Positions 1 to 64,000 of a DNA stretch of 64,000 nucleotides are shown piece after piece. The position numbers and the translations under genes are program-made. The notes under the pieces were generated by a model. That model saw only the letters and a program-made list of their open reading frames with translations, ran no database searches and had not been told where the DNA came from. How positions within the stretch are numbered: position 1 is the first letter of the stretch; each line of letters begins with the position of its first letter. The stretch is from an uncultured virus (IMG/VR IMGVR_UViG_3300027672_001707) (taxonomy: Duplodnaviria > Heunggongvirae > Uroviricota > Caudoviricetes). The stretch lies in the IMG/VR virus record IMGVR_UViG_3300027672_001707. One strand, given 5' to 3'.

Positions 1-18
1 AAAAGATTAGAATACTAG

Positions 19-47
19 TTGACAAGACGCATTACTGAGTGTATATT
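19..47 (+). promoter_or_regulatory. sigma70-type early promoter
   Basis: TTGACA(19-24)-N17-TATATT(42-47), upstream of GGAG and ATG at 81. Confidence 0.7.
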
Positions 48-80
48 AACACTATAGTAATTAAATTGGAGACTAGCAAA

Positions 81-287
81 ATGACACACAAGTATATTGT
101 ACGATACGTTACAGACGACGATCCCAGAAGTAAAGAAGTTATTATGTTAGCAGGCGATGAACAAGATGTTAAAAAGCAACTAGAAGACGAGTTCTTAGAT
201 ATAGTTGATTATATTAACGTTTTGAGCATCACAAACCAAGCATCTGCAAAGGAATCACGCAAAGAAGCAGAAACATATTTTAGTTAA
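81..287 (+). CDS. hypothetical protein
   Basis: ORF; ATG at 81 follows GGAG Shine-Dalgarno (SD), preferred over the track start at 39. Confidence 0.6.
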   Translation: MTHKYIVRYVTDDDPRSKEVIMLAGDEQDVKKQLEDEFLDIVDYINVLSITNQASAKESRKEAETYFS

Positions 288-303
288 ATAAAAATTAATA
301 ATT

Positions 304-330
304 AAAGCCTTGTTTATCAAGGCTTTTTTT
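304..330 (+). terminator. intrinsic terminator
   Basis: AAAGCCTTG-TTTAT-CAAGGCTTT hairpin followed by a T-run. Confidence 0.8.
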
Positions 331-337
331 ATGACTG

Positions 338-371
338 AAAAGGTTGACAGATCTGCTATAGATGTTATTAT
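338..371 (+). promoter_or_regulatory. early promoter (repeated cassette)
   Basis: AAAAGG-TTGACA(344-349)-N16-TATTAT with extended -10 TG. Confidence 0.75.
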
Positions 372-404
372 AGTTATAGTAAGTTAATTAAAGGAGTTAT
401 TGAT

Positions 405-773
405 ATGATGAACATTTTACTTAAACAAGCAGTTGAGCAAGTTGTTGAAACAATGAAGAACGATTATATTCGTTGGTCTACACAAGACGGCAAAAAAGCA
501 ATGTCAGAGTACAGTAAGGAAGTTGTTGATAACTGGAACATTGAAATTAAAGATGGTCAAAAGTATATTAAACTAATCAAAAAAGACCACAAAAGTTCAA
601 TGCAAGGTGGCAGTGTGCAAGGCTTTATTGTTAAGGTTCCTACTAAAGGATTTGTAGAAGGCGATATGCTTAAAGCGGCAGGGTATAATGCTCCTGCGAT
701 GAACTTTAAACGTGGTAACGTTTATGAAGATGCCAATAACATGAATATAATTAGTTGGACAGGGATTCAATAA
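405..773 (+). CDS. conserved phage hypothetical protein
   Basis: ORF with AGGAG SD; KYIKL / GFIVK / GDMLKAAGYNAPA motifs recalled from marine myophage early proteins. Confidence 0.7.
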   Translation: MMNILLKQAVEQVVETMKNDYIRWSTQDGKKAMSEYSKEVVDNWNIEIKDGQKYIKLIKKDHKSSMQGGSVQGFIVKVPTKGFVEGDMLKAAGYNAPAMNFKRGNVYEDANNMNIISWTGIQ

Positions 774-774
774 G

Positions 775-1284
775 ATGGACGAAGTGTTTATAGAAAAAGC
801 CAAAGAATTTGCCCGTGTGTCACACACAGGGCAAGTTCGCAAATACACAGGCTTACCTTATGTTACTCACACAGAAGAAGTAGCAGACATTGTTCGTAGT
901 CACAACGGCAGTAAAGAAATGATTGCCGCGGCTTTATTACATGATGTAGTAGAAGACACTAACGTAACAAATGATGAAATACGAGTCTTATTTGGCAATT
1001 CTACTGCTGACATGGTTAAATGGTTAACTGATACTTCAAAGCCCGGAGACGGGAATCGTACAGTGCGTAAAGGCATTGATAGAGACCGGTTAAGCCAAGC
1101 ATCAGCGGCGGCACAATTAATAAAAGCGGCAGATATGATTAGCAATGGTAAGGATATCAAAGTTAACGATCCAAAGTTCGCAGTAACTTATATCGCTGAA
1201 ATGGACTTGTTATTAAAAGCAATGACAAAGATACATTTAATGGATATATACAAACAAGCACAAGGAGTAGTCAATGCAATTTGA
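775..1284 (+). CDS. HD-domain (p)ppGpp hydrolase-like protein (small alarmone hydrolase / Mesh1-like)
   Basis: H.GQ.RK..G.PY..H, AALLHDVVEDT and KAADMISN motifs of RelA/SpoT hydrolase domains; no synthetase domain. Confidence 0.85.
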   Translation: MDEVFIEKAKEFARVSHTGQVRKYTGLPYVTHTEEVADIVRSHNGSKEMIAAALLHDVVEDTNVTNDEIRVLFGNSTADMVKWLTDTSKPGDGNRTVRKGIDRDRLSQASAAAQLIKAADMISNGKDIKVNDPKFAVTYIAEMDLLLKAMTKIHLMDIYKQAQGVVNAI

Positions 1285-1480
1285 TAGTGGAGAACCAGAT
1301 AAAGTTATGGTACATTGTACTGATAACGATAGGAAATGGGAAGGGACTGTTATTCAATCACATAATGATGTAGTTAAAGTAATGTTAGAGGGAGTACCTC
1401 TAAACTTTAATAGATATAAGGGTAAGAACTTATATGTTGCAAATTTTAGTGGTATGGAATTAACATTCAGTTTTGATTAA
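1274..1480 (+). CDS. hypothetical protein
   Basis: ORF with GGAG SD, overlapping both neighbours. Confidence 0.6.
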   Translation: MQFDSGEPDKVMVHCTDNDRKWEGTVIQSHNDVVKVMLEGVPLNFNRYKGKNLYVANFSGMELTFSFD

Positions 1481-1800
1481 TGCGGTTAGATTTACACGGA
1501 TACACATTACACGATGCTTGGCGTAAATTTAAAGTACACGTTGAGTTATGTGAATTAAATGGTGTTGTAAAGTTTACAGTAATTACAGGACAGGGCAAGA
1601 TATATGACGAAATGCACAAATGGTGTGAAGCAATACCTAGTATATCCGAAGTATTAACACCTATGAGAGGTCCTGGATCTTACCAAATACGTTTAAAAAA
1701 GAAGAAAAAAGTTTTAAAAACTTCCATTGAGTCAGAAAATCCAGTAAAATCAATGGTTAATATTGCACCATTATTAAAGAAATGGGGTCTAAAAGGTTGA
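1480..1800 (+). CDS. stand-alone Smr-domain protein
   Basis: LDLHG and VITGQG motifs, G-S near the C-terminal strand. Confidence 0.8.
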   Translation: MRLDLHGYTLHDAWRKFKVHVELCELNGVVKFTVITGQGKIYDEMHKWCEAIPSISEVLTPMRGPGSYQIRLKKKKKVLKTSIESENPVKSMVNIAPLLKKWGLKG

Positions 1801-1852
1801 CAGATAGACGTAAGATGCTATACTAGTAATATAAGTTAAACAAATAAGGAGA
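1791..1852 (+). promoter_or_regulatory. early promoter plus leader (repeated cassette)
   Basis: AAAAGG-TTGACA(1797-1802)-N16-TATACT, then TAAGTTAAACAAA and AGGAGA. Confidence 0.8.
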
Positions 1853-1860
1853 TACATAAT

Positions 1861-2298
1861 ATGGCGTTTGTTAATAAAGAAGATGTTAAAGCAATTAGAC
1901 AAGAACTTAAAAAACAATATCCTAACATTAAGTTTAGTGTAAGAAAAGATCACCATTCAAGTGTACAAGTTACATTGGTTTCAGGTGATGTTGACTTTTA
2001 TGATGGATCTTTAGATTTCTTTGACAGGTATTCACAGAAAATTACACCATTTCCAGGTTCGGCACAAATTAATCATTATCATACAAATTTTTATGGTATA
2101 CATAAAGCATTGTTTGATAGCATATATGAAATATGTAAAACTGCTCCAATTAACGGAAACGGTTATCATAAAGGCACAGGCTGGTTTGATAAGTCAGACT
2201 GCCAAACAGATTATTTCCATACTGCATATTATATCAACATTGCCGTTGGTGCATGGAACAAAAATTATGAAACAACTAACCAAAAGGTTGCCGCATAA
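1861..2298 (+). CDS. LPD29-like domain protein
   Basis: IRQELKKQYPNIKFSVR start and SD..TDYFH.AYY motif. Confidence 0.6.
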   Translation: MAFVNKEDVKAIRQELKKQYPNIKFSVRKDHHSSVQVTLVSGDVDFYDGSLDFFDRYSQKITPFPGSAQINHYHTNFYGIHKALFDSIYEICKTAPINGNGYHKGTGWFDKSDCQTDYFHTAYYINIAVGAWNKNYETTNQKVAA

Positions 2299-2304
2299 TG
2301 AAAT

Positions 2305-2339
2305 AAAAGGTTGACACATAGTACAGATGTGTTATTATA
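2305..2339 (+). promoter_or_regulatory. early promoter (repeated cassette)
   Basis: AAAAGG-TTGACA(2311-2316) then TGTGTTATTAT. Confidence 0.75.
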
Positions 2340-2383
2340 GTAATATAAACATTTAAACAAAAAACGACGAATAGGAGTCATAC

Positions 2384-3409
2384 ATGAATAGTTACGTTTT
2401 AGTTAAAAGTGGTTCATACAGAAACCAAGCAATAAAGAACAAAGTTTTCCCATTAGTGAAAAACATTACAGAAAGCAAAACAGGAATGTTTGTTACTGTA
2501 GATGGAACAGAGGGCTTTGGATCAGACAAAATTAGGGTAAAGATTAAAACCCCTACCGCAATTACTTTCGTTGATAGGTCAGAATATGCTTCACAAGTTG
2601 AAGCAGATACACCTAAAGAAAGTTCCAAGTTAAATGCAAAAGACGAAAAGAGGATCATAGAAATCCAGGATAGGTTTGAGATCCTGAATGAAATGACAGG
2701 TGCTCTTAAAAATAATGACATTAGGGCAATGATTGTTACTGGACCTCCAGGTGTTGGTAAATCATACGGTGTCGAAACTACACTAGAAGAACAGTCGGGT
2801 TTCGATGACCTTGCTGGTAATAGGAAGTTTGAATTTGTAAAAGGTGCAATGACGGCACTAGGTCTTTATGCTAAACTTTATGAATACAGTGCTCGTGGTA
2901 ACGTAGTTGTATTTGATGACTGTGATAGTGTATTGCTAGATGATTTAGCTCTTAACATTCTTAAAGCGGCACTTGATAGTGGTGCTAGACGTAAGATTTA
3001 CTGGAATGCAGATTCAAGTAAATTGAGAGCAGAAGGTATTCCTAACAGTTTCGACTTCCAAGGAAGTGTTTGCTTTATTACAAACATCAAGTTTGACAAT
3101 GTTAAAAGCAAAAGACTTAAAGATCACTTAGATGCTTTAATGTCACGTTGTCATTACATTGACTTAACACTTGATACTGAACGAGACAAGTATCTTAGAA
3201 TTCAACAAATTGCTCGAAAAGGTGATTTGTTTCAAAACTTTAAGATGTCAGATGATGAAGAGAAAGAAATACTTCAATTCATGTTTGAGAAAAGAAAGTT
3301 CCTAAGGGAAATGTCGTTAAGGATGGCACTAAAGATTGCGGACCTTAAAAAGTTAAGTCCGAGCAATTGGCAGAACTTGGCGGCTTCAACGTGTATGCGA
3401 AGAGCATAA
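2384..3409 (+). CDS. AAA+-type P-loop ATPase
   Basis: Walker A GPPGVGKS, Walker B VVVFDD, FITN sensor, ALMSR Arg finger. Confidence 0.8.
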   Translation: MNSYVLVKSGSYRNQAIKNKVFPLVKNITESKTGMFVTVDGTEGFGSDKIRVKIKTPTAITFVDRSEYASQVEADTPKESSKLNAKDEKRIIEIQDRFEILNEMTGALKNNDIRAMIVTGPPGVGKSYGVETTLEEQSGFDDLAGNRKFEFVKGAMTALGLYAKLYEYSARGNVVVFDDCDSVLLDDLALNILKAALDSGARRKIYWNADSSKLRAEGIPNSFDFQGSVCFITNIKFDNVKSKRLKDHLDALMSRCHYIDLTLDTERDKYLRIQQIARKGDLFQNFKMSDDEEKEILQFMFEKRKFLREMSLRMALKIADLKKLSPSNWQNLAASTCMRRA

Positions 3410-3418
3410 CAAATTAAT

Positions 3419-3442
3419 AAGGCGGTCTTCGGACCGCTTTTT
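3419..3442 (+). terminator. intrinsic terminator with C(UUCG)G tetraloop
   Basis: GCGGTC-TTCG-GACCGC followed by TTTTT. Confidence 0.85.
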
Positions 3443-3459
3443 ACCTTTAAGGAATAAGA

Positions 3460-4680
3460 ATGCAATTTTATAAACCCACAGACCTAGAGTATTGCTTAAA
3501 AATAGCAATAGGTGTGATAGCAAGTCCGGTACCTCCGAAGTTTATACATAAGCCTATTAGTCTAGCAAATTATGATGTTGGTTTTGTTAATAATGCGGTT
3601 CGTAGTATTAACAAAGGTGAAGGATTAAGCGATAGGCAACGAGCTCTTACAATCAAACTTGTAAGCAAATACGAACGCCAGTATAAACGATTAGGTATCG
3701 ATGTTACTGAGCTAGTGCAATCTCCGACTTGGACAAGCGAATTACGTCAAGTAGATAGAACAAAATATATTGATATCGAAGACGACAAGATTATTATGAA
3801 GTTTCCTTATAACAAGGAAATGATTAGGGAAATAAATTCATTAGCAAAGAAGTTAAAATCTAATAAAACATATTTTGAAAAAGAGACAAAACAATACCAA
3901 ACAACATATAATGAATATAACTTACTTGCATTATATAATTGGTCAGCCAAATATAAGTTTGACTATTCTGATGCAGTAAAAGACGTGTACAAGAAATGTA
4001 AATCGATTACTAGTAATCGAAGCGAGTATGCAATACAATTAGTAGTCGAAGACGATACTTGTTTATTGCGTAACGCACCGGACACTTTAAACGAATGGTG
4101 GACAACTAATATGTCGAGTAAGAACCGTATGAACCAAATAGTTACTGCGGCTAATCAAAACTTAGACATTGTTAATAACAGTACAAACATAAAACTTTCT
4201 AAAGTTGGAACAGAAATGTTACAAAATAGAGGCGGTAAGTTCGACTGGACAGAAGTAAAACCAGAAGAAATTTATAATTCAGCAGTTAACGATTTTGGCT
4301 TTAAACGAGTTGCATTCGTTATAGACGGTAGAACACTTACACCCGAACTAACTAATAACCTGGAAGATTTGGTGTCTAAGTTGGGCAAAGACGTCTGTAC
4401 AGTGCAGTTAAAGAACAATCACCACTACTTTAACGTTAATAAGTCATTGACTTCGGACACAAAATTTGCTATAATAGATAGTATACAAAGGTATTCCAAT
4501 CCTAAAGTAAAAAGTGACTGGAAGCCTGACTTTGTTATTAGTACGAATTCTATAAGCAAGTTTAGACAATATGGCTTCAATGTCATCAACGGACAATCCG
4601 GAGTGACATTTGTTAATGATGCGTGGATTTGTTATTACACACTAGGGAAAATAAATGCCACAAGCAAAATTATTGATTAG
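3460..4680 (+). CDS. hypothetical protein
   Basis: 406-aa ORF overlapping the helicase start. Confidence 0.7.
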   Translation: MQFYKPTDLEYCLKIAIGVIASPVPPKFIHKPISLANYDVGFVNNAVRSINKGEGLSDRQRALTIKLVSKYERQYKRLGIDVTELVQSPTWTSELRQVDRTKYIDIEDDKIIMKFPYNKEMIREINSLAKKLKSNKTYFEKETKQYQTTYNEYNLLALYNWSAKYKFDYSDAVKDVYKKCKSITSNRSEYAIQLVVEDDTCLLRNAPDTLNEWWTTNMSSKNRMNQIVTAANQNLDIVNNSTNIKLSKVGTEMLQNRGGKFDWTEVKPEEIYNSAVNDFGFKRVAFVIDGRTLTPELTNNLEDLVSKLGKDVCTVQLKNNHHYFNVNKSLTSDTKFAIIDSIQRYSNPKVKSDWKPDFVISTNSISKFRQYGFNVINGQSGVTFVNDAWICYYTLGKINATSKIID

Positions 4681-6118
4681 AGACGAAGTAAACGTTTCTA
4701 TAAAAGGGTTAGAACTAGACGCTAGGCGTCGATTGTCTAATATGTTTAAGTACGAAGTTCCTTATGCACGATATCTTCCAGCAGTTCGTTTAGGACGGTG
4801 GGACGGAAAAGTTGCATACTTTCAGTTAGGTGGTAGCACATACATTAATCTTCTTCCAAAGATTATTCCTGTGTTAGAAGAAATGAAATATCAAATTGAA
4901 CTAGATGATCAACGAGATTATCAAACAAGATTTGATTTTGATGAAATTGACGAAACTGCATTTAATGATGTGATGTGGCCCAAAGGTCATCAACTTGTAG
5001 GCGAACCAATTGTATTGCGTGATTACCAAGTAGAGATTATTAATAATTTCTTAAAGAATCCACAAAGTATGCAGGAGATTGCCACTGGTGCAGGTAAGAC
5101 ATTAATAACTGCCGCATTAAGTAGTAAAGTCGAACAGTACGGTAGAAGCATTGTAATAGTGCCAAATAAGTCGCTAGTAACACAAACAGAAGAAGACTAT
5201 GTCAACATGGGACTAGACGTTGGTGTGTTTTACGGAGACCGAAAAGAGTTTGGACACAAGCATACTATTTGTACTTGGCAAAGTCTAAACATTCTTTTAA
5301 AGAATACAAAGAACGCAGTTGCACCTATTACTATACAAGAATTTATTGCAGGTGTAGTTTGTGTTATGGTAGATGAAGTGCATATGGCAAAAGCGGATGC
5401 ATTGAAAACATTGTTAACAGGACCTATGAGTCAAATACCAATTCGTTGGGGACTAACAGGAACAGTGCCAAAAGAAGATTTTGAATTTATGAGTATTATG
5501 GTAAGTTTAGGAGAAGTAGTTGGTAGAAAAACTGCAAGTGAATTACAAGAACAGGGTGTACTTGCTAACTGTGAAGTTAATGTATTGCAATTAATTGACC
5601 ATGGAGATTATGGAAACTATCAAAGTGAATTAAAGTATTTGCTAACAAACGCAAAAAGATTGGATTATCTTGCTAAACTGCTCGGTACAATAGGGCAAGA
5701 TGGCAATACTCTTGTATTAGTAGACAGAGTAGAATCGGGTAAAGAACTAGTAAGCAGACTTGGAGACAAAGCAGTATTTGTAAGTGGTGCCACTAAAACA
5801 AGTGACAGAAAAGCACACTATGACGAGATTGCAGACGTTGACAATAAGATTATTGTAGCAACATATGGTGTTGCGGCAGTAGGTATTAATATACCAAGGA
5901 TATTTAACCTTGTATTAATCGAACCAGGAAAAAGTTTTGTAAGAGTAATACAAAGTATTGGACGTGGTATTCGTAAAGCAAGTGATAAAGATTTTGTTAA
6001 AATATGGGATATTACAAGTACTTGTAAATATGCCAAGCGACATTTAACTAAACGAAAAAACTTCTATAAAGAAGCAAATTATCCATTTGTTGTAAAAAAG
6101 ACAGATTGGAATGAATAA
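4655..6118 (+). CDS. uvsW: SF2 DNA helicase, UvsW-like
   Basis: LRDYQ, ATGAGKT, DEVH, GLTGT and QSIGRGIR motifs. Confidence 0.85.
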   Translation: MPQAKLLIRDEVNVSIKGLELDARRRLSNMFKYEVPYARYLPAVRLGRWDGKVAYFQLGGSTYINLLPKIIPVLEEMKYQIELDDQRDYQTRFDFDEIDETAFNDVMWPKGHQLVGEPIVLRDYQVEIINNFLKNPQSMQEIATGAGKTLITAALSSKVEQYGRSIVIVPNKSLVTQTEEDYVNMGLDVGVFYGDRKEFGHKHTICTWQSLNILLKNTKNAVAPITIQEFIAGVVCVMVDEVHMAKADALKTLLTGPMSQIPIRWGLTGTVPKEDFEFMSIMVSLGEVVGRKTASELQEQGVLANCEVNVLQLIDHGDYGNYQSELKYLLTNAKRLDYLAKLLGTIGQDGNTLVLVDRVESGKELVSRLGDKAVFVSGATKTSDRKAHYDEIADVDNKIIVATYGVAAVGINIPRIFNLVLIEPGKSFVRVIQSIGRGIRKASDKDFVKIWDITSTCKYAKRHLTKRKNFYKEANYPFVVKKTDWNE

Positions 6119-6719
6119 TATGGAGAATCAAATAATGAAAAACGTTAAACAAGGAAAACCTACAGTGCAACCTAAACCACCTGGAATACTTATGTGGGAG
6201 GCAGGTGTTTATTACTTTGCAGATCCATTTACAACTGAAACTACAAAGCCAGTAATTCAGTGGATTATTGAAAAGAACTTGGCACCGGATACTGAACGCC
6301 CTAAAGAGCTAACACTTATTATTAATAGTCCAGGCGGTGATGTGCATAGTGCATTTGCTTTAATTGATACAATGAAGGCAAGTGGTATTCCAATCAAAAC
6401 CGTAGGACTAGGACTTATTGCAAGTTGTGGTATACTTACATTTATGAGTGGAGCAAAAGGCAAACGTATCATTACGCCTAATACAAGTATTTTATCACAT
6501 CAATACAGTTGGGGCTCAACAGGTAAAGAACATGAGTTATTTGCCCGTGTTAGAGAGTTTGAACTATCAAGCGAACGTATGATGCAACATTATAAAAAAT
6601 GTACTGGATTATCTGAAAAGAAAATCAGAGAAGTATTGTTACCACCACAGGACATTTGGTTATCAGCCAAAGAAGCAGTCAAATTTGGTATAGCAGACAA
6701 AATTAAGGAGTTATATTAA
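6111..6719 (+). CDS. clpP: ClpP-family protease subunit
   Basis: INSPGG, ASCG (catalytic Ser), SHQ (His), D.WLSA.EA..FG.AD. Confidence 0.85.
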   Translation: MNNMENQIMKNVKQGKPTVQPKPPGILMWEAGVYYFADPFTTETTKPVIQWIIEKNLAPDTERPKELTLIINSPGGDVHSAFALIDTMKASGIPIKTVGLGLIASCGILTFMSGAKGKRIITPNTSILSHQYSWGSTGKEHELFARVREFELSSERMMQHYKKCTGLSEKKIREVLLPPQDIWLSAKEAVKFGIADKIKELY

Positions 6720-6720
6720 T

Positions 6721-7221
6721 ATGCAAATTCTTACATTAGAAAATAAAACTTTTGTAATGAACGACTTGCCTGAAGAAGTAGATGATTTAAGGTTTGCCGT
6801 TTTAGACAACAGTAATCCTAAAGATCCTGATTATTACTTTATTCCACTTATTTTCCTACAAAGTTTTAATGCTCCGGCATTAGTATTAAGAATCGGAGAG
6901 TATACAATTAGAATGCCACGTGATTGGCAACTATTAATTGGTGAAGCAGAAGTAGGCGACTTAGAAGTTGTTCCGTTAACAAGTTTAAACGATAGAGGGT
7001 TTAATGCATTTACGTTTAATCCACGTGGTGATTTTAGACCTGAGTTTTATCCAGTAGAAATAGTAGATGTGTATCAGGAAGTTAAATGGTATTTCCCTAA
7101 ACTTAAACCTGGGCATTTATTAGCAGTACCTTTGTGTGAGGGCGAGAATCCACCTTGCGTGTACTTTGTTGAAGAAATTAGCAGAACGTCGGAAGTAGTT
7201 GATGTCTCCCAAGTTTGGTAA
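6721..7221 (+). CDS. conserved phage hypothetical protein
   Basis: 166-aa ORF within the operon. Confidence 0.7.
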   Translation: MQILTLENKTFVMNDLPEEVDDLRFAVLDNSNPKDPDYYFIPLIFLQSFNAPALVLRIGEYTIRMPRDWQLLIGEAEVGDLEVVPLTSLNDRGFNAFTFNPRGDFRPEFYPVEIVDVYQEVKWYFPKLKPGHLLAVPLCEGENPPCVYFVEEISRTSEVVDVSQVW

Positions 7222-7471
7222 GTTGATTGTTAAACAAAACTCGCACGAATATGATTTAAAACTTAACGCAGAAAACGAAGAGTATTGGATCAATGTACAG
7301 AGGTCTTTAATAGAGAATGTTATAAACTTTTTTAATGACAGACAATTAGTAAATAAGGGTGTAACTATACGGATCGATTGGGGCAAAGATAACAACAGAT
7401 GGTACTACATCAAATTTGAAAGTATCGATGATGCAAATTTATTTGAAATAACATTTGCAGAATATTTATAA
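7199..7471 (+). CDS. hypothetical protein
   Basis: ORF within the operon. Confidence 0.6.
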   Translation: MMSPKFGKLIVKQNSHEYDLKLNAENEEYWINVQRSLIENVINFFNDRQLVNKGVTIRIDWGKDNNRWYYIKFESIDDANLFEITFAEYL

Positions 7472-7489
7472 AGGTGTTATAATAACAAC

Positions 7490-7957
7490 ATGGCAAACAA
7501 ACTACCACTTAACAAAGTACTCGGAGCAATGGATCGTAAGCACAAGGGCTTCTTTGATACCTTAAGCGACGAGGAAAAGAAGGCTTTTAGTCCGTTTCTT
7601 ATGAACAGATATGCTAGTAGTGTGAAAGGCGAGTCTGCATTACAAGAGTGGTGGCTTATTGCAACTAATAAACGTGTTAATACAAACTTCTTTGATTTAA
7701 CAAAACATCCTAAACTGCAATGGTTATTAATGACAACTGCAAGTCCGGGATTGGGTACTGCATATCACGAATGGATTGCAGGCGGTAAAAAGAAGAATGC
7801 AGTAAATAACAAGATATTGAAAACACTAAAAGTTTTATATCCTTCAGCAAAAGAAGATGAGCTAGAATTACTAGCAAGTTTGAATACAAAGAAAGATGTG
7901 AAAGCACATTTGATAGATTTAGGATATGATGACAAACAAATAAAAGAGATGCTATGA
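7490..7957 (+). CDS. putative clamp-loader small subunit (T4 gp62-like)
   Basis: FSPFLMNRYAS..N and HPKLQW patterns resemble gp62-like proteins; replication context. Confidence 0.5.
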   Translation: MANKLPLNKVLGAMDRKHKGFFDTLSDEEKKAFSPFLMNRYASSVKGESALQEWWLIATNKRVNTNFFDLTKHPKLQWLLMTTASPGLGTAYHEWIAGGKKKNAVNNKILKTLKVLYPSAKEDELELLASLNTKKDVKAHLIDLGYDDKQIKEML

Positions 7958-8478
7958 CCCCGACAATAAATTGTAAATTATTTCTCCTTTGGCGACCAGG
8001 TTCAGGCGGCAACTTCCTGCAGAGTCTATATACTTGGAAAGATATTGAAAATGTACCATGTGAAATACATAATAATTTATATGATAGCACACCTTTACCT
8101 AGTGTAGCACAAATTGACACAATGAATGACATACATAGTGTCGAAGGTGCAAACATGATAAGTGCTCATAACCCAAGTGACTTTTATTTAGATAACTACA
8201 ATTTTAAATGTGAACAAGCATGGGCAATAACAATAAGCGATTTACAAACACTACAGTATGTTATGGATTTACGTTTAAAGAAAATATACGGCTCCGCAGG
8301 CAAGAAGACGGTTAAGCAACGTCATTTAGATGAATACAATGCGATTGTTGATAAAGTAGCAAAAAAGATTGACAATCTACAAAGATTCGACTATAATGAT
8401 ATTTACGTTAACCGAACTGTATTCCCAGAGTGGGATAAAAGTATTATTCAATACCATGAAAAGAATTTGAAATTGTGA
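7954..8478 (+). CDS. hypothetical protein (possible degenerate P-loop/sulfotransferase-like)
   Basis: ORF with N-terminal W.PGSGGNFL. Confidence 0.55.
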   Translation: MTPTINCKLFLLWRPGSGGNFLQSLYTWKDIENVPCEIHNNLYDSTPLPSVAQIDTMNDIHSVEGANMISAHNPSDFYLDNYNFKCEQAWAITISDLQTLQYVMDLRLKKIYGSAGKKTVKQRHLDEYNAIVDKVAKKIDNLQRFDYNDIYVNRTVFPEWDKSIIQYHEKNLKL

Positions 8479-9209
8479 TCAACTTAATGGCTATAGCAAA
8501 ACAAACTAAAGAAAATTACAAACCGCCAACAAAGGCGTTTATATGTAAATATTGTGAACGAGGGTTTAGTAGAGAAAAAACTTTAACTACCCATGTATGC
8601 GAACAAAAACGCAGATGGCAACAAGAAGGTGACAAAGGTGTACAGTTAGGCTTACAAGCATACTTACGTTTTTATGAAATGACTCAAGGAGGCGATGCGG
8701 CTAAGAAGTCATATGGCGACTTTGTTAACAGTCAGTATTATAATGCATTTGTAAAGTTTGGTAAGCATATGGTTAGTATTTCTTGTATTAACACTAGTGC
8801 ATTTATTAAGTTTGTTGTTAAGAACAATATTAAATTAGACCAATGGACACATGACAAGTATTATCAGGAATATTTAGAAACACATTTAAGAACTGAAACA
8901 TGGCAAGATGCTATTACAAGAAGTTTAAAAACAATGGAATCCCATATGAAAGAACATGGTGTACATTTACACACTTATTTCTTTGCGGCAAATCCAAACA
9001 AAATTTGTAGCCATATTGTAAATGGCAGACTAAGTCCGTGGATTATATTTAACTGTGATTCAGGCGTTGCATTTTTAGGAAAATTAAGCCAAGAACAATT
9101 AGGAATAATTTATGAATATATTGATCCTGATTATTGGCGTAAGAACTTTGTAAAGTTTCATACAGAAACTGCAATAGTTAAAGATGCATTAAAAGAAGCA
9201 AAATTATGA
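8475..9209 (+). CDS. hypothetical protein with N-terminal zinc finger
   Basis: C.YC...F........H.C motif; overlaps the mini-DnaE start. Confidence 0.7.
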   Translation: MINLMAIAKQTKENYKPPTKAFICKYCERGFSREKTLTTHVCEQKRRWQQEGDKGVQLGLQAYLRFYEMTQGGDAAKKSYGDFVNSQYYNAFVKFGKHMVSISCINTSAFIKFVVKNNIKLDQWTHDKYYQEYLETHLRTETWQDAITRSLKTMESHMKEHGVHLHTYFFAANPNKICSHIVNGRLSPWIIFNCDSGVAFLGKLSQEQLGIIYEYIDPDYWRKNFVKFHTETAIVKDALKEAKL

Positions 9210-9787
9210 GTCATAGATTACCAGACGTCGATATAGACTTTGCAGACAGAGAACAAGTATTAAGTGCCTTGCCTGCTATAGCGGCTTCTATGAACGAACA
9301 CGGGGTTGTTAAGAAACATAACACTGGTGTTTATTATACACAGATACCTGTAGATCCAGCAACTAACATGAGTACGTTAGATTATAAGATTGCAGAAGAT
9401 AGAGGATATTTTAAATTAGATTTACTTAATGTAGCAGTGTATCAAAAAGTAAAAGATGAAGCACATTTAGATAAATTAATAAAGCAAGAACCTTTATGGG
9501 AATTGCTTTGGAAAAGTAAAGAATTTTGTGAGCAAGTTATTCATATAGGAAACTATCACGATTTAATCAAAAAAATGAAACCCGATAGCATACCTAGAAT
9601 GGCAATGTTGTTAAGCATTATAAGACCCGGTAAAGCAAACTTACAAGGTAAGACTTGGAAGGAAGTTTCGGAAAGTGTTTGGAACAAACCTGAGGGCAGT
9701 GCTTACTATTTTAAAAAAGCTCACGCAGTTGCGTATGCTCATTTAGTAGCAGTTCATATAAACTTATTATGCGAGGAGTATAAGTGA
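9206..9787 (+). CDS. miniature DnaE (Pol III alpha, family C) catalytic-core-like protein
   Basis: [26 protein letters not shown] and [12 protein letters not shown] in DnaE order; only 193 aa. Confidence 0.75.
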
Positions 9788-10143
9788 CATATCTAGTAGA
9801 CGATAAATGTATTAAATGTAGGTATACAGATTGCGTATCAGTATGCCCAGTAGATTGTTTCTACATAGGAGAGAATTCAATAGCAATTAATCCAGATGAA
9901 TGTATTGATTGTGGAGTGTGTGAACCGGAATGTCCAGCAGGTGCTATTAGAGCAGATACAGACTTTGAACCAGAAGAACGAGAAAAATGGTTAGACATTA
10001 ATACTAGAATGTCTGAACTATGGCCTGTCATTACTGAAAAAATTGATGAAATGGATGATGCAGATGCTAATAATCCAAAACTGAATCCGGACATAGGTGA
10101 TAAGACAGAATTTTTAAGTGAAAATCCTGGTGAGGAAGTTTAG
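9784..10143 (+). CDS. fdxA: FdxA-type dicluster ferredoxin
   Basis: [18 protein letters not shown] and [16 protein letters not shown] start. Confidence 0.9.
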
Positions 10144-10514
10144 TTTACTTTTTTGACCAATTGAATAGAGCGTCTTTTAGTACGCTTTTTAGACAATTCA
10201 CTAAGACTAACTTGTGGTCCTGCAAGTACATTACAGTCCTTACTAACAAAAGTTGTTAGGTAAGGTCTAAAGCAGACCCAATCTTGTTTAAGGAATATGT
10301 TGATTGGAATCATTCTATTTGATTCCCACCACCAAGTTTCGGCTAATGACAGATAGTGCCTTTTTAGCTCTATGTCTTGAACTTTTTCGTAGTCATAAAA
10401 ACTAGTGCAATGAGAGTCTCGGTTTTGAATTATCCCGATATACTCTTTTTGCCCATAACTAATATGGCTTAAAAATGGGTATTGATTAAGTAATTTTTCT
10501 AGTAACTCGTCCAT
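10140..10514 (-). CDS. conserved phage hypothetical protein
   Basis: ORF with YPFLS and WWWESNR.IPI.IFL; convergent with fdxA. Confidence 0.7.
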
Positions 10515-10560
10515 GGCGCCTTTTTACATAAATATAGTTGTATGTGGAAGATAAAATATA

Positions 10561-11343
10561 ATGCAGAAATTAACAGGTTATTTAGTAGATCAGAAACAAA
10601 CAGTTGTATATTCAACAGATACATCTGTAGAACATAGGAATAGAACAGTGTACTCACGTCCCTTAAAAGCATATAGAGGAATTAAAAACACTCTACAACT
10701 TCAACTGAAAGATTCAGACCAAAAACCCGTTGTCATTACTGGCAAAACTTTTGTTTTTAATATTTTAAATCCTTCTACATATGTAGTTATCCTTTCTAAA
10801 ACCGGGACCATAACGAATGCGAATCTAGGCAAAGTAGACTTTGAACTTTCTGATTCAGATTTAAGAAATACAGACGCTAGTATGTACACTTATAGTGTAC
10901 ACGAACAACTTGCTGATGGTACTAGAAAAGTAGTATTCAGCGGTGATAACTATGATGCAGGCGGAACTATCGATATTGTTGACGGTGTTTATAACCAATT
11001 TAAAGATAGTGCAACAGTACTAGTTATTAGTGACGTAGTTGGTACAGGAACCGAAACAACCAAATTTACCTCTTCTACAAACTCATACCCAGAATTAAAT
11101 CAAAATAAAGCACTTCATACTGCTCAGTACTATCTAAGTGGATACACCGGTACAATAACAGTCCAAGCGACTATGGATGATGTTACAAATCTACTATCTG
11201 CTAACTGGATTGATGTAAAATCTAACACTTATACATCAAAAACTGGCAATGAATACGTTGAATTTAATGGAGTTTTTACTGCCGTTAGATTTAAAGACGT
11301 AAAAACTTACGGAACCTTAACAAAAGTCTTGTATCGTTCGTAG
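10561..11343 (+). CDS. putative virion structural protein (beta-rich)
   Basis: Preceded by CATAAATA late-type promoter; Thr/Ser/Gly-rich beta-type sequence. Confidence 0.55.
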   Translation: MQKLTGYLVDQKQTVVYSTDTSVEHRNRTVYSRPLKAYRGIKNTLQLQLKDSDQKPVVITGKTFVFNILNPSTYVVILSKTGTITNANLGKVDFELSDSDLRNTDASMYTYSVHEQLADGTRKVVFSGDNYDAGGTIDIVDGVYNQFKDSATVLVISDVVGTGTETTKFTSSTNSYPELNQNKALHTAQYYLSGYTGTITVQATMDDVTNLLSANWIDVKSNTYTSKTGNEYVEFNGVFTAVRFKDVKTYGTLTKVLYRS

Positions 11344-11365
11344 TTCTGTGCTATAATAATAGCAT

Positions 11366-12373
11366 ATGCAAAATATAATCTATAATACATTTATCGCTTT
11401 ACTGCCTTCTAAAAAGAAGACTAGCCCAAGTGGTTGGATATCTTTTAATGGTGCGTGTTGTACTCACAATGGAGAGTCACAAGACAAACGAGGCAGAGCA
11501 GGTATAGCCGGTGGTGACGGAGTTTTAAGTTACCATTGTTTTAACTGTGGCTATAAAGCACATTGGAAACCTGGATATCATCTTACATATAAAGTAAGAA
11601 AGTTATTTCAATGGTTTGGTGCTGACGATAAGCAAATAAAAGGTTTGCAAATTGAAGCATTACGATTAAAAGAGTATGCAGAAGAAATAGGTGAAGTCGA
11701 AGTAGTAGAAGAAATTACTTTTGAAGAAAAAGACTTCCCAGATGGATCACAAACACTTATGCATTGGATACATAATCCAGGCGATCACGAAGAACAAATT
11801 TCAGCGGTGGCAGAGTATGCCATAACTAGAGGACTTGAATCTAAACTTGACACATTGAGATGGTCACCTAGTAGAGCAGGAAACTTGAATCAACGATTAA
11901 TTATTCCGTTTTATTACAAGAATAAATGTGTTGGTCATACAGGAAGATCGATTAACAATAACATACAACCTAAGTATATGAATTATATGCAACCAGGGTA
12001 TGTGTTTAATGTTGATGAACAACAAAAAGATAGAAAGATTGTATTAGTTATGGAAGGCCCAATAGATGCACTAAAGATTGGTGGTGTTGGAATAAACAGT
12101 AATATGATTAACGATACCCAAGCGGATTTACTTGACTCTTTAGGAAAAGATGTTATAGTAGTACCAGACCAGGACAATGCAGGAAGTAAAGTAATTGACA
12201 CTGCAATCGAATATGGTTGGAGTGTAGCCTTTCCAGACTGGGACGCAGATGTTAAGGATGTAAGTGATGCAATAGATACATATGGTAAACTGTATACATT
12301 GTGGAGCATTATAAACACTGCACAAACTAGTAAAATTAAAATCGAACTTATGAGGAAAAAACTTGGCAACTGA
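11366..12373 (+). CDS. DNA primase
   Basis: Zn finger (CCTH..CFNC), TOPRIM EGPIDA, PDQD, KDVSD. Confidence 0.85.
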   Translation: MQNIIYNTFIALLPSKKKTSPSGWISFNGACCTHNGESQDKRGRAGIAGGDGVLSYHCFNCGYKAHWKPGYHLTYKVRKLFQWFGADDKQIKGLQIEALRLKEYAEEIGEVEVVEEITFEEKDFPDGSQTLMHWIHNPGDHEEQISAVAEYAITRGLESKLDTLRWSPSRAGNLNQRLIIPFYYKNKCVGHTGRSINNNIQPKYMNYMQPGYVFNVDEQQKDRKIVLVMEGPIDALKIGGVGINSNMINDTQADLLDSLGKDVIVVPDQDNAGSKVIDTAIEYGWSVAFPDWDADVKDVSDAIDTYGKLYTLWSIINTAQTSKIKIELMRKKLGN

Positions 12374-13760
12374 ATATACAATAGACTTACAAAGACTATT
12401 CTTAGAGATGATGCTCAACGATGCAGAGTCTTACGTTAGAGTACAAAATATTTTTAACGCAGAAAACTTTGATAAAAGTTTAAGAGAACCGGCAAAGTTT
12501 ATCGAAAAGCATACTTCTGAATATAGCACTATGCCTACGGCAGACCAGATTAATGCGGCTACTGGAAGTAAACTTAAACCAGTAAAAGAATTAACCGAAG
12601 GTCATTATGATTGGTTTATGTCTGAGTTTGAAGCATTTACTAGACGTAACGAATTAGAACGTGCTATTTTAAAAAGTGCAGACTTACTTGAAAAAGGCGA
12701 GTATGATCCTGTAGAGAAACTAATTAAAGATGCAGTACAAATAAGTTTAACAAAAGACTTAGGTATCGAGTATTGGGAAGATCCTAGAGCAAGACTTATG
12801 GCTCTTAAAGACGGCAATGGTCAAGTAAGTACTGGCTGGGCAAACTTAGATAAGAAATTATTTGGTGGATTTAACAGAGGCGAACTAAACATCTTTGCAG
12901 GTGGTAGTGGATCTGGTAAGAGTTTGTTTATGCAAAATCTTGCAGTTAACTGGACAATGGCAGGACTTAATGGTGTATACTTAACATTAGAGTTAAGTGA
13001 AGGATTGTGTGCTATGCGTTTAGACAGTATGGTTTCCGAAATTCCAACTAAAGATGTCTTTAAAGATTTAGATACACTTGAAATGAAAATTGGCATGGCT
13101 GGTAAAAAAGCAGGAAGTTTGCGTATTAAGTATATGCCAGCACAAAGTAACATTAACGATATTAGGTCATACATAAAAGAATTACAAGTTAAAATAGGTA
13201 AAAAACTAGATTATATTTGTGTTGATTACTTAGACTTGTTAATGCCTGTTAGTGCAAAAGTTAGTCCAAATGATCAGTTTATTAAAGACAAATATGTAAG
13301 TGAAGAATTGCGTAACTTGGCAAAAGAAATGGACTTTATTATGGTAACTGCTTCGCAGTTAAACAGAGCGGCAGTTGAAGAAATTGAATTTGACCATTCT
13401 CATATCGCTGGTGGTATTAGTAAAATTAATACTGCTGATAACGTTATTGGTATATTTACTAGTAGGGCAATGAGAGAACGTGGAAGATATCAAATACAAT
13501 TTATGAAAACTAGAAGTAGTAGTGGAGTAGGGCAAAAAGTAGACTTAGAATTTGATAACAATAGTTTGCGTATTAGAGATTGTGATGAATCTGATAGTGA
13601 TTCTGCATCGGCTTCTTCTACTATTAGTACAGATGTGATGAATAAAATTAAAGCACAATCTAATGTAGGGAACCAATCAGCCGAACAACCAGAAAAGATT
13701 GTCCGAGCCGAAGTACAGTCTAATAAACTGAATGATATGCTTAAAAATTTAAAGACTTAG
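12363..13760 (+). CDS. DnaB-like replicative helicase (T4 gp41-like)
   Basis: GGSGSGKS, TLEL, VDYLDL, TASQLNR, KTR; TTG start. Confidence 0.9.
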   Translation: MATEYTIDLQRLFLEMMLNDAESYVRVQNIFNAENFDKSLREPAKFIEKHTSEYSTMPTADQINAATGSKLKPVKELTEGHYDWFMSEFEAFTRRNELERAILKSADLLEKGEYDPVEKLIKDAVQISLTKDLGIEYWEDPRARLMALKDGNGQVSTGWANLDKKLFGGFNRGELNIFAGGSGSGKSLFMQNLAVNWTMAGLNGVYLTLELSEGLCAMRLDSMVSEIPTKDVFKDLDTLEMKIGMAGKKAGSLRIKYMPAQSNINDIRSYIKELQVKIGKKLDYICVDYLDLLMPVSAKVSPNDQFIKDKYVSEELRNLAKEMDFIMVTASQLNRAAVEEIEFDHSHIAGGISKINTADNVIGIFTSRAMRERGRYQIQFMKTRSSSGVGQKVDLEFDNNSLRIRDCDESDSDSASASSTISTDVMNKIKAQSNVGNQSAEQPEKIVRAEVQSNKLNDMLKNLKT

Positions 13761-14539
13761 TCTTTAGGTTTAAATTGGTCTAGTATCACTTTACCATCTT
13801 TTGTTTTAGATAAATGTGCTTTATTAATTTTTCTATGGTAATCACTAATACTGTGATCATATGCACCATCAAATAATTGCCACTTTTTCCAAGCAGAAAT
13901 TCTTCCTCGTATCCTGTCTTTGAAACGTTGCCATGTACTTAACCCGTTTCTAATATTGCCAAAATGGTTTAAATATTTCATTTGACCGTGATGTCTAAAA
14001 CCAATAAACGCAGGTGGAACTCTAGTTACCGCATCATTGTTATTAACCCAACGATAGTGTTTAAATTTACAACTGTTTATGAATTCTTTATTACCAACAC
14101 GTGGCGAACCATATGTATATAATGCTAAATCCTCAAACTTATCTTGTAACCTTGCGGCACAGAGTGTTGCCATCGCGGCACCTAAACTGTGACCGGTAAT
14201 AGTCATTTGTTTTTTTGGGTTGTTATTTGCAAATTCTTCAATTTCATCCCAAATCTTTTCAATTTCATCATAAAATCCATCATGTACTTTACCTGCAACT
14301 TTACTCTTACTTTTCCAACTTTTGGCATCAGCAATAAGATCGCTAGGTTGACTAGGTTCAGTACCTCTAAAAGCAATCGTAATAAGGTCATCATTGCTCA
14401 ACAAATATGCTTGAGCCCCATCGGTATTCAAAAAATGGATGGTTTTATACCCTATTTTACTAAAAGTTGCTTCAATAGATGGGTTTAGATCCGTGTATGC
14501 ACAGGCAGAAAGCATTGCATGGTGTGAATCATAGTTCAT
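13757..14539 (-). CDS. class 3 lipase / alpha-beta hydrolase
   Basis: AFRGT, VHDGF, TGHSLGAA, YGSPRVG, D.VTRVP, DH motifs; AGGAG SD. Confidence 0.9.
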   Translation of the reverse strand: MNYDSHHAMLSACAYTDLNPSIEATFSKIGYKTIHFLNTDGAQAYLLSNDDLITIAFRGTEPSQPSDLIADAKSWKSKSKVAGKVHDGFYDEIEKIWDEIEEFANNNPKKQMTITGHSLGAAMATLCAARLQDKFEDLALYTYGSPRVGNKEFINSCKFKHYRWVNNNDAVTRVPPAFIGFRHHGQMKYLNHFGNIRNGLSTWQRFKDRIRGRISAWKKWQLFDGAYDHSISDYHRKINKAHLSKTKDGKVILDQFKPKD

Positions 14540-14627
14540 ATTATCAGACTCCTTCTTTAGTTAACTTAATAATATGTATTTAACCAAATTTTTTAAATAA
14601 ATAACATATAATACGGAGATAATTTTA

Positions 14628-14870
14628 ATGCAACACAAACATCGTAGTCTACTAGAAGAACTAGACAAAATAGCAATTCCTCGAGATCGTGTACATCTTA
14701 TCGAATCAAGGGCTCAACATATTATTGCAGGCGCCATAAACCTAGTTAACTTAATTAGAGAGTGTTACGATGATGAAGTTGTAGAAGAAATGGAACGTAA
14801 ATTGCTACTAGCAATTAAGAGGCAGGACCCTGCCAAGTTTAATAACGGATTAAAGAAGTTAAAAAAATGA
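14628..14870 (+). CDS. conserved phage hypothetical protein
   Basis: ORF after ATAAATA late-type promoter and GGAG. Confidence 0.7.
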   Translation: MQHKHRSLLEELDKIAIPRDRVHLIESRAQHIIAGAINLVNLIRECYDDEVVEEMERKLLLAIKRQDPAKFNNGLKKLKK

Positions 14871-15409
14871 GAATAGATGAAATTGACTTTGGAAAACGAG
14901 TCACAGACAGCAAAGCAAAAATACAAGAACTAAAAGAACTTGGTAAAAAAGTTAAGGGAATGTATGAAAAAGCACAACAAAATTTCGCAGATGTCGAAAT
15001 TGAAAATGCTGAGCAATTTGACGCAGAACCAATGCAAGCCTTTGCTAATTGGTTTAAACATATGTTTAAAAATGATGTTGAAAAGGTATTGAATATACCT
15101 GCATTAAAACTTTCAGATGCTAACATTAAAAAAGTTGGAAAACTTGTAGTTGCATATGCATCACAGAATTACTACTTAAAACCTAAAACTCCGTTTCAAG
15201 GTGCTAACACTTTTATGAAAATTGTTAAGATAGTAGATCCGCAGTTAGTTAACATAGCAGACCAAGTGTTTGGTAGATTTATTAGAGGCGAAGAACAAAA
15301 GAATCCTGAAAAACTTCCAGATGATATATCACAAACATTACAAAATTTAACAGATGAGCAAAAAGCCCAATTAGATGCTCTACTTAATAAGGCTGGGAGC
15401 AAAGCATAA
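14867..15409 (+). CDS. hypothetical protein, putative head-internal protein
   Basis: Begins MRIDEI (shared leader motif). Confidence 0.6.
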   Translation: MRIDEIDFGKRVTDSKAKIQELKELGKKVKGMYEKAQQNFADVEIENAEQFDAEPMQAFANWFKHMFKNDVEKVLNIPALKLSDANIKKVGKLVVAYASQNYYLKPKTPFQGANTFMKIVKIVDPQLVNIADQVFGRFIRGEEQKNPEKLPDDISQTLQNLTDEQKAQLDALLNKAGSKA

Positions 15410-15672
15410 TGAAACTTAATGAGTTAAACGATTTAACTGAAAAGAAAAGTCGTAAACAACGTAAAAAGCAACAAGCAAAAAAGCGCCAGCAAAAAGCAAA
15501 CGCAATACCTAAAGCAAAGCCTACAGTAGAGCCTACAGTAGAGCCTACAGCACAAGCACCAGAAGTAACACAAGCAACTGTTGATGTAGAAGCACTAGCA
15601 ATGGTTATTAAATCACTAGACTTAGACGACGAAGTAAGAGCTATCTTAGCCAGAAGTAAGCGAGCGGCATAA
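15409..15672 (+). CDS. hypothetical protein, putative head-internal protein
   Basis: Begins MKLNELNDLTE; basic stretch and PTVE repeats. Confidence 0.6.
   Translation: MKLNELNDLTEKKSRKQRKKQQAKKRQQKANAIPKAKPTVEPTVEPTAQAPEVTQATVDVEALAMVIKSLDLDDEVRAILARSKRAA
15518..15550 (+). repeat. 12-bp in-frame tandem repeat (AGCCTACAGTAG, about 2.75 copies)
   Basis: Read directly; encodes PTVE-PTVE-PTA. Confidence 0.85.
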
Positions 15673-15673
15673 C

Positions 15674-16930
15674 ATGATTATAAAAGAAATTTTTGAACCT
15701 AAAACACATTACTGGAATATTCTTAACGAAGCAGAAGGTAAAAACACACACTTAGAACATATTGAAGACTTAATCTTTAATGAAGGTTACGCAGGTGCCC
15801 AAAGAGCATTTAATTATCTAGATGCAGTTAAAGGTTTATTAGAAGGCGGACAACCAGAAGGTAAAGTTACTGTTAAGTGGGATGGTGCCCCGGCAATTAT
15901 TTGCGGAATAGATCCAGAAGATAGTAAATTCTTTGTAGGCACTAAATCAGTGTTTAATGCAAAGACACCTAAAGTTGCTAAATCAGTAGCACAAATTAAA
16001 GAATGGTATTCCGAGCAACCTTCACTAGAAGCAAAATTATTAATGGCGTTTAAACTATTACCTAAATTAGGCATAGGATCAGTTGTACAAGGCGACTTCC
16101 TTTTTGGCCCAGGTGATGTTAAAACAGAAGACGTTGGTGATGACAACTGTTATACGTTTACCCCTAACACTATTACATACGCAGTTCCTGTGGATAGTGC
16201 TATTGGCAAACGTGTCGCTAAAGCAAAAATCGGAATAGTATTTCATACAGAATATACAGGTGCTACACTACCAGAAATGACTGCAAATTTTGGTTACAGT
16301 GTTAGAGGTTTACAACCTACAGCAGATGTATGGTATGATGACGCAAATTATAAAGATGTATCCGGTATTGCAACACTAACACCTAGCGAAGAAAAGGCTA
16401 TAGACGGTACTATTGCAACAGGGCGTACTACACTTAAAAAAGTAGGTCCTAAAATGGATCAAGTACTACAGGCTGAATTTGCAAAGTTTATTAAACCTTT
16501 TATTAATAATAATGTAAGAGCAGGGGAACAAGTCGGTGAACCGACAAAGTTCCTACAAGACTTTATGAATTATTATAATGATAAGATGAATAAAGAAGTT
16601 GAAAAATTAAAAGGCGGCGCTGAAAGTCCAGCGGCACAAAAACGTTTTGAAAAAATTGAACAACAAAAGAAATTTTTAGCAGACAATAGTAATACGTTGC
16701 TCTTGACACTAGCAGTGTATCGTCGTATAATTAGTGCTAAACTATTATTAATTAGTAAATTAAGTAATGTAGATAAAATTGGAACATTTGTAAAAACTGA
16801 AAATGGATACAGAGTTACAAACCATGAAGGATTTGTAGCATTTGGTATAGACGGTGGAGCAGTTAAACTAAATGATAGAATGGAATTCAATGCATTGAAT
16901 TTCTCAGCAACTAAAACTTGGAGCAAATAA
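15674..16930 (+). CDS. DUF6267-like protein with RNA-ligase-type nucleotidyltransferase motifs
   Basis: TVKWDG (motif I KxDG), VQGDF (III), HEGFV (IV), AVKL (V); KNTHLEHIED N-terminal motif. Confidence 0.65.
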   Translation: MIIKEIFEPKTHYWNILNEAEGKNTHLEHIEDLIFNEGYAGAQRAFNYLDAVKGLLEGGQPEGKVTVKWDGAPAIICGIDPEDSKFFVGTKSVFNAKTPKVAKSVAQIKEWYSEQPSLEAKLLMAFKLLPKLGIGSVVQGDFLFGPGDVKTEDVGDDNCYTFTPNTITYAVPVDSAIGKRVAKAKIGIVFHTEYTGATLPEMTANFGYSVRGLQPTADVWYDDANYKDVSGIATLTPSEEKAIDGTIATGRTTLKKVGPKMDQVLQAEFAKFIKPFINNNVRAGEQVGEPTKFLQDFMNYYNDKMNKEVEKLKGGAESPAAQKRFEKIEQQKKFLADNSNTLLLTLAVYRRIISAKLLLISKLSNVDKIGTFVKTENGYRVTNHEGFVAFGIDGGAVKLNDRMEFNALNFSATKTWSK

Positions 16931-16934
16931 GTTA

Positions 16935-17687
16935 ATGGACAAGTATACTGCAAGTGAATGGGCGGCAATGGACGGTGGTCATACAATTGAACCTAAACAA
17001 AAGATGTTTGGATTTATGAACGATGAACTAGTTGAAGCAAGATTGTTTAGAAACCCAACACAATTCGCTACATCAAATAAAGAAGATATTGCAAAGAACG
17101 TGTATGCACACTTAATGGGTGTACAAGCAATGCGTTATACTGATCCTGGACAAGCAAGTACATATGCTAGGAAAACTATGTCATACAACGGCTTCGACGG
17201 AGTAAGAACCGGTGCAACAGACTTGCATAACTTAATTGCAGGATTGGAACGTAAAGGCGGATACAGTATTCCGACTGCACAAATTAAAAGATATTTAAAG
17301 AACGTACAAAATGGTGTAGTAGATACACAATTAGACAGACGTACTATGCTTGCCGTTGAACGTTCACTACAAATTAGAGATCCAAAACTAACTGCAATGA
17401 GACGAATCATTTCAGACTGGCCTCGTGCTTTACCAAATGAACAAAAAGCAGGAGCAACACGTTTAGGGTTTATGCTTAATCATTATGCCAGAGGCAGTGA
17501 TTTAGCAGGACCGTATAACAAAAGTGTTACTGGTATAGTTTCACAAAATGCTAAAAGTCCGTACACTGGTAACACATTCGCAAAAACTATTGCAGGTGTG
17601 GCAGTTGGTGCAGTTATAGGATACAAAGCAATCCGAGATAAGAACATTCAAAACGTACATAAGAAATATAAGATTAAAAAGGCGTAA
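16935..17687 (+). CDS. hypothetical protein with C-terminal hydrophobic segment
   Basis: 250-aa ORF in the late block. Confidence 0.7.
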   Translation: MDKYTASEWAAMDGGHTIEPKQKMFGFMNDELVEARLFRNPTQFATSNKEDIAKNVYAHLMGVQAMRYTDPGQASTYARKTMSYNGFDGVRTGATDLHNLIAGLERKGGYSIPTAQIKRYLKNVQNGVVDTQLDRRTMLAVERSLQIRDPKLTAMRRIISDWPRALPNEQKAGATRLGFMLNHYARGSDLAGPYNKSVTGIVSQNAKSPYTGNTFAKTIAGVAVGAVIGYKAIRDKNIQNVHKKYKIKKA

Positions 17688-17731
17688 AACACCCTATACA
17701 TTATATTTGTGTTTTACTACTGTTTGACTTT

Positions 17732-17739
17732 TATAAATA
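17732..17739 (+). promoter_or_regulatory. T4-type late promoter TATAAATA
   Basis: Exact TATAAATA; also seen at 22201, 28385, 29857, 33166, 36036, 39490, 40396 and 40778. Confidence 0.75.
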
Positions 17740-17773
17740 CATTAGTAAGAAACGTAATAAACGTTTGTTACAT

Positions 17774-17877
17774 AGGCAAAATTAAGGCAACAAACTTAGG
17801 CATACAGGCAACAATTTATAGGCAAATCAAAGGCATTCATTAAGGCTCCGAAATTATCAACCCGCCCCAGGTAGGCG
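17774..17877 (+). repeat. intergenic array of eight AGGC(A) motifs
   Basis: AGGCA at 17774, 17785, 17798, 17806, 17820, 17831; AGGCT at 17843; AGGCG at 17873. Confidence 0.8.
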
Positions 17878-17896
17878 TAACAGGAACTAAAAGAGA

Positions 17897-18154
17897 ATGA
17901 GTACAAGAGAAATTGAGAAAGAAAGCCTAGAGGCCCATGTAGAATTATGTGCGGCGAGGTATTCACGATTGGAAGAAAAATTAGACAATTTAGAGGGCCG
18001 AGTTATCGGCATTGAAACTGTACTTGGGGAAATCCGAGACACTGTTGTCAAAGATAGAGAAAAACGTCAATCTCAACTTATCATGTGGGGTATGACTATC
18101 ATTGGTTCTTTAATCAGTGCAGTAGGCATACTATCCTACAACTTATTCATATAG
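17897..18154 (+). CDS. coiled-coil protein with C-terminal TM helix (XhlA/holin-like architecture)
   Basis: Heptad-rich N-terminus and one hydrophobic C-terminal helix. Confidence 0.6.
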   Translation: MSTREIEKESLEAHVELCAARYSRLEEKLDNLEGRVIGIETVLGEIRDTVVKDREKRQSQLIMWGMTIIGSLISAVGILSYNLFI

Positions 18155-18203
18155 TAATTCACAAAAAATTAAAACCGATTAAACTTAACTAAATAGTAGT
18201 GTT

Positions 18204-18521
18204 ATGCTTATATTAGAACTATTCAGCGACGAAAATACACCTATCGAAGAAGTACATCCTACTTCTTTAGATGAAACCAAAATGGCTTGGGGCCGTTCGG
18301 GTAACAAAGTTGTACGAAAGTACAGATGCTCAATTGGTAGATTAAAAGGTAAAATAGTAAGTAGTCCTGGTGCGTGTTTTAAAGCACCTGATATAAGAAA
18401 ACGTATTAAACTAAAAATGACTAAAGCAAAACTTGGATCCAGAATGAAGTTGAAATCAAAACGTACTAAACGTATCAACCCAGCAAGTAAACGTGTTCAA
18501 GCATTGAATAAACGGAGTTAA
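18204..18521 (+). CDS. basic hypothetical protein, putative head-internal protein
   Basis: Acidic leader MLILELF..LDE followed by a highly basic body. Confidence 0.65.
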   Translation: MLILELFSDENTPIEEVHPTSLDETKMAWGRSGNKVVRKYRCSIGRLKGKIVSSPGACFKAPDIRKRIKLKMTKAKLGSRMKLKSKRTKRINPASKRVQALNKRS

Positions 18522-18522
18522 A

Positions 18523-18777
18523 ATGAGAATTAGTGATTTATTTGAAGAACCTATGCAAGGTAAAGTAACTAAGGTTGCTGGCGATAATGTTGAAATTATC
18601 GATCCAAAGAAGCCAGGTGTTACGACTAAAATTGACCTAAAGAAAATGGATATAGATACTTCAAATCCTAATGCTCCAACCATTAAGCCAAAATCCGCTA
18701 AACCCCAAGGACAAGGCTCCAAAATTAAACCCGGACAAACAGTATCCATTGCTACCGAGGTCAAAAAAAAAGACTGA
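18523..18777 (+). CDS. hypothetical protein; upstream part of a putative frameshift fusion
   Basis: GGAG SD; begins MRISDLFEE; ends GTC AAA AAA AAA GAC TGA. Confidence 0.7.
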   Translation: MRISDLFEEPMQGKVTKVAGDNVEIIDPKKPGVTTKIDLKKMDIDTSNPNAPTIKPKSAKPQGQGSKIKPGQTVSIATEVKKKD

Positions 18778-19430
18778 CTGACCTTGAAGAAGGTGTAAAC
18801 GATCCCGCAATTTTTAAAGCAGTATTCCTAGCAGGTGGTCCTGGTAGTGGTAAGAGCTTTATTGCTAAGAATGTTGCATTTGTGTCTTTAGGATATAAAA
18901 TAATAAACACCGACGATGCTTATGAGTATCTAGCAAAAAAGAGCAATATTGATTTAACAGATCCAGATGCACTTGCTAGTACTGACGGACAAGCGACAAG
19001 ACAACGTGCTAAAGCCTTAACTGATATAAAACAACAATCTTTTTTAGATGGACGCCTAGGCGTAGTTATAGATGGCACCGGTAAAGATTATGACAAAATA
19101 GAACATCTAAGTGGAGAATTGCGTAAAATCGGATACGATTGTGCAATGGTGTTTGTTAACACTGACTTAGATACGGCATTAGAACGTAATGCTAAAAGAG
19201 ATAGAAGATTACCCAACGAACTAGTTACTAAAATGTGGAAAAGTGTACAAACAAACATTGGAAAATTCCACAACTTTTTTGGTAGAAATATGTTCGTAGT
19301 AGACAATTCAAATAATGAAAGCCTAAAGGGTGTATTACTGGGTATGTATAGAAGAATGAAAGCATACACAGAAACACCGCATACTAATCCTGTTGCAAAA
19401 GCATGGATTAAGACGCAACAAGGCAAGTAA
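18771..19430 (+). CDS. P-loop kinase (Pnk/AAA_33/zeta-like), probably expressed by -1 slippage from the upstream ORF
   Basis: AVFLAGGPGSGKS Walker A lies upstream of the track's GTG at 18882; INTDD, VIDGTG, ALERNAKR; no ATG/GTG/TTG between the in-frame stop at 18726 and the P-loop. Confidence 0.75.
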   Translation, partial: RLTDLEEGVNDPAIFKAVFLAGGPGSGKSFIAKNVAFVSLGYKIINTDDAYEYLAKKSNIDLTDPDALASTDGQATRQRAKALTDIKQQSFLDGRLGVVIDGTGKDYDKIEHLSGELRKIGYDCAMVFVNTDLDTALERNAKRDRRLPNELVTKMWKSVQTNIGKFHNFFGRNMFVVDNSNNESLKGVLLGMYRRMKAYTETPHTNPVAKAWIKTQQGK

Positions 19431-19636
19431 TGACATACTATAAGTTTTCCGATGGAGCAAGAGTTTCATTGACAAAGGAAGAAGAAGACTTTTTAGGAGA
19501 ATTTAAGCAGTCAATTATAATGACTGAGTTAAGCCCAGGTCAACTAAAGTTGGCATTTATGTTAGTGAATAAAAGTGTACTCAATAGGAAAAAGAAAAAT
19601 GGTGATCTCTACTATGTCAAAGAAAATAAAAAGTAA
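19430..19636 (+). CDS. hypothetical protein
   Basis: TAATG-coupled ORF. Confidence 0.6.
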   Translation: MTYYKFSDGARVSLTKEEEDFLGEFKQSIIMTELSPGQLKLAFMLVNKSVLNRKKKNGDLYYVKENKK

Positions 19637-20054
19637 AGTAAGTATAACAAAGATTAAAAACTTCTTAGAAGAAAAATCTGATAACTTACCCGTTGTATCA
19701 ATAAATGGTGCTCATGTTAAAGTGGGTAAATACTATTGCTTAGAACGTAATGGTGTATGGCAAGTATATGATAACGGAGAGTTAGTTAACTCCTTTACAC
19801 TACGAAACAGTGCTCTAGCATGGGCTGTCGCTTCATTACAAGGGCAACAGACAGAAGCACAACTAGTTGAAGCACAGGATTTGAAGTTTAGTAGGTTTGC
19901 TAATGATTCGATGATATTTCATCAAAGATATCGTACTGCAAATGACGAATTTCGCAAAGATTTGATGTATATTAGGTATGAAGAGAGCGAATACCATAAG
20001 AATTACGTTAGAGGACAGTTAGATGAAACAATTAAAAAGATTAAAATCAACTAA
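19614..20054 (+). CDS. hypothetical protein
   Basis: ORF; start uncertain. Confidence 0.6.
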   Translation: MSKKIKSKVSITKIKNFLEEKSDNLPVVSINGAHVKVGKYYCLERNGVWQVYDNGELVNSFTLRNSALAWAVASLQGQQTEAQLVEAQDLKFSRFANDSMIFHQRYRTANDEFRKDLMYIRYEESEYHKNYVRGQLDETIKKIKIN

Positions 20055-20084
20055 ATAGTAATAACATAGAATTAGGGAACTCAC

Positions 20085-21086
20085 ATGGAATTAAATGATT
20101 TAAACAAAGTATCGAGAAGTAGTAAGTTAAACAAATTACTGTCTACTCGTTTTGGATTCGGTTTTGATTTAAGCAAAATGAACGAAGACATCGCCAACCA
20201 AATGATAAAAACTGCTAAAAGAGAAATGGCAGAAGAAACTGAGGGCAAGAAGTATATGATGTCTAAAGTTGTTTTAGAAACAGTTGAAGCATGGCAAATT
20301 GAAAATAACTTAGGTGTTAACGAAGGTCCAACTACAAAAGAAAAAGGTGAGATTGAGCCCAATGATGGTAAAGTAGAACCAGAACAAGAATCTCCAGCGG
20401 CACAAAGTAGAAAAGCAAATGCTTTAAGACTACTAGTAGGCCCACAAAATTATATGAAAGCCAAACGTGCTTTAGAAATGTACAAAAAAGGTCAAACAGT
20501 TCCCCCGACTTTAATGACAGGACTTATGCCAATTATAGATATGATTGATGAAATTATGTCTAGTAATTTAGCAAATGTGCGTTTCTTACAAATGGTAGAC
20601 AAACGTGCTAAAAAACAATTAGGCATTGCAGAGTCTAAACAAATTAACGAAGGTGATGTTGAGAGTGCTGAATTAGTACTAGCATCAAAAGACCTAGTTG
20701 ACAGAATTCAATCTATGTTAGAAGATGTGAGTGATATGCAGGCAGAAGATTTACTTCCATTAACGGATCAAATCCGTGATGAAATGGGTAATGAAAAAGC
20801 AGAAGCATTTATAAATGCCGCTAAAGGTTCGTTGGATGCACTATATGATGCGTTAACAACTGCAAGAGGCGACATGGATAATGCATCACGTATTTTAACT
20901 GGAAATGCAGACGAGTCTGGAACAGACTTAACTACTGCTGACGACCTTGAACTTGAAGAGCCTGTAGCAGATGCTGATGCAGACGCAGAAGTAAATGCAG
21001 TCGATGATACATTAGATATAGACTTAGACGCAGACGCTTCTGGACAAGAAGGCGTTGACGATTTAGATCGACAAGAACGTTCATAA
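20085..21086 (+). CDS. putative prohead core/scaffold-like protein
   Basis: After CTAAATA; helical, very acidic C-terminus; several I/V-x-E sites. Confidence 0.5.
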   Translation: MELNDLNKVSRSSKLNKLLSTRFGFGFDLSKMNEDIANQMIKTAKREMAEETEGKKYMMSKVVLETVEAWQIENNLGVNEGPTTKEKGEIEPNDGKVEPEQESPAAQSRKANALRLLVGPQNYMKAKRALEMYKKGQTVPPTLMTGLMPIIDMIDEIMSSNLANVRFLQMVDKRAKKQLGIAESKQINEGDVESAELVLASKDLVDRIQSMLEDVSDMQAEDLLPLTDQIRDEMGNEKAEAFINAAKGSLDALYDALTTARGDMDNASRILTGNADESGTDLTTADDLELEEPVADADADAEVNAVDDTLDIDLDADASGQEGVDDLDRQERS

Positions 21087-21448
21087 TGAAAGCAAGTGAT
21101 TTCATCACAGAAAAAGCACCAGTCGGAATAGACAAACTTATAAGTTTGTTATTGTTCCTTAGAAACCGTGCTGAACAGATGGGTGCTAAAACACAAATCT
21201 CTATGAAAGCATTTTCTTCTATGGCAAATCGTTTAGGTGTGCCTTTATCTTACGATAGTTTTAGTGAGCTATTCCAAAATAATCAATCTATACAAAATTT
21301 AGTTACAGATTATAATAAAGATCTTATTATATTTAAAAACACAGATGGACAGGACGACCAGTCTATTGCAAATGCATCTGATGTTGAGTTAGAGCCAACA
21401 ACGCAAGTTGACAAAATGGCTAAACGTGCCTTAAATAAAAGAAAATAA
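21086..21448 (+). CDS. hypothetical protein, putative head-internal protein
   Basis: Begins MKASDFITE. Confidence 0.65.
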   Translation: MKASDFITEKAPVGIDKLISLLLFLRNRAEQMGAKTQISMKAFSSMANRLGVPLSYDSFSELFQNNQSIQNLVTDYNKDLIIFKNTDGQDDQSIANASDVELEPTTQVDKMAKRALNKRK

Positions 21449-21514
21449 TACTTGACATTGTAGGCAATACTACTGTATAATTAAAGTTATACATAATCAA
21501 TAAGAGAATTATTC

Positions 21515-22198
21515 ATGATAACTGAACGGTACGATTATACACCAATCAAACGTAAACAAGTAGACGGCAAAAGATTATACACAACACCATCAGGTGTAGC
21601 CGTTCCAAGTGTTACAACAATCCTTGACAAAACAAAATCAGAAGAGAAAAAACAGATACTTCGTAACTGGAAAAAACGTGTAGGTGAAGCAAAGGCACAA
21701 GAAATTGTAACTGAAGCATCTGGACGTGGAACTCGTATGCATAAATGGTTAGAAGACTATTGCATAGAAGATAAAATTAAAGCACCAGGCAGTAACCCAT
21801 TCAGCCAACAAAGTCATAAAATGGCTGAGATTGTTATTGAAAAAGGTATGTCTCATGTAAGCGAAATATGGGGAACAGAAGTTCCGTTGTATTTCCCAAG
21901 TATCTATGCTGGTACAACGGACTGTGTTGGATTGTATGACGGTAAACCCTCTATTATAGATTTCAAGCAAACTAATAAACCTAAAAAGACCGAATGGGTA
22001 GGTGATTACTTCTTACAGTTAACAGCCTATGCCACTGCTCACAACGAAATACACGGTACTGATATACATCAAGGTGCTATTTTAATGTGTAGTAAAGACT
22101 ATGAATACCAGTATTGGGTACTTGAAGGTGACGAGTGGGATAAAACTGTTAAAGAATGGTGGAAAAGAGTAGAAGACTTTTATACAAATCATTTTTAG
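21515..22198 (+). CDS. PD-(D/E)XK exonuclease
   Basis: PSVTTIL, RGT.MH, E..L, AGTTD, IIDFK, QL.AY; preceded by TTGACA-N18-TATAAT. Confidence 0.85.
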   Translation: MITERYDYTPIKRKQVDGKRLYTTPSGVAVPSVTTILDKTKSEEKKQILRNWKKRVGEAKAQEIVTEASGRGTRMHKWLEDYCIEDKIKAPGSNPFSQQSHKMAEIVIEKGMSHVSEIWGTEVPLYFPSIYAGTTDCVGLYDGKPSIIDFKQTNKPKKTEWVGDYFLQLTAYATAHNEIHGTDIHQGAILMCSKDYEYQYWVLEGDEWDKTVKEWWKRVEDFYTNHF

Positions 22199-22225
22199 AG
22201 TATAAATACGTTATAGGAGACGAAT

Positions 22226-23791
22226 ATGGCAGTAATTCAAATATCAAAAATTCAACATCGCAGGGGTCTGAACGCTGACTTGCCACAACTGTCAAGTGCA
22301 GAAATTGGCTGGGTGATTGACGAACGTAAATTATACATTGGTAACGGAACCACATCAGAGGGTGCACCGGCTATTGGTAATACAGAAATATTAACACAAT
22401 ATAGTGATATATTAGGAAGTATTAACAGTTATACATATAAAGGCGCTGAAGTAGGATATACTGCACAAACTACATCAAGTGGTGCTAGTATACAACGTTC
22501 TCTCCAAAACAAATTAGATGACTTCATTAATGCTAAAGATTTTGGCATTGAAGGAGACGGTGTCACGGATCATACTGCTAAAATTAACTTTATGTTAAAT
22601 CAAATTTATTCACGTGAAGCAACAAACAAAGAAACATTAAAAACAGTTTACTTTCCTGCAGGCGTGTATCTTGTATCTGATTCAATTAAGTTTCCTAGGA
22701 ATGCAAACATTGTTGGTGACGGTCCAGGTGCTACTATACTTAAAAGAACATCTGTTTCAGGATATGTTGGCGAAACTTCTGATAGTAAGCAACAAGTAGG
22801 AGCCAATGTTGGAATAGGTGGAGCATTAAAACCTAAAAACATAAACATTTCGAATATACAATTTTATCATACACAAGATGATCACAACTTTTTAGTTGAC
22901 CAAGCAAACATGGTAACGTTTACTAACGTTAGATTTAAAGGAAGACACGTTACTAATCCATCATCATTAAGCAACGGTAAAGCAGGTGTAATTATTACAC
23001 AAACTGCTTCAACAGATACTAAAAATGTTAAATTTGAAAACTGTGACTTTGCAAAATTAGATGTTGGATTATATAGTAATAACGATGCTACAAATGTAAT
23101 ATTAAATAATTGTTACATACACGATAACTTTGCAGGTATTTTACTTTCAGCAGTTGGATCAGGATCAGGCCCACGTGGTGTTAAAGTAACAAATTCTTTG
23201 TTTGAACTTATATACAAAGAAGCAATCAAAACTGTAACAGTACAAGAGTTTACGAGTTCGTTTAATACATTTACAACTTGTGGCGTGGCAAACATTGCTA
23301 GTGGTGGAACACCTACTTGTCCAATTATTGACTTTGATGCAGACAACAATATTAGCCTCGGTGATGGGTTCGACAGAACTGTATCACAACAGGCAACACA
23401 CCCAAACCTACAAAATAATGGTAAAGCAGTATTTGGTTTAATTGCAGGTGATAAACTAACTTATGGTTTACATACTCAAGAGCCAGGAAAAAGTTTTACA
23501 TTAGTTGATAACACTACTTCAGTAACGAGCACTGCAATTGACTTTGATTCAAGTGTTTTAATTAATGCAGAAATAGACTTTGTTATTGAACGTGGTAATG
23601 CAAGACGAATGGGTGTTATGAAAGTTGCTGGTAGTAATACTGCTGGTTATACTTTTGAACAAGCCTTCACTGAAAATGCAGACGTAGGTGCAGGATTAAC
23701 ACTATTAGCCTCTGATGGTACTGTTCAGTACACAACAACATCAACAGGTGCAGACGCAACACTTAAATATCGTATAACTAATTTTTCTTAA
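22226..23791 (+). CDS. tail fibre/tailspike with pectate-lyase-like beta-helix
   Basis: IQHRRG..EIGW..KLYIGNG N-terminus, AKDFG..GDGVTD, YFPAGVY, beta-helix repeats; TATAAATA promoter. Confidence 0.75.
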   Translation: MAVIQISKIQHRRGLNADLPQLSSAEIGWVIDERKLYIGNGTTSEGAPAIGNTEILTQYSDILGSINSYTYKGAEVGYTAQTTSSGASIQRSLQNKLDDFINAKDFGIEGDGVTDHTAKINFMLNQIYSREATNKETLKTVYFPAGVYLVSDSIKFPRNANIVGDGPGATILKRTSVSGYVGETSDSKQQVGANVGIGGALKPKNINISNIQFYHTQDDHNFLVDQANMVTFTNVRFKGRHVTNPSSLSNGKAGVIITQTASTDTKNVKFENCDFAKLDVGLYSNNDATNVILNNCYIHDNFAGILLSAVGSGSGPRGVKVTNSLFELIYKEAIKTVTVQEFTSSFNTFTTCGVANIASGGTPTCPIIDFDADNNISLGDGFDRTVSQQATHPNLQNNGKAVFGLIAGDKLTYGLHTQEPGKSFTLVDNTTSVTSTAIDFDSSVLINAEIDFVIERGNARRMGVMKVAGSNTAGYTFEQAFTENADVGAGLTLLASDGTVQYTTTSTGADATLKYRITNFS

Positions 23792-23797
23792 TTAAGA

Positions 23798-24238
23798 ATG
23801 TTTGATTTAAAACCCGAAGACAGGCTACATTTCTGGAGGCAATTTCGTGCCGACCTAAAGAGTTTACCTGAAGAAGAAGCTCTACAAGCCGTAGTTGATT
23901 TATGGGGCAAGGCTCCTACAACCAACGGTTACTTAGATTGGACACGTTGTGAAGAATGGCCAGATCCGTGGACATTACTTAACGACAATCACTATTGTGA
24001 CGTAGCAATAGCACTAGGGATCTTTTATACAATTTATTTGTCGGAAATACTTGACAATAGTACTATAAGTGTAGTAATATATAAGAGTGAAAACAAATTC
24101 GTTAACGCAGTGCATATAACAAAATATGCTCTTAATATAGTGTATCGACAAGTAGTAAATACAACATCGATACCACAAGATTTATCAATCCAGAAGGTCT
24201 TCACAGTAGAGGATCTAAAGGCACAGAAGTATCTATAA
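23798..24238 (+). CDS. hypothetical protein
   Basis: ORF with WPDPW..L....YC motif. Confidence 0.65.
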   Translation: MFDLKPEDRLHFWRQFRADLKSLPEEEALQAVVDLWGKAPTTNGYLDWTRCEEWPDPWTLLNDNHYCDVAIALGIFYTIYLSEILDNSTISVVIYKSENKFVNAVHITKYALNIVYRQVVNTTSIPQDLSIQKVFTVEDLKAQKYL

Positions 24239-24257
24239 TACAATAGCAAGGCATCAA

Positions 24258-26576
24258 ATGACACAAATTCAAGTAACGAAAAGAGACGGAACAAAAGAAG
24301 ACTTAGACCTAGAAAAAATGCATAAAGTAGTATTTTATGCGTGTGAGAATATAACAGGTGTAAGTGCAAGTGAAGTAGAAATTAAATCCCACCTTTCCTT
24401 TTATACAGGAATCACTTCAACAGAAATACAAGAAACAATGATAAAGAGTGCGGCTGATTTAATCAGCGAAGACACTCCTAATTATCAATGGGTAGCAGGT
24501 AGACTTATTAACTACCATTTGCGTAAAATGGTTTATGATTCGTTTAAACCCAAACACATTTTAGATATTGTAAAGAAGAATATTGAACTAGGATTTTATG
24601 ATGCAGAAATTTTAGAACTTTATTCAGAAGAAGAATTTAATGACTTTGACAAATACATAAAACACGACCGTGACGAGAGCATGACTTATGCGGCTATGGA
24701 ACAATGGCGTGGTAAGTATCTTGTACAAAATCGTGTAACAAAAGTAATATATGAAACACCACAAGTAGCATATATGTTAATTGCGGCAACACTGTTTAGT
24801 AACTACCCAAAAGAAACAAGAATGCAATATGTTAAAGAGTATTATGATGCTACAAGTACTTTCGACATTAGTTTACCTACGCCAGTAATGGCAGGAGTTA
24901 GAACTCCACAACGACAGTTTAGTAGTTGTGTACTAGTAGAAACAGGCGATAGTTTAGACAGTATTAATGCAACAACAAGTGCTATTGTTAAGTATGTTTC
25001 ACAAAAGGCAGGTATTGGTATTGGTGCAGGAAGTATTCGTGCATTAGGTAGTCCTATTCGTAACGGTGACGCATACCATACAGGTGTTATACCTTTTTAT
25101 AAAATGTTCCAAGCGGCAACACGTTCTTGTTCACAAGGAGGTGTGCGTAATGGAGCGGCAACATTGTATTATCCTTTATGGCATTTAGAAATTGAAGATA
25201 TGCTTGTGCTAAAAAATAACAAAGGCACAGAAGAAAATCGAGTTAGGCACATGGATTATGGAGTTCAGTTTAACAAATTAATGTATGAACGTTTACTTAC
25301 AAACGACAACATAACTCTTTTCTCGCCTCAAGATGTACCTGGATTATACGAATCATTTTTTAAAGATCAAGATAAGTTTAAAGAACTTTATGAACGTGCA
25401 GAACGTAATACAAAAATTCGAAAGAAAAGTATCCGTGCTAGTGACTTGTTTAGTGCGTTTATGGAAGAACGTAAAAACACAGGTAGAATTTATTTAATGA
25501 ATGTAGACCATGCAAACGACCACAGTTCATTCATTGCCAGTAAAGCACCAATTAAACAAAGTAATTTATGTTGTGAGATTAACTTACCAACTAAACCTCT
25601 TAACGACTTTAATGACGAAGAAGGTGAAATTGCATTGTGTACATTAAGTGCAGTCAACTGGGGAAACATTAAAGACATTGCAGACTTTGAACGTGTATGC
25701 AGACTTGCAGTGCGTGGATTAGATGCGTTACTAACGTATCAACATTATCCTGTAAAAGCGGCAGAGAATAGCACAAACAAAAGACGTCCTTTAGGTATTG
25801 GTATTATTAATTTAGCATATTGGATGGCTAAACATGACATGACTTACACAAATCCAAACTTAGAGTTAGTTGACAGATATGCAGAAGCATGGAGTTACTA
25901 CTTAATTAAAGCAAGTGCGGATTTGGCAGTAGAGCAAGGTGCTTGTCCAGGAATAGACGAAACAAAGTATGGTGCAGGTATTACGCCTAATATGACATAT
26001 AAGACTGATGTAGACGAGTTAGTGCCACACAAAGAACGTATGGCATGGACTAGTTTGCGTAAACAACTGCAAAAAACAGGTATCAGAAACAGTACTTTGA
26101 TGGCACTTATGCCTGCAGAAACGTCAGCACAGATAAGTAACAGTACCAACGGAATTGAACCACCACGTGCATTTGTAAGTGTTAAACAAAGCAAAGATGG
26201 TATTTTAAAGCAAGTTGTACCAGAATATCGAAGACTTAAAAATAAGTATGAAATGTTATGGGATCAAAAATCTCCAGAGGGTTATCTGAAGATTATGGCA
26301 GTGATGCAAAAATATATTGATCAAGGTATTAGTGTTAATACCAGTTATAATCCAACACACTACGAAGATGAAAAGATTCCAATGAGTGTGATGTTACAAC
26401 ATTTAATTATGTTCTATAAGTATGGTGGTAAACAACTTTACTACTTTAATACATATGACGGACAAGGTGAAATTGATGTTGATAAGTTTAACATTAATAA
26501 GGCAGAATTATTAGGCAGAGATGAATTTAAAACCGATGCTGAGTATGATGATTATTGTGAAGCCTGCACAATATAG
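24258..26576 (+). CDS. nrdA: class Ia ribonucleotide reductase alpha subunit with ATP cone
   Basis: VTKRDG ATP cone, QFSSC, SNLCCEI, MPAETS, C-terminal CEAC; no intein or intron evident. Confidence 0.95.
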   Translation: MTQIQVTKRDGTKEDLDLEKMHKVVFYACENITGVSASEVEIKSHLSFYTGITSTEIQETMIKSAADLISEDTPNYQWVAGRLINYHLRKMVYDSFKPKHILDIVKKNIELGFYDAEILELYSEEEFNDFDKYIKHDRDESMTYAAMEQWRGKYLVQNRVTKVIYETPQVAYMLIAATLFSNYPKETRMQYVKEYYDATSTFDISLPTPVMAGVRTPQRQFSSCVLVETGDSLDSINATTSAIVKYVSQKAGIGIGAGSIRALGSPIRNGDAYHTGVIPFYKMFQAATRSCSQGGVRNGAATLYYPLWHLEIEDMLVLKNNKGTEENRVRHMDYGVQFNKLMYERLLTNDNITLFSPQDVPGLYESFFKDQDKFKELYERAERNTKIRKKSIRASDLFSAFMEERKNTGRIYLMNVDHANDHSSFIASKAPIKQSNLCCEINLPTKPLNDFNDEEGEIALCTLSAVNWGNIKDIADFERVCRLAVRGLDALLTYQHYPVKAAENSTNKRRPLGIGIINLAYWMAKHDMTYTNPNLELVDRYAEAWSYYLIKASADLAVEQGACPGIDETKYGAGITPNMTYKTDVDELVPHKERMAWTSLRKQLQKTGIRNSTLMALMPAETSAQISNSTNGIEPPRAFVSVKQSKDGILKQVVPEYRRLKNKYEMLWDQKSPEGYLKIMAVMQKYIDQGISVNTSYNPTHYEDEKIPMSVMLQHLIMFYKYGGKQLYYFNTYDGQGEIDVDKFNINKAELLGRDEFKTDAEYDDYCEACTI

Positions 26577-26600
26577 ATAGATACGGAGAGATAAAATAAA

Positions 26601-27719
26601 ATGACAGTATTCAGTAATGAGAAACGAAATCACCTTGAAAGCAAAGCCTTCTTAGACGGCGGTGTTAATATACAAAGGTATGATGCCGTTAAGTATAGAC
26701 AATTTGACAAGTTTACAGATAAACAACTAGGATTCTTTTGGAGACCTGAAGAAGTTGACATTGGTAAAGATAGTAAAGATTTTAAAGATTTGACACCACA
26801 TGAACAACACATCTTTACAAGTAATCTTAAAAGACAAATCTTGCTAGACAGTGTACAAGGTAGAGCACCTACTGAAGCATTTGGTCCGTTAATTAGTATC
26901 CCTGAATTAGAAGCATGGGTTCAAACTTGGACATTTAGTGAAACAATTCACTCACGTAGTTATACACATATTATCCGTAATATCTATAGCGATCCAAGTA
27001 AAATCTTTGACGAGATGATGGACATTTCAGAAATTACAGATTGTGCTGATGACATTAGTAAGAACTATGATGATCTTATTCAGTTAAGTTTAGCATACCA
27101 ACTAATGGGTGAAGGAACACATACAGTTAATGGTAAAAAAGTTGAAGTAGACTTATATGAACTAAAGAAAAAATTATGGTTAGCAATTAACAGTGTTAAC
27201 ATATTAGAAGGAATTCGTTTTTATGTTTCTTTTGCCTGTAGTTGGGCATTTGCAGAACTTAAAAAAATGGAAGGCAATGCAAAAATTATCAAATTTATTT
27301 GCCGTGATGAAAACGTACACTTGGCAAGTACACAAGCATTGTTAAAGATCCTTCCAAAAGATGATAAAGACTTTATTAAGATTGCAGAAGAAACAAAAGA
27401 AGAGTGTGAAAAGATGTTTGTTGAAGCAGTTGAACAAGAAAGTGCATGGGCCGAGTATTTGTTTAAAGATGGCAGTATGATTGGTCTTAATGCACAATTA
27501 CTAAAAGACTATGTTGAATGGACTGCACATAAACGTATGTTAGCAGTTGGATTGACTAGTCCTTATAAAGGTGGAAGTAACCCGTTACCTTGGACACAAA
27601 ATTGGATTAGTGGAGCAGAAGTACAAGTAGCACCACAAGAAACAGAGATTAGTTCTTATGTAACCGGCGGTACTAAACAAGACGTTGACACAGATACATT
27701 TAAGGGATTTAGTTTATGA
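26601..27719 (+). CDS. nrdB: class Ia ribonucleotide reductase beta subunit
   Basis: FFWRPEE, ETIHSRSY, EGIRFY, RDENVH, APQETEISSY. Confidence 0.95.
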   Translation: MTVFSNEKRNHLESKAFLDGGVNIQRYDAVKYRQFDKFTDKQLGFFWRPEEVDIGKDSKDFKDLTPHEQHIFTSNLKRQILLDSVQGRAPTEAFGPLISIPELEAWVQTWTFSETIHSRSYTHIIRNIYSDPSKIFDEMMDISEITDCADDISKNYDDLIQLSLAYQLMGEGTHTVNGKKVEVDLYELKKKLWLAINSVNILEGIRFYVSFACSWAFAELKKMEGNAKIIKFICRDENVHLASTQALLKILPKDDKDFIKIAEETKEECEKMFVEAVEQESAWAEYLFKDGSMIGLNAQLLKDYVEWTAHKRMLAVGLTSPYKGGSNPLPWTQNWISGAEVQVAPQETEISSYVTGGTKQDVDTDTFKGFSL

Positions 27720-27973
27720 TAGAAATATGGGGCAAACCTGCTTGTCCAAGTTGCACAAAAGCAAAAGCATTATGTGAGCAACGTGGATACGAGTTTGTAT
27801 ACAAACAGTTGGGAACAGACTTTCAAAGAGAAGATGTAATGGAAGAGTTTCCGGGAGCAAGAACATTTCCGCAGATTAAAGTATATAAAGACAAAATCGG
27901 CGGATACGACCAATTATTAGAATACATCGAAAACACTGGCTATAATGGCACAGGTGGATCAAAAATAGGATAG
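27716..27973 (+). CDS. glutaredoxin
   Basis: CPSC, RTFPQI, IGGY. Confidence 0.9.
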   Translation: MIEIWGKPACPSCTKAKALCEQRGYEFVYKQLGTDFQREDVMEEFPGARTFPQIKVYKDKIGGYDQLLEYIENTGYNGTGGSKIG

Positions 27974-27976
27974 AAT

Positions 27977-28300
27977 ATGTTATTAGAAAAAGGGCTAAAA
28001 GACGTAGTACTAACATTCAAGTTAGTTACAGGCGAAGAAGTAATTACTGAAGTAAAAGAAGAGCATATCGCTCATTATGTAGTAGAAAAGCCATTTGCAT
28101 TTCTTATGCAAAAAACTGGCCCTGCAATGGCACCTATGTTTATTAGTGTTGATTGGGAAAATGTACCTATTAATATATACAAAAGTGCAATCACAATGAC
28201 TGGTGAACCTAAGAAAGAAATGGTTGACGGATATCATACTGTAGTTAAACAGTTAACATCTAAGATTATTTCCCCAGGTGCACCTAAAATCATCACTTAA
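27977..28300 (+). CDS. conserved phage hypothetical protein (possible Sm-like fold)
   Basis: FKLVTGEEVI motif. Confidence 0.6.
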   Translation: MLLEKGLKDVVLTFKLVTGEEVITEVKEEHIAHYVVEKPFAFLMQKTGPAMAPMFISVDWENVPINIYKSAITMTGEPKKEMVDGYHTVVKQLTSKIISPGAPKIIT

Positions 28301-28324
28301 ACTCGCAGTTTATATAGGTAAAAT

Positions 28325-28360
28325 AAAAGGTTGACATTTACCTCGCAATCTGTTATATTA
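28325..28360 (+). promoter_or_regulatory. early promoter (repeated cassette)
   Basis: AAAAGG-TTGACA(28331-28336) then TGTTATATTA. Confidence 0.7.
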
Positions 28361-28405
28361 TAGAAGTTAGTTAACATTAACATTTATAAATAGAAAAGGA
28401 AACAT

Positions 28406-28663
28406 ATGATGACTAAAGCAATAGGAACAAAGTTCTTCAAAGAAGGAACTCAAAATCAAACAATTCTAGCAAACTATTGGGGTAACGGTTCAACGTTTAC
28501 TGCTGATGACCTAAGATCAGACCTAGGTATCGCATCTCCGGGTGCTAGACTAACTGAATTAAGAGATGCAGGCTTTAACGTAAAAGCAACAAAATCTGAT
28601 TCAGGATCTGTTGGAAGACCAGCGGCAACTTACTCTATTCCAAGACGTAGAGTATCTGCATAA
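28406..28663 (+). CDS. winged helix-turn-helix DNA-binding protein
   Basis: FTADDL...LGIASPGARLTELR.AG pattern. Confidence 0.65.
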   Translation: MMTKAIGTKFFKEGTQNQTILANYWGNGSTFTADDLRSDLGIASPGARLTELRDAGFNVKATKSDSGSVGRPAATYSIPRRRVSA

Positions 28664-28688
28664 TTATTTTAAATAATTAAGTAAATTT

Positions 28689-28725
28689 AAAGGCCCAATG
28701 CATAATAGCAAAGGGCCTTTTTTTA
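28689..28725 (+). terminator. intrinsic terminator between convergent genes
   Basis: AAAGGCCC...GGGCCTTT followed by a T-run. Confidence 0.7.
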
Positions 28726-28733
28726 TGACTGAA

Positions 28734-29135
28734 TTAAACTGCTATATTTACTGTTGAGGGGTGTATATCTATTTCGGTTAAACCGTGTTCTCTGTCTAAG
28801 TATTTGTAGTCTACTCTGACAGGGTTAAATTGTTTTAACCAATCGAATACTATTTGGGGATTAAACTCACCGCAAGTATAAACATCTAATTGTAGATTAG
28901 CAGGACTTGATTCGTCCCATGAATGTAATACTATATGTGAAGTTTCTATTATTGTTGCAACTGTAAGACCTCTGTTACCTGGCATATCGCAATATGTTGC
29001 GTAAGGTCCCATAAGTATTTTCATACCTATTTGTTGAATTAATTCTTTTACACTGTCAGATGTACTTGTAGCATCTAACGGTGGATTTATTACATCAGCT
29101 CTGATGATAATATGTTTATGTACAAGATGTTCCAT
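28734..29135 (-). CDS. speD: S-adenosylmethionine decarboxylase proenzyme
   Basis: IIETSHIVLHSWDE self-cleavage motif and LDVYTCG. Confidence 0.85.
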   Translation of the reverse strand: MEHLVHKHIIIRADVINPPLDATSTSDSVKELIQQIGMKILMGPYATYCDMPGNRGLTVATIIETSHIVLHSWDESSPANLQLDVYTCGEFNPQIVFDWLKQFNPVRVDYKYLDREHGLTEIDIHPSTVNIAV

Positions 29136-29139
29136 AAAT

Positions 29140-29334
29140 CTAACACTGGCTTAAAGGTATGGGTCTTCCATTGTCATCTACGATCATTTCACCATCGATG
29201 CTACCACACATTCTACCATTTGAACCTGCACCGTAATATTTTACAGGTCTTACTTCAGTTAACTCGCCGTTTGCGTTTTCTCGCATTCTCTTGTTATTAA
29301 CAGAGATAATGCCTCTTGCTTTGACTCCAGCCAT
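29140..29334 (-). CDS. hypothetical protein
   Basis: ORF with AAGGA SD. Confidence 0.6.
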   Translation of the reverse strand: MAGVKARGIISVNNKRMRENANGELTEVRPVKYYGAGSNGRMCGSIDGEMIVDDNGRPIPLSQC

Positions 29335-29341
29335 TTATTCC

Positions 29342-29473
29342 TTACTTGACTCTTCGTTTAGCCATGCCCATGTAATTCTTACTTGGTTCATAGTTCCACT
29401 TTTTACCGTGGTGTCCTCTGATATCTGCATAGGACATACGAAGTTTCACAATTAGTTTTACTAGTTGTTTCAT
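29342..29473 (-). CDS. small hypothetical protein (43 aa, below track cutoff)
   Basis: MKQLVKLIVKLRMSYADIRGHHGKKWNYEP...; fills the gap in the minus-strand operon. Confidence 0.6.
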   Translation of the reverse strand: MKQLVKLIVKLRMSYADIRGHHGKKWNYEPSKNYMGMAKRRVK

Positions 29474-29499
29474 TATTGGGTTATGATTTACACTCACGT

Positions 29500-29748
29500 T
29501 TATTTTCCGATCTTTGCTTTGGCAATATCTTTTTTCGCTTGTATTATTGCCGCTTGTCTTATTTTTCTACCTAAGGGTAATGTTTGGATCTTTTCGTATT
29601 CACCGCCTTTTTTGGCTTCCCATTCTACTCTAACAACTTTGCTTTCTGATCCACCTTGGAATGATCTTACTGCTTTCCTATAAGATAGGGCTTCGATTGT
29701 TTTTGTGTCTTCTCCGTCAATAAACGTGTAAGTTCTTAATTTCTTCAT
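29500..29748 (-). CDS. hypothetical protein
   Basis: ORF with AAGGT SD. Confidence 0.65.
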   Translation of the reverse strand: MKKLRTYTFIDGEDTKTIEALSYRKAVRSFQGGSESKVVRVEWEAKKGGEYEKIQTLPLGRKIRQAAIIQAKKDIAKAKIGK

Positions 29749-29833
29749 AATTACCTTTAGTTGATGTATTTTGCTTTTATAGAATACTTATCTTTTATTT
29801 TTAATATTAGTACTTTATTTGTATATTATTTGG

Positions 29834-29864
29834 TTGACAAAGTCAAGTGAATAGTGTATAAATA
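29834..29864 (+). promoter_or_regulatory. overlapping sigma70 and late promoter of the tmRNA
   Basis: TTGACA(29834-39)-N17-TATAAA, whose -10 is also TATAAATA (29857-64). Confidence 0.7.
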
Positions 29865-29869
29865 TACTT

Positions 29870-30133
29870 AGAACGTTGAAGCAATTCAAAAGTTAAACTG
29901 GACCCGGGTGCGAATCCCGGCATCTCCACCAAATACAACAGATTTTTCATATGGGGATGAATAGGATCGACAGGTAATTACTAGAGTTAGTGGAGTTCTC
30001 GGGATCTAAGCACCGTTATCGCGAAGAAACTTTATAATTGCAAATAACAATTATCAGCCAGAAATGGCATTAGCGGCTTAGTAAAATAAGCACGTGGGGG
30101 TTGGCAACGTACCTAGCAACAGAAATCGTTGCA
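29870..30133 (+). ncRNA. ssrA: two-piece (circularly permuted) tmRNA
   Basis: Acceptor piece with T-arm CCGGG-TGCGAAT-CCCGG and CATCTCC-ACCA (ends 29931) lies upstream of coding piece GGGGATG (29953); G3-U70 pair; tag ANNNYQPEMALAA* at 30040-30081. Confidence 0.92.
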
Positions 30134-30273
30134 TATACCAAAGTTAGAAACATTAGTGACAAAGGATTGTTACAAGCATACACTGGTAACATGGAAATAC
30201 ACTTTCTAATTGCACACGTTTCAGTGAACGTGACGAACTATATACAGATATATAAAAAGTACCAAGTAATTTT

Positions 30274-30303
30274 AAATCCCCACTCTGCCTGGGGATTTTT
30301 TTT
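30274..30303 (+). terminator. intrinsic terminator
   Basis: AAATCCCC-ACTCTGCCT-GGGGATTT followed by a T-run. Confidence 0.75.
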
Positions 30304-30348
30304 GGTTAAAATAAGATAAGATAAGTATATTACAATAAGAGGTATTCA

Positions 30349-31023
30349 ATGATATTATGTAGTGGTTGTAGTTTTACAATCGGATCACACAAAGACGTCA
30401 ATAATAATGATGTCGATTATAAACACTGGCCCAACTTTATCCCAAATTCTAAAAATGTAGCAATAGGTGGAGCAGGTAACAGATTAATTGCTCGTAGAGT
30501 GTTAGACAACATTGATAGTAGTACTGAAGCAGTAGTTATTATGTGGAGTACTATTGAACGTTATGATTGGTATATGCCTGAATATAATGCATACAAATCA
30601 GAAGGTGCTAGTTATACAGGCCCTAAAGAAAATTACTTAAAATACTTTTATACAGATTTCAATCAATTTGCAAAAACATTAGAATATATATTATTAATAC
30701 AAAATACTTGTAAAGTAAATAATATTCCTGTTTTGTTCTCCCATATGGGAGATATGGTTTACGCAGATTGGGATATGAATAAACGTGATAATTCATTTTT
30801 TGAAAAACTAAAAACAAATGATGAGAAACATTATATAGAACAATTATGGAATCAAGTAAATTGGAATAATTGGATGTTTCATGAAGAAAAAAGCGGACTT
30901 TGGCAGTTTACAGATGATTACAATTATGAATGGATAGCAGATCACCCAGGCGAACAAGCACATAAAGACTGGGCTGAACTAGTAGTCAACCCTAGACTTA
31001 AACAACTAAATATTAGTATATAA
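30349..31023 (+). CDS. SGNH/GDSL-like hydrolase
   Basis: GCSFT block I, NVAIGGAGN, DHP...H. Confidence 0.6.
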   Translation: MILCSGCSFTIGSHKDVNNNDVDYKHWPNFIPNSKNVAIGGAGNRLIARRVLDNIDSSTEAVVIMWSTIERYDWYMPEYNAYKSEGASYTGPKENYLKYFYTDFNQFAKTLEYILLIQNTCKVNNIPVLFSHMGDMVYADWDMNKRDNSFFEKLKTNDEKHYIEQLWNQVNWNNWMFHEEKSGLWQFTDDYNYEWIADHPGEQAHKDWAELVVNPRLKQLNISI

Positions 31024-31047
31024 TTAACCCATTAACCCAAAGGTTTT

Positions 31048-31191
31048 ATGAAATTACATAAAGGACATGAAGGTCATGTCACAAGCCCAAAAAAAACAAG
31101 TATTGGGAACAACCACTCTAGAACAAAGTTTAGTTCTATGAACAAAAGTAAAAAACGAAGTTACAAAAAATACCGAGGACAAGGAAAATAA
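31048..31191 (+). CDS. small basic protein (47 aa) ending KKYRGQGK
   Basis: ORF below track cutoff; C-terminal YRGQG motif recalled from T4-like marine phages. Confidence 0.65.
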   Translation: MKLHKGHEGHVTSPKKTSIGNNHSRTKFSSMNKSKKRSYKKYRGQGK

Positions 31192-31193
31192 AA

Positions 31194-31625
31194 ATGTACG
31201 AATATAAATGCAAAATTATTAAAGTAGTAGACGGCGACACAGTTGATGTAGATATTGACTTAGGCTTTGGCGTCTGGCTTAAAAAAGAACGTGTTAGAAT
31301 GATGGGTATTGATACACCAGAATCTAGAACAAGAGACAAAGTTGAAAAGAAATTTGGCTTGGCGGCAAAGGCTAAACTTAAAGAAATGTTGCCACTGGGA
31401 TCAACGTCAGTACTTAAAACTGAAATTGACAGAAGTGGTGAAGATGCAAAAGGTAAATTTGGTAGAATATTAGGTGACTTCCTAATTGACGATAAACGTG
31501 CCACAGAGATTATGATTAAATCAGGACACGCAGTTGCGTACTTTGGCGGTGCTAAAGAAGATGTTGCTAAACAACATGAAAAGAATCGTAAAAGATTACT
31601 TAAAGAAGGCGTAGTTGTGCTTTAA
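31194..31625 (+). CDS. thermonuclease (SNase-like)
   Basis: VVDGDT, GIDTPE, KFGRIL. Confidence 0.85.
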   Translation: MYEYKCKIIKVVDGDTVDVDIDLGFGVWLKKERVRMMGIDTPESRTRDKVEKKFGLAAKAKLKEMLPLGSTSVLKTEIDRSGEDAKGKFGRILGDFLIDDKRATEIMIKSGHAVAYFGGAKEDVAKQHEKNRKRLLKEGVVVL

Positions 31626-32458
31626 TGAAGAGCATTGCTATTATACTAACAGGAGATCCAAGACATTTGGACTTCTGTTTAGAATGGTGGCAAAATCTAG
31701 TTGACAAGTCAACATACAATGTAACGTTTTATAGTAACACTTACTATTCAGACGATATAAAGAAACTACACAAGTTACCGGATAACGCCAAACATAAAAA
31801 CTATACTAAAGGCAAAGCACTTTGGGGTAGTGTTATGACAACATCTCCGGAACAAGTACTTACAAAAGAGTACCTATGCTCGCCTGTTTTAAAACAGTAC
31901 TTAAACAATTCAAACGAATCGCATCTAGGTCACAATGTCACATTTGACTACTACTTTGGTAGATTATTCATGTTAAATAACATACTTTCTTTACACAGAG
32001 ATAACATAGCAAAATCAGATGTTGTACTCCATGCTCGTTGGGATTGTGCTATTAGAAATACAAACTTCTTGCAAGACTTTGTACAAAGTGCATGGAACAA
32101 TAAAGCATACGTTTTTACAGGTGTACAAAATGAAAAACACGGATTATTACATACTAACGATTGGTTGTATGCAGGATTAACATCTGATTTCATAAAAGAT
32201 TACAATGCACATTCAATAAAAAACCATATCGAATTATTCAACAAATTTTATGCAGAAAACGAAGTAAAAGCCAAATCCTACTTAATAGGGCACAACTTTT
32301 ACAGTACGTTTTTACAACATATAGGGGCGAATATAAACTACTGTGGGTGCGATTCTACACTAATAAGAGAAGCACAACTGAAGATAAGTGACAATTTTGA
32401 CGATACTTGGGGAAAAATGCTAGAAAAGTATTTAAAAAGTGTGCAAGATAGGGCCTAA
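31625..32458 (+). CDS. hypothetical protein (possibly glycosyltransferase-like)
   Basis: IAIILTG.PR, DVV..ARWD, NDW. Confidence 0.5.
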   Translation: MKSIAIILTGDPRHLDFCLEWWQNLVDKSTYNVTFYSNTYYSDDIKKLHKLPDNAKHKNYTKGKALWGSVMTTSPEQVLTKEYLCSPVLKQYLNNSNESHLGHNVTFDYYFGRLFMLNNILSLHRDNIAKSDVVLHARWDCAIRNTNFLQDFVQSAWNNKAYVFTGVQNEKHGLLHTNDWLYAGLTSDFIKDYNAHSIKNHIELFNKFYAENEVKAKSYLIGHNFYSTFLQHIGANINYCGCDSTLIREAQLKISDNFDDTWGKMLEKYLKSVQDRA

Positions 32459-32460
32459 TT

Positions 32461-32523
32461 AAAGGTTGACAATATATCTGTTTGTGTTATACTTATAAAG
32501 TAAGTTAAACAAACATAAGGAGA
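32461..32523 (+). promoter_or_regulatory. early promoter plus leader (repeated cassette)
   Basis: AAAGG-TTGACA, TGTGTTATACT, TAAGTTAAACAAA, AAGGAGA. Confidence 0.75.
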
Positions 32524-32528
32524 TATGT

Positions 32529-33158
32529 ATGCGGAAACTATTAATTATTACGGGTATTTTAATGTCAATATCCAATTCAGCAGTTGCTACTACTGGTGCA
32601 ACGTTGACAACACAAGCAAAGCACATTCTGTGGGGCGAACTTAATAACGAAAAAGTAGAAAATGCTTATCACCCAGCGATACAGTGTTTAGCAGAGAATA
32701 TCTACTTTGAAGCAAGAGCTGAAAGTTATAGTGGTAAAGCCGCAGTTGCAAACGTAACTAAAAATAGAGTTGCAGATAAAAGATGGCCCAATACTTTATG
32801 TGGTGTTGTAATGGATGGTCCGGTTAGAGAAAGTTGGAAAACAAAACAGACACCTGATCCAGATGATGCAATATTTTATCCAAAAAAGCATAGATGCCAA
32901 TTCAGTTGGTATTGTGATGGAAAAGCAGATACGATTTGGGCAAACAAAGAATCGACTGGACAAACTATCGAAGGTAATGCAAGGGCGTGGAGAGAATCTG
33001 TGCAAATTGCAATTATAGTTAGTGGACACGGTTCGTACACGATTTCGGATAATACAATAGGTGCAGTATATTATTATGCACATAATTTAGTTTATCCTTA
33101 CTGGGCAGACAAAATGGAACACCTAGGTATACTAGGAAACCATACGTTTATGAAATAA
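32529..33158 (+). CDS. SleB-like cell wall hydrolase (Hydrolase_2) with signal peptide
   Basis: CLAENIYFEARAE, CQFSWYCDG, GNHTF. Confidence 0.9.
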   Translation: MRKLLIITGILMSISNSAVATTGATLTTQAKHILWGELNNEKVENAYHPAIQCLAENIYFEARAESYSGKAAVANVTKNRVADKRWPNTLCGVVMDGPVRESWKTKQTPDPDDAIFYPKKHRCQFSWYCDGKADTIWANKESTGQTIEGNARAWRESVQIAIIVSGHGSYTISDNTIGAVYYYAHNLVYPYWADKMEHLGILGNHTFMK

Positions 33159-33177
33159 AGGAAGTTATAAATACTAT

Positions 33178-35262
33178 ATGTTCTACGCATTAATAACATT
33201 ATTAGTCGCTTTAAGTATAAGTGCAATAGCGGCTTACTACAGTATTGTAGGATTAACAGCCATCTTTGCGGCGGCAGTTTTTCCTATTATTCTTATGGGT
33301 ATAGTACTGGAAGTAGGCAAAATTACTGCTACAGTATGGTTACACACTTATTGGAAAAGAGCACCTGCATTTACCCGCTGGTATTTGGTTATAGCAGTTA
33401 TTATTCTTATGTTTATTACAAGCATGGGAATTTTTGGATTTTTAAGTAAAGCACATATTGAACAAACAAGTGCTGGACAAGAAAGTGTAGCACAAGTTGA
33501 ACGTATCTCTGGGGAAATTGTTAGGCAAGAGGATATCATTCTCCGTGCTGAAAACAAAATTAAAAAGTTAGAAACAAGTAATGTTGGCGGTGACGCTAAT
33601 ATACAATCGCAAATCGACAAGGAACAAAAACGTATCGATAGTGCATATACTAGGGTACAACCTTCCATCGACGAGCAACAATTAATTATTAATAGTCAAG
33701 CAGAGTTATATAGAACAGAACTTACTAGACTAGATCAATCACTAGCAACACTGCAAAGTTATATAGATAGTGGCGAAACTAAAAAAGCACAACAAATGAT
33801 CGGTGCAAGTGCTGATGGAGTGTTTGGTAAAAAGACTGCTGAAAAGATTGGTGATTGGAAAGACTTAAAACAAAAAGAACGTTTATCTTTGTTATCTCAA
33901 ATTGAACAAGCCTCTAACAATACACAAGCAAAAGCGGCGGCTTTAGAAATACAAAGATTGCGTAAAACAGTTGAATCACAAATTACACAATCGAATGAAT
34001 TAATTAATAGGTTGCGTAACCAACTTGGCGATACTGATAAAACAGAAAGTATTGATGCAGAAGTAGATACACAAAATTTAAGAATTAAGACGGCTAATAA
34101 CGAGATTGATAATCTTGTAGATGAGAAGTATGCACTAGAAGGCGAGTATCGTAAACTAGAAGCAGAAGTAGGGCCTATTAAATATATTGCACAGTTTATA
34201 TACGGCAATGACGCAGACAAAAATATGCTCGAAGACGCAGTGCGTTGGGTAATCATTATTATTGTTATAGTGTTTGATCCACTAGCAATCATGTTAGTGT
34301 TGGCAGGAACAATGCAATTAAAATGGAGACGTGAGGAAAAAGAATTCCATAATCGTCCCGAAGCAAAACAACAGAAAATTGAGGAGTTACAAATGAAGAT
34401 CGACGACTATACGAAGTTCCTCCATCAACTTGAAGAAAAGATGGATGCTCTGCAGGCTAGTAATACTGCAAAAGATAAAGACATTACTAAACTGCAAAAA
34501 GCGATTGATAAAACTATCAAAGACAAAGATGCACTTGAACAACGTTTAATGAAACTAATGGAAGATGCAGATGCAAAACATCTTAAAGTTACTGACGGCT
34601 TAAAACAAAAGATATCTAATAAAGATGATAATCTTGCTGAACTACAAGCAACAGTAAAGTTCTTAGAAGAGAAAGAGCCCGAAGTCGTAGAGAAACTGGT
34701 GGAAGTAGAAAAACTAGTGGAAGACGAAACGAAGATACAAGCGGCACTATCGGAAAGCGAAAAGCAGTTACTAGAAAAACTGGAAGTACAAAAACAAAAA
34801 TTAGAAGTAGAAGCAAATCTGTCAGCAAGGGAAAAAGAAATTAAGGCAAGAGATGCCGCGATTGCTAGATTAAACGAAAAATATAAACTAGTAGAAGTTG
34901 ACGGTGCTCCAGATATGACACCTGATATTTTAAAACCACAAGTAGATAATGATATTGCTACTATGATGGCTAGTATGAAAGATGGAGACGTTGTACCACC
35001 TGCGACATATGGAAGTAAGTTTCCGGTAGATGCAGTTAATGGACAACTGTTTACAAAAACTGATTTATTCCCACACAAATTGTACAAGTGGAATGAAAAG
35101 AAATGGATCGAAGTTGATAAGTCCGGAACAGACGGTTACTTAACAGAAGATTATGTTCGCACACTTGTCGAGAAAGTAGCACAAGGCGAAATAGAACTTG
35201 AAGATTTAACAGATTCTGAAAAAGGAACAATGACAGACTTTTTATCCAACGGTAAAGAATGA
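33178..35262 (+). CDS. membrane-anchored long coiled-coil protein
   Basis: Three N-terminal TM helices, coiled coil, central TM (IIIVIVFDPLAIMLV), second coiled coil. Confidence 0.75.
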   Translation: MFYALITLLVALSISAIAAYYSIVGLTAIFAAAVFPIILMGIVLEVGKITATVWLHTYWKRAPAFTRWYLVIAVIILMFITSMGIFGFLSKAHIEQTSAGQESVAQVERISGEIVRQEDIILRAENKIKKLETSNVGGDANIQSQIDKEQKRIDSAYTRVQPSIDEQQLIINSQAELYRTELTRLDQSLATLQSYIDSGETKKAQQMIGASADGVFGKKTAEKIGDWKDLKQKERLSLLSQIEQASNNTQAKAAALEIQRLRKTVESQITQSNELINRLRNQLGDTDKTESIDAEVDTQNLRIKTANNEIDNLVDEKYALEGEYRKLEAEVGPIKYIAQFIYGNDADKNMLEDAVRWVIIIIVIVFDPLAIMLVLAGTMQLKWRREEKEFHNRPEAKQQKIEELQMKIDDYTKFLHQLEEKMDALQASNTAKDKDITKLQKAIDKTIKDKDALEQRLMKLMEDADAKHLKVTDGLKQKISNKDDNLAELQATVKFLEEKEPEVVEKLVEVEKLVEDETKIQAALSESEKQLLEKLEVQKQKLEVEANLSAREKEIKARDAAIARLNEKYKLVEVDGAPDMTPDILKPQVDNDIATMMASMKDGDVVPPATYGSKFPVDAVNGQLFTKTDLFPHKLYKWNEKKWIEVDKSGTDGYLTEDYVRTLVEKVAQGEIELEDLTDSEKGTMTDFLSNGKE

Positions 35263-35633
35263 TAAACGATAAAATTACAATAGTAACAAGTCCAGACTTT
35301 GATCACAATAGTGATTATAAAATATGTTTAGTAGGAGATTCTCCTTTAATTAACGACATATTACCAATACTGGATAAAGATGAACGTAGAGTAAGTGTTC
35401 ATTGTGTTACAGAAAACGACAAAGACTTTACTTGGATTGCAAACACAATAAATTCAAGCAATTTTGTATTTGTTGATAAACAAACAAAGATTGACAGGTT
35501 ATACTTAGGTTGGGTACTATCACGCCCTAACGTATACCACAATAGTGAAGAACATCGGACAATAAACAATAACTATAGTTTCGATGTGTTTACTTCATTA
35601 GTTAAACAACTAGATAGCAACAACGGAGGATAA
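35259..35633 (+). CDS. hypothetical protein
   Basis: ATGA-overlapped ORF. Confidence 0.6.
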   Translation: MINDKITIVTSPDFDHNSDYKICLVGDSPLINDILPILDKDERRVSVHCVTENDKDFTWIANTINSSNFVFVDKQTKIDRLYLGWVLSRPNVYHNSEEHRTINNNYSFDVFTSLVKQLDSNNGG

Positions 35634-35634
35634 T

Positions 35635-35925
35635 TTGGCGTACCAAGGAAACAAAAGTAATTTTAAGAACAACTTCAATAACAAGAAGAAATGGGAAGAC
35701 AGACCACGAGACGAGGGACTAATGGTTCACGTAGTAGGTGACGGACCAGAAGCATTGACTAAGGCTATGAGAAAACTCAAAAAGCGAATTATGAATGATG
35801 GTATACTACAACTGCAACGAGATAGACAATACTATCAAAAGCCTTCGGAAATTAAAAGAGAAAAGAAGAAACAAGGCATTGCTCGGGCTAAAAAACTACA
35901 AAAAGAAAACGAAAGACGTAGTTAA
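35635..35925 (+). CDS. rpsU: ribosomal protein bS21
   Basis: V.V....L.KAMRKLKK.....GIL....R.YY.KPSEIKR; TTG start after GGAGG. Confidence 0.85.
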   Translation: MAYQGNKSNFKNNFNNKKKWEDRPRDEGLMVHVVGDGPEALTKAMRKLKKRIMNDGILQLQRDRQYYQKPSEIKREKKKQGIARAKKLQKENERRS

Positions 35926-36057
35926 TATATACGGTAAACAGTAATATATACTGTAAAGTGCCGTTATATGACGTCTGTGTGCGTTTAAAGTACCATATTA
36001 TAGAGTTTTTTTACCAAAAGGACTTGACTTTTGAATATAAATAACTATATAATACAG

Positions 36058-36158
36058 TATGTATTAGAAATAGTTCTAGTGCATATTATTATACGCAATG
36101 CCTAATTATAGGGTTGCATTACAACAAACTTGCTTACTAAAAAAGGAGTTATAGCATG
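36058..36158 (+). promoter_or_regulatory. ROSE-like RNA thermometer in the hsp20 5' UTR
   Basis: Three hairpins; the last, AACTTGCTT-ACTAAA-AAGGAGTT (36127-36150), pairs UUGCU with the SD and leaves a bulged G. Confidence 0.7.
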
Positions 36159-36590
36159 ACACAATACAAAACAAATCTATCATTTTTCAACCAATTACGC
36201 CCGATGACAATCGGCTTTGACGAGATGTTCGATTCTTTCGAACGTATGAGCTCAGGTAACCAGTTGAATTACCCACCGTACAATATCATTAAAACAGGTG
36301 ACCTTACATATACTATTGAAGTTGCATTAGCAGGATTCGGTAAAGACGACATTGAAGTCAAAACTATCGAAAACGAGCTAATCATCAAATCTGTAGTATC
36401 AGATGAAGGGCAAGAGCCAGAACCTGGCGTAATACATAAAGGTATTTCAAAACGTCAGTTTGTTAGAAAGTTCACACTTGCAGAAGATATGGTAACACAG
36501 GGTGCAGAACTAAAAGATGGTTTACTTACAGTATCATTGGAAAAGATTATTCCAGAGTCTAAGAAGCCAAAAACAATCGAAATTAAGTAA
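36156..36590 (+). CDS. small heat shock protein (Hsp20/IbpA family)
   Basis: IGFD, YPPYNI, EVALAGF, HKGIS.R.F.R.F.LA, A.LKDGLL. Confidence 0.92.
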   Translation: MTQYKTNLSFFNQLRPMTIGFDEMFDSFERMSSGNQLNYPPYNIIKTGDLTYTIEVALAGFGKDDIEVKTIENELIIKSVVSDEGQEPEPGVIHKGISKRQFVRKFTLAEDMVTQGAELKDGLLTVSLEKIIPESKKPKTIEIK

Positions 36591-36603
36591 TTTCAATTCT
36601 GTA

Positions 36604-36635
36604 GATAGCGATTGCAGTAATCTGTAGTCGCTATC
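36604..36635 (+). terminator. hairpin, probable terminator
   Basis: GATAGCGATTGCAG-TAAT-CTGTAGTCGCTATC; weak U-tail. Confidence 0.55.
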
Positions 36636-36719
36636 CTTATCTTAGCGGTTGACAAGTACATCACGATATTGTATACTGTAACAGTAAATGAATAAAACAC
36701 ATAAAAGAAGTAAGGGCTT

Positions 36720-37031
36720 ATGACAGATACAAATAATGCAACCATAGTAAAACCGGCATCTAAAGTAGAGCTAAAAGAACCTAATTTATGGAAAGTTATC
36801 ATGTTAAATGATGATGTAACTACAATGGAATTTGTAGTTAGTTGTTTAACAGATTACTTTGAATATACAGATGCACAAGCCAATAAAATTGTTGTAGACA
36901 TACACGAAGATGGTTCAGCCGTAGTGGCAACTTATCCTTATGAAATGGCAGAACAAAAAGGCATCGAAGTTACACTAGCGGCTAGAAACGACGGATACCC
37001 GTTAGAAGTGAGAATCGAAGAAGACAAATAG
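36720..37031 (+). CDS. clpS: ClpS N-end-rule adaptor
   Basis: KVIMLNDDVTTMEFVV, IHEDG.A.V, AE.K, YPL. Confidence 0.92.
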   Translation: MTDTNNATIVKPASKVELKEPNLWKVIMLNDDVTTMEFVVSCLTDYFEYTDAQANKIVVDIHEDGSAVVATYPYEMAEQKGIEVTLAARNDGYPLEVRIEEDK

Positions 37032-37039
37032 GGGCAACT

Positions 37040-37576
37040 ATGTCAACACACGCAATGATTGACCTAGAAACACTAGGCACTCAACCAGACTGCACAGTAC
37101 TTACACTGGGTGGAATAAAATTTAATCCATATAATAATGAAGAACCTGCAAAAGGTTTATATTTACGTTTAGATGTAGATGAACAATCTACTATGAATCG
37201 TAGTGTGGATCCTGGAACACTCGAGTGGTGGGGCAAACAAAAGAAAGAAATTCAAGACGAAGCATTAGGTGATGAAAATCGCACAAGTGTTGCAGATACA
37301 TTAGCACAACTTAACAAATGGTTAATTGGCTGTGATCAAATTTGGTGTCAAGGTCCTGCATTCGATATGGTTATATTAGAAAATTTATATAGACAGATGA
37401 AACAACCTATTCCATGGAACTTCTGGCAAGTGCGAGATAGTAGAACATTGTTTAGTATGATGCCTGTAGATCCTCGTAAAGCAATACAAACAGATGCTCA
37501 CAACGCCTTGGCAGATTGTTATTATCAAGCAAAGTGTGTTCAGCAGTCCTTTAAACATTTTGGAATAACCCGATGA
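37040..37576 (+). CDS. DEDDh 3'-5' exonuclease/exoribonuclease
   Basis: MIDLETLG, TLEWW, FD..IL, RDSRT, HNALAD. Confidence 0.8.
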   Translation: MSTHAMIDLETLGTQPDCTVLTLGGIKFNPYNNEEPAKGLYLRLDVDEQSTMNRSVDPGTLEWWGKQKKEIQDEALGDENRTSVADTLAQLNKWLIGCDQIWCQGPAFDMVILENLYRQMKQPIPWNFWQVRDSRTLFSMMPVDPRKAIQTDAHNALADCYYQAKCVQQSFKHFGITR

Positions 37577-38289
37577 ATATTCTAATAACAGGACACAAAG
37601 GTTTTATTGGATCTCAGTTAACAAAACGTCTTGGAGATTTTCATAATGTAATAGGTATCGACAAACAAGATGGTAACGATTTACTGGATTGTGAACTGCC
37701 TGAACCTCATACTGTAGACATTGTTATACATTTAGCAGGTAAAAGTGGAGTAAGACAAAGTTTAGCAGACCCAACAAGTTATTGGTTGAATAACATTGAA
37801 GCCAGTAGACGCTTATTTGACAAGTATAAAGGCAAACGAATTCTTTATGCAAGTTCGAGCTCACAATATGAACCACATTTAAATCCGTATGCGGCTTCCA
37901 AACATTGTTTGGAATTCTTAGGAGCATCTTATCCTTTTACAGTTGGTATGCGATTTCATACTGTATATTCGGATGTACCAAGAGAAGGAATGTTTTTTGA
38001 TAAGTTAAAAAATAAAACATTAGAATATGTAACAAATCATACTAGAGATTTTATACACATGGATGATTGTTTAGATGCAATTTGGATACTAGTTACTAAT
38101 CCCGATGTTATAGGGTGTATTGATATTGGATCGGGTAATAGTGTGCAAGTTAGAGATTATGCACCCGACTTACCAATTAAATTACACACGCCACATGAAA
38201 GACAACACACATTAGCCGACATTACATATATGAAGAAATTAGGTTTTCAACCTAAACATTTATCACCAAGGATTGAGATAATAAAATGA
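37573..38289 (+). CDS. NAD-dependent epimerase/dehydratase
   Basis: ITGHKGFIG, HLAG, YASSS, PYAASK, RDFIH. Confidence 0.85.
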   Translation: MNILITGHKGFIGSQLTKRLGDFHNVIGIDKQDGNDLLDCELPEPHTVDIVIHLAGKSGVRQSLADPTSYWLNNIEASRRLFDKYKGKRILYASSSSQYEPHLNPYAASKHCLEFLGASYPFTVGMRFHTVYSDVPREGMFFDKLKNKTLEYVTNHTRDFIHMDDCLDAIWILVTNPDVIGCIDIGSGNSVQVRDYAPDLPIKLHTPHERQHTLADITYMKKLGFQPKHLSPRIEIIK

Positions 38290-39425
38290 GAATAGAATCA
38301 GATATCAAACTAGATTATGCTAGTGTATTAATGAGACCTAAACGTAGTACATTGGGTTCACGGAAAGAAGTAGATTTACACCGTAGGTTTACTTATCGTC
38401 ATTATAAGCCAAGCGAACCAGGATTAAATAGACGTTCAGAGCATGGCGACTTTAAAGGCATACCACTTATGGCTTCAAACATGGACGGTGTTGGCACACT
38501 TGCTATGGCTGATAAGTTAGCAAAACAAAGAATTTTTACCTGTCTAGTTAAAACTTACACAGTTACAGAACTAGTAAGTTACTTTGACGTAGAAGGTAAC
38601 GAACGTAGTAATAATGTAGCAATGAGCATAGGAATTTTAGACCACGACCAACAAAAGTTTCGTGATGTATACGAGCAAACAGGTAACAAATTAAAATATG
38701 TTTGTATTGATGTAGCAAACGGGTATAGTGAACGCTTTTTAGACTTTATTAGTGCGTTTAGGAAAAGTTATCCAGAAATTGTTATTATTGCCGGTAACGT
38801 AGTTACGGCAGACCAAACACAGGAATTGATATTAAATGGAGCCGATATTGTTAAAGTTGGTATTGGTCCTGGCAGTGTTTGTACTACTAGACTTAAAACT
38901 GGTGTTGGATATCCTCAACTTTCAGCAGTTATGGAATGTGCTGATGCGGCCCACGGATTAGGTGGACATATCATTGCTGATGGTGGCTGTACTTGCCCGG
39001 GTGATGTTGCTAAGGCTTTTGCCGGAGGAGCAGATTTTGTTATGCTTGGCGGTATGTTAGCAGGACATAATGAAGGCGGTGGCGAAGTAATTACTAAAAA
39101 ATATATGACTAATGAAATGTCAACTGGTACAACTAGAAAGATAGAAGAAAAGAAGTTTGTGCAATTCTACGGTATGAGTTCTAAAACAGCCAACGAAAAA
39201 CACTTTAGTGGCTTAAAAGACTACCGTAGTAGCGAAGGACGTACTGCACTAGTACCTTATCGCGGAGATGTAGACATAACTATTCAAGACATTCTAGGAG
39301 GCATCAGAAGTGCCTGCACTTACGTTGGAGCAAATAAGTTAAAGCGACTTTCGAAGTGTGCTACATTTATTCAAGTAGCAAATCAATTAAATACAGTCTA
39401 TGAAAATTCAACTATAGGCGAGTAA
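38286..39425 (+). CDS. guaC: GMP reductase
   Basis: PKRSTL.SR, ASNMD, DVANGY, GIGPGSVCTTR, FYGMSS, YRSSEG. Confidence 0.92.
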   Translation: MRIESDIKLDYASVLMRPKRSTLGSRKEVDLHRRFTYRHYKPSEPGLNRRSEHGDFKGIPLMASNMDGVGTLAMADKLAKQRIFTCLVKTYTVTELVSYFDVEGNERSNNVAMSIGILDHDQQKFRDVYEQTGNKLKYVCIDVANGYSERFLDFISAFRKSYPEIVIIAGNVVTADQTQELILNGADIVKVGIGPGSVCTTRLKTGVGYPQLSAVMECADAAHGLGGHIIADGGCTCPGDVAKAFAGGADFVMLGGMLAGHNEGGGEVITKKYMTNEMSTGTTRKIEEKKFVQFYGMSSKTANEKHFSGLKDYRSSEGRTALVPYRGDVDITIQDILGGIRSACTYVGANKLKRLSKCATFIQVANQLNTVYENSTIGE

Positions 39426-39501
39426 TCCATTATAACAAAAATGCATAACGAGTATGCAATCCTAATAGGGCAGTAATCCTGACCTATTGTATAAATAACA
39501 T

Positions 39502-39675
39502 TGAATAAAAAAATCACAAACATTCGTTTGTTTTTATTCAAGAGCGACCTCGGCTCAGAAAAAAAGAGTGGCACTAGGAAAGACTAGAGCATTGGCTATG
39601 CTTTAAAAAGACTGACGGGAACCAAAGGTTCACGCACCGCCGGGGAAGTTCCGGGGTATTGCTTTCCTCAAGCAT
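39502..39675 (+). ncRNA. candidate structured RNA/leader (array of about 7 hairpins)
   Basis: Consecutive short stems read by eye downstream of TATAAATA (39490); family not recognised. Confidence 0.45.
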
Positions 39676-39706
39676 CATATATATTTTATACTTAGGAGAT
39701 TGACAA

Positions 39707-39907
39707 ATGGCACAAATGCTATATACGTCCATCTTGAGTTGGCTTGACGTCCGATTCACCCCTACACGTGGTGCGAAAGACGATCAGTTACTCTTATGGG
39801 CAAAGACAGAATACGGAAACGACTGGAGATATGCTTACGAAGTTATGCAACAGACAGGTAATGGTCCCAGATACAAACATAAATTTGAAACAGGGATCAC
39901 ACAATAA
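39707..39907 (+). CDS. small hypothetical protein
   Basis: AGGAG SD; WAKTEYGNDW motif. Confidence 0.7.
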   Translation: MAQMLYTSILSWLDVRFTPTRGAKDDQLLLWAKTEYGNDWRYAYEVMQQTGNGPRYKHKFETGITQ

Positions 39908-39908
39908 C

Positions 39909-40091
39909 ATGAATACATTATCAGTATATTACTGTTCGTTTTGCGAAGCAGTAAGAAAGTTTTTATCAGCAATAATACATCTAGGCGAAAATGCAGGTAC
40001 TATTAGAGCCGCGTCACAACTATCACAAATGGGATATCATAAAGAAGCAAAAGCACTTATGATGGCACTAAAGAATAAGGAATTAAAATAA
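39909..40091 (+). CDS. small hypothetical protein
   Basis: ATG at 39909 right after the previous stop; RAASQLSQMGYHKEAK. Confidence 0.65.
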   Translation: MNTLSVYYCSFCEAVRKFLSAIIHLGENAGTIRAASQLSQMGYHKEAKALMMALKNKELK

Positions 40092-40309
40092 TGTCTACTA
40101 TAACACTAAATGTTTGTGCAATTTGCAACACAATTAAAGAGTATGTTTTAGGAATACAAGATGCTTACAAAAAGCGCCGAGCAAACGCAACAACTTTAAG
40201 AACTCTTTCTAGGTTATCAGATGCAGAATTACATGACATAGGTATTTGTCGTGGAGACATTCCTTATGTTTCTAAAGGCGGTAAAATTTATCGTGGAGAA
40301 CATAACTAA
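40091..40309 (+). CDS. DUF1127 family small protein
   Basis: RR...T.R.L.RLSD.EL.DIGI.R.DI signature. Confidence 0.85.
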   Translation: MSTITLNVCAICNTIKEYVLGIQDAYKKRRANATTLRTLSRLSDAELHDIGICRGDIPYVSKGGKIYRGEHN

Positions 40310-40360
40310 ATGTGGCCCTACACAGAAGAAGAATCAGATTGGTTATCTGGTAAAAGATAA
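40310..40360 (+). CDS. putative 16-aa peptide MWPYTEEESDWLSGKR
   Basis: ATG directly after the DUF1127 stop; GGAG upstream. Confidence 0.35.
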   Translation: MWPYTEEESDWLSGKR

Positions 40361-40408
40361 CAGAACCACTTAGAAACGCCTTTGTTTATGCGGTATATAA
40401 ATACTAGT

Positions 40409-40660
40409 ATGAACAAGGGCGTTTTCACAAATGAACAGACAGTACTGTTCGAAATGATGGACGACATATGGGGAGCACCAGGCTCTGCTATTGAATCCCT
40501 TGACACTACCCTCCCAGACAAACTTAAACAAATTGAAACCAGTGAGATAACTGAGGCGTTAACAATGCACAAGTCAGTTGCCGCCGCGAGTAGATATTTG
40601 GGTGTGGGAAGAACACGTCTCATTGCTAGAATGAAAGTTTTAGAAATAAAAGGACGGTAG
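40409..40660 (+). CDS. Fis/NtrC-type HTH protein
   Basis: IE...I.EAL......AAA..LGVGRT.L..RMK; TATAAATA ends 5 nt before the ATG. Confidence 0.75.
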   Translation: MNKGVFTNEQTVLFEMMDDIWGAPGSAIESLDTTLPDKLKQIETSEITEALTMHKSVAAASRYLGVGRTRLIARMKVLEIKGR

Positions 40661-40805
40661 TAAAGGGCTATAAACTACCGTCCAGTATAATAACGTCTTA
40701 CTATACCTTAGTATTTATGTAGGTGTAAAAATATTTACGATTTCCTTAATAATGTCGGTTTATTTAATCGAATAAATTATAAATACTAATGGAGATCGTA
40801 TTATT

Positions 40806-41255
40806 ATGAAATTTTTTATCACTATAGCCTTGACTATGTTCGTTATGACGCCTGCATACGCCAGCGACTTAACACATGAATTTAAAAATCCTTCCTTTAG
40901 TGGAAAAGGTTATAGTACACACGTCTTAAGTATAGAGCAACTCCAATTCCAACGTGCGGCTGAAATAAAGAAAGCCAAAGAAGCGGCTGAAAGACAAGCA
41001 GTTAGAGATGCCGCCCAAGAAACTCTTTCAAAATTCTTAGCAAACGTTGAATCAAGAATTTACGCAAACTTATCCAAAAATTTAGTTGATAGTATGTTTT
41101 CTGACACTGGTGCCAATAGTGGTACTGCAACTGTCGAAGGTGCAACTATATACTGGATTAAAGATACATCTTCGAGTACAATTACTGTACAGATAACTGA
41201 AGCCGATGGTTCATTTAGTGAACTAGTGGTGCCATTAAGTGGCTTCGGGTTTTAA
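40806..41255 (+). CDS. csgF: curli assembly protein CsgF-like
   Basis: Signal peptide and L..EFKNPSFSG motif; directly upstream of csgG. Confidence 0.8.
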   Translation: MKFFITIALTMFVMTPAYASDLTHEFKNPSFSGKGYSTHVLSIEQLQFQRAAEIKKAKEAAERQAVRDAAQETLSKFLANVESRIYANLSKNLVDSMFSDTGANSGTATVEGATIYWIKDTSSSTITVQITEADGSFSELVVPLSGFGF

Positions 41256-41258
41256 TGG

Positions 41259-42332
41259 ATGAGGATATTTGTAGCATTATCCATCATATTGTTACTAGGT
41301 GCTTGTGCAGGTAACCCTGTAAAGCAAGTCAGATACGACCCACCTGCTTCGATACCAATAGGGGTTAATGCACTTCTAAACTTACCACCAATCGACGGAC
41401 CTATTATTACCATAGCACTATACGGCTTTGGAGATAAAACAGGACAACGTAAACCTTCAACAAATTTTAGTCAATTAAGTACCGCAGTAACGCAAGGTGC
41501 AGAGAGTCATGTGATTCGTGCATTGCAACAAGCCGGAGGCGGTAAATGGTTTAAGGTATTAGAACGTGTTAGTTTAGACTCGTTGGTAAAAGAAAGACAA
41601 TTAATAAGAAGCACAAGAGAAAATTTTGAAGGTAAAGATGCACTAGCATTACAACCTATGTTATTTGCTGGACTATTATTAGATGGTGCTATTATAGGTT
41701 ACGATAGCAACATTGAAAGTGGCGGTGTAGGTGCAAGATACTTTGGTATTGGAGCATCAAAAGAATACAGAACAGATAGAGTATCTGTGGCAATGAGAAT
41801 TATTAGTGTATCAACTGGTGAAATACTACTGTCGGTTGCAGTTGATAAGACTATTGCAAGTTATAAAGATAGCTCAGATGTATTTAGATTTTTAGATTTA
41901 GGTACAAGAGCATTAGAAATTGAGATAGGTTCAGCAGTTAATGAACCTACCAATCAGGCAGTTAGACTTGCTATTGAGCAGGCTATTGTCGAGATCGTCA
42001 AAGAAGGCGAAATCAAGGGCTTGTGGAAGTTTAAGAAAACGACACAAAAAACTACGAAGTTAATCCATAAGTCCGGTGAAGTAATTAATACAGATGATAA
42101 AAATACGACTCTCCAAAGTTCTAAATTAAAATCTGTGCCTATTTCTAAACCGGACATTAACTCAATCCCAACTATGCACGAAAGTGAAATGCTAAAAGGA
42201 GCACCGGGAGATGACTTTAACGTTTGCAATGCAGGAGGCAACTGTTTTAAAAACACTGCTGATATGTATCTATGGGAAACGTTAACTAAACTAAAAGGGC
42301 AGAAACAGACGGAGAAAATAAATGACAAATAA
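41259..42332 (+). CDS. csgG: curli secretion lipoprotein CsgG
   Basis: Lipobox LGAC, F.DKTGQRKP, STAVTQGA, WFKVLER, KERQLIR, GGVGARYFGIG. Confidence 0.9.
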   Translation: MRIFVALSIILLLGACAGNPVKQVRYDPPASIPIGVNALLNLPPIDGPIITIALYGFGDKTGQRKPSTNFSQLSTAVTQGAESHVIRALQQAGGGKWFKVLERVSLDSLVKERQLIRSTRENFEGKDALALQPMLFAGLLLDGAIIGYDSNIESGGVGARYFGIGASKEYRTDRVSVAMRIISVSTGEILLSVAVDKTIASYKDSSDVFRFLDLGTRALEIEIGSAVNEPTNQAVRLAIEQAIVEIVKEGEIKGLWKFKKTTQKTTKLIHKSGEVINTDDKNTTLQSSKLKSVPISKPDINSIPTMHESEMLKGAPGDDFNVCNAGGNCFKNTADMYLWETLTKLKGQKQTEKINDK

Positions 42333-43014
42333 AATAGTTTATGTGCTCTTGTTTCTGGTTTGTTCTATAAGTTCGGTGTATGCTAATGATATCTATATTA
42401 CACAAAGTGGTAATAATTTAAACTTGGATATAACACAGGACGGACAGAACAACGTGGCAGGTAACAGCAGTACAGCGATATCCTTAACTGGTAACAGCAT
42501 GACATTTAATATTGATCAAGTTGGTAACAGTAACGTTGTGTCTACAGTTATTAACGGTACTACTTACACAGGTAATATAGATTTAACAGGTAACTCTAAC
42601 ACAGTTGCTTTAACTTGTGCAAGTTCTAATTGTGAAACAGTAAGTATGAGCATAGATGTAGTCGGCGATGACGCAACAGTAACAGTTGCTATTGGAGCCA
42701 GTGCATCATCGGCTAACTTTGTAGGAACAATAGATTTAGCAACTAGCAACGAAGATACTATCACACTAACAGTAAATGCCGCGAACGCAGATGCAGACAT
42801 CGATATGGATAATGATGCATTAGGCAGTTCAGTAGATAACACGGCGAACTATATAATGTCAGGCGCAGGAGATAGTGCAGGACATAGTTTAACACATAAT
42901 CATACAGGTGAAGGTACTACAGTGGACATTACACAAAGTGGAATTTATGACAACAAAATACAATTAACAACAGTTGGCACCAATTCTGACATAGACATTA
43001 CGCAGAGCGACTAA
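42322..43014 (+). CDS. curlin-like secreted repeat protein
   Basis: Signal peptide; I.Q.G.N and G.SN repeats. Confidence 0.7.
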   Translation: MTNKIVYVLLFLVCSISSVYANDIYITQSGNNLNLDITQDGQNNVAGNSSTAISLTGNSMTFNIDQVGNSNVVSTVINGTTYTGNIDLTGNSNTVALTCASSNCETVSMSIDVVGDDATVTVAIGASASSANFVGTIDLATSNEDTITLTVNAANADADIDMDNDALGSSVDNTANYIMSGAGDSAGHSLTHNHTGEGTTVDITQSGIYDNKIQLTTVGTNSDIDITQSD

Positions 43015-44105
43015 TGAAGTGGCTCTGTGTTATACTAATCTGCTTTCTTCCGACTAGTGGATTTGCCAGTATAGGTAAAATTACTAAATCGGACGGACCA
43101 AGTAAGATTTATAGAGAAGACACAACTGAACAAGGTGATGTGGATTCTGATATATTCTCTATGGACCGAATAGAAACATTTAAGCATAAACAAAATATAG
43201 AATTTATAGACGATACTAAATTAGAAATTACGCCACACAGTAATGTAATAATCGATGAATTTGTCTATGACCCTGCAAATGATATTGGATCACTATCTAT
43301 CAAAGCCAGTTTAGGCACAGTTAGGTATGCAAGTGGGCAAATAGGAAAAAAGTTTAAACAAAATGTAAAGATCAAAACACCTACGGCAGTCATTGGAGTA
43401 AGAGGCACTGACTTCACGATGACAGTAGATGAGATTGGAAGCAGTCTTATAATTTTACTACCGAGTTGCGATAGCAACGGCAACTGTTATGTAGGAGAAA
43501 TTGAAGTTGAAACAGATGCAGGATTTGTTATAATGAATCAAGCATTTCAAACAACAGTAGTTACAACATTTGAATCTAAACCTTTAAAACCTATTATACT
43601 GGATTTAGATGCTAATATGATTAACAACTTGTTAATCGTACAAAAGCCCAAGGATTTACAAGAAGCAATAGAACTAGCAGAGCAACTATCAGATGTATCA
43701 AGTGCATTAGATATTGACTTTTTAGAATTTAACGATTTAGATGAAGATTTATTAGAAGAATCAAATGAGGAACTTGCAAACGAATTAGACATTGACTTCT
43801 TATTACAAGATTTTTTACAAGACTTACTAGTCGTATTAAATGCAGAATTAAGCAAAAAACTTAAACAAGCATTTGATCCTAGGAATGGTTTTAAAATTGG
43901 ATTCGACGAAACAACAGGAATAACATTTACAAACGATCCTAGTTACCTTATTATTAAAGAAGATAGTGCAGGTAATTTTATGGAACTACGATTAGATAGA
44001 GATTACAGTTATAACATAACATTAAAGCAGAATTTTGTTGGTGTAGATAATGTACAGTTAGGAGATGCCGGTGTTAATCAGATCACTATTAATCAGTCTA
44101 ATTAG
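43014..44105 (+). CDS. FecR-domain protein
   Basis: Signal peptide; IKTPTAVIGVRGTDF FecR motif; acidic linker. Confidence 0.8.
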   Translation: MKWLCVILICFLPTSGFASIGKITKSDGPSKIYREDTTEQGDVDSDIFSMDRIETFKHKQNIEFIDDTKLEITPHSNVIIDEFVYDPANDIGSLSIKASLGTVRYASGQIGKKFKQNVKIKTPTAVIGVRGTDFTMTVDEIGSSLIILLPSCDSNGNCYVGEIEVETDAGFVIMNQAFQTTVVTTFESKPLKPIILDLDANMINNLLIVQKPKDLQEAIELAEQLSDVSSALDIDFLEFNDLDEDLLEESNEELANELDIDFLLQDFLQDLLVVLNAELSKKLKQAFDPRNGFKIGFDETTGITFTNDPSYLIIKEDSAGNFMELRLDRDYSYNITLKQNFVGVDNVQLGDAGVNQITINQSN

Positions 44106-45519
44106 TTTATTATTAGTATTACCTATACAAGCATTTGCCGAAACAGCTCATATAAACTATACTGATACCAATATGTACAATAAAGTAAAAGGTGAGTTAG
44201 AGGGTCATGGGTTTACAGTTACAGGCACAAATAGTGGTTCAGTTACTTTAAGTGATTTTACTGGTAAAGATTTACACATTAACATAGCAGGTAATAACAG
44301 TTGTGGTGGTACCTGTAAGACAGCATATGAAACTTACATTAGTGCAGGTGGCACAGTTTTAATTGCTGGTAATGGTGACCATGATGGCGCTAGAACGCTG
44401 AGCATTGAATCGCTTGTTGAAAGTAAATTAAGTGTAGGTGCTATCTCAATATACAATGGTGAGGCAAACTATACTTCTCACGCTAATGGTTCTCAATATA
44501 CCGTTTCAAATTCATGGGTAACAAGAAATCTTTTTTCAATGCAATCGGGTGGTACGGCGATAGCGTCAAATACAGCATCAGGCCTTAGTGGCTGGAAATC
44601 TTGGGCAGTATATGGTTATGGTAGTAATGGTGGTAAATTAATTATCACTTTAGACCAGGCACAATTTAATAATGCTAACACAACTCGTTCAGCAAGAATG
44701 TATGTCTTTTTAGGAGAAACACTTGAAGAGGAAGGCGTATTCAGTCCAGCATCATATACTTCAGAACCTACAACTGCACAAACTAATTTAAGATCAACTA
44801 CAAGAGGAATAACACACAGTGGCAACGGAATTTATATTACACAAAGTGGTAATAATGCAAACATAGACATTATACAATACGACAATGATAATTTAGTTGC
44901 AGGTTTAGGAACAACTTCCAGCAGTATCGACAACGCAGAAATAACTGGCGACAATAATACACTATCAATTACACAGGGTAATAACTCAGGATCATTTAGT
45001 GATGGCAATACTGTTTTGCTAGATATTAACGGAAATAGTAACACTATGACAATACGACAAGGTGACAATATCGATGATGATGGTGACCATGATTTAAGAT
45101 TAAATGTAGTTGGTAATAGTAATACAGGAACTTTCACTCAAGAAGAAGACGGAGCCGTTGGTAACTTGGGTCATTTTATGGATGTCGACATTGCAGGAAA
45201 TAGTAACAATATAAATTTACAACAAAATGACGATGGCGATAAAATGATGTTTGTGGATATTAACGGAAGTTCTAACACATTAGATTTAGACCAAGCCGGA
45301 ACAGGAACACACTTTCAAGACATTACAGTTGGAAGTAACCAAACTGTTTCAGTTGACCAAGATGGATCAGGCGACCATGCCGCAACAATTAATATGTCTG
45401 GGTATTCAAGTACATTGGATTTACACCAAGATGGTAGTTCAGATAAGACATATAGTTTAACACAAAGTTGCACTAATGCCGCTGGTTGTGGAACAACGAC
45501 CTTTACACAATCAGATTAG
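44065..45519 (+). CDS. curlin-repeat protein with N-terminal globular domain
   Basis: Signal peptide, ~200-aa alpha/beta domain, then many I.Q.G.N / GNSN repeats. Confidence 0.7.
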   Translation: MPVLIRSLLISLISLLLVLPIQAFAETAHINYTDTNMYNKVKGELEGHGFTVTGTNSGSVTLSDFTGKDLHINIAGNNSCGGTCKTAYETYISAGGTVLIAGNGDHDGARTLSIESLVESKLSVGAISIYNGEANYTSHANGSQYTVSNSWVTRNLFSMQSGGTAIASNTASGLSGWKSWAVYGYGSNGGKLIITLDQAQFNNANTTRSARMYVFLGETLEEEGVFSPASYTSEPTTAQTNLRSTTRGITHSGNGIYITQSGNNANIDIIQYDNDNLVAGLGTTSSSIDNAEITGDNNTLSITQGNNSGSFSDGNTVLLDINGNSNTMTIRQGDNIDDDGDHDLRLNVVGNSNTGTFTQEEDGAVGNLGHFMDVDIAGNSNNINLQQNDDGDKMMFVDINGSSNTLDLDQAGTGTHFQDITVGSNQTVSVDQDGSGDHAATINMSGYSSTLDLHQDGSSDKTYSLTQSCTNAAGCGTTTFTQSD

Positions 45520-45550
45520 CACCCCAAATTTCCTTTAAATAAATACTAGT

Positions 45551-47584
45551 ATGAAAAAATATTTAACGCATTGGTTAACTGCCTTTGTAACATTGGCAGT
45601 TCTAACCTTCTTCCATTACGGCAATAGTAGTATAGTTGAAATATTGAGACTTAAACAGTTTGATTTACTACAACAAACCGATACTCCGGTTGTATCCAAC
45701 GACATTGGTATTGTAACAATAGATGAAGCATCTATTGAAAAATACGGACAGTGGCCCTGGAAACGTGATGTTCTAGCAGAACTTATTTGGAAGTTGCGTG
45801 AAGCAGGAGCAGGTGTAATTGTAATACCTATACTGTTTAGTGAAGATGATAGATTAGGCGGTGACCAAGCATTTGTTGAATCGATAGCCGGCAATGGGAT
45901 TGTTATTGCACAAGTAGGAAGTTTAAAAGTAAATAAAAATGCGGTAACAAGAGGAGTTGCAACAATAGGTGATGCAGTACCTTATTTGTTCGAATGGCCC
46001 GGTATGTTAGGACCTATTCCGTTACTAGGCTTAAATGCAGACGGCGTTGGTGTTCTAAATACACCTAATGAGATAGATGGTGTTGTAAGACGTGTTCCTT
46101 TAATTATGAGAGTAGGCACTAACACATACCCATCAATAGCAATCGAAGTTATTAGAGTTAGTACAGGTAAACCAAGTTATCAAATTAAAGCAAACCAAGG
46201 CGGAATAGATAAAATTCGTGTTCCGGGATATCCAATTATTAGTACAGATCCCAATGGACAAATATGGTTACGTTGGAATAAAGAGTTTGAAACAATTAGT
46301 GCAAGTAGTGACGACTTTTCTTTATTCGCAGGCAAAACAGTTATTATAGGTTCGACAGCAGAAGGCATCGGTGGAGTAATTGCTACACCTACTGGTCCTA
46401 AATATAATTATATACCTTCGGCAGTAACACTACAAACAGTTATCGACGGAGACCAGATACAACGCCCGTATTGGGCCGTGCTAGTTGAATTACTAACTTC
46501 TGTTACGTTAGGTCTCCTTATTATTTTAATAAGTGTTAGATTACCATATTATATTGTTGGACTTACGATATTAAGTGTTAGTGCAGGATTAGTATATGGT
46601 TCATTGTATGCATGGCAACACTATTTGTATTTGCTCGATGTAACAATGCCATTAATAGTATTTGTACTTACAGGCTTTCATGCAGTGTTTAATAGATTTG
46701 TAAAAGAGTTTAGTTTAAAACAACAAATTAAAAAACAGTTTGAGCACTATCTAGCACCTGCTATGGTTAAGAAATTACAACAAAATCCAGAACTATTAAA
46801 GTTAGGTGGCGATACAAGAGAGTTAACTTTATTGTTTAGTGACATTAGAGGATTTACTCCTATTAGTGAACAATACAAAACAAATCCACAAGGGTTAACT
46901 TCTTTAATTAATAGGTACATGACACCTATGACAGATATTGTTATGAAAAACGAAGGCACAGTAGACAAGTATATTGGTGATGCACTTATGGCATTTTGGA
47001 ACGCACCTTTAGATGTTCCTAAACAACGTGAATTAGCAATTAAAACTGCTGATGAGATGTTTGTTGCATTAAGAAAACTTAATAAAGAATTAGAATCCGA
47101 AGGATTAATGCCTATTAAAATTGGTGTTGGTATTAACACAGGTAGTGCTGTGGTAGGTAATATGGGGTCTAATCAACGTTTTGACTACTCAGTTTTGGGT
47201 GATTGTGTTAATTTAGCGGCAAGACTAGAGGGGCAAAGTAAAGAGTACGGTTTAACATTGTTAGTTGGTGAAAGTTCAGTATCCGACGAATACACATTCA
47301 TAGAACTAGATAAAATAGCAGTTAAGGGCAAGACAGTACCGGCTACCATTTATACTGCTTTGTTTAGTGAGTGTGCAGTTAATTACGTCAAGGAACATGA
47401 TAAATATTTGCAGTTATATAGAGATTCCAAGTGGGATCTAGCGATTAATCAAATTTCCAAATTACAAAGTGTATGCCCTGAAGAGCTTCATAATTACTAT
47501 GAAGTAATGTCTGAACGGGCCCATGAGCTAAAAAGAAAAGGTACAAAACAATGGGACGGAGTATTCATCGCAACAAGCAAATAA
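45551..47584 (+). CDS. CHASE2-domain class III adenylate/guanylate cyclase
   Basis: IDE.SI..YGQWPW.R, DGVVRRVPL, 3 TM helices, LFSDIRGFT, DKYIGDALMA, GD.VNLAARLE, VKGK. Confidence 0.92.
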   Translation: MKKYLTHWLTAFVTLAVLTFFHYGNSSIVEILRLKQFDLLQQTDTPVVSNDIGIVTIDEASIEKYGQWPWKRDVLAELIWKLREAGAGVIVIPILFSEDDRLGGDQAFVESIAGNGIVIAQVGSLKVNKNAVTRGVATIGDAVPYLFEWPGMLGPIPLLGLNADGVGVLNTPNEIDGVVRRVPLIMRVGTNTYPSIAIEVIRVSTGKPSYQIKANQGGIDKIRVPGYPIISTDPNGQIWLRWNKEFETISASSDDFSLFAGKTVIIGSTAEGIGGVIATPTGPKYNYIPSAVTLQTVIDGDQIQRPYWAVLVELLTSVTLGLLIILISVRLPYYIVGLTILSVSAGLVYGSLYAWQHYLYLLDVTMPLIVFVLTGFHAVFNRFVKEFSLKQQIKKQFEHYLAPAMVKKLQQNPELLKLGGDTRELTLLFSDIRGFTPISEQYKTNPQGLTSLINRYMTPMTDIVMKNEGTVDKYIGDALMAFWNAPLDVPKQRELAIKTADEMFVALRKLNKELESEGLMPIKIGVGINTGSAVVGNMGSNQRFDYSVLGDCVNLAARLEGQSKEYGLTLLVGESSVSDEYTFIELDKIAVKGKTVPATIYTALFSECAVNYVKEHDKYLQLYRDSKWDLAINQISKLQSVCPEELHNYYEVMSERAHELKRKGTKQWDGVFIATSK

Positions 47585-47730
47585 AAGATTCGTTGAGTCT
47601 GGGTTCTGCACGAAAAGATAAACCAAAGACTAAGCCACCTTTAAGAGATTATATGCAACTGCGAATAGCAACACAAATGAGAGCAGATGCCGCCTACGCA
47701 AAAAGTAAAGCAAACGGCGAACAAGAATAA
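47551..47730 (+). CDS. small hypothetical protein (59 aa)
   Basis: ORF overlapping the cyclase end; fills an otherwise empty gap. Confidence 0.4.
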   Translation: MGRSIHRNKQIKDSLSLGSARKDKPKTKPPLRDYMQLRIATQMRADAAYAKSKANGEQE

Positions 47731-47749
47731 AAGAAAAGACAATCGACAA

Positions 47750-48376
47750 ATGTTAAGTTTTAACAAAGAATGTAAAAATCCAATTGAATTAAGAACAGAT
47801 AGTAAGTTACCTTATTTAATGTTCGATGTCAATATGCCTGTAGAAAATATTTTACAAGAAATATCACAAGCACAAGATAACTTTTATAATCACAGAGAAG
47901 ACCAATCAAAAGGTTGGTCATCATTAGTTATGCACGGGCAAGGTGATGAATTCACTAATGCTCCAATGTTTTATGATATACAAGAAGAAGATGCAGTCTT
48001 TGATTGGACTAACGCAAGTAACAGTATACCTTCACTTAAACAATGGTTGTTAGAACAAAATTATTTTATAGACTTTGATAGAATTAGAATTATGTCTGTA
48101 GCACCCGGTGGTTATATTGAATCACATAGAGATTATGATAAAAGTAGATTAGGTCCTATCAACATTGCAATTAACAATCCAGAAGGATGTGAATTTGTTA
48201 TGGAGGATGTCGGAGTTGTACCATTTAAACAAAATAAAGGTGCATGGTTAGATTTAAGTAACAAGCACAGTGTTCGTAATAATAGCAATGAACATAGATA
48301 TCATATTATTTTACATGGTGGCAAAACTACAGAGTTTAAGAAACAGGCTTATGAAAACTACAGGAAGTTGATATGA
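47750..48376 (+). CDS. Asp/Asn beta-hydroxylase-like 2OG-Fe(II) oxygenase
   Basis: RIRIM...PGG.I..HRD and HSV.N....RYHII. Confidence 0.75.
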   Translation: MLSFNKECKNPIELRTDSKLPYLMFDVNMPVENILQEISQAQDNFYNHREDQSKGWSSLVMHGQGDEFTNAPMFYDIQEEDAVFDWTNASNSIPSLKQWLLEQNYFIDFDRIRIMSVAPGGYIESHRDYDKSRLGPINIAINNPEGCEFVMEDVGVVPFKQNKGAWLDLSNKHSVRNNSNEHRYHIILHGGKTTEFKKQAYENYRKLI

Positions 48377-49392
48377 ATTTAGTAGCAGTAGCATTAAATT
48401 GTACAAGTGACGAGTACTTACACAACATAACTTGGTCAAACATATTTGATATGGGATTGATCAGAGATGATAATACTGTAGCAGATAACGAACATATTGA
48501 TATATTTAAAATTACTGGTACATTAGACAGTACTCTTACTAACCTCAGAAACAAGGCAGATTACGCACTTATCGTTCGAGAAGGTACATATTTGCGTAAC
48601 GAATTAATGTTAGATTTTGTAAAAGAAGCAATTAAAGATGAACCGGATATTATTGCATTTAAAAACATGAATAGTTTTTGTTTTGTTATACGATTAAATC
48701 ATGATTGGTTTGTGTCAGGATCTGATACGTTTGTACAAGATGTTCCTGTTAATACAACAATAAAATGGTTTTCTAAAGAAGTTGGATTGGATACATTTGT
48801 CAAAACTGATGATGATTGGGAAACCGAACACAACTATAATTTAGACTTAGATAGGTTATATGTGGAAAACACAGAACCTGTGTACAAAGATTGTAGCAAA
48901 GAACAATACGATAAATTTTACTCTTATGATAAAACACTTTACTTATTGTGTGCTGGTAACAAACCATTTATAACATTAACTGAATATTATAAAAATAACG
49001 TAATACCTGACACAGTTGTGTTTTATGATATAAGCAAACACAGTATCGAGTACTACAAAGAAATTTATACCAATAAAGAAACGGTATTAAATCAGTTACC
49101 TGATAGTATAGACAGAGAAGATTTTTGGGATTGGTTTGAATCTATTCCAGTTGAATTCCTTAATAAGGATATTATAGAAGATTTTTCCTGGATAAAGCCT
49201 GGTTCTAGCATATGGCGTTCTAATATCTTTACATACTTGCCAACTAGAATTAAATATGGTGCAGATAATGTTGTTGCAATTAGACATAGGTTTGAAGACT
49301 ATTGTAAAGATAATAACGTATTACAATGGAAATTCTTACCAATTGTTAAACTGCAAGTCCTACAAGAAATCCAGACAATAAAGCAACAGTAA
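48373..49392 (+). CDS. hypothetical protein
   Basis: 339-aa ORF, ATGA overlap with the previous gene. Confidence 0.65.
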   Translation: MNLVAVALNCTSDEYLHNITWSNIFDMGLIRDDNTVADNEHIDIFKITGTLDSTLTNLRNKADYALIVREGTYLRNELMLDFVKEAIKDEPDIIAFKNMNSFCFVIRLNHDWFVSGSDTFVQDVPVNTTIKWFSKEVGLDTFVKTDDDWETEHNYNLDLDRLYVENTEPVYKDCSKEQYDKFYSYDKTLYLLCAGNKPFITLTEYYKNNVIPDTVVFYDISKHSIEYYKEIYTNKETVLNQLPDSIDREDFWDWFESIPVEFLNKDIIEDFSWIKPGSSIWRSNIFTYLPTRIKYGADNVVAIRHRFEDYCKDNNVLQWKFLPIVKLQVLQEIQTIKQQ

Positions 49393-49495
49393 TTACGATA
49401 AGCATATCTTTATCATGCCATATAGGTTGTGATTTTAAATATATTTTAGTAGCAGTATTTTGACTATTAAGCCAGTTGTTATTTCTTTTTAGCAT
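49346..49495 (-). CDS. small membrane protein (49 aa, below track cutoff)
   Basis: MLKRNNNWLNSQ..YLKSQPIWHDKD plus a TM helix; overlaps the stop of 49479..49799. Confidence 0.55.
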   Translation of the reverse strand: MLKRNNNWLNSQNTATKIYLKSQPIWHDKDMLIVITVALLSGFLVGLAV

Positions 49496-49799
49496 TCTTT
49501 AAGTTCTCTTTCTTAATCGATTCGATGTCATCGACAGTCATTGCGAGTTTCTTCCCCGTTAGTTTTTCGTATTCTTCTTTGAACTCTATAACCATGTTAA
49601 TCTTTTGTGTTAATCTTATCATGTCGTTATCGAGCATTCTTATACGGTCAATTAACCCTATAAGTGTTCCACTAGTTGCGCCAATTAAAGGTTTAACTTC
49701 AATAGTTACCCATTTCCATATATAATATACGAAATATCCCATGCCCACCGCGGCAACAATAGGAAATCCGTAATCGCTAATTAAATCTGTTACTATCAT
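49479..49799 (-). CDS. small membrane protein (GFPI motif, YvrJ/holin-like)
   Basis: LISDYGFPIVAA TM plus coiled coil; paralog of 50096..50374. Confidence 0.7.
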   Translation of the reverse strand: MIVTDLISDYGFPIVAAVGMGYFVYYIWKWVTIEVKPLIGATSGTLIGLIDRIRMLDNDMIRLTQKINMVIEFKEEYEKLTGKKLAMTVDDIESIKKENLKNAKKK

Positions 49800-49811
49800 G
49801 TTTAAATATCA

Positions 49812-50096
49812 CTATCTTAACTTCCTTTTAATCCATAAAACAAGAGCATACACAGTTATTGCATATACTGTGGCTACACTAATATCTACCATATGTTCTC
49901 GCATATTATAGATAAATTCTATACCTGCTTGTACATCACCTATACCGGAAACACTATCATCTATTGTAATATTTTTAACTACACCGGCGTCAGTGAACTC
50001 TACACCAACTCTGTCTGCTTCGCCAAAACATTCAGTAATGCAACCATCATCAACGGGTGGTGCTTCCACTGTTTGGTTAATATCTATATCTGCCAT
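49812..50096 (-). CDS. small membrane protein
   Basis: Acidic N-terminus, C-terminal TM. Confidence 0.6.
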   Translation of the reverse strand: MADIDINQTVEAPPVDDGCITECFGEADRVGVEFTDAGVVKNITIDDSVSGIGDVQAGIEFIYNMREHMVDISVATVYAITVYALVLWIKRKLR

Positions 50097-50374
50097 TAGT
50101 CTCTCCTTGCGTCTTCTTTGCCTTCATTAGCGGCAATTCTGTCTACATTTGGTTTAACGCCAAATGCATAACTTATTAATGAATCCATTTTAACCAAGTC
50201 GTTATTCATTGTTTGTACACGGTTGTCTAAACTGCCTACAATACCTTTTAGCCCTTGAATACTACTAGTTACACTTGCAAGTATAAATTTTACTGTTGTA
50301 AAGACAAAGAAGCCAGCCGCTAAAGCACCTGCAATAGGGAAACCTAGTTCTGCTATGAGTTTAAAAATATCCAT
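50096..50374 (-). CDS. small membrane protein (GFPI motif, YvrJ/holin-like)
   Basis: AAGGAG SD; LIAELGFPIAGA TM plus coiled coil. Confidence 0.7.
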   Translation of the reverse strand: MDIFKLIAELGFPIAGALAAGFFVFTTVKFILASVTSSIQGLKGIVGSLDNRVQTMNNDLVKMDSLISYAFGVKPNVDRIAANEGKEDARRD

Positions 50375-50492
50375 ACATTCTCCTTGACATAACAACATAA
50401 TTCTGTTATTATAATACTTAACTTACATTATTATTTACCTATCTTTGAAGAAGATAAGTACTAGTATAATAAGTTATTCAAGAGAGGCAAAG

Positions 50493-50804
50493 ATGCACAT
50501 AGTATATGGTAAAAAACAAGCAGAAGCATTAAGAGACAGGTACACCGTGCTTGAACTAGACACGGTTACTGTGAAAGAAAAGAACACAGACCTTACACTA
50601 TATGCAGTTGTAGATACTGCTAAACTAAGCCTTGACAGTTTACCACAGTTAGAAAACTGGACAAAGTTGCACGAAGACTTTGTAATTGAATTGAACAACA
50701 ATAATACAGAATATTGCCTACAAGCAGTAGACCATCTAACCGGACAGTTTGGTGGAGAATTAGACACTTTTTATCAACACGTTAGGGAGAGGTTCAATGA
50801 TTAA
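50493..50804 (+). CDS. protein resembling the C-terminal part of the CHASE2 cyclase
   Basis: YTVLELDTVTVKEK vs YTFIELDKIAVKGK; ELDTFY vs ELHNYY. Confidence 0.6.
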   Translation: MHIVYGKKQAEALRDRYTVLELDTVTVKEKNTDLTLYAVVDTAKLSLDSLPQLENWTKLHEDFVIELNNNNTEYCLQAVDHLTGQFGGELDTFYQHVRERFND

Positions 50805-51693
50805 TATACACATAGTAGGCGATGGCAAAAATTTATATGCCGTAAAAACATTACTTGAAATTAATGCAGTACAGTTCGATGATGAAATTCAAGTTACTTG
50901 TTTTGGTGATAATTATTTGAACCCAGCATATGTTAGAAAATTTACATCAACACTAACAATGCATGATATTGTCAGAGGTGCTGACATTGTAGTTTGTACA
51001 AACCCAAACTATGAAGATGACAATATAGTAGGCTTATGTTCAGAATTCGGAATACCGTTACTTTGTACATTTGCATTACAAGATGACGTAGCACCGCACA
51101 ATAACATTATTTTAGATGATATTAATTTACAATATGCGGCAACGGATATGTGGATTAAACGTATTGTTAATGTAAACGAGAATGTAAAGTCTATCAAACA
51201 TTTTACAGGAATTTCTAAAACTAGTGAAACAGGTGAAAATGCTTTACCTGGATTGTCATTAGAAGATTACCAAGAAGTAATGAATAACGTATTAGGGCAA
51301 CCTAAACTTATTAAGTTACAAAATAAATATTTTTTCGCTAGTGAAATTGATTCATGGCTAGGAGATGATAATATCGACATACAAACAAACTGGATAGCAG
51401 ATACCGACAACGTTGATGCTAGTAAAGTTGATTGGCACACAGAAACATTGTTCCATACTACGGTTACAAGTAGTTCAGAGTATCAAACAGAAGATTTAGT
51501 AAAACACAGTCATTTACTGATACCTGGACGAAGAACACTTAACAGTTGGCATTATGCTAACGCCTGTGTAGTTGCTAGTTTTGTTTATATGTGGCATCGA
51601 GGGTTTCTACCCGAGAACTGCACAAGTTACGAGCAGATTGACCACAGTACATTTGTTGATAACATCTTTGGCGGAATGTTCAAACTAGCATAA
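50797..51693 (+). CDS. hypothetical Rossmann-like protein (distant saccharopine dehydrogenase-like)
   Basis: IHIVGDG and GADIVVC..P motifs; degenerate. Confidence 0.4.
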   Translation: MINIHIVGDGKNLYAVKTLLEINAVQFDDEIQVTCFGDNYLNPAYVRKFTSTLTMHDIVRGADIVVCTNPNYEDDNIVGLCSEFGIPLLCTFALQDDVAPHNNIILDDINLQYAATDMWIKRIVNVNENVKSIKHFTGISKTSETGENALPGLSLEDYQEVMNNVLGQPKLIKLQNKYFFASEIDSWLGDDNIDIQTNWIADTDNVDASKVDWHTETLFHTTVTSSSEYQTEDLVKHSHLLIPGRRTLNSWHYANACVVASFVYMWHRGFLPENCTSYEQIDHSTFVDNIFGGMFKLA

Positions 51694-51714
51694 CCTTTAA
51701 AGAATAATCACAAA

Positions 51715-51918
51715 ATGAAACAATCAAAGACACTATACAAGACACTCATATCTGAATATACCAGGCGTATAGCAGAAATGAAAGACAATCTTCCACTAAT
51801 AGAAGATGTAAAAGAAGAAGCAGAAACAAGAATTAAAATACAAGACTTAACAGAGAAATTAGACTCGTTAAAAGATTTTTGGCAAGACGCAGAAAAAGAG
51901 TTGACAATCGAGCAATAG
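51715..51918 (+). CDS. hypothetical coiled-coil protein
   Basis: ORF. Confidence 0.55.
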   Translation: MKQSKTLYKTLISEYTRRIAEMKDNLPLIEDVKEEAETRIKIQDLTEKLDSLKDFWQDAEKELTIEQ

Positions 51919-51929
51919 TTCGTTATAAT
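51901..51929 (+). promoter_or_regulatory. sigma70 promoter of the tRNA cluster
   Basis: Perfect TTGACA-N17-TATAAT. Confidence 0.8.
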
Positions 51930-51996
51930 GAAACAAATACTTGTACTGTATTCAATAATAAGACATTGAAAATTTTAACAGGTAAATAATATCAAC

Positions 51997-52072
51997 GCCG
52001 CTTTAGCTCATTTGGTAGAGCAACTGATTTGTAATCAGTAGGTGCCCAGTTCGAATCCGGGAAGCGGCACCA
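51997..52072 (+). tRNA. tRNA-Thr(TGT)
   Basis: Cloverleaf; anticodon loop TTTGTAA; TTCGAAT T-loop; encoded CCA. Confidence 0.92.
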
Positions 52073-52088
52073 CAGAAAAATAAATTGC

Positions 52089-52292
52089 GTGAATGATCGT
52101 AACAAAAATAATAAACATAATACCAGATATCGTGGCATGAATCCTAATGCAAAATCAAATAGGATGCAAAGTATAAAAGTAGCACCAGACGAAGTAGTCG
52201 GCGCTAGAAAGAAATTATACGCAGAATGTAAAGCGGCTGGTTTGACTGATATGCAGGCACTAGTTAAGTGTTTTGAAATCGTACCTAAATAA
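52089..52292 (+). CDS. hypothetical protein
   Basis: ORF between tRNAs; start uncertain. Confidence 0.4.
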   Translation: MNDRNKNNKHNTRYRGMNPNAKSNRMQSIKVAPDEVVGARKKLYAECKAAGLTDMQALVKCFEIVPK

Positions 52293-52301
52293 AAATACTC
52301 C

Positions 52302-52391
52302 GGAGAGATGGCTGAGCGGTTGAAAGCACCGGTTTACTAAACCGGCAAAGGGGCAACTCTTTCCTGGGTTCAAATCCCAGTCTCTCCGCCA
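52302..52391 (+). tRNA. tRNA-Ser body with anticodon ACT
   Basis: GGAGAGA/TCTCTCC acceptor, G73, long variable arm, stem CCGGT/ACCGG with loop TT-ACT-AA, CCA. Confidence 0.88.
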
Positions 52392-52465
52392 CTTTTATGG
52401 CTCTTGACAACACTCGTTGAATGTTATATTATAGTATTAGTATGTTACAAAAAGAATTTAGTTTT

Positions 52466-52541
52466 GGGGGATTAGCTCATCTGGGAGAGCGCCTGATTTG
52501 CATTCAGGAGGTAGCAGGTTCGATCCCTGTATCCTCCACCA
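52466..52541 (+). tRNA. tRNA-Ala(TGC)
   Basis: G3-U70 pair, loop TTTGCAT, CCA. Confidence 0.92.
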
Positions 52542-52552
52542 AAACTATAAAG

Positions 52553-52629
52553 GCACCCTTAGCTCATCTGGATAGAGCGTTGGTTTGCGGAACCAGAGGT
52601 AATAGGTTCGAGTCCTGTAGGGTGCGCCA
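52553..52629 (+). tRNA. tRNA-Arg(GCG)
   Basis: GCACCCT/AGGGTGC acceptor, GGA D-loop (A20), loop TT-GCG-GA, CCA. Confidence 0.88.
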
Positions 52630-52646
52630 AATTAAGGAGAAATGCT

Positions 52647-52829
52647 ATGTTGCATAAAATAAGTCAGTTCTGTGAAAAGATAGACAGCATTAAGGTACAA
52701 TCGGATAAGTTACGAGATATGAAGTACGGTCCAATTAAATCGTCTAAAGACGAGATTGATGTTGCTATACAAACAATCCAAGCAGACTGTTTACTATTAG
52801 CCAAAGACACTAGTAAGTACGAAAAGTAG
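52647..52829 (+). CDS. hypothetical protein
   Basis: AAGGAG SD. Confidence 0.65.
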   Translation: MLHKISQFCEKIDSIKVQSDKLRDMKYGPIKSSKDEIDVAIQTIQADCLLLAKDTSKYEK

Positions 52830-52894
52830 AGTCTTATACGGCTACGCAATAGTATTGATAAATACATTGTATAAAACAATCCAAAAGGATAAAA

Positions 52895-53638
52895 ATGAAA
52901 ATGTATTGGTACAATACTGTTGACAATCTATATAAGCAGGATAAAACTAAATTTCTAAAGTTAGTAGAATTAAAAGCTCAGATCATAAGAGATACAATGG
53001 GCGATTTTACAACTGACGAATATAGCACTGCATTGGTGTTGGGCTTCAATCCTATTCTTTGGGCATTATGCAAAGACAACGTAGATGCTTTTAAGTATCA
53101 TGTATTGTGTAGAGATGATCATGAATCGGAATTTATCCGTAACCATGAAGATTTAAAGCACGTTACAGTATTAACTAAAGATGAAATTACAGATCAAAAG
53201 TTTGATGTTACATTAGCATTGGATAGTTATTTTACGAGATACGGAACTGAGGATACTCAGAAACAAATTATTGCTGATGCACATGGTTATACTAGAAAAG
53301 CATTAGTAACTACTATTAAAGATTTCAAAAATATGAAGTCAGTGGACCGTTTAGTGGATCCACCCATGGTTATTAATAGTGGTGAAGCAAGTCATGTATT
53401 TGTATGCCATAGAACATGGGATCGTGCAGACAAGCAGAAATTCAACGAAACAATGTATCAGTTAAGCAACGGTAAATTAATATCCGAGGTAACTGAAATA
53501 AAAAGAACATTATATTTCAAGCAACTTGCAAAATATATACACGACTTAGGCTGTTCAGATTTTAAAATATCTCAAAGCCTGTTTTACAAAAACCTATTCA
53601 GTAGAAGTTACGAGTATATTGCAGTTGCCAAGATTTAA
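52895..53638 (+). CDS. hypothetical protein (possible degenerate SAM-methyltransferase fold)
   Basis: ALVLG and KFDVTLA pattern; ATAAATA upstream. Confidence 0.5.
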   Translation: MKMYWYNTVDNLYKQDKTKFLKLVELKAQIIRDTMGDFTTDEYSTALVLGFNPILWALCKDNVDAFKYHVLCRDDHESEFIRNHEDLKHVTVLTKDEITDQKFDVTLALDSYFTRYGTEDTQKQIIADAHGYTRKALVTTIKDFKNMKSVDRLVDPPMVINSGEASHVFVCHRTWDRADKQKFNETMYQLSNGKLISEVTEIKRTLYFKQLAKYIHDLGCSDFKISQSLFYKNLFSRSYEYIAVAKI

Positions 53639-53659
53639 TAATAAATCAAAGAGGCAACA

Positions 53660-54577
53660 ATGTCACAAGAACTACAAAACGCATTACAGTCATTCATACG
53701 TGAAACTGTAGAAAAACAAATACGAGAGAACCTTAATAAAGTAAATCTTAAGGAATCTGTCGCAGAATTTGTTAAACAATCTGTACAAGAAACAATCGAT
53801 AGTTTAGAATTCCCAACTGGGTCTATTAACAATAGTGCAGTTAATTGGGAAGGATTTAGAATGAACGCTGGTATGATTACTGGCGATTTTAAACACCTTA
53901 GTACTGAATTACTTTCAACTCCAGAGTTAGATGTTGACGCAAATGGTGTGCAAGTAACACACGCATTACACTCTCCAGACATTACATCAGAAAATTTAAA
54001 CACTAACAACTTAAATGCACAAGAAATTACAGTAGATAAATTAACAGTAACAGGGTTATTAACTGCTGATAGCATACAAGGATTATCAGAATTACAAGAT
54101 TTTGTAGCAGGCGATAGTTTGCCTAAAACTATAATTAACAGTAATCTTAAGTCGGTTGGTAACTTATCAGACTTGGTTGTAGTAGGTGAAACATTACTTG
54201 GTAACACATTATACGCATCGAGTACAAAAAGAGTTGGCATTAATACAGACGAACCAACAAGCACATTAACCTTATGGGACGAGGAAACAAATCTTAATAT
54301 AGGTAAGAGCAAACAACATACAGTTGAGATTAGATCCAAAAGCAATATGGAAATTGGCTCAGCGACACACAACAACATTGTATTAACACAAGACGGTGAA
54401 ACAAAAATATCTAACCCTGTACTTGCAGGCACAAGACATTCTTCAGTAACAGAAACACCAGGACATTCCGGAGAAAAAGGCGACATTGCATGGAATAGTA
54501 ATCCAGCAGTTGGTCAACCGGTTGGTTGGATTTGTTTAGGTGGCACAGTTTGGGCCATTATTGGACAAGCTCAATAA
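53660..54577 (+). CDS. hypothetical protein, possibly virion-associated
   Basis: beta-repeat-like middle, RVGINT.EP, C-terminal GDIAWN..P....GWIC. Confidence 0.6.
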   Translation: MSQELQNALQSFIRETVEKQIRENLNKVNLKESVAEFVKQSVQETIDSLEFPTGSINNSAVNWEGFRMNAGMITGDFKHLSTELLSTPELDVDANGVQVTHALHSPDITSENLNTNNLNAQEITVDKLTVTGLLTADSIQGLSELQDFVAGDSLPKTIINSNLKSVGNLSDLVVVGETLLGNTLYASSTKRVGINTDEPTSTLTLWDEETNLNIGKSKQHTVEIRSKSNMEIGSATHNNIVLTQDGETKISNPVLAGTRHSSVTETPGHSGEKGDIAWNSNPAVGQPVGWICLGGTVWAIIGQAQ

Positions 54578-55206
54578 TGGATGTTGGTTACGCAATAGGT
54601 AATGCTAATAGTAGGAAAGATTTTGATTTACGAAAACTTTTTGGCAGAGGTATTACATATGGGTGTAACAGTATTCACAGAGACTTTGTTGTAGAGAATA
54701 TAGTTTGTAATAAGTTACATCATTTACAAGAAGCAGTGGAACACAATTTACAAAAAAAGTCCTACTTGTTTACAACAACTGACTTAATCAACATTGTTAA
54801 GAATCCATACTTACAAGTATTACCAGAAATACCTTACACTATTACACACGAAAAAGATGAAGAAAAGAATTGGACATCCGGTTCTTATGCAATACTACTT
54901 GCCGCATTAGAAAATGAAATTGTAACTATTATTGGTTATGATTTTATTGGTTCTGGCGAACGATCAATGAAAAATCCTTTTGGTGCAATTAATTGTATCT
55001 ATTCAGGATCACAAAACAATCCAAAAGAAACTGCAAAGCAACGTGACATGGGATATGATGTCCAACAAATAGGACACATTATTGAACACTTCAACGATGT
55101 TAAGTTTATATTTGTTAATGACTGGACACCGGACAGTCTTTTAAATCACCCAAATGCGTATGCCGATACTTACGAAAACTTAGAAAATCAACTGTTGACA
55201 ACATAA
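54577..55206 (+). CDS. hypothetical protein (MptE/DUF115-like)
   Basis: AIGN..SR, TYGCN, SG..A..LA, IGYDF; TAATG coupling. Confidence 0.55.
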   Translation: MDVGYAIGNANSRKDFDLRKLFGRGITYGCNSIHRDFVVENIVCNKLHHLQEAVEHNLQKKSYLFTTTDLINIVKNPYLQVLPEIPYTITHEKDEEKNWTSGSYAILLAALENEIVTIIGYDFIGSGERSMKNPFGAINCIYSGSQNNPKETAKQRDMGYDVQQIGHIIEHFNDVKFIFVNDWTPDSLLNHPNAYADTYENLENQLLTT

Positions 55207-55255
55207 TATAATTGTGCTAACATAGTGTTATGTTTAGTTTAATGTATAGGATATT

Positions 55256-56284
55256 ATGTTTAATCAAGATATAAAAAGAGTTGGTTTCGCTTGTAAGTAC
55301 ATGGTAGCAGATCAAACCCAAAATAAAAAAGTATTAGAAGAACTGCAACGTCCTTACAACAGTAGGTCGACAACAATCTCATGGCTTAATAGGCAAACTA
55401 AAGAAGTTGCTGAACAACGACTTTGGGATATTATGGTTCATAATATTGAATCGTACAAAAATCTTATTACCTATGTAAGTACATTACAACCAGAACTAAG
55501 AATGCTTAGACTAGGCAGTGACTTGCTACCAGCATACACAGAACCTAGTTGGCGTTACTTTTGGCAACAAGCATATGTACAAAAATATTTAGAAGACAAC
55601 TTAATTAAAGTAGGCGACATTGCCAGACAACATGATGTACGTCTTAGTATGCACCCTGGTCAATTTGTTGTATTAGCAAGTGATAGGCCCGAAGTTGTAG
55701 AACGTAGTATAGAGGAGTTCGAATATCATGTTGATTGCATCAAATTCATGGGCTACGGCAAGGAGTTCCAAGACTTCAAATGCAATGTCCATATATCAGG
55801 TAGACAAGGTCCAACCGGTATCATTAATGTCCTCCCAAGACTTTCTAAAGAGGCGAGAAATGTTATTACCATTGAAAACGACGAAAACTCGTGGGGCATC
55901 GAAGACAGTCTCGAACTTGGCAAGCACCTCGCACTCGTACTTGACATACACCATCACTGGGTCAAAAGTGGTGAATACATACAACCCTCCGATGATAGAT
56001 TTAAAGGCGTAATAGATAGTTGGCGTGGCTTACGTCCTGCAATGCATTATTCAGTAAGTAGACTTGACTATCTTATAGACCACGATGTTAACACATTACC
56101 TGATAAGGAATTATTATTAGAACAAGGTTACAAAAAAGGCAAGATGCGTGGACATAGTGACTTTATGTGGAATAATGCGGTAAATACTTGGGCATCCACA
56201 TTTAATGAGTTTGCAGATATTATGGTAGAATCAAAAGCAAAGAATTTAGCAAGTATAAAATTCTTTGAATCTTTTAACAATTAA
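55256..56284 (+). CDS. uvsE: UV damage endonuclease UvsE
   Basis: GFACK, RLGSD, RLSMHPGQF.VL.S, IENDE, LDIHHH, HYS, HSD, MVESK.K. Confidence 0.92.
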   Translation: MFNQDIKRVGFACKYMVADQTQNKKVLEELQRPYNSRSTTISWLNRQTKEVAEQRLWDIMVHNIESYKNLITYVSTLQPELRMLRLGSDLLPAYTEPSWRYFWQQAYVQKYLEDNLIKVGDIARQHDVRLSMHPGQFVVLASDRPEVVERSIEEFEYHVDCIKFMGYGKEFQDFKCNVHISGRQGPTGIINVLPRLSKEARNVITIENDENSWGIEDSLELGKHLALVLDIHHHWVKSGEYIQPSDDRFKGVIDSWRGLRPAMHYSVSRLDYLIDHDVNTLPDKELLLEQGYKKGKMRGHSDFMWNNAVNTWASTFNEFADIMVESKAKNLASIKFFESFNN

Positions 56285-56295
56285 GAGGTAATGTT

Positions 56296-56493
56296 ATGGT
56301 ATTAACAGTTTGGCATTGCAGTGCGTTTATAATCTTTACAGGTGCTTGTGCTTATTATAATTGGAAAGCAGGAGTAGAACACGGTGTTACTACGACATTA
56401 GACGTATTACAACAATCTGGTGTTATTGATATAACAGATGACAGAATACATCAAACAGTGGATAAAATAGATAAAGAGAATAATGAAGATTAA
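56296..56493 (+). CDS. small membrane protein
   Basis: GAGG SD; N-terminal TM. Confidence 0.6.
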   Translation: MVLTVWHCSAFIIFTGACAYYNWKAGVEHGVTTTLDVLQQSGVIDITDDRIHQTVDKIDKENNED

Positions 56494-56890
56494 TCACGAA
56501 CCTTTAACTGATACTGATCAAGTGGAGAAATATTATGGAGTCGAAACCGGAGGCGAAGTACGATACATTTGCACTACTGAGCTCGATAAGCCTGACGTGC
56601 CTGTTGACATTTTTTACAAGTCCAAGCCTAGACTTGACGATCATCGTGGGTATTTTGGCATATATTGGGATAAGGATAGTGGGTCCTTATATAGTATGAA
56701 TGCTGACATGGTTGAAGGTATGCAGTTTGCTATGGTGGAAAAAGACGGTCTATGGCATTATAGTAGTACAGTAAGTGATGAGAAGATGGTAGACGACAAA
56801 ACTGTCGGTGGTGGCAGGCAAAGCATTACAGGGTGGGGGTTTGACATTTTTACCTTAGACCAAGGCGTATTCATTGTATTAGATAAATAG
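56483..56890 (+). CDS. hypothetical protein
   Basis: Overlapping ORF. Confidence 0.65.
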   Translation: MKINHEPLTDTDQVEKYYGVETGGEVRYICTTELDKPDVPVDIFYKSKPRLDDHRGYFGIYWDKDSGSLYSMNADMVEGMQFAMVEKDGLWHYSSTVSDEKMVDDKTVGGGRQSITGWGFDIFTLDQGVFIVLDK

Positions 56891-57043
56891 TTGTACGTTG
56901 GAGGGAAGTGCTAATTTCCCTAGTAATATCTATTACTAAATTTATTGGTCGGATTTGAAAAAACTAATTATTAGTTCACGTGTTAACGGATTTGAATACT
57001 CTCTCTCCAACCCACTAATTGTCCTTTACACATCGAGAAACAT

Positions 57044-57403
57044 ATGACATCCGTCTTTATTTTACTTCTGATTAAGCACACATTTTGTGACTTATTCATG
57101 CAGTCAACACGACCATCCGCAGATAAGAGCAACTTATTTAATCGAGGTTTACATAGACACTGTATTGACCATGCAGTAGCAACACTAATCATATTACTAT
57201 TCTTTATAGATATCAAATATGCATTACTATTATCAATGTTTGATTACACTACACATTGTATAATAGATTGGTTAAAACACATAATATTAAACAAGTACAA
57301 AGTAATTAAAAATGGCAAAATGTTTTGGGGATTACAAACTATTGACCAAGCATTACATTATATAAATTACTTTGTTATAGTTACATTAATAGGATACATT
57401 TAA
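57044..57403 (+). CDS. DUF3307-like membrane protein
   Basis: H..CD...Q, H...H, H..ID..K, DQALH. Confidence 0.75.
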   Translation: MTSVFILLLIKHTFCDLFMQSTRPSADKSNLFNRGLHRHCIDHAVATLIILLFFIDIKYALLLSMFDYTTHCIIDWLKHIILNKYKVIKNGKMFWGLQTIDQALHYINYFVIVTLIGYI

Positions 57404-57406
57404 AAA

Positions 57407-58039
57407 ATGATACAAGGCAAGTTTCACACAGAAATAGATGAAGTAACTTATGACCGACAAGCCTTGGAAGATTTATTTGAAGAGCATAGACACCTTATAG
57501 AAAACTTTGGTGATTATATGCAGTATCTAGCAAGAGGTACTAAAAGAGAATTTAAAGGTCGGCAAGGAATGAATACAATAGCAATAAGGAAAAAGAACGA
57601 TATGTCTTTGTTAGACTTTCCTGTTGTTAGAGATTTAGTAGATAAGTTTAATTGGGGCGAATATCCTGATCCAGACCATATTGATATACTACATTATGAT
57701 GTTGGTTACAAGTTTCACCCACATACTGATCATTTTATGAATTGTGCTATTATGTTTCCAATATTACCTGTAAAAGACATTACTCCTATTAGTTTCTTTA
57801 GTAGAGAAGGTATTGAACCAGAAAGAAATATCAACTACGAAAAGAAATACGGTTGGGACGATAATGATATAGATTACTTACATCATTATAGTCTAGAACA
57901 CCCTACTATGTTTAACGGAATGGCAGTACACGGTGTTCCAGAGATAACCTCAGAACGTGTAATTCTTAGACTAAAATGTTTAGGTGAAACATATGACTCT
58001 GTTGTAGGAAAATTAAAGCAAGGAACATTTGTAAAATAA
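57407..58039 (+). CDS. putative 2OG-Fe(II) oxygenase
   Basis: HTD and HGV.....R motifs. Confidence 0.5.
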   Translation: MIQGKFHTEIDEVTYDRQALEDLFEEHRHLIENFGDYMQYLARGTKREFKGRQGMNTIAIRKKNDMSLLDFPVVRDLVDKFNWGEYPDPDHIDILHYDVGYKFHPHTDHFMNCAIMFPILPVKDITPISFFSREGIEPERNINYEKKYGWDDNDIDYLHHYSLEHPTMFNGMAVHGVPEITSERVILRLKCLGETYDSVVGKLKQGTFVK

Positions 58040-58040
58040 T

Positions 58041-58763
58041 ATGAATTTAAAAGTCATAGAAGTTACACATTACACTGATAAACTATTTAAAATAAAATTA
58101 GAAAGACCACCAACATACAGATTTGTTGCGGGTGAGTTTACTATGATTGGATTAGATAACTGGTCAAAAAAACTACAAAAAAATAAACCTATAATGAGAG
58201 CATACAGTTTTACTAGTGGACCGTATGATGAGTTTTTAGAATTCTACAGTATTAAAGTAGAAGATGGTCCATTAACTAGTAGACTAAAAGATATTAAAGT
58301 AGATGATGAATTAATAGTAGGTGAAAAACCCACTGGCACTCTTACACTTAATAATTTAGAACTAGGAGGCAATTTGCATTTAGTTGCAACTGGTACAGGC
58401 ATTGCTCCGTTTATTAGTTTATTAAGAGACCCAACAACATATGATTACTTTGATAGTATATCAGTGTATTGGACTGTTCCACTTGTACAAGATTTGAGAT
58501 CATATAACACATTCTTAGAAGAACAAGACATTACATATTTCCCAACAGTAACTAGAGAAGAATTTAAGAACCAAGGACGAATTACCAAATACATTGACGC
58601 CGGTATATGGGACGACATTACTCCAAAAACTGATAAAGTTATGATATGTGGTAGCATGGATTTTAACTTAGAAATGAAACAACGTTTAGAAGACAAAGGT
58701 TACACTGAAGGGAACAATCGTTCTGCAGGATCTTATACATTAGAACGAGCGTTTGTTGGGTAA
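58041..58763 (+). CDS. fpr: ferredoxin--NADP+ reductase
   Basis: F.AGEF, RAYS, GPLTSRL, ATGTGIAPF, MICGS, ERAF. Confidence 0.92.
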   Translation: MNLKVIEVTHYTDKLFKIKLERPPTYRFVAGEFTMIGLDNWSKKLQKNKPIMRAYSFTSGPYDEFLEFYSIKVEDGPLTSRLKDIKVDDELIVGEKPTGTLTLNNLELGGNLHLVATGTGIAPFISLLRDPTTYDYFDSISVYWTVPLVQDLRSYNTFLEEQDITYFPTVTREEFKNQGRITKYIDAGIWDDITPKTDKVMICGSMDFNLEMKQRLEDKGYTEGNNRSAGSYTLERAFVG

Positions 58764-58933
58764 AATAATTGAGCCTTAAAACGTTCTATAACCGCAGGAT
58801 TATTTCCCGATTGTTCTATAAACATTTTTATAGCAATAAGCCCGGAACCTAAAAACACCAATCTATCATCGATATATAACCTTGATCTTGTAGTTGCGTA
58901 CTCAAGTACAATATTCTTATGACTATATCTCAT
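58733..58933 (-). CDS. hypothetical protein
   Basis: ORF; GTAAATA ends 5 nt upstream on the minus strand. Confidence 0.55.
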   Translation of the reverse strand: MRYSHKNIVLEYATTRSRLYIDDRLVFLGSGLIAIKMFIEQSGNNPAVIERFKAQLFYPTNARSNV

Positions 58934-59020
58934 ACAATTATTTACCCAAAAAGGTTGACGGGTGGGTTTATTTTGTGTTATAATTGTTTCGTAATTAAGA
59001 AAAACTAAAGGAAAGGTATT

Positions 59021-59443
59021 ATGGGTATTACAGTATATGAACGTAGTTTAGATGATTGTGTACAAACAAAGATTGATTACTACAATCAACCACATTTGCT
59101 TAACAACATCCACCACCCTGCAGGATTTAAGGGTACATTTGCATTTAGTGATTACAAGAAGATTCCGGAAGTGTTCCATGCATACTTGCAACGACATTTT
59201 CAACAGTATCGTCTTCGTCGAATGGATATAGAAAAAGTTAATGAACTATTAAACACAATATGGAACAATGATGGGTTAGAACAGATGTTCTTATTAGAAC
59301 AAGCAATGTTTAATAGTGATAGTGATGTCCGTTTAAGTGCTACAGATACTTCGCTTTTAAAGAAAAAGATGGCATATGATGAAGTCGAAGACGACCAAGA
59401 AATGGTTGACAAAGCGATGAAAGATGCTATAATTAGTGAGTAA
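59021..59443 (+). CDS. hypothetical protein
   Basis: ORF behind AAAGGTTGACG..TGTGTTATAAT promoter. Confidence 0.65.
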   Translation: MGITVYERSLDDCVQTKIDYYNQPHLLNNIHHPAGFKGTFAFSDYKKIPEVFHAYLQRHFQQYRLRRMDIEKVNELLNTIWNNDGLEQMFLLEQAMFNSDSDVRLSATDTSLLKKKMAYDEVEDDQEMVDKAMKDAIISE

Positions 59444-59477
59444 GTTAACAAAAAAGCCAATATAATAGCACTAAAAT

Positions 59478-59537
59478 AAAAGGTTGACAAACAGGCTAGA
59501 TGTGCTATTATAAAGTATAAGTTAAACAAAAGGAGAT
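59478..59537 (+). promoter_or_regulatory. early promoter plus leader (repeated cassette)
   Basis: AAAAGG-TTGACA, TGTGCTATTAT, TATAAGTTAAACAAAAGGAGA. Confidence 0.8.
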
Positions 59538-59542
59538 ACTAA

Positions 59543-59878
59543 ATGACAACATTTGTAAAAGACAATTTTAATTATGACGGAATGTACTTAACGTATAACA
59601 ACGATAGTACACAACATTATGGTAACAATGAGTTTGTTGCTAGGTTTAAATATGTTAAATTTGCAGGTGCATTTAAGTCTTTTCTTATTAAAAACTTTAC
59701 TACTGATGAGTATTTTGCTAGATATAAAGCAGGTGAAAGTCCGTTAACAATACTAGAATCTAAAGGTTTTGTTACTCCACAAGCAAAGAAATTGTGTAAG
59801 CAATATGGCATGGAACCTACTAATGAGAACTATATGGCAATAATTCGTAAAATGGTTGACGAAAGGGATAGCAAATAA
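59543..59878 (+). CDS. conserved phage hypothetical protein
   Basis: AGGAG SD; FVARFKY and SPL.ILESKG. Confidence 0.7.
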   Translation: MTTFVKDNFNYDGMYLTYNNDSTQHYGNNEFVARFKYVKFAGAFKSFLIKNFTTDEYFARYKAGESPLTILESKGFVTPQAKKLCKQYGMEPTNENYMAIIRKMVDERDSK

Positions 59879-60996
59879 TGAAGAATATTACTAGTTTAGC
59901 AAGTCTATACAAAAGAGATACTAAAGGTAAATTAAGAATTTGGACTATCGAGCATGGTTACGATTCCGAAGATGTAGCAGGTATTAGGACCATTTCAGGT
60001 TTAGTTGATGGTCAAAAAATTACAGGTGCATGGAATATATCAGTTGCTAAAAATACAGGTAGAGCAAATTCTACTACTTCACAAAGTCAAGCTCTTGCAG
60101 AAGCCAAAAGTGAATGGACTAAAAAAGCAGACAAAGAGTATTTTGAAAACGTAGATGATGTAGATAGTTACGAATTATTTAAGCCTATGTTGGCACACGA
60201 TTTTACAAAAACTCCTGTAACAAGTGGATACACACAACCTAAGTTAGATGGTATCCGTTGTGTCACTGATACAAATGGTATGCATACACGTGGTGGTAAA
60301 CCTATTAACAGTTGTCCGCACGTTATGGAGAGTTTAAGTGAACTAATTAAGTCTAACCCAAGTATTGTACTTGATGGAGAACTTTATAATCATGAACTAA
60401 AAGCAGACTTTCAAAAGATTGTTAGTTTAGTTCGTAAAGTAAAGTGTCGACCAGAAGAGATCGCTGAAGCAAGTGAGAAAGTACAATATCATATCTACGA
60501 TATGTTTGATAAAAACAATCCTAGTATGACCTTTACTCAACGTAGTAAGTGGTTAGCAGATAATGTTTCAGGTAATCAAATTGTACTTGTTCCAACTGAC
60601 AAAGCAGACAGTACAGAAGATATTGATAAGTTATATGGTGAATACACACAGGCGGGTTACGAAGGTCAAATGGTTCGTCAAGATAGTGCTTATGAATGTA
60701 AAAGAAGTAAAAATTTACTAAAACGGAAAGAGTTTATTACTGAAGAATATTCAGTAGTAGAAGTAGTAGAAGGACAGGGTAACTGGTCAGGTTATGCTAA
60801 AAAGTTTGTTCTTGTATTATCCGACGGTAAGCAGTTTAGTTCAGGAGTGCGAGGTTCACAAGCACAATTGAAAGCATTATGGGAAAGTACAGAAAAGCCT
60901 ACTTGGGTAACTTGTAGATATTTTGAGTTATCAAATGACGGAGTTCCTAGGTTTCCTGTAGTTATTGATTATGGTATTGGAAAACGAGATGACTGA
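59878..60996 (+). CDS. ATP-dependent DNA ligase
   Basis: PMLA, QPKLDGIR, LDGELY, YD, EGQMVR, LLKRK, PRFP. Confidence 0.9.
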   Translation: MKNITSLASLYKRDTKGKLRIWTIEHGYDSEDVAGIRTISGLVDGQKITGAWNISVAKNTGRANSTTSQSQALAEAKSEWTKKADKEYFENVDDVDSYELFKPMLAHDFTKTPVTSGYTQPKLDGIRCVTDTNGMHTRGGKPINSCPHVMESLSELIKSNPSIVLDGELYNHELKADFQKIVSLVRKVKCRPEEIAEASEKVQYHIYDMFDKNNPSMTFTQRSKWLADNVSGNQIVLVPTDKADSTEDIDKLYGEYTQAGYEGQMVRQDSAYECKRSKNLLKRKEFITEEYSVVEVVEGQGNWSGYAKKFVLVLSDGKQFSSGVRGSQAQLKALWESTEKPTWVTCRYFELSNDGVPRFPVVIDYGIGKRDD

Positions 60997-61168
60997 AATA
61001 AACACAGAAGGTCATCATCTAGTAGGATTTGAGTGGCCCGTGATTGGGTCAAAGGGCGATGAGTATACAGTTGTTATGTTAGACAGAGGATTTGAATGTA
61101 ACTGTCCTGCATATGTTAAATGTAAACACATCAAAGGAGTTGAAAAAGGACTTATAGGAGACTGGTAA
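60989..61168 (+). CDS. SWIM zinc-finger protein
   Basis: CNCPA..KCKH. Confidence 0.7.
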   Translation: MTEINTEGHHLVGFEWPVIGSKGDEYTVVMLDRGFECNCPAYVKCKHIKGVEKGLIGDW

Positions 61169-61269
61169 TGACTGGCTTAGAAATTTATGGTATATTATTT
61201 GTAATTAACATTATTTTAACAGAAATTGATCCAGATATGCTGATGTTTTGCGTATCAGGGTGTGCATAA
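61168..61269 (+). CDS. small hydrophobic protein (33 aa)
   Basis: TAATG coupling; AGGAG SD. Confidence 0.45.
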   Translation: MTGLEIYGILFVINIILTEIDPDMLMFCVSGCA

Positions 61270-61284
61270 TTTTAACAAGGAAAT

Positions 61285-61416
61285 ATGAAAAAAAAGAGAA
61301 ATAAATTAGAAAGAAAACTCGACGAGTATAATCATACTATGGAATTAATTAGAACCATAGTTCCTATTATAATTCTAGGGCTTCAGGTAATTATATTGGT
61401 AAAACTAATACAATAA
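61285..61416 (+). CDS. small membrane protein (43 aa)
   Basis: AAGGA SD; basic N-terminus and C-terminal TM. Confidence 0.5.
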   Translation: MKKKRNKLERKLDEYNHTMELIRTIVPIIILGLQVIILVKLIQ

Positions 61417-61452
61417 TGTTCGAAAACAACTATATTTTACTAAAAGAATACT

Positions 61453-61480
61453 AAAAAGCCTTATTAATAAGGCTTTTTTT
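61453..61480 (+). terminator. intrinsic terminator, near-copy of 304-330
   Basis: AAAAAGCCTTAT-TA-ATAAGGCTTTTTTT. Confidence 0.8.
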
Positions 61481-61482
61481 AT

Positions 61483-61538
61483 GGTTGACAGATAAGCAAT
61501 ATGTGTTATTATAATACTATAAGTTAAACAAAAGGAGA
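61483..61538 (+). promoter_or_regulatory. early promoter plus leader (repeated cassette)
   Basis: GG-TTGACA, TGTGTTATTAT, TATAAGTTAAACAAAAGGAGA. Confidence 0.8.
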
Positions 61539-61546
61539 TGTATAAA

Positions 61547-61870
61547 ATGGTTACACCAAAACAATACAACGTTTTAAGAGAAAACGAACTTGCTCTTGTT
61601 AAGCACATTGAAGCAATGAACAAAGATGCCGATAAGAAAATGGCAGAAACTAAGGGTCTATGGATAGGTCATTTAGTTACTGACCCAATGCATTGGGCAA
61701 GTTATGATGTATACACTCCAAAGCAGTTTGACAGGTATATGCTAGAAACCGATCATTACTATATAATGGCGGACAGGTATTCTAAAGGTTATGCTAGAAG
61801 CATTGACCTTACTAATTGGACAGATGCAGAAATTATGGCAGACATCGATAATGAAAGTGAGGTTGCTTAA
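61547..61870 (+). CDS. hypothetical protein
   Basis: ATG at 61547 has better SD spacing than 61538. Confidence 0.65.
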   Translation: MVTPKQYNVLRENELALVKHIEAMNKDADKKMAETKGLWIGHLVTDPMHWASYDVYTPKQFDRYMLETDHYYIMADRYSKGYARSIDLTNWTDAEIMADIDNESEVA

Positions 61871-62076
61871 TGCCAAAACAATATAGTTCGCATGATTATA
61901 GAAGTACTACAGATGACGCAGTAGTAGTGGACGAACATAACACTATAATCAGACCGGCAAATAATTTAAAGGTACAGTTCAAAGACAAGCATGGCAATAA
62001 ACACGAAGTAGAAGTATCTAGGTTGATACAAGTGTTTAACAATAACATCTGGAATCATAAAAGGAGTGTAAAATAA
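61870..62076 (+). CDS. hypothetical protein
   Basis: TAATG coupling. Confidence 0.6.
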   Translation: MPKQYSSHDYRSTTDDAVVVDEHNTIIRPANNLKVQFKDKHGNKHEVEVSRLIQVFNNNIWNHKRSVK

Positions 62077-62336
62077 TGGGTAGCATTACAAGTATATTCG
62101 GAGCAATATGGTTTACAGTAGTTGGTGTTGCAGAAACTGGCGCAGTTACTGGTAAAGATATTTTAACTACTGGTAAAGTAATTTACCAAATTAGTGAAAA
62201 AACAAAAGACGGAACCTGGGGAGATTCGGCACACGAAGAAGGTGCCCAAATTATTAAGGATATAGCAAGGGGCAGTAATACTCAGGGGAACCTAAATGCT
62301 AATCCGTTACCAACAATACCAAAGGGGAACAACTAA
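62076..62336 (+). CDS. hypothetical protein
   Basis: TAATG coupling; AGGAG SD. Confidence 0.6.
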   Translation: MGSITSIFGAIWFTVVGVAETGAVTGKDILTTGKVIYQISEKTKDGTWGDSAHEEGAQIIKDIARGSNTQGNLNANPLPTIPKGNN

Positions 62337-62656
62337 TGTATAAACCACTTCCAGACGGACTAACAATTAAAAAATCAGGAGTACAAGGCTTAGGCTTGTT
62401 TGCTACAAAAGACTTTGAAGCATGGACGATACTAGGCATAGTGCATATATTAGATAAAAACTTTCCACATGGTAGCATAAGAACTGCCTTAGGTGCTTTT
62501 TACAATCATGCAGATGATCCTAATTGTAAAAATGTAAAAGGATTTTGGCATCAATTACCTGTAAAATATTTGCAAACAATAAAGCCAATTAAAGCAGGCG
62601 AAGAATTAACTGCAAAATATACATTGTACAATGACTTTGATGCAAACGGAAATTAA
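62336..62656 (+). CDS. SET-domain protein (lysine methyltransferase fold)
   Basis: S...GLGLFA, FYNH..DPNC, IKAGEELT..Y. Confidence 0.85.
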   Translation: MYKPLPDGLTIKKSGVQGLGLFATKDFEAWTILGIVHILDKNFPHGSIRTALGAFYNHADDPNCKNVKGFWHQLPVKYLQTIKPIKAGEELTAKYTLYNDFDANGN

Positions 62657-62676
62657 CAATCTAACAAAGGAGTAAA

Positions 62677-62907
62677 ATGACAAGCACAATTGATACACTA
62701 ATAAAGATGGCAATTTTAATATTGCTAGTTTATATTTCAATATCAGTTAAGCAGTTACAAGATGAAGTGTTCTGGGACCAGAGTATTATGAAACCAGCGA
62801 TAGGCGAATATCAAGGATATAGAGATAACTCAAATGAATTAAGAGATAATGTTATCGGTCTATTGAACGGTGCTTTACAAAACGCAATTAACGAACAGGA
62901 GAAATAA
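62677..62907 (+). CDS. small membrane protein
   Basis: AGGAG SD; N-terminal TM. Confidence 0.6.
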   Translation: MTSTIDTLIKMAILILLVYISISVKQLQDEVFWDQSIMKPAIGEYQGYRDNSNELRDNVIGLLNGALQNAINEQEK

Positions 62908-62908
62908 T

Positions 62909-63292
62909 ATGAGTATAGACACAGATGTCTTTTTTACTAAAGAAGATTTAGGCAAAAACCTTTACTCTAAAAAAACTTATTACACAGTTATGATAGAACA
63001 ACACGTTCTAGCAAATGACAGTGATGACGCCGATAAGTTATTTTTAGATGGCGGTGGAATAGATTACGATAACGTTAACTCGAGCCTTGCAGAAGCAACT
63101 GGCGGAGTTGAAACAACTGTAGTAGATGCAAATTATACAGATTCGGATACTACGACTTTCTTAGGAAAAGTTGCATATGATGAAGATGATGAATATGCAG
63201 AAGAAGATGGTTCAGTTGTAATCGATACCTATGCAGAAGAAACCTCTCAACCCACAAATAGGGTAGAACAGATGGTAACATCACCGGAGTAA
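62909..63292 (+). CDS. acidic hypothetical protein
   Basis: AGGAG SD before ATG at 62909. Confidence 0.6.
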   Translation: MSIDTDVFFTKEDLGKNLYSKKTYYTVMIEQHVLANDSDDADKLFLDGGGIDYDNVNSSLAEATGGVETTVVDANYTDSDTTTFLGKVAYDEDDEYAEEDGSVVIDTYAEETSQPTNRVEQMVTSPE

Positions 63293-63295
63293 TAT

Positions 63296-63976
63296 ATGGA
63301 TAACCATACAAAGGCAGTTCTTAGGAAAATTAAAAAGTGGACATTGTGGACACTTTATCTTATGGTCTTTTCTTCCTCTGTATATGCAGTAGGAACATTT
63401 TATCCAAACAGTTGGGTAGTTAAACGAGTTACTACATTCACTGAAACTCAGATGATTAATGAATGGAAATCATACGGATACCAAGCACCAGAAATAGTGT
63501 ACAGTAGCAATACAGAATTTATAATAGCAGTGGGCAAGTGTATTAGTTTCCATAACCTAACATTAACACAAAAACAAAGAGTACACAGAGATATAATTGT
63601 GGCAATGGCTGTACTAGAAACAGGACACGGCAAAAGCAGATTCGCTTTACAAGGTAATAATTTATTTGGTATAAGAACATGGGATTCAAAGGTTCCGCAA
63701 CTAAAACCGTTGGATTTACCTAATGCAAAATTCGGTGTAAAAGTGTATAAAACTAAATGCGATAGTGTGCTTGATATGATTACTACTATTAATACACACC
63801 CAGCATACGACGGATTTCGCACTCTAAGAGACCAACAAATAGAGTCTGGAGTAATCGATTTAGATGCACAAATTGACCAATTGGACAAGTGGAGTACTAA
63901 CCCAATATACACTAAATTAGTTAAGAATAAAGCCAAAAAGATTGAAGAAATATTGGTAAAATTTTATGGAAAATAG
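63296..63976 (+). CDS. glucosaminidase (GH73/Bax-like) with N-terminal TM
   Basis: A.A.LETG.G.SRFA..GNNLFGIR, NTHPAY..FR, WST.P.Y. Confidence 0.85.
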   Translation: MDNHTKAVLRKIKKWTLWTLYLMVFSSSVYAVGTFYPNSWVVKRVTTFTETQMINEWKSYGYQAPEIVYSSNTEFIIAVGKCISFHNLTLTQKQRVHRDIIVAMAVLETGHGKSRFALQGNNLFGIRTWDSKVPQLKPLDLPNAKFGVKVYKTKCDSVLDMITTINTHPAYDGFRTLRDQQIESGVIDLDAQIDQLDKWSTNPIYTKLVKNKAKKIEEILVKFYGK

Positions 63977-64000
63977 TGCATTTAGGGTCTTGACAGATAG

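What the first reader, a model, noticed from the sequence alone, without database searches (positions are those of the whole stretch)
15674..19430. Candidate virion-packaged RNA repair system: ligase-like protein plus Pnk-like kinase
Seen: 15674..16930 carries the covalent nucleotidyltransferase motifs in order (KWDG, QGD, EGFV, VKL) with no obvious OB domain. 18771..19430 is a P-loop kinase (GGPGSGKS, INTDD, IDGTG, ERNAKR). Both lie in a late block, and both (the kinase via fusion) start with the shared head-targeting-like leader and have an L-x-E site just before the enzyme domain (ILNE-AEGK, DLEE-GVND). Known: T4 Pnk and Rnl1 heal and seal tRNA cut by the PrrC anticodon nuclease, but they are made after infection. 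Inference: this phage may load a kinase/ligase pair into the capsid and inject it to pre-empt host ribotoxins. No 3'-phosphatase partner is visible in this window, and zeta-like kinases can have other substrates.
Basis: partly seen in the sequence, partly recalled or inferred. Interest (0 to 1): 0.85.

Follow-up and report, generated by a model that had tools for sequence, protein, structure and literature searches.

The report
Head-tagged ligase-like enzyme and recoded kinase
A 307-kb marine phage with a T4-type head encodes an unrecognised RNA-ligase-shaped enzyme and a polynucleotide-kinase-like enzyme that both carry head-loading-type tags, and the kinase can only be made by a conserved slip at a run of nine A's, so the phage probably packs a small nucleic-acid end-repair kit into its capsid, though what it repairs is unknown.

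Summary
ORF 15674-16930 is Pfam DUF6267. It has an invariant KxDG lysine and a confident model whose best long structural matches are RNA ligases (moderate Z). It has no OB domain. The kinase at 18771-19430 is real and lies closest to tRNA and polynucleotide kinases, but adenylate-kinase and zeta-like readings are not excluded.

New here: the kinase has no start codon before its P-loop. It continues ORF 18523-18777 in the -1 frame at an A9 run, which is followed by stop codons in both other frames. This layout is identical in five diverged sequence variants, the kinase ORF is under purifying selection (dN/dS 0.19-0.32), and more distant relatives have the fusion in frame. I read it as programmed recoding, most likely transcriptional slippage.

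The phage has a T4 gp21-type prohead protease. A short N-terminal leader is shared by 6 of 13 ORFs in this block and 9 of 385 elsewhere. A 44%-identical kinase homologue with the same type of leader is abundant in published Atu_ph07 virions.

Packaging in this phage, the substrate and the RNA-repair role remain inferred. The kinase occurs without DUF6267 in Atu_ph07. Earlier notes of this scan read the ligase/kinase kit the same way on other genomes; those listed do not mention the recoding site.

The parts
14596..14603 (+). AATAAATA, a T4-type late-promoter-like motif 24 nt before the first gene of the operon 14628-17687
   Evidence: NATAAATA lies within 80 nt upstream of 49 ORF starts, among them portal, tail and baseplate-like genes
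14628..14870 (+). 80-aa ORF, phrog_11854 'virion structural protein'
   Evidence: E 1.1e-16
14867..15409 (+). 180-aa ORF with the shared leader (MRIDEI...)
15409..15672 (+). 87-aa basic ORF with the shared leader (MKLNEL...)
15674..15739 (+). Residues 1-22 of the DUF6267 protein: disordered leader with candidate cleavage site L17-N18-E19|A20
   Evidence: pLDDT under 50 for residues 1-5 and 11-22; W14 invariant in A1; the stretch around ILNE is similar across the clade
15674..16930 (+). DUF6267 protein, 418 aa: ligase-type nucleotidyltransferase core (about residues 64-223 and 370-411) with a helical domain inserted between motifs III and IV, and no OB domain
16935..17687 (+). 250-aa ORF without any family match, syntenic in all relatives of the clade
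17732..17739 (+). TATAAATA late-promoter-like motif upstream of the 17897-19430 gene group
17897..18154 (+). 85-aa coiled-coil protein with a hydrophobic C-terminus. At 89-96% identity it is among the best-conserved ORFs of the block in the 87-91% lineages.
18204..18521 (+). 105-aa basic ORF with the shared leader (MLILELF...)
18523..18777 (+). Zero-frame product of the recoded gene: 84 aa, made of the leader (MRISDLFEE), a small beta-rich part and a basic linker, ending KKKD-stop
18763..18771 (+). A9 slippery run (A_AAA_AAA in the zero frame). One extra A in the mRNA, or a -1 ribosomal slip, joins the two ORFs.
   Evidence: A9 in all 14 loci that hold the motif
18772..18781 (+). GACTGACTGA: TGA stops in both non-kinase frames (18775-18777 and 18779-18781), identical in all five sequence variants
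18771..19430 (+). Kinase part in the -1 frame: linker with L-E-E|G site, then a P-loop kinase of the PNK/PSTK-like fold
20085..21086 (+). 333-aa acidic ORF with the shared leader (MELNDL...), phrog_14154 'virion structural protein'

Best explanation
The stretch holds two cargo-type enzymes of a 307-kb marine phage that builds a T4-type head.

(1) The DUF6267 protein is a divergent covalent nucleotidyltransferase with the catalytic core of ATP-dependent RNA ligases. K68 is the probable AMP-accepting lysine. A helical domain is inserted between motifs III and IV, and there is no OB domain.

(2) The kinase is a P-loop phosphotransferase of the polynucleotide/tRNA-kinase type. It is not a gene of its own. 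RNA polymerase (or, less likely, the ribosome) slips at a run of nine A's at the end of ORF 18523-18777. Unslipped messages give an 84-residue leader-bearing small protein. Messages with one extra A give that protein fused to the kinase. This fixes a ratio between an abundant small internal protein and a rarer enzyme fusion.

Both proteins begin with a disordered leader of the type found on neighbouring genes and on the ORF at the place of T4 gene 67 (which encodes a prohead protein), next to the prohead protease gene. Both have a hydrophobic-x-Glu site just before the folded enzyme. The likely course is: late synthesis, loading into the prohead, trimming by the gp21-type protease, and ejection with the DNA. 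In the cell they would phosphorylate and join broken nucleic-acid ends.

Shown: the motifs, the folds, the recoding anatomy and its conservation, and the leader statistics. Inferred: packaging in this phage, cleavage, enzymatic activity and substrate.
For: Ligase-like enzyme:
- Pfam DUF6267, E 8e-108.
- K68, D70, G71 and K398 are invariant in 120 homologues of 31-91% identity.
- AF2 pLDDT 90.7.
- Of 48,161 chains, the best match is Naegleria RNA ligase 5cot (Z 8.2, 187 residues aligned). Next come REL1 (7.7), Trl1 (7.6), T4 Rnl2 (7.2) and T4 Rnl1 (7.0). DNA ligases score 5.6-6.1.

Kinase:
- Pfam AAA_33 and Zeta_toxin.
- VIA Z 15.8 for PSTK, 14.7 for Clostridium Pnk, 12.7 for T4 Pnk; the adenylate kinases listed score 11.2-12.4.

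Recoding:
- No start codon before the P-loop.
- A9 followed by GACTGACTGA is identical in five diverged variants, in 14 of 14 loci that hold the motif.
- The kinase ORF is open in all of them, with dN/dS 0.19-0.32 at dS 0.16-2.0.
- Relatives L007, L008 and L105-L107 have the same two parts fused in frame.
- L008 keeps an A9 run with stops in both other frames.
- Runs of 9 A or T are efficient bacterial RNA-polymerase slippage sites that add A's (passages of PMC5009743).
- DNA contigs from two runs show no indel at the site.

Packaging:
- The genome holds Peptidase_S77 and Gp23.
- The leader starts 6 of 13 block ORFs against 9 of 385 elsewhere.
- 52 of 150 DUF6267 representatives and 26 of 45 unique kinases start with a T4-type ten-residue leader. 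T4 ipII and ipIII read MKTYQEFIAE in the T4 record. The control at internal methionines is 7 of 2050.
- Hydrophobic-x-E lies before the domain in 107 of 113 N-extended DUF6267 forms, against 14% of control windows.
- Atu_ph07 gp53 (44% identical kinase, leader MKWNDLNE) gave 31 unique peptides and 45.5% coverage in virions (Table S5 of PMC6102473).
- In S-SZBM1 the leader-bearing nucleotidyltransferase is in virions and the leaderless DUF6267 is not listed.

Link between the two enzymes: the natural fusion P0248, and both genes present in 11 of 11 loci of the clade.
Against: - Foldseek found no PDB match at E <= 0.001 for the ligase model. The profile search against PDB sequences and hhalign against T4 Rnl2 found nothing. 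Z 8.2 is within the range the tool calls common.
- The two window proteins carry a variant leader, not the strict T4 pattern.
- There are no virion data for this phage.
- In T4-like cyanophages DUF6267 has no leader and lies behind the replicative helicase gene.
- By sequence profile the kinase family scores best against adenylate kinase 1 (E 6.6e-5) and zeta toxin. Foldseek ties AK1, zeta and Pnk.
- Only 2 of 23 kinase loci with 4 kb on both sides hold DUF6267.
- Atu_ph07 has no DUF6267 (positive control).
- No phosphatase or cyclic phosphodiesterase partner was found.
- No RNA contig bridges the A9 run, so slippage is not seen directly.
Confidence: 0.55

Rival explanations
1. These are cytoplasmic enzymes of DNA replication or repair and are not packaged. 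DUF6267 would be the phage's nick-sealing ligase, the kinase would prepare 5' ends, and the N-terminal motif would have another role or none.
For: - In P-HM1, Syn9, HTVC008M and S-SZBM1 the gene follows the replicative helicase, UvsX and DNA polymerase genes and has no leader.
- In the window it lies 2 kb behind the DnaB-like helicase gene.
- It is not listed among the 30 virion proteins of S-SZBM1.
- 470 phage records carry it, nearly all cyanophages.
Against: - This genome has a separate ATP-dependent DNA ligase at 59878-60996.
- The leader and the hydrophobic-x-E site are strongly enriched.
- A late-promoter-like motif precedes the operon.
- The structural matches favour RNA ligases, and there is no OB domain.
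- The kinase homologue is abundant in Atu_ph07 virions.
Confidence: 0.2
2. The kinase acts on a small molecule (a nucleotide, nicotinamide riboside, dephospho-CoA or UDP-GlcNAc). Together with the HxGH nucleotidyltransferases fused to it in relatives it makes or restores a cofactor such as NAD+, which the ligase-like enzyme may use. This would be a cofactor kit, not an end-healing kit.
For: - The family profile scores best against adenylate kinase 1 (E 6.6e-5) and zeta toxin (E 5e-4).
- Pfam gives Zeta_toxin over its cut-off.
- Foldseek ties AK1, zeta and Pnk.
- CTP_transf_like is fused to the kinase in L024, L025, L069 and L070, and to DUF6267 in 9 of 29 long forms scanned.
- That this resembles the NadR or CoA-synthase layout is my recollection, not a result of any call.
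Against: - By VIA the three best matches include the tRNA kinase PSTK and Clostridium Pnk, about 2-4 Z units above the adenylate kinases listed and nicotinamide riboside kinase (Z 10.2).
- Sequence identity is highest to T4 Pnk, at 22-24%.
- The cyanophage-type nucleotidyltransferase has no BLAST match in this genome.
Confidence: 0.2
3. The frameshift is a defect: a homopolymer indel that killed the kinase gene in this lineage, or an assembly error.
For: - The shifted layout is confined to the clade with 87-100% DUF6267 identity. More distant relatives are in frame.
- The window's kinase is only 57-58% identical to those of lineages whose flanking genes are 77-96% identical.
- No RNA contig crosses the site.
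Against: - Five diverged variants keep exactly A9 plus the double stop.
- The 211-212-codon kinase ORF is open in all of them, with every catalytic motif and dN/dS 0.19-0.32 at dS up to about 2.
- The same sequence stands in the window, in G000 and in DNA contigs of two runs, dated 2017 and 2023.
Confidence: 0.07
4. The kinase starts on its own at the in-frame CTG at 18774 and is a leaderless cytoplasmic protein. The A9 run plays no role.
For: CTG 18774 is the only near-cognate start before the P-loop. GAGG lies 13 nt upstream of it in the window.
Against: - The purine-rich stretch upstream is not conserved (L099 has GAAGAG, L100 has GAGATGG).
- The spacing is long and CTG starts are rare (recalled).
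- Orthologues are in-frame fusions.
- This reading does not explain the strict A9 and the stops in both other frames.
Confidence: 0.08

Closest known systems
ATP-dependent RNA ligases without an OB domain: Naegleria NgrRnl (Rnl5, 5cot), Trypanosoma REL1 and T4 Rnl2 (Rnl2 type), T4 Rnl1, fungal Trl1 ligase domain
   Same: KxDG lysine motif followed by motifs III, IV and V in the same order. A nucleotidyltransferase core that aligns over 178-206 residues (Z 7.0-8.2). No OB domain.
   Different: No detectable sequence-profile relation. Pfam files it only as DUF6267. A helical domain of about 130 residues is inserted between motifs III and IV instead of an appended C- or N-terminal domain. It has a conserved N-terminal K-N-x-H-L-E-H-x-E-D motif. 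Activity, nucleotide donor and substrate are untested.
T4 Pnkp with Rnl1 (tRNA repair after PrrC cleavage), bacterial Pnkp/Hen1, and fungal Trl1 (ligase-kinase-phosphodiesterase)
   Same: A P-loop polynucleotide-kinase-like domain genetically linked to a ligase-type enzyme, and in one relative fused to it (P0248). The kinase fold lies closest to PSTK, Clostridium Pnk and T4 Pnk.
   Different: No 3'-phosphatase or cyclic phosphodiesterase domain or gene was found. The kinase occurs without the ligase-like gene in Atu_ph07. The T4 enzymes are made after infection and carry no capsid tag (the biology of T4 Pnkp/Rnl1 is recalled).
T4 internal proteins IPI, IPII, IPIII and Alt: capsid targeting sequence, gp21 cleavage, ejection
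   Same: gp21-type protease and gp23-type capsid genes are present. Short N-terminal leaders end in hydrophobic-x-Glu. Many relatives of both enzymes start with a ten-residue leader matching T4's positions 4, 7, 8 and 10.
   Different: The two window proteins carry a variant leader (M-x-I/L-x-D/E-I/L-F-E), also seen on the Atu_ph07 virion proteins gp53 and gp54. The cargo here is enzymes, not small basic proteins. Neither packaging nor cleavage is shown for this phage.
Programmed transcriptional slippage at A9/T9 (Thermus thermophilus dnaX) and the -1 frameshift of phage tail chaperones G/GT
   Same: A nine-base homopolymer with stop codons close by in both other frames. Two products share an N-terminal part (passages of PMC5009743).
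   Different: It joins a leader-bearing small protein to an enzyme. In the window's clade the long form needs the slip, whereas in L008 the long form is the zero frame. Product ratios have not been measured.

Membership tests
Covalent nucleotidyltransferases (polynucleotide ligases and capping enzymes) | Motif I KxDG with the nucleotidyl-accepting lysine | tested here: met
   K68, D70 and G71 are invariant in 120 homologues.
Covalent nucleotidyltransferases (polynucleotide ligases and capping enzymes) | Motifs III, IV and V follow in order | tested here: met
   Q139-G-D and E385-G are at least 90% conserved and K398 is invariant. Which stretch is which motif is my assignment.
Covalent nucleotidyltransferases (polynucleotide ligases and capping enzymes) | Nucleotidyltransferase fold | tested here: inconclusive
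   By VIA the best of 48,161 chains is an RNA ligase (Z 8.2, rmsd 4.1, 187 residues aligned), and every match among the first ten rows that aligns more than 150 residues is a ligase. However, Foldseek found no match at E <= 0.001, and Z near 8 is common for models without a clear match.
Covalent nucleotidyltransferases (polynucleotide ligases and capping enzymes) | Recognised by a ligase sequence family or profile | tested here: not met
   Pfam gives DUF6267 only. The profile against PDB sequences gave no ligase. hhalign against T4 Rnl2 gave probability 0.4%.
DNA ligases and capping enzymes | C-terminal OB domain with motif VI | tested here: not met
   The model ends with one helix about 20 residues after K398.
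Covalent nucleotidyltransferases (polynucleotide ligases and capping enzymes) | Self-nucleotidylation and strand joining | not testable with these tools
   Needs a biochemical assay.
T4 Pnk-type polynucleotide 5'-kinase | P-loop kinase fold nearest to the Pnk/PSTK group | tested here: met
   PSTK Z 15.8, Clostridium Pnk 14.7, T4 Pnk 12.7, Pnkp1 12.5; the adenylate kinases listed score 11.2-12.4. Foldseek does not separate these groups.
T4 Pnk-type polynucleotide 5'-kinase | Catalytic Asp after strand 2 and the lid arginines | tested here: inconclusive
   D62, R153, R157 and R159 are invariant in 28-29 sequences. Their equivalence to T4 Pnk residues is recalled; no residue-level alignment was shown here.
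T4 Pnk-type polynucleotide 5'-kinase | Fused or adjacent 3'-phosphatase | tested here: not met
   The protein ends after the kinase domain. The genome has no PNK3P match at E <= 0.1.
Zeta-toxin-type kinases | Pfam Zeta_toxin over its cut-off | tested here: met
   45.9 bits against a cut-off of 22.3. Zeta Z 12.9. Substrate residues and an antitoxin were not examined.
T4 capsid-targeting-sequence cargo | gp21-type prohead protease and gp23-type capsid in the same genome | tested here: met
   Peptidase_S77 E 3e-29 and Gp23 E 2e-99.
T4 capsid-targeting-sequence cargo | Ten-residue leader with T4's pattern: aromatic at positions 4 and 7, hydrophobic at 8, Glu at 10 | tested here: not met
   The window proteins start MIIKEIFEPK and MRISDLFEEP. 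Only F7 fits. Relatives do fit: 52 of 150 DUF6267 representatives and 26 of 45 kinases. The window's variant leader matches those of Atu_ph07 gp53 and gp54.
T4 capsid-targeting-sequence cargo | Presence in virions and cleavage after Glu | not testable with these tools
   Only homologues are covered: Atu_ph07 gp53 is in virions. Cleavage has not been examined in any of them.
Programmed transcriptional slippage or -1 frameshifting | Slippery homopolymer conserved across diverged lineages, with a downstream ORF under selection | tested here: met
   A9 in 14 of 14 loci holding the motif, in five variants; dN/dS 0.19-0.32.
Programmed transcriptional slippage or -1 frameshifting | Heterogeneous transcripts or a trans-frame protein observed | tested here: inconclusive
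   Contigs from RNA libraries cover both ORFs, but none spans 18733-18808. Only contigs were available, not raw reads.

The most novel reading that the evidence does not exclude
A widespread group of ocean phages loads a ready-made nucleic-acid end-repair kit into the capsid: a new family of RNA-ligase-like enzyme plus a polynucleotide kinase. This phage sets the dose of the kinase by programmed RNA-polymerase slippage at an A9 run, which converts an abundant small internal protein into a rare internal-protein-kinase fusion. The injected enzymes would repair host-inflicted breaks in tRNA, mRNA or the incoming DNA before any phage gene is expressed.
Probability: 0.25. Interest if true: 0.85.

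Novelty: new variant of a known kind. Interest (0 to 1): 0.72.

Why it matters
DUF6267 is one of the commonest unassigned proteins of marine phages: 3089 clusters at 50% identity and 470 cultured phage records, nearly all cyanophages. A search of the paper library for 'DUF6267' found nothing.

If it is a ligase, it fills the 'no ligase' gap described for T4-like cyanophages (that description is recalled from the literature and from earlier notes of this scan). If it and the kinase are injected, phages would deliver repair enzymes before any gene expression, a counter-defence route so far known mainly for small inhibitor proteins and for Alt.

The A9 site is a clean, testable case of recoding that ties an enzyme to a capsid-loading module. 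It offers a way to ask how phages set the copy number of packaged cargo.

Tried and rejected
- Sequence searches for a ligase relation failed. phmmer and the profile search against PDB sequences gave only antibodies or coiled coils. hhalign of the family against T4 Rnl2 gave probability 0.4%. Foldseek against the PDB gave no match at E <= 0.001.
- RNA evidence for slippage was not obtained. Only assembled contigs were available. In two RNA-library runs the contigs stop at 18732 and 18707 and resume at about 18810-18822, while DNA contigs run through. The stops are not at the run itself, so I draw nothing from this.
- An RNA stem enclosing the A9 run is predicted in the window, but z is -0.49 and it is absent in L099. 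Rejected as a signal.
- TATAAATA is not enriched in the window as a whole (10 found, 11.6 expected). Only its placement before genes is informative.
- No PNK3P or RNA_ligase (Rnl2-type) Pfam match in the genome. The RNA_lig_T4_1 search rang in no control, so it shows nothing.
- The cyanophage-type nucleotidyltransferases have no BLAST match in this genome.
- The domain with the FTRHF-x-DR-x-ND motif, which precedes the kinase in many relatives, gave no Pfam match and only unnamed viral clusters in the ESM Atlas.
- The Syn9 transcriptome paper (PMC5029184) is not held, so the expression class of the Syn9 homologue was not checked.
- I did not run complex prediction, because I do not claim that the two proteins bind each other.
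I could not see which part.

Full report
**What the window is.** The window is the reverse complement of positions 116,614-180,613 of a 306,714-base virus contig, 36% G+C, with a 30-base word of its start repeated near its end. The contig differs from the window at 12 places, none at the kinase frameshift site. The genome encodes a T4 gp23-type major capsid protein (E 2e-99) and a T4 gp21-type prohead protease (Peptidase_S77, E 3e-29). These lie in a gene order like T4's portal-67-68-21-22-23 module. So this is a jumbo phage with a T4-type head. The window itself is mostly replication and nucleotide-metabolism genes: a primase, a DnaB-like helicase, ribonucleotide reductase and a separate ATP-dependent DNA ligase at 59878-60996. 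It also holds a tmRNA gene and four tRNA genes.

**The ligase-like protein.**
- ORF 15674-16930 (418 aa) is a full-length member of Pfam DUF6267 (E 8e-108) and of phrog_455, both of unknown function.
- The family is very large. All 8000 scored candidates passed E 1e-5 in the word-based search. The exhaustive search found 3089 clusters at 50% identity with E <= 0.001. 470 cultured phage records carry it, almost all cyanophages. A search of the paper library for 'DUF6267' found nothing.
- In 120 homologues of 31-91% identity the invariant residues are K68, D70, G71, G78, P81, Y169, G187 and K398. Q139-G-D, H191-T, E385-G and D401-R are at least 90% conserved.
- AlphaFold2 on this alignment gives pLDDT 90.7 and pTM 0.87. 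Residues 1-22 are disordered. The model has a beta-rich core (64-223 and 370-411), a helical domain (30-56 and 237-363) and no domain after motif V.
- Foldseek finds no PDB match at E <= 0.001, although ligases are frequent among the weak rows.
- The exhaustive VIA comparison ranks Naegleria RNA ligase first of 48,161 chains (Z 8.2, rmsd 4.1, 187 residues). It is followed by REL1 (7.7), Trl1 (7.6 and 7.4), T4 Rnl2 (7.2) and T4 Rnl1 (7.0). DNA ligases score 5.6-6.1. The other high rows are short helical bundles that match the inserted domain.
- Sequence profiles do not connect the family to any ligase.
- I therefore file it as working like an OB-less RNA-ligase-type nucleotidyltransferase, not as a member of a named ligase family.

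**The kinase.**
- The frame holding the P-loop is open from 18729 to 19430.
- Pfam gives Zeta_toxin and AAA_33. PHROGs gives phrog_12810 (unknown function, E 6e-58) and 'polynucleotide kinase' phrog_505 (E 3e-11).
- The single sequence scores best against archaeal phosphoseryl-tRNA kinase (E 4e-5). A family profile scores best against adenylate kinase 1, then zeta toxin, PSTK and T4 Pnk.
- The AF2 model has pLDDT 88.3. Foldseek ties it to AK1, zeta toxin and Clostridium Pnk.
- VIA puts PSTK (Z 15.8), an uncharacterised kinase (15.4) and Clostridium Pnk (14.7) ahead. A fungal kinase, zeta toxin, Kti12, T4 Pnk and Pnkp1 follow at 12.5-12.9, and the adenylate kinases listed score 11.2-12.4.
- The lean is toward nucleic-acid kinases, but it is only a lean.

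**The recoding site, the main new result.**
- The kinase frame has no ATG, GTG or TTG before the P-loop.
- ORF 18523-18777 ends GTC AAA AAA AAA GAC TGA. Moving back one base within the A9 run continues into ...K-R-L-T-D-L-E-E-G-V-N-D-P and the kinase.
- The bases after the run, GACTGACTGA, place TGA in both non-kinase frames.
- In relatives L007, L008 and L105-L107 the same N-terminal part and the kinase form one in-frame ORF of 294-302 codons.
- In the window's own clade (DUF6267 87-100% identical) the shifted layout is kept. Five distinct sequence variants differ upstream of the run (including a 3-base indel) and by up to 42% in kinase protein sequence. All five hold exactly A9 followed by the same 22 bases.
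- Scans of two collections for the 21-base motif returned 14 loci, some of them the same contigs. All 14 have a run of exactly nine.
- The kinase ORF is intact in every variant. It evolves under purifying selection: dN/dS is 0.19-0.32 at dS 0.16-2.0. The N-terminal ORF gives 0.09-0.29.
- L008 has the fusion in the zero frame but also keeps an A9 run, there followed by TAG in both other frames.
- DNA contigs of two runs, dated 2017 and 2023, carry the window's sequence without an indel.
- Runs of nine A or T are efficient slippage sites for bacterial RNA polymerase and mostly add bases. Thermus dnaX uses such a run, with stops in both other frames (passages read in PMC5009743).
- One added A gives exactly the frame needed here. 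I conclude that this is one recoded gene with two products: an 84-residue protein and a fusion of about 305 residues. Transcriptional slippage is the most likely mechanism and -1 ribosomal slippage on A_AAA_AAA is the alternative.
- Direct RNA evidence is lacking. Contigs from RNA libraries cover both ORFs but none crosses the run.

**Leaders and packaging.**
- The pattern M-x-hydrophobic-x-[DEQ]-hydrophobic starts 6 of the 13 ORFs between 14628 and 21448 and 9 of the other 385 ORFs of the genome (p 1.4e-6). One of those nine is the 71-residue ORF at the place of T4 gene 67, beside the prohead protease gene. Three are in a second block at genome positions 63-69 kb.
- In both enzymes the leader is predicted to be disordered.
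- T4's capsid targeting sequence is the first ten residues of IPIII. Residues 4 and 7 matter for targeting and residues 8 and 10 for cleavage (passages of PMC9026906). The T4 record gives MKTYQEFIAE for ipII and ipIII, and MKTFKEF... for ipI.
- 26 of 45 unique kinase relatives start with ten residues such as MKTFKTFLNE directly before G-V-N-D-P.
- 52 of 150 DUF6267 representatives start with a leader of this type, and 30 of 150 with the window's type. At internal methionines the rates are 7 and 21 of 2050.
- Among 113 DUF6267 representatives with an N-terminal extension, fusions included, 107 have hydrophobic-x-E within 13 residues before the conserved start of the domain, against 14% of control windows. 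Eighteen leaderless forms begin at the domain itself. The site therefore belongs to the extension, not to the fold.
- Two published virion proteomes bear on this.
  - In Atu_ph07, a 490-kb phage with T4 core genes, gp53 is 778 aa and 87.08 kDa. Its kinase domain is 44% identical to the window's, its leader is MKWNDLNE, and V-T-E|G precedes the kinase. It gave 31 unique peptides and 45.5% coverage, most abundantly in a lower gel band. Its neighbour gp54 (leader MRWEQLNE) gave 15 peptides (Table S5 of PMC6102473). That preparation was PEG-purified only.
  - In S-SZBM1 the nucleotidyltransferase next to DUF6267 starts MRFRQFIIE|A and was detected in CsCl-purified virions. The leaderless DUF6267 is not among the 30 proteins listed.
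- NATAAATA motifs lie before the operon that holds DUF6267, before the second leader block, and before portal, tail and baseplate-like genes.
- Together this makes head packaging likely (about 0.6) but not shown for this phage.

**Are the two enzymes a pair?**
- For: both genes lie in one syntenic block in 11 of 11 loci of the window's clade. They are two genes apart in HTVC008M. One natural kinase-DUF6267 fusion exists (P0248). Both are found fused to CTP_transf_like nucleotidyltransferases.
- Against: only 10 of the 80 best kinase loci hold DUF6267, and only 2 of the 23 loci with 4 kb on both sides. Among cultured phages the kinase occurs in 10 records and DUF6267 in 470. Atu_ph07 has the kinase but no DUF6267 (positive control). 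No 3'-end-healing enzyme was found.
- The RNA-repair reading stays possible, at about 0.2-0.25. A DNA-end or cofactor role is not excluded.

**Relation to earlier notes of this scan.** At least 30 other genomes were noted earlier with the same reading of DUF6267 as a hidden ligase. Several notes add head-loading tags, an NMNAT-like partner and a kinase. One is marked 'part of it fell'. These are unchecked AI notes and I do not count them as evidence. One of them led me to look for virion proteomes, which I then read myself. None of the notes listed mentions the A9 recoding site.

**Verdict.** The ligase-like family and the capsid-tag idea are new variants of known kinds and are not in the papers I could search. 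The recoded small-protein/kinase gene is a new instance of a known mechanism, in an unusual role.

Noticed in passing
window 29839-30172 and 51997-52629: The phage carries a tmRNA gene (tag ANNNYQPEMALAA) and four tRNA genes: Thr-TGT, Ser-ACT, Ala-TGC and Arg-GCG.
   Followed up: no
window 16703-16731 and 21452-21481: Two perfect sigma-70 consensus promoters (TTGACA, 17-18 nt, TATAAT). One lies inside the 3' end of the DUF6267 ORF, just upstream of ORF 16935. The other lies before the exonuclease gene at 21515. ORF 16935-17687 may therefore also be transcribed early.
   Followed up: no
window 18792-19430 compared with L099-L104: The kinase domain is only 57-58% identical to that of lineages whose flanking genes are 77-96% identical (DUF6267 87-91%). 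This suggests a swapped or fast-evolving kinase module downstream of the conserved slippage site.
   Followed up: partly
window 17897-18154: An 85-residue coiled-coil protein with a hydrophobic C-terminal stretch. At 89-96% identity it is among the best-conserved ORFs of the block in the 87-91% lineages. Function unknown.
   Followed up: no
genome G000:C1:63414-72766 (outside the window): A second block behind NATAAATA motifs. It holds three leader-bearing ORFs, a 454-aa CTP_transf_like protein, and a 751-aa protein whose N-terminus carries the FTRHF-x-DR-x-ND domain that precedes the kinase in many relatives. That domain has no Pfam match.
   Followed up: partly
genome G000:C1:197861-198406 (outside the window): The only ORF of the genome that starts with a strict T4-type ten-residue leader (MKTFKQYLME). 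It has GATAAATA 28 nt upstream.
   Followed up: no
genome G000:C1:186518-187307 (outside the window): A small P-loop kinase (141 aa, AAA_33) directly followed by a 123-aa HxGH-type nucleotidyltransferase. This is a second kinase-transferase pair, without leaders.
   Followed up: no
window 13757-14539, minus strand: A class 3 lipase gene (Pfam Lipase_3, E 4e-29) on the opposite strand, between the helicase gene and the late operon.
   Followed up: no
window 19341: G in the window but A in G000 and in the DNA contigs of runs X1 and X5. In the kinase frame this changes Gly to Ser.
   Followed up: no
P0202, L024 and L003:8387-10174: DUF5824 recurs as a further domain in the polyproteins that join the nucleotidyltransferase, the kinase and DUF6267.
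   Followed up: no
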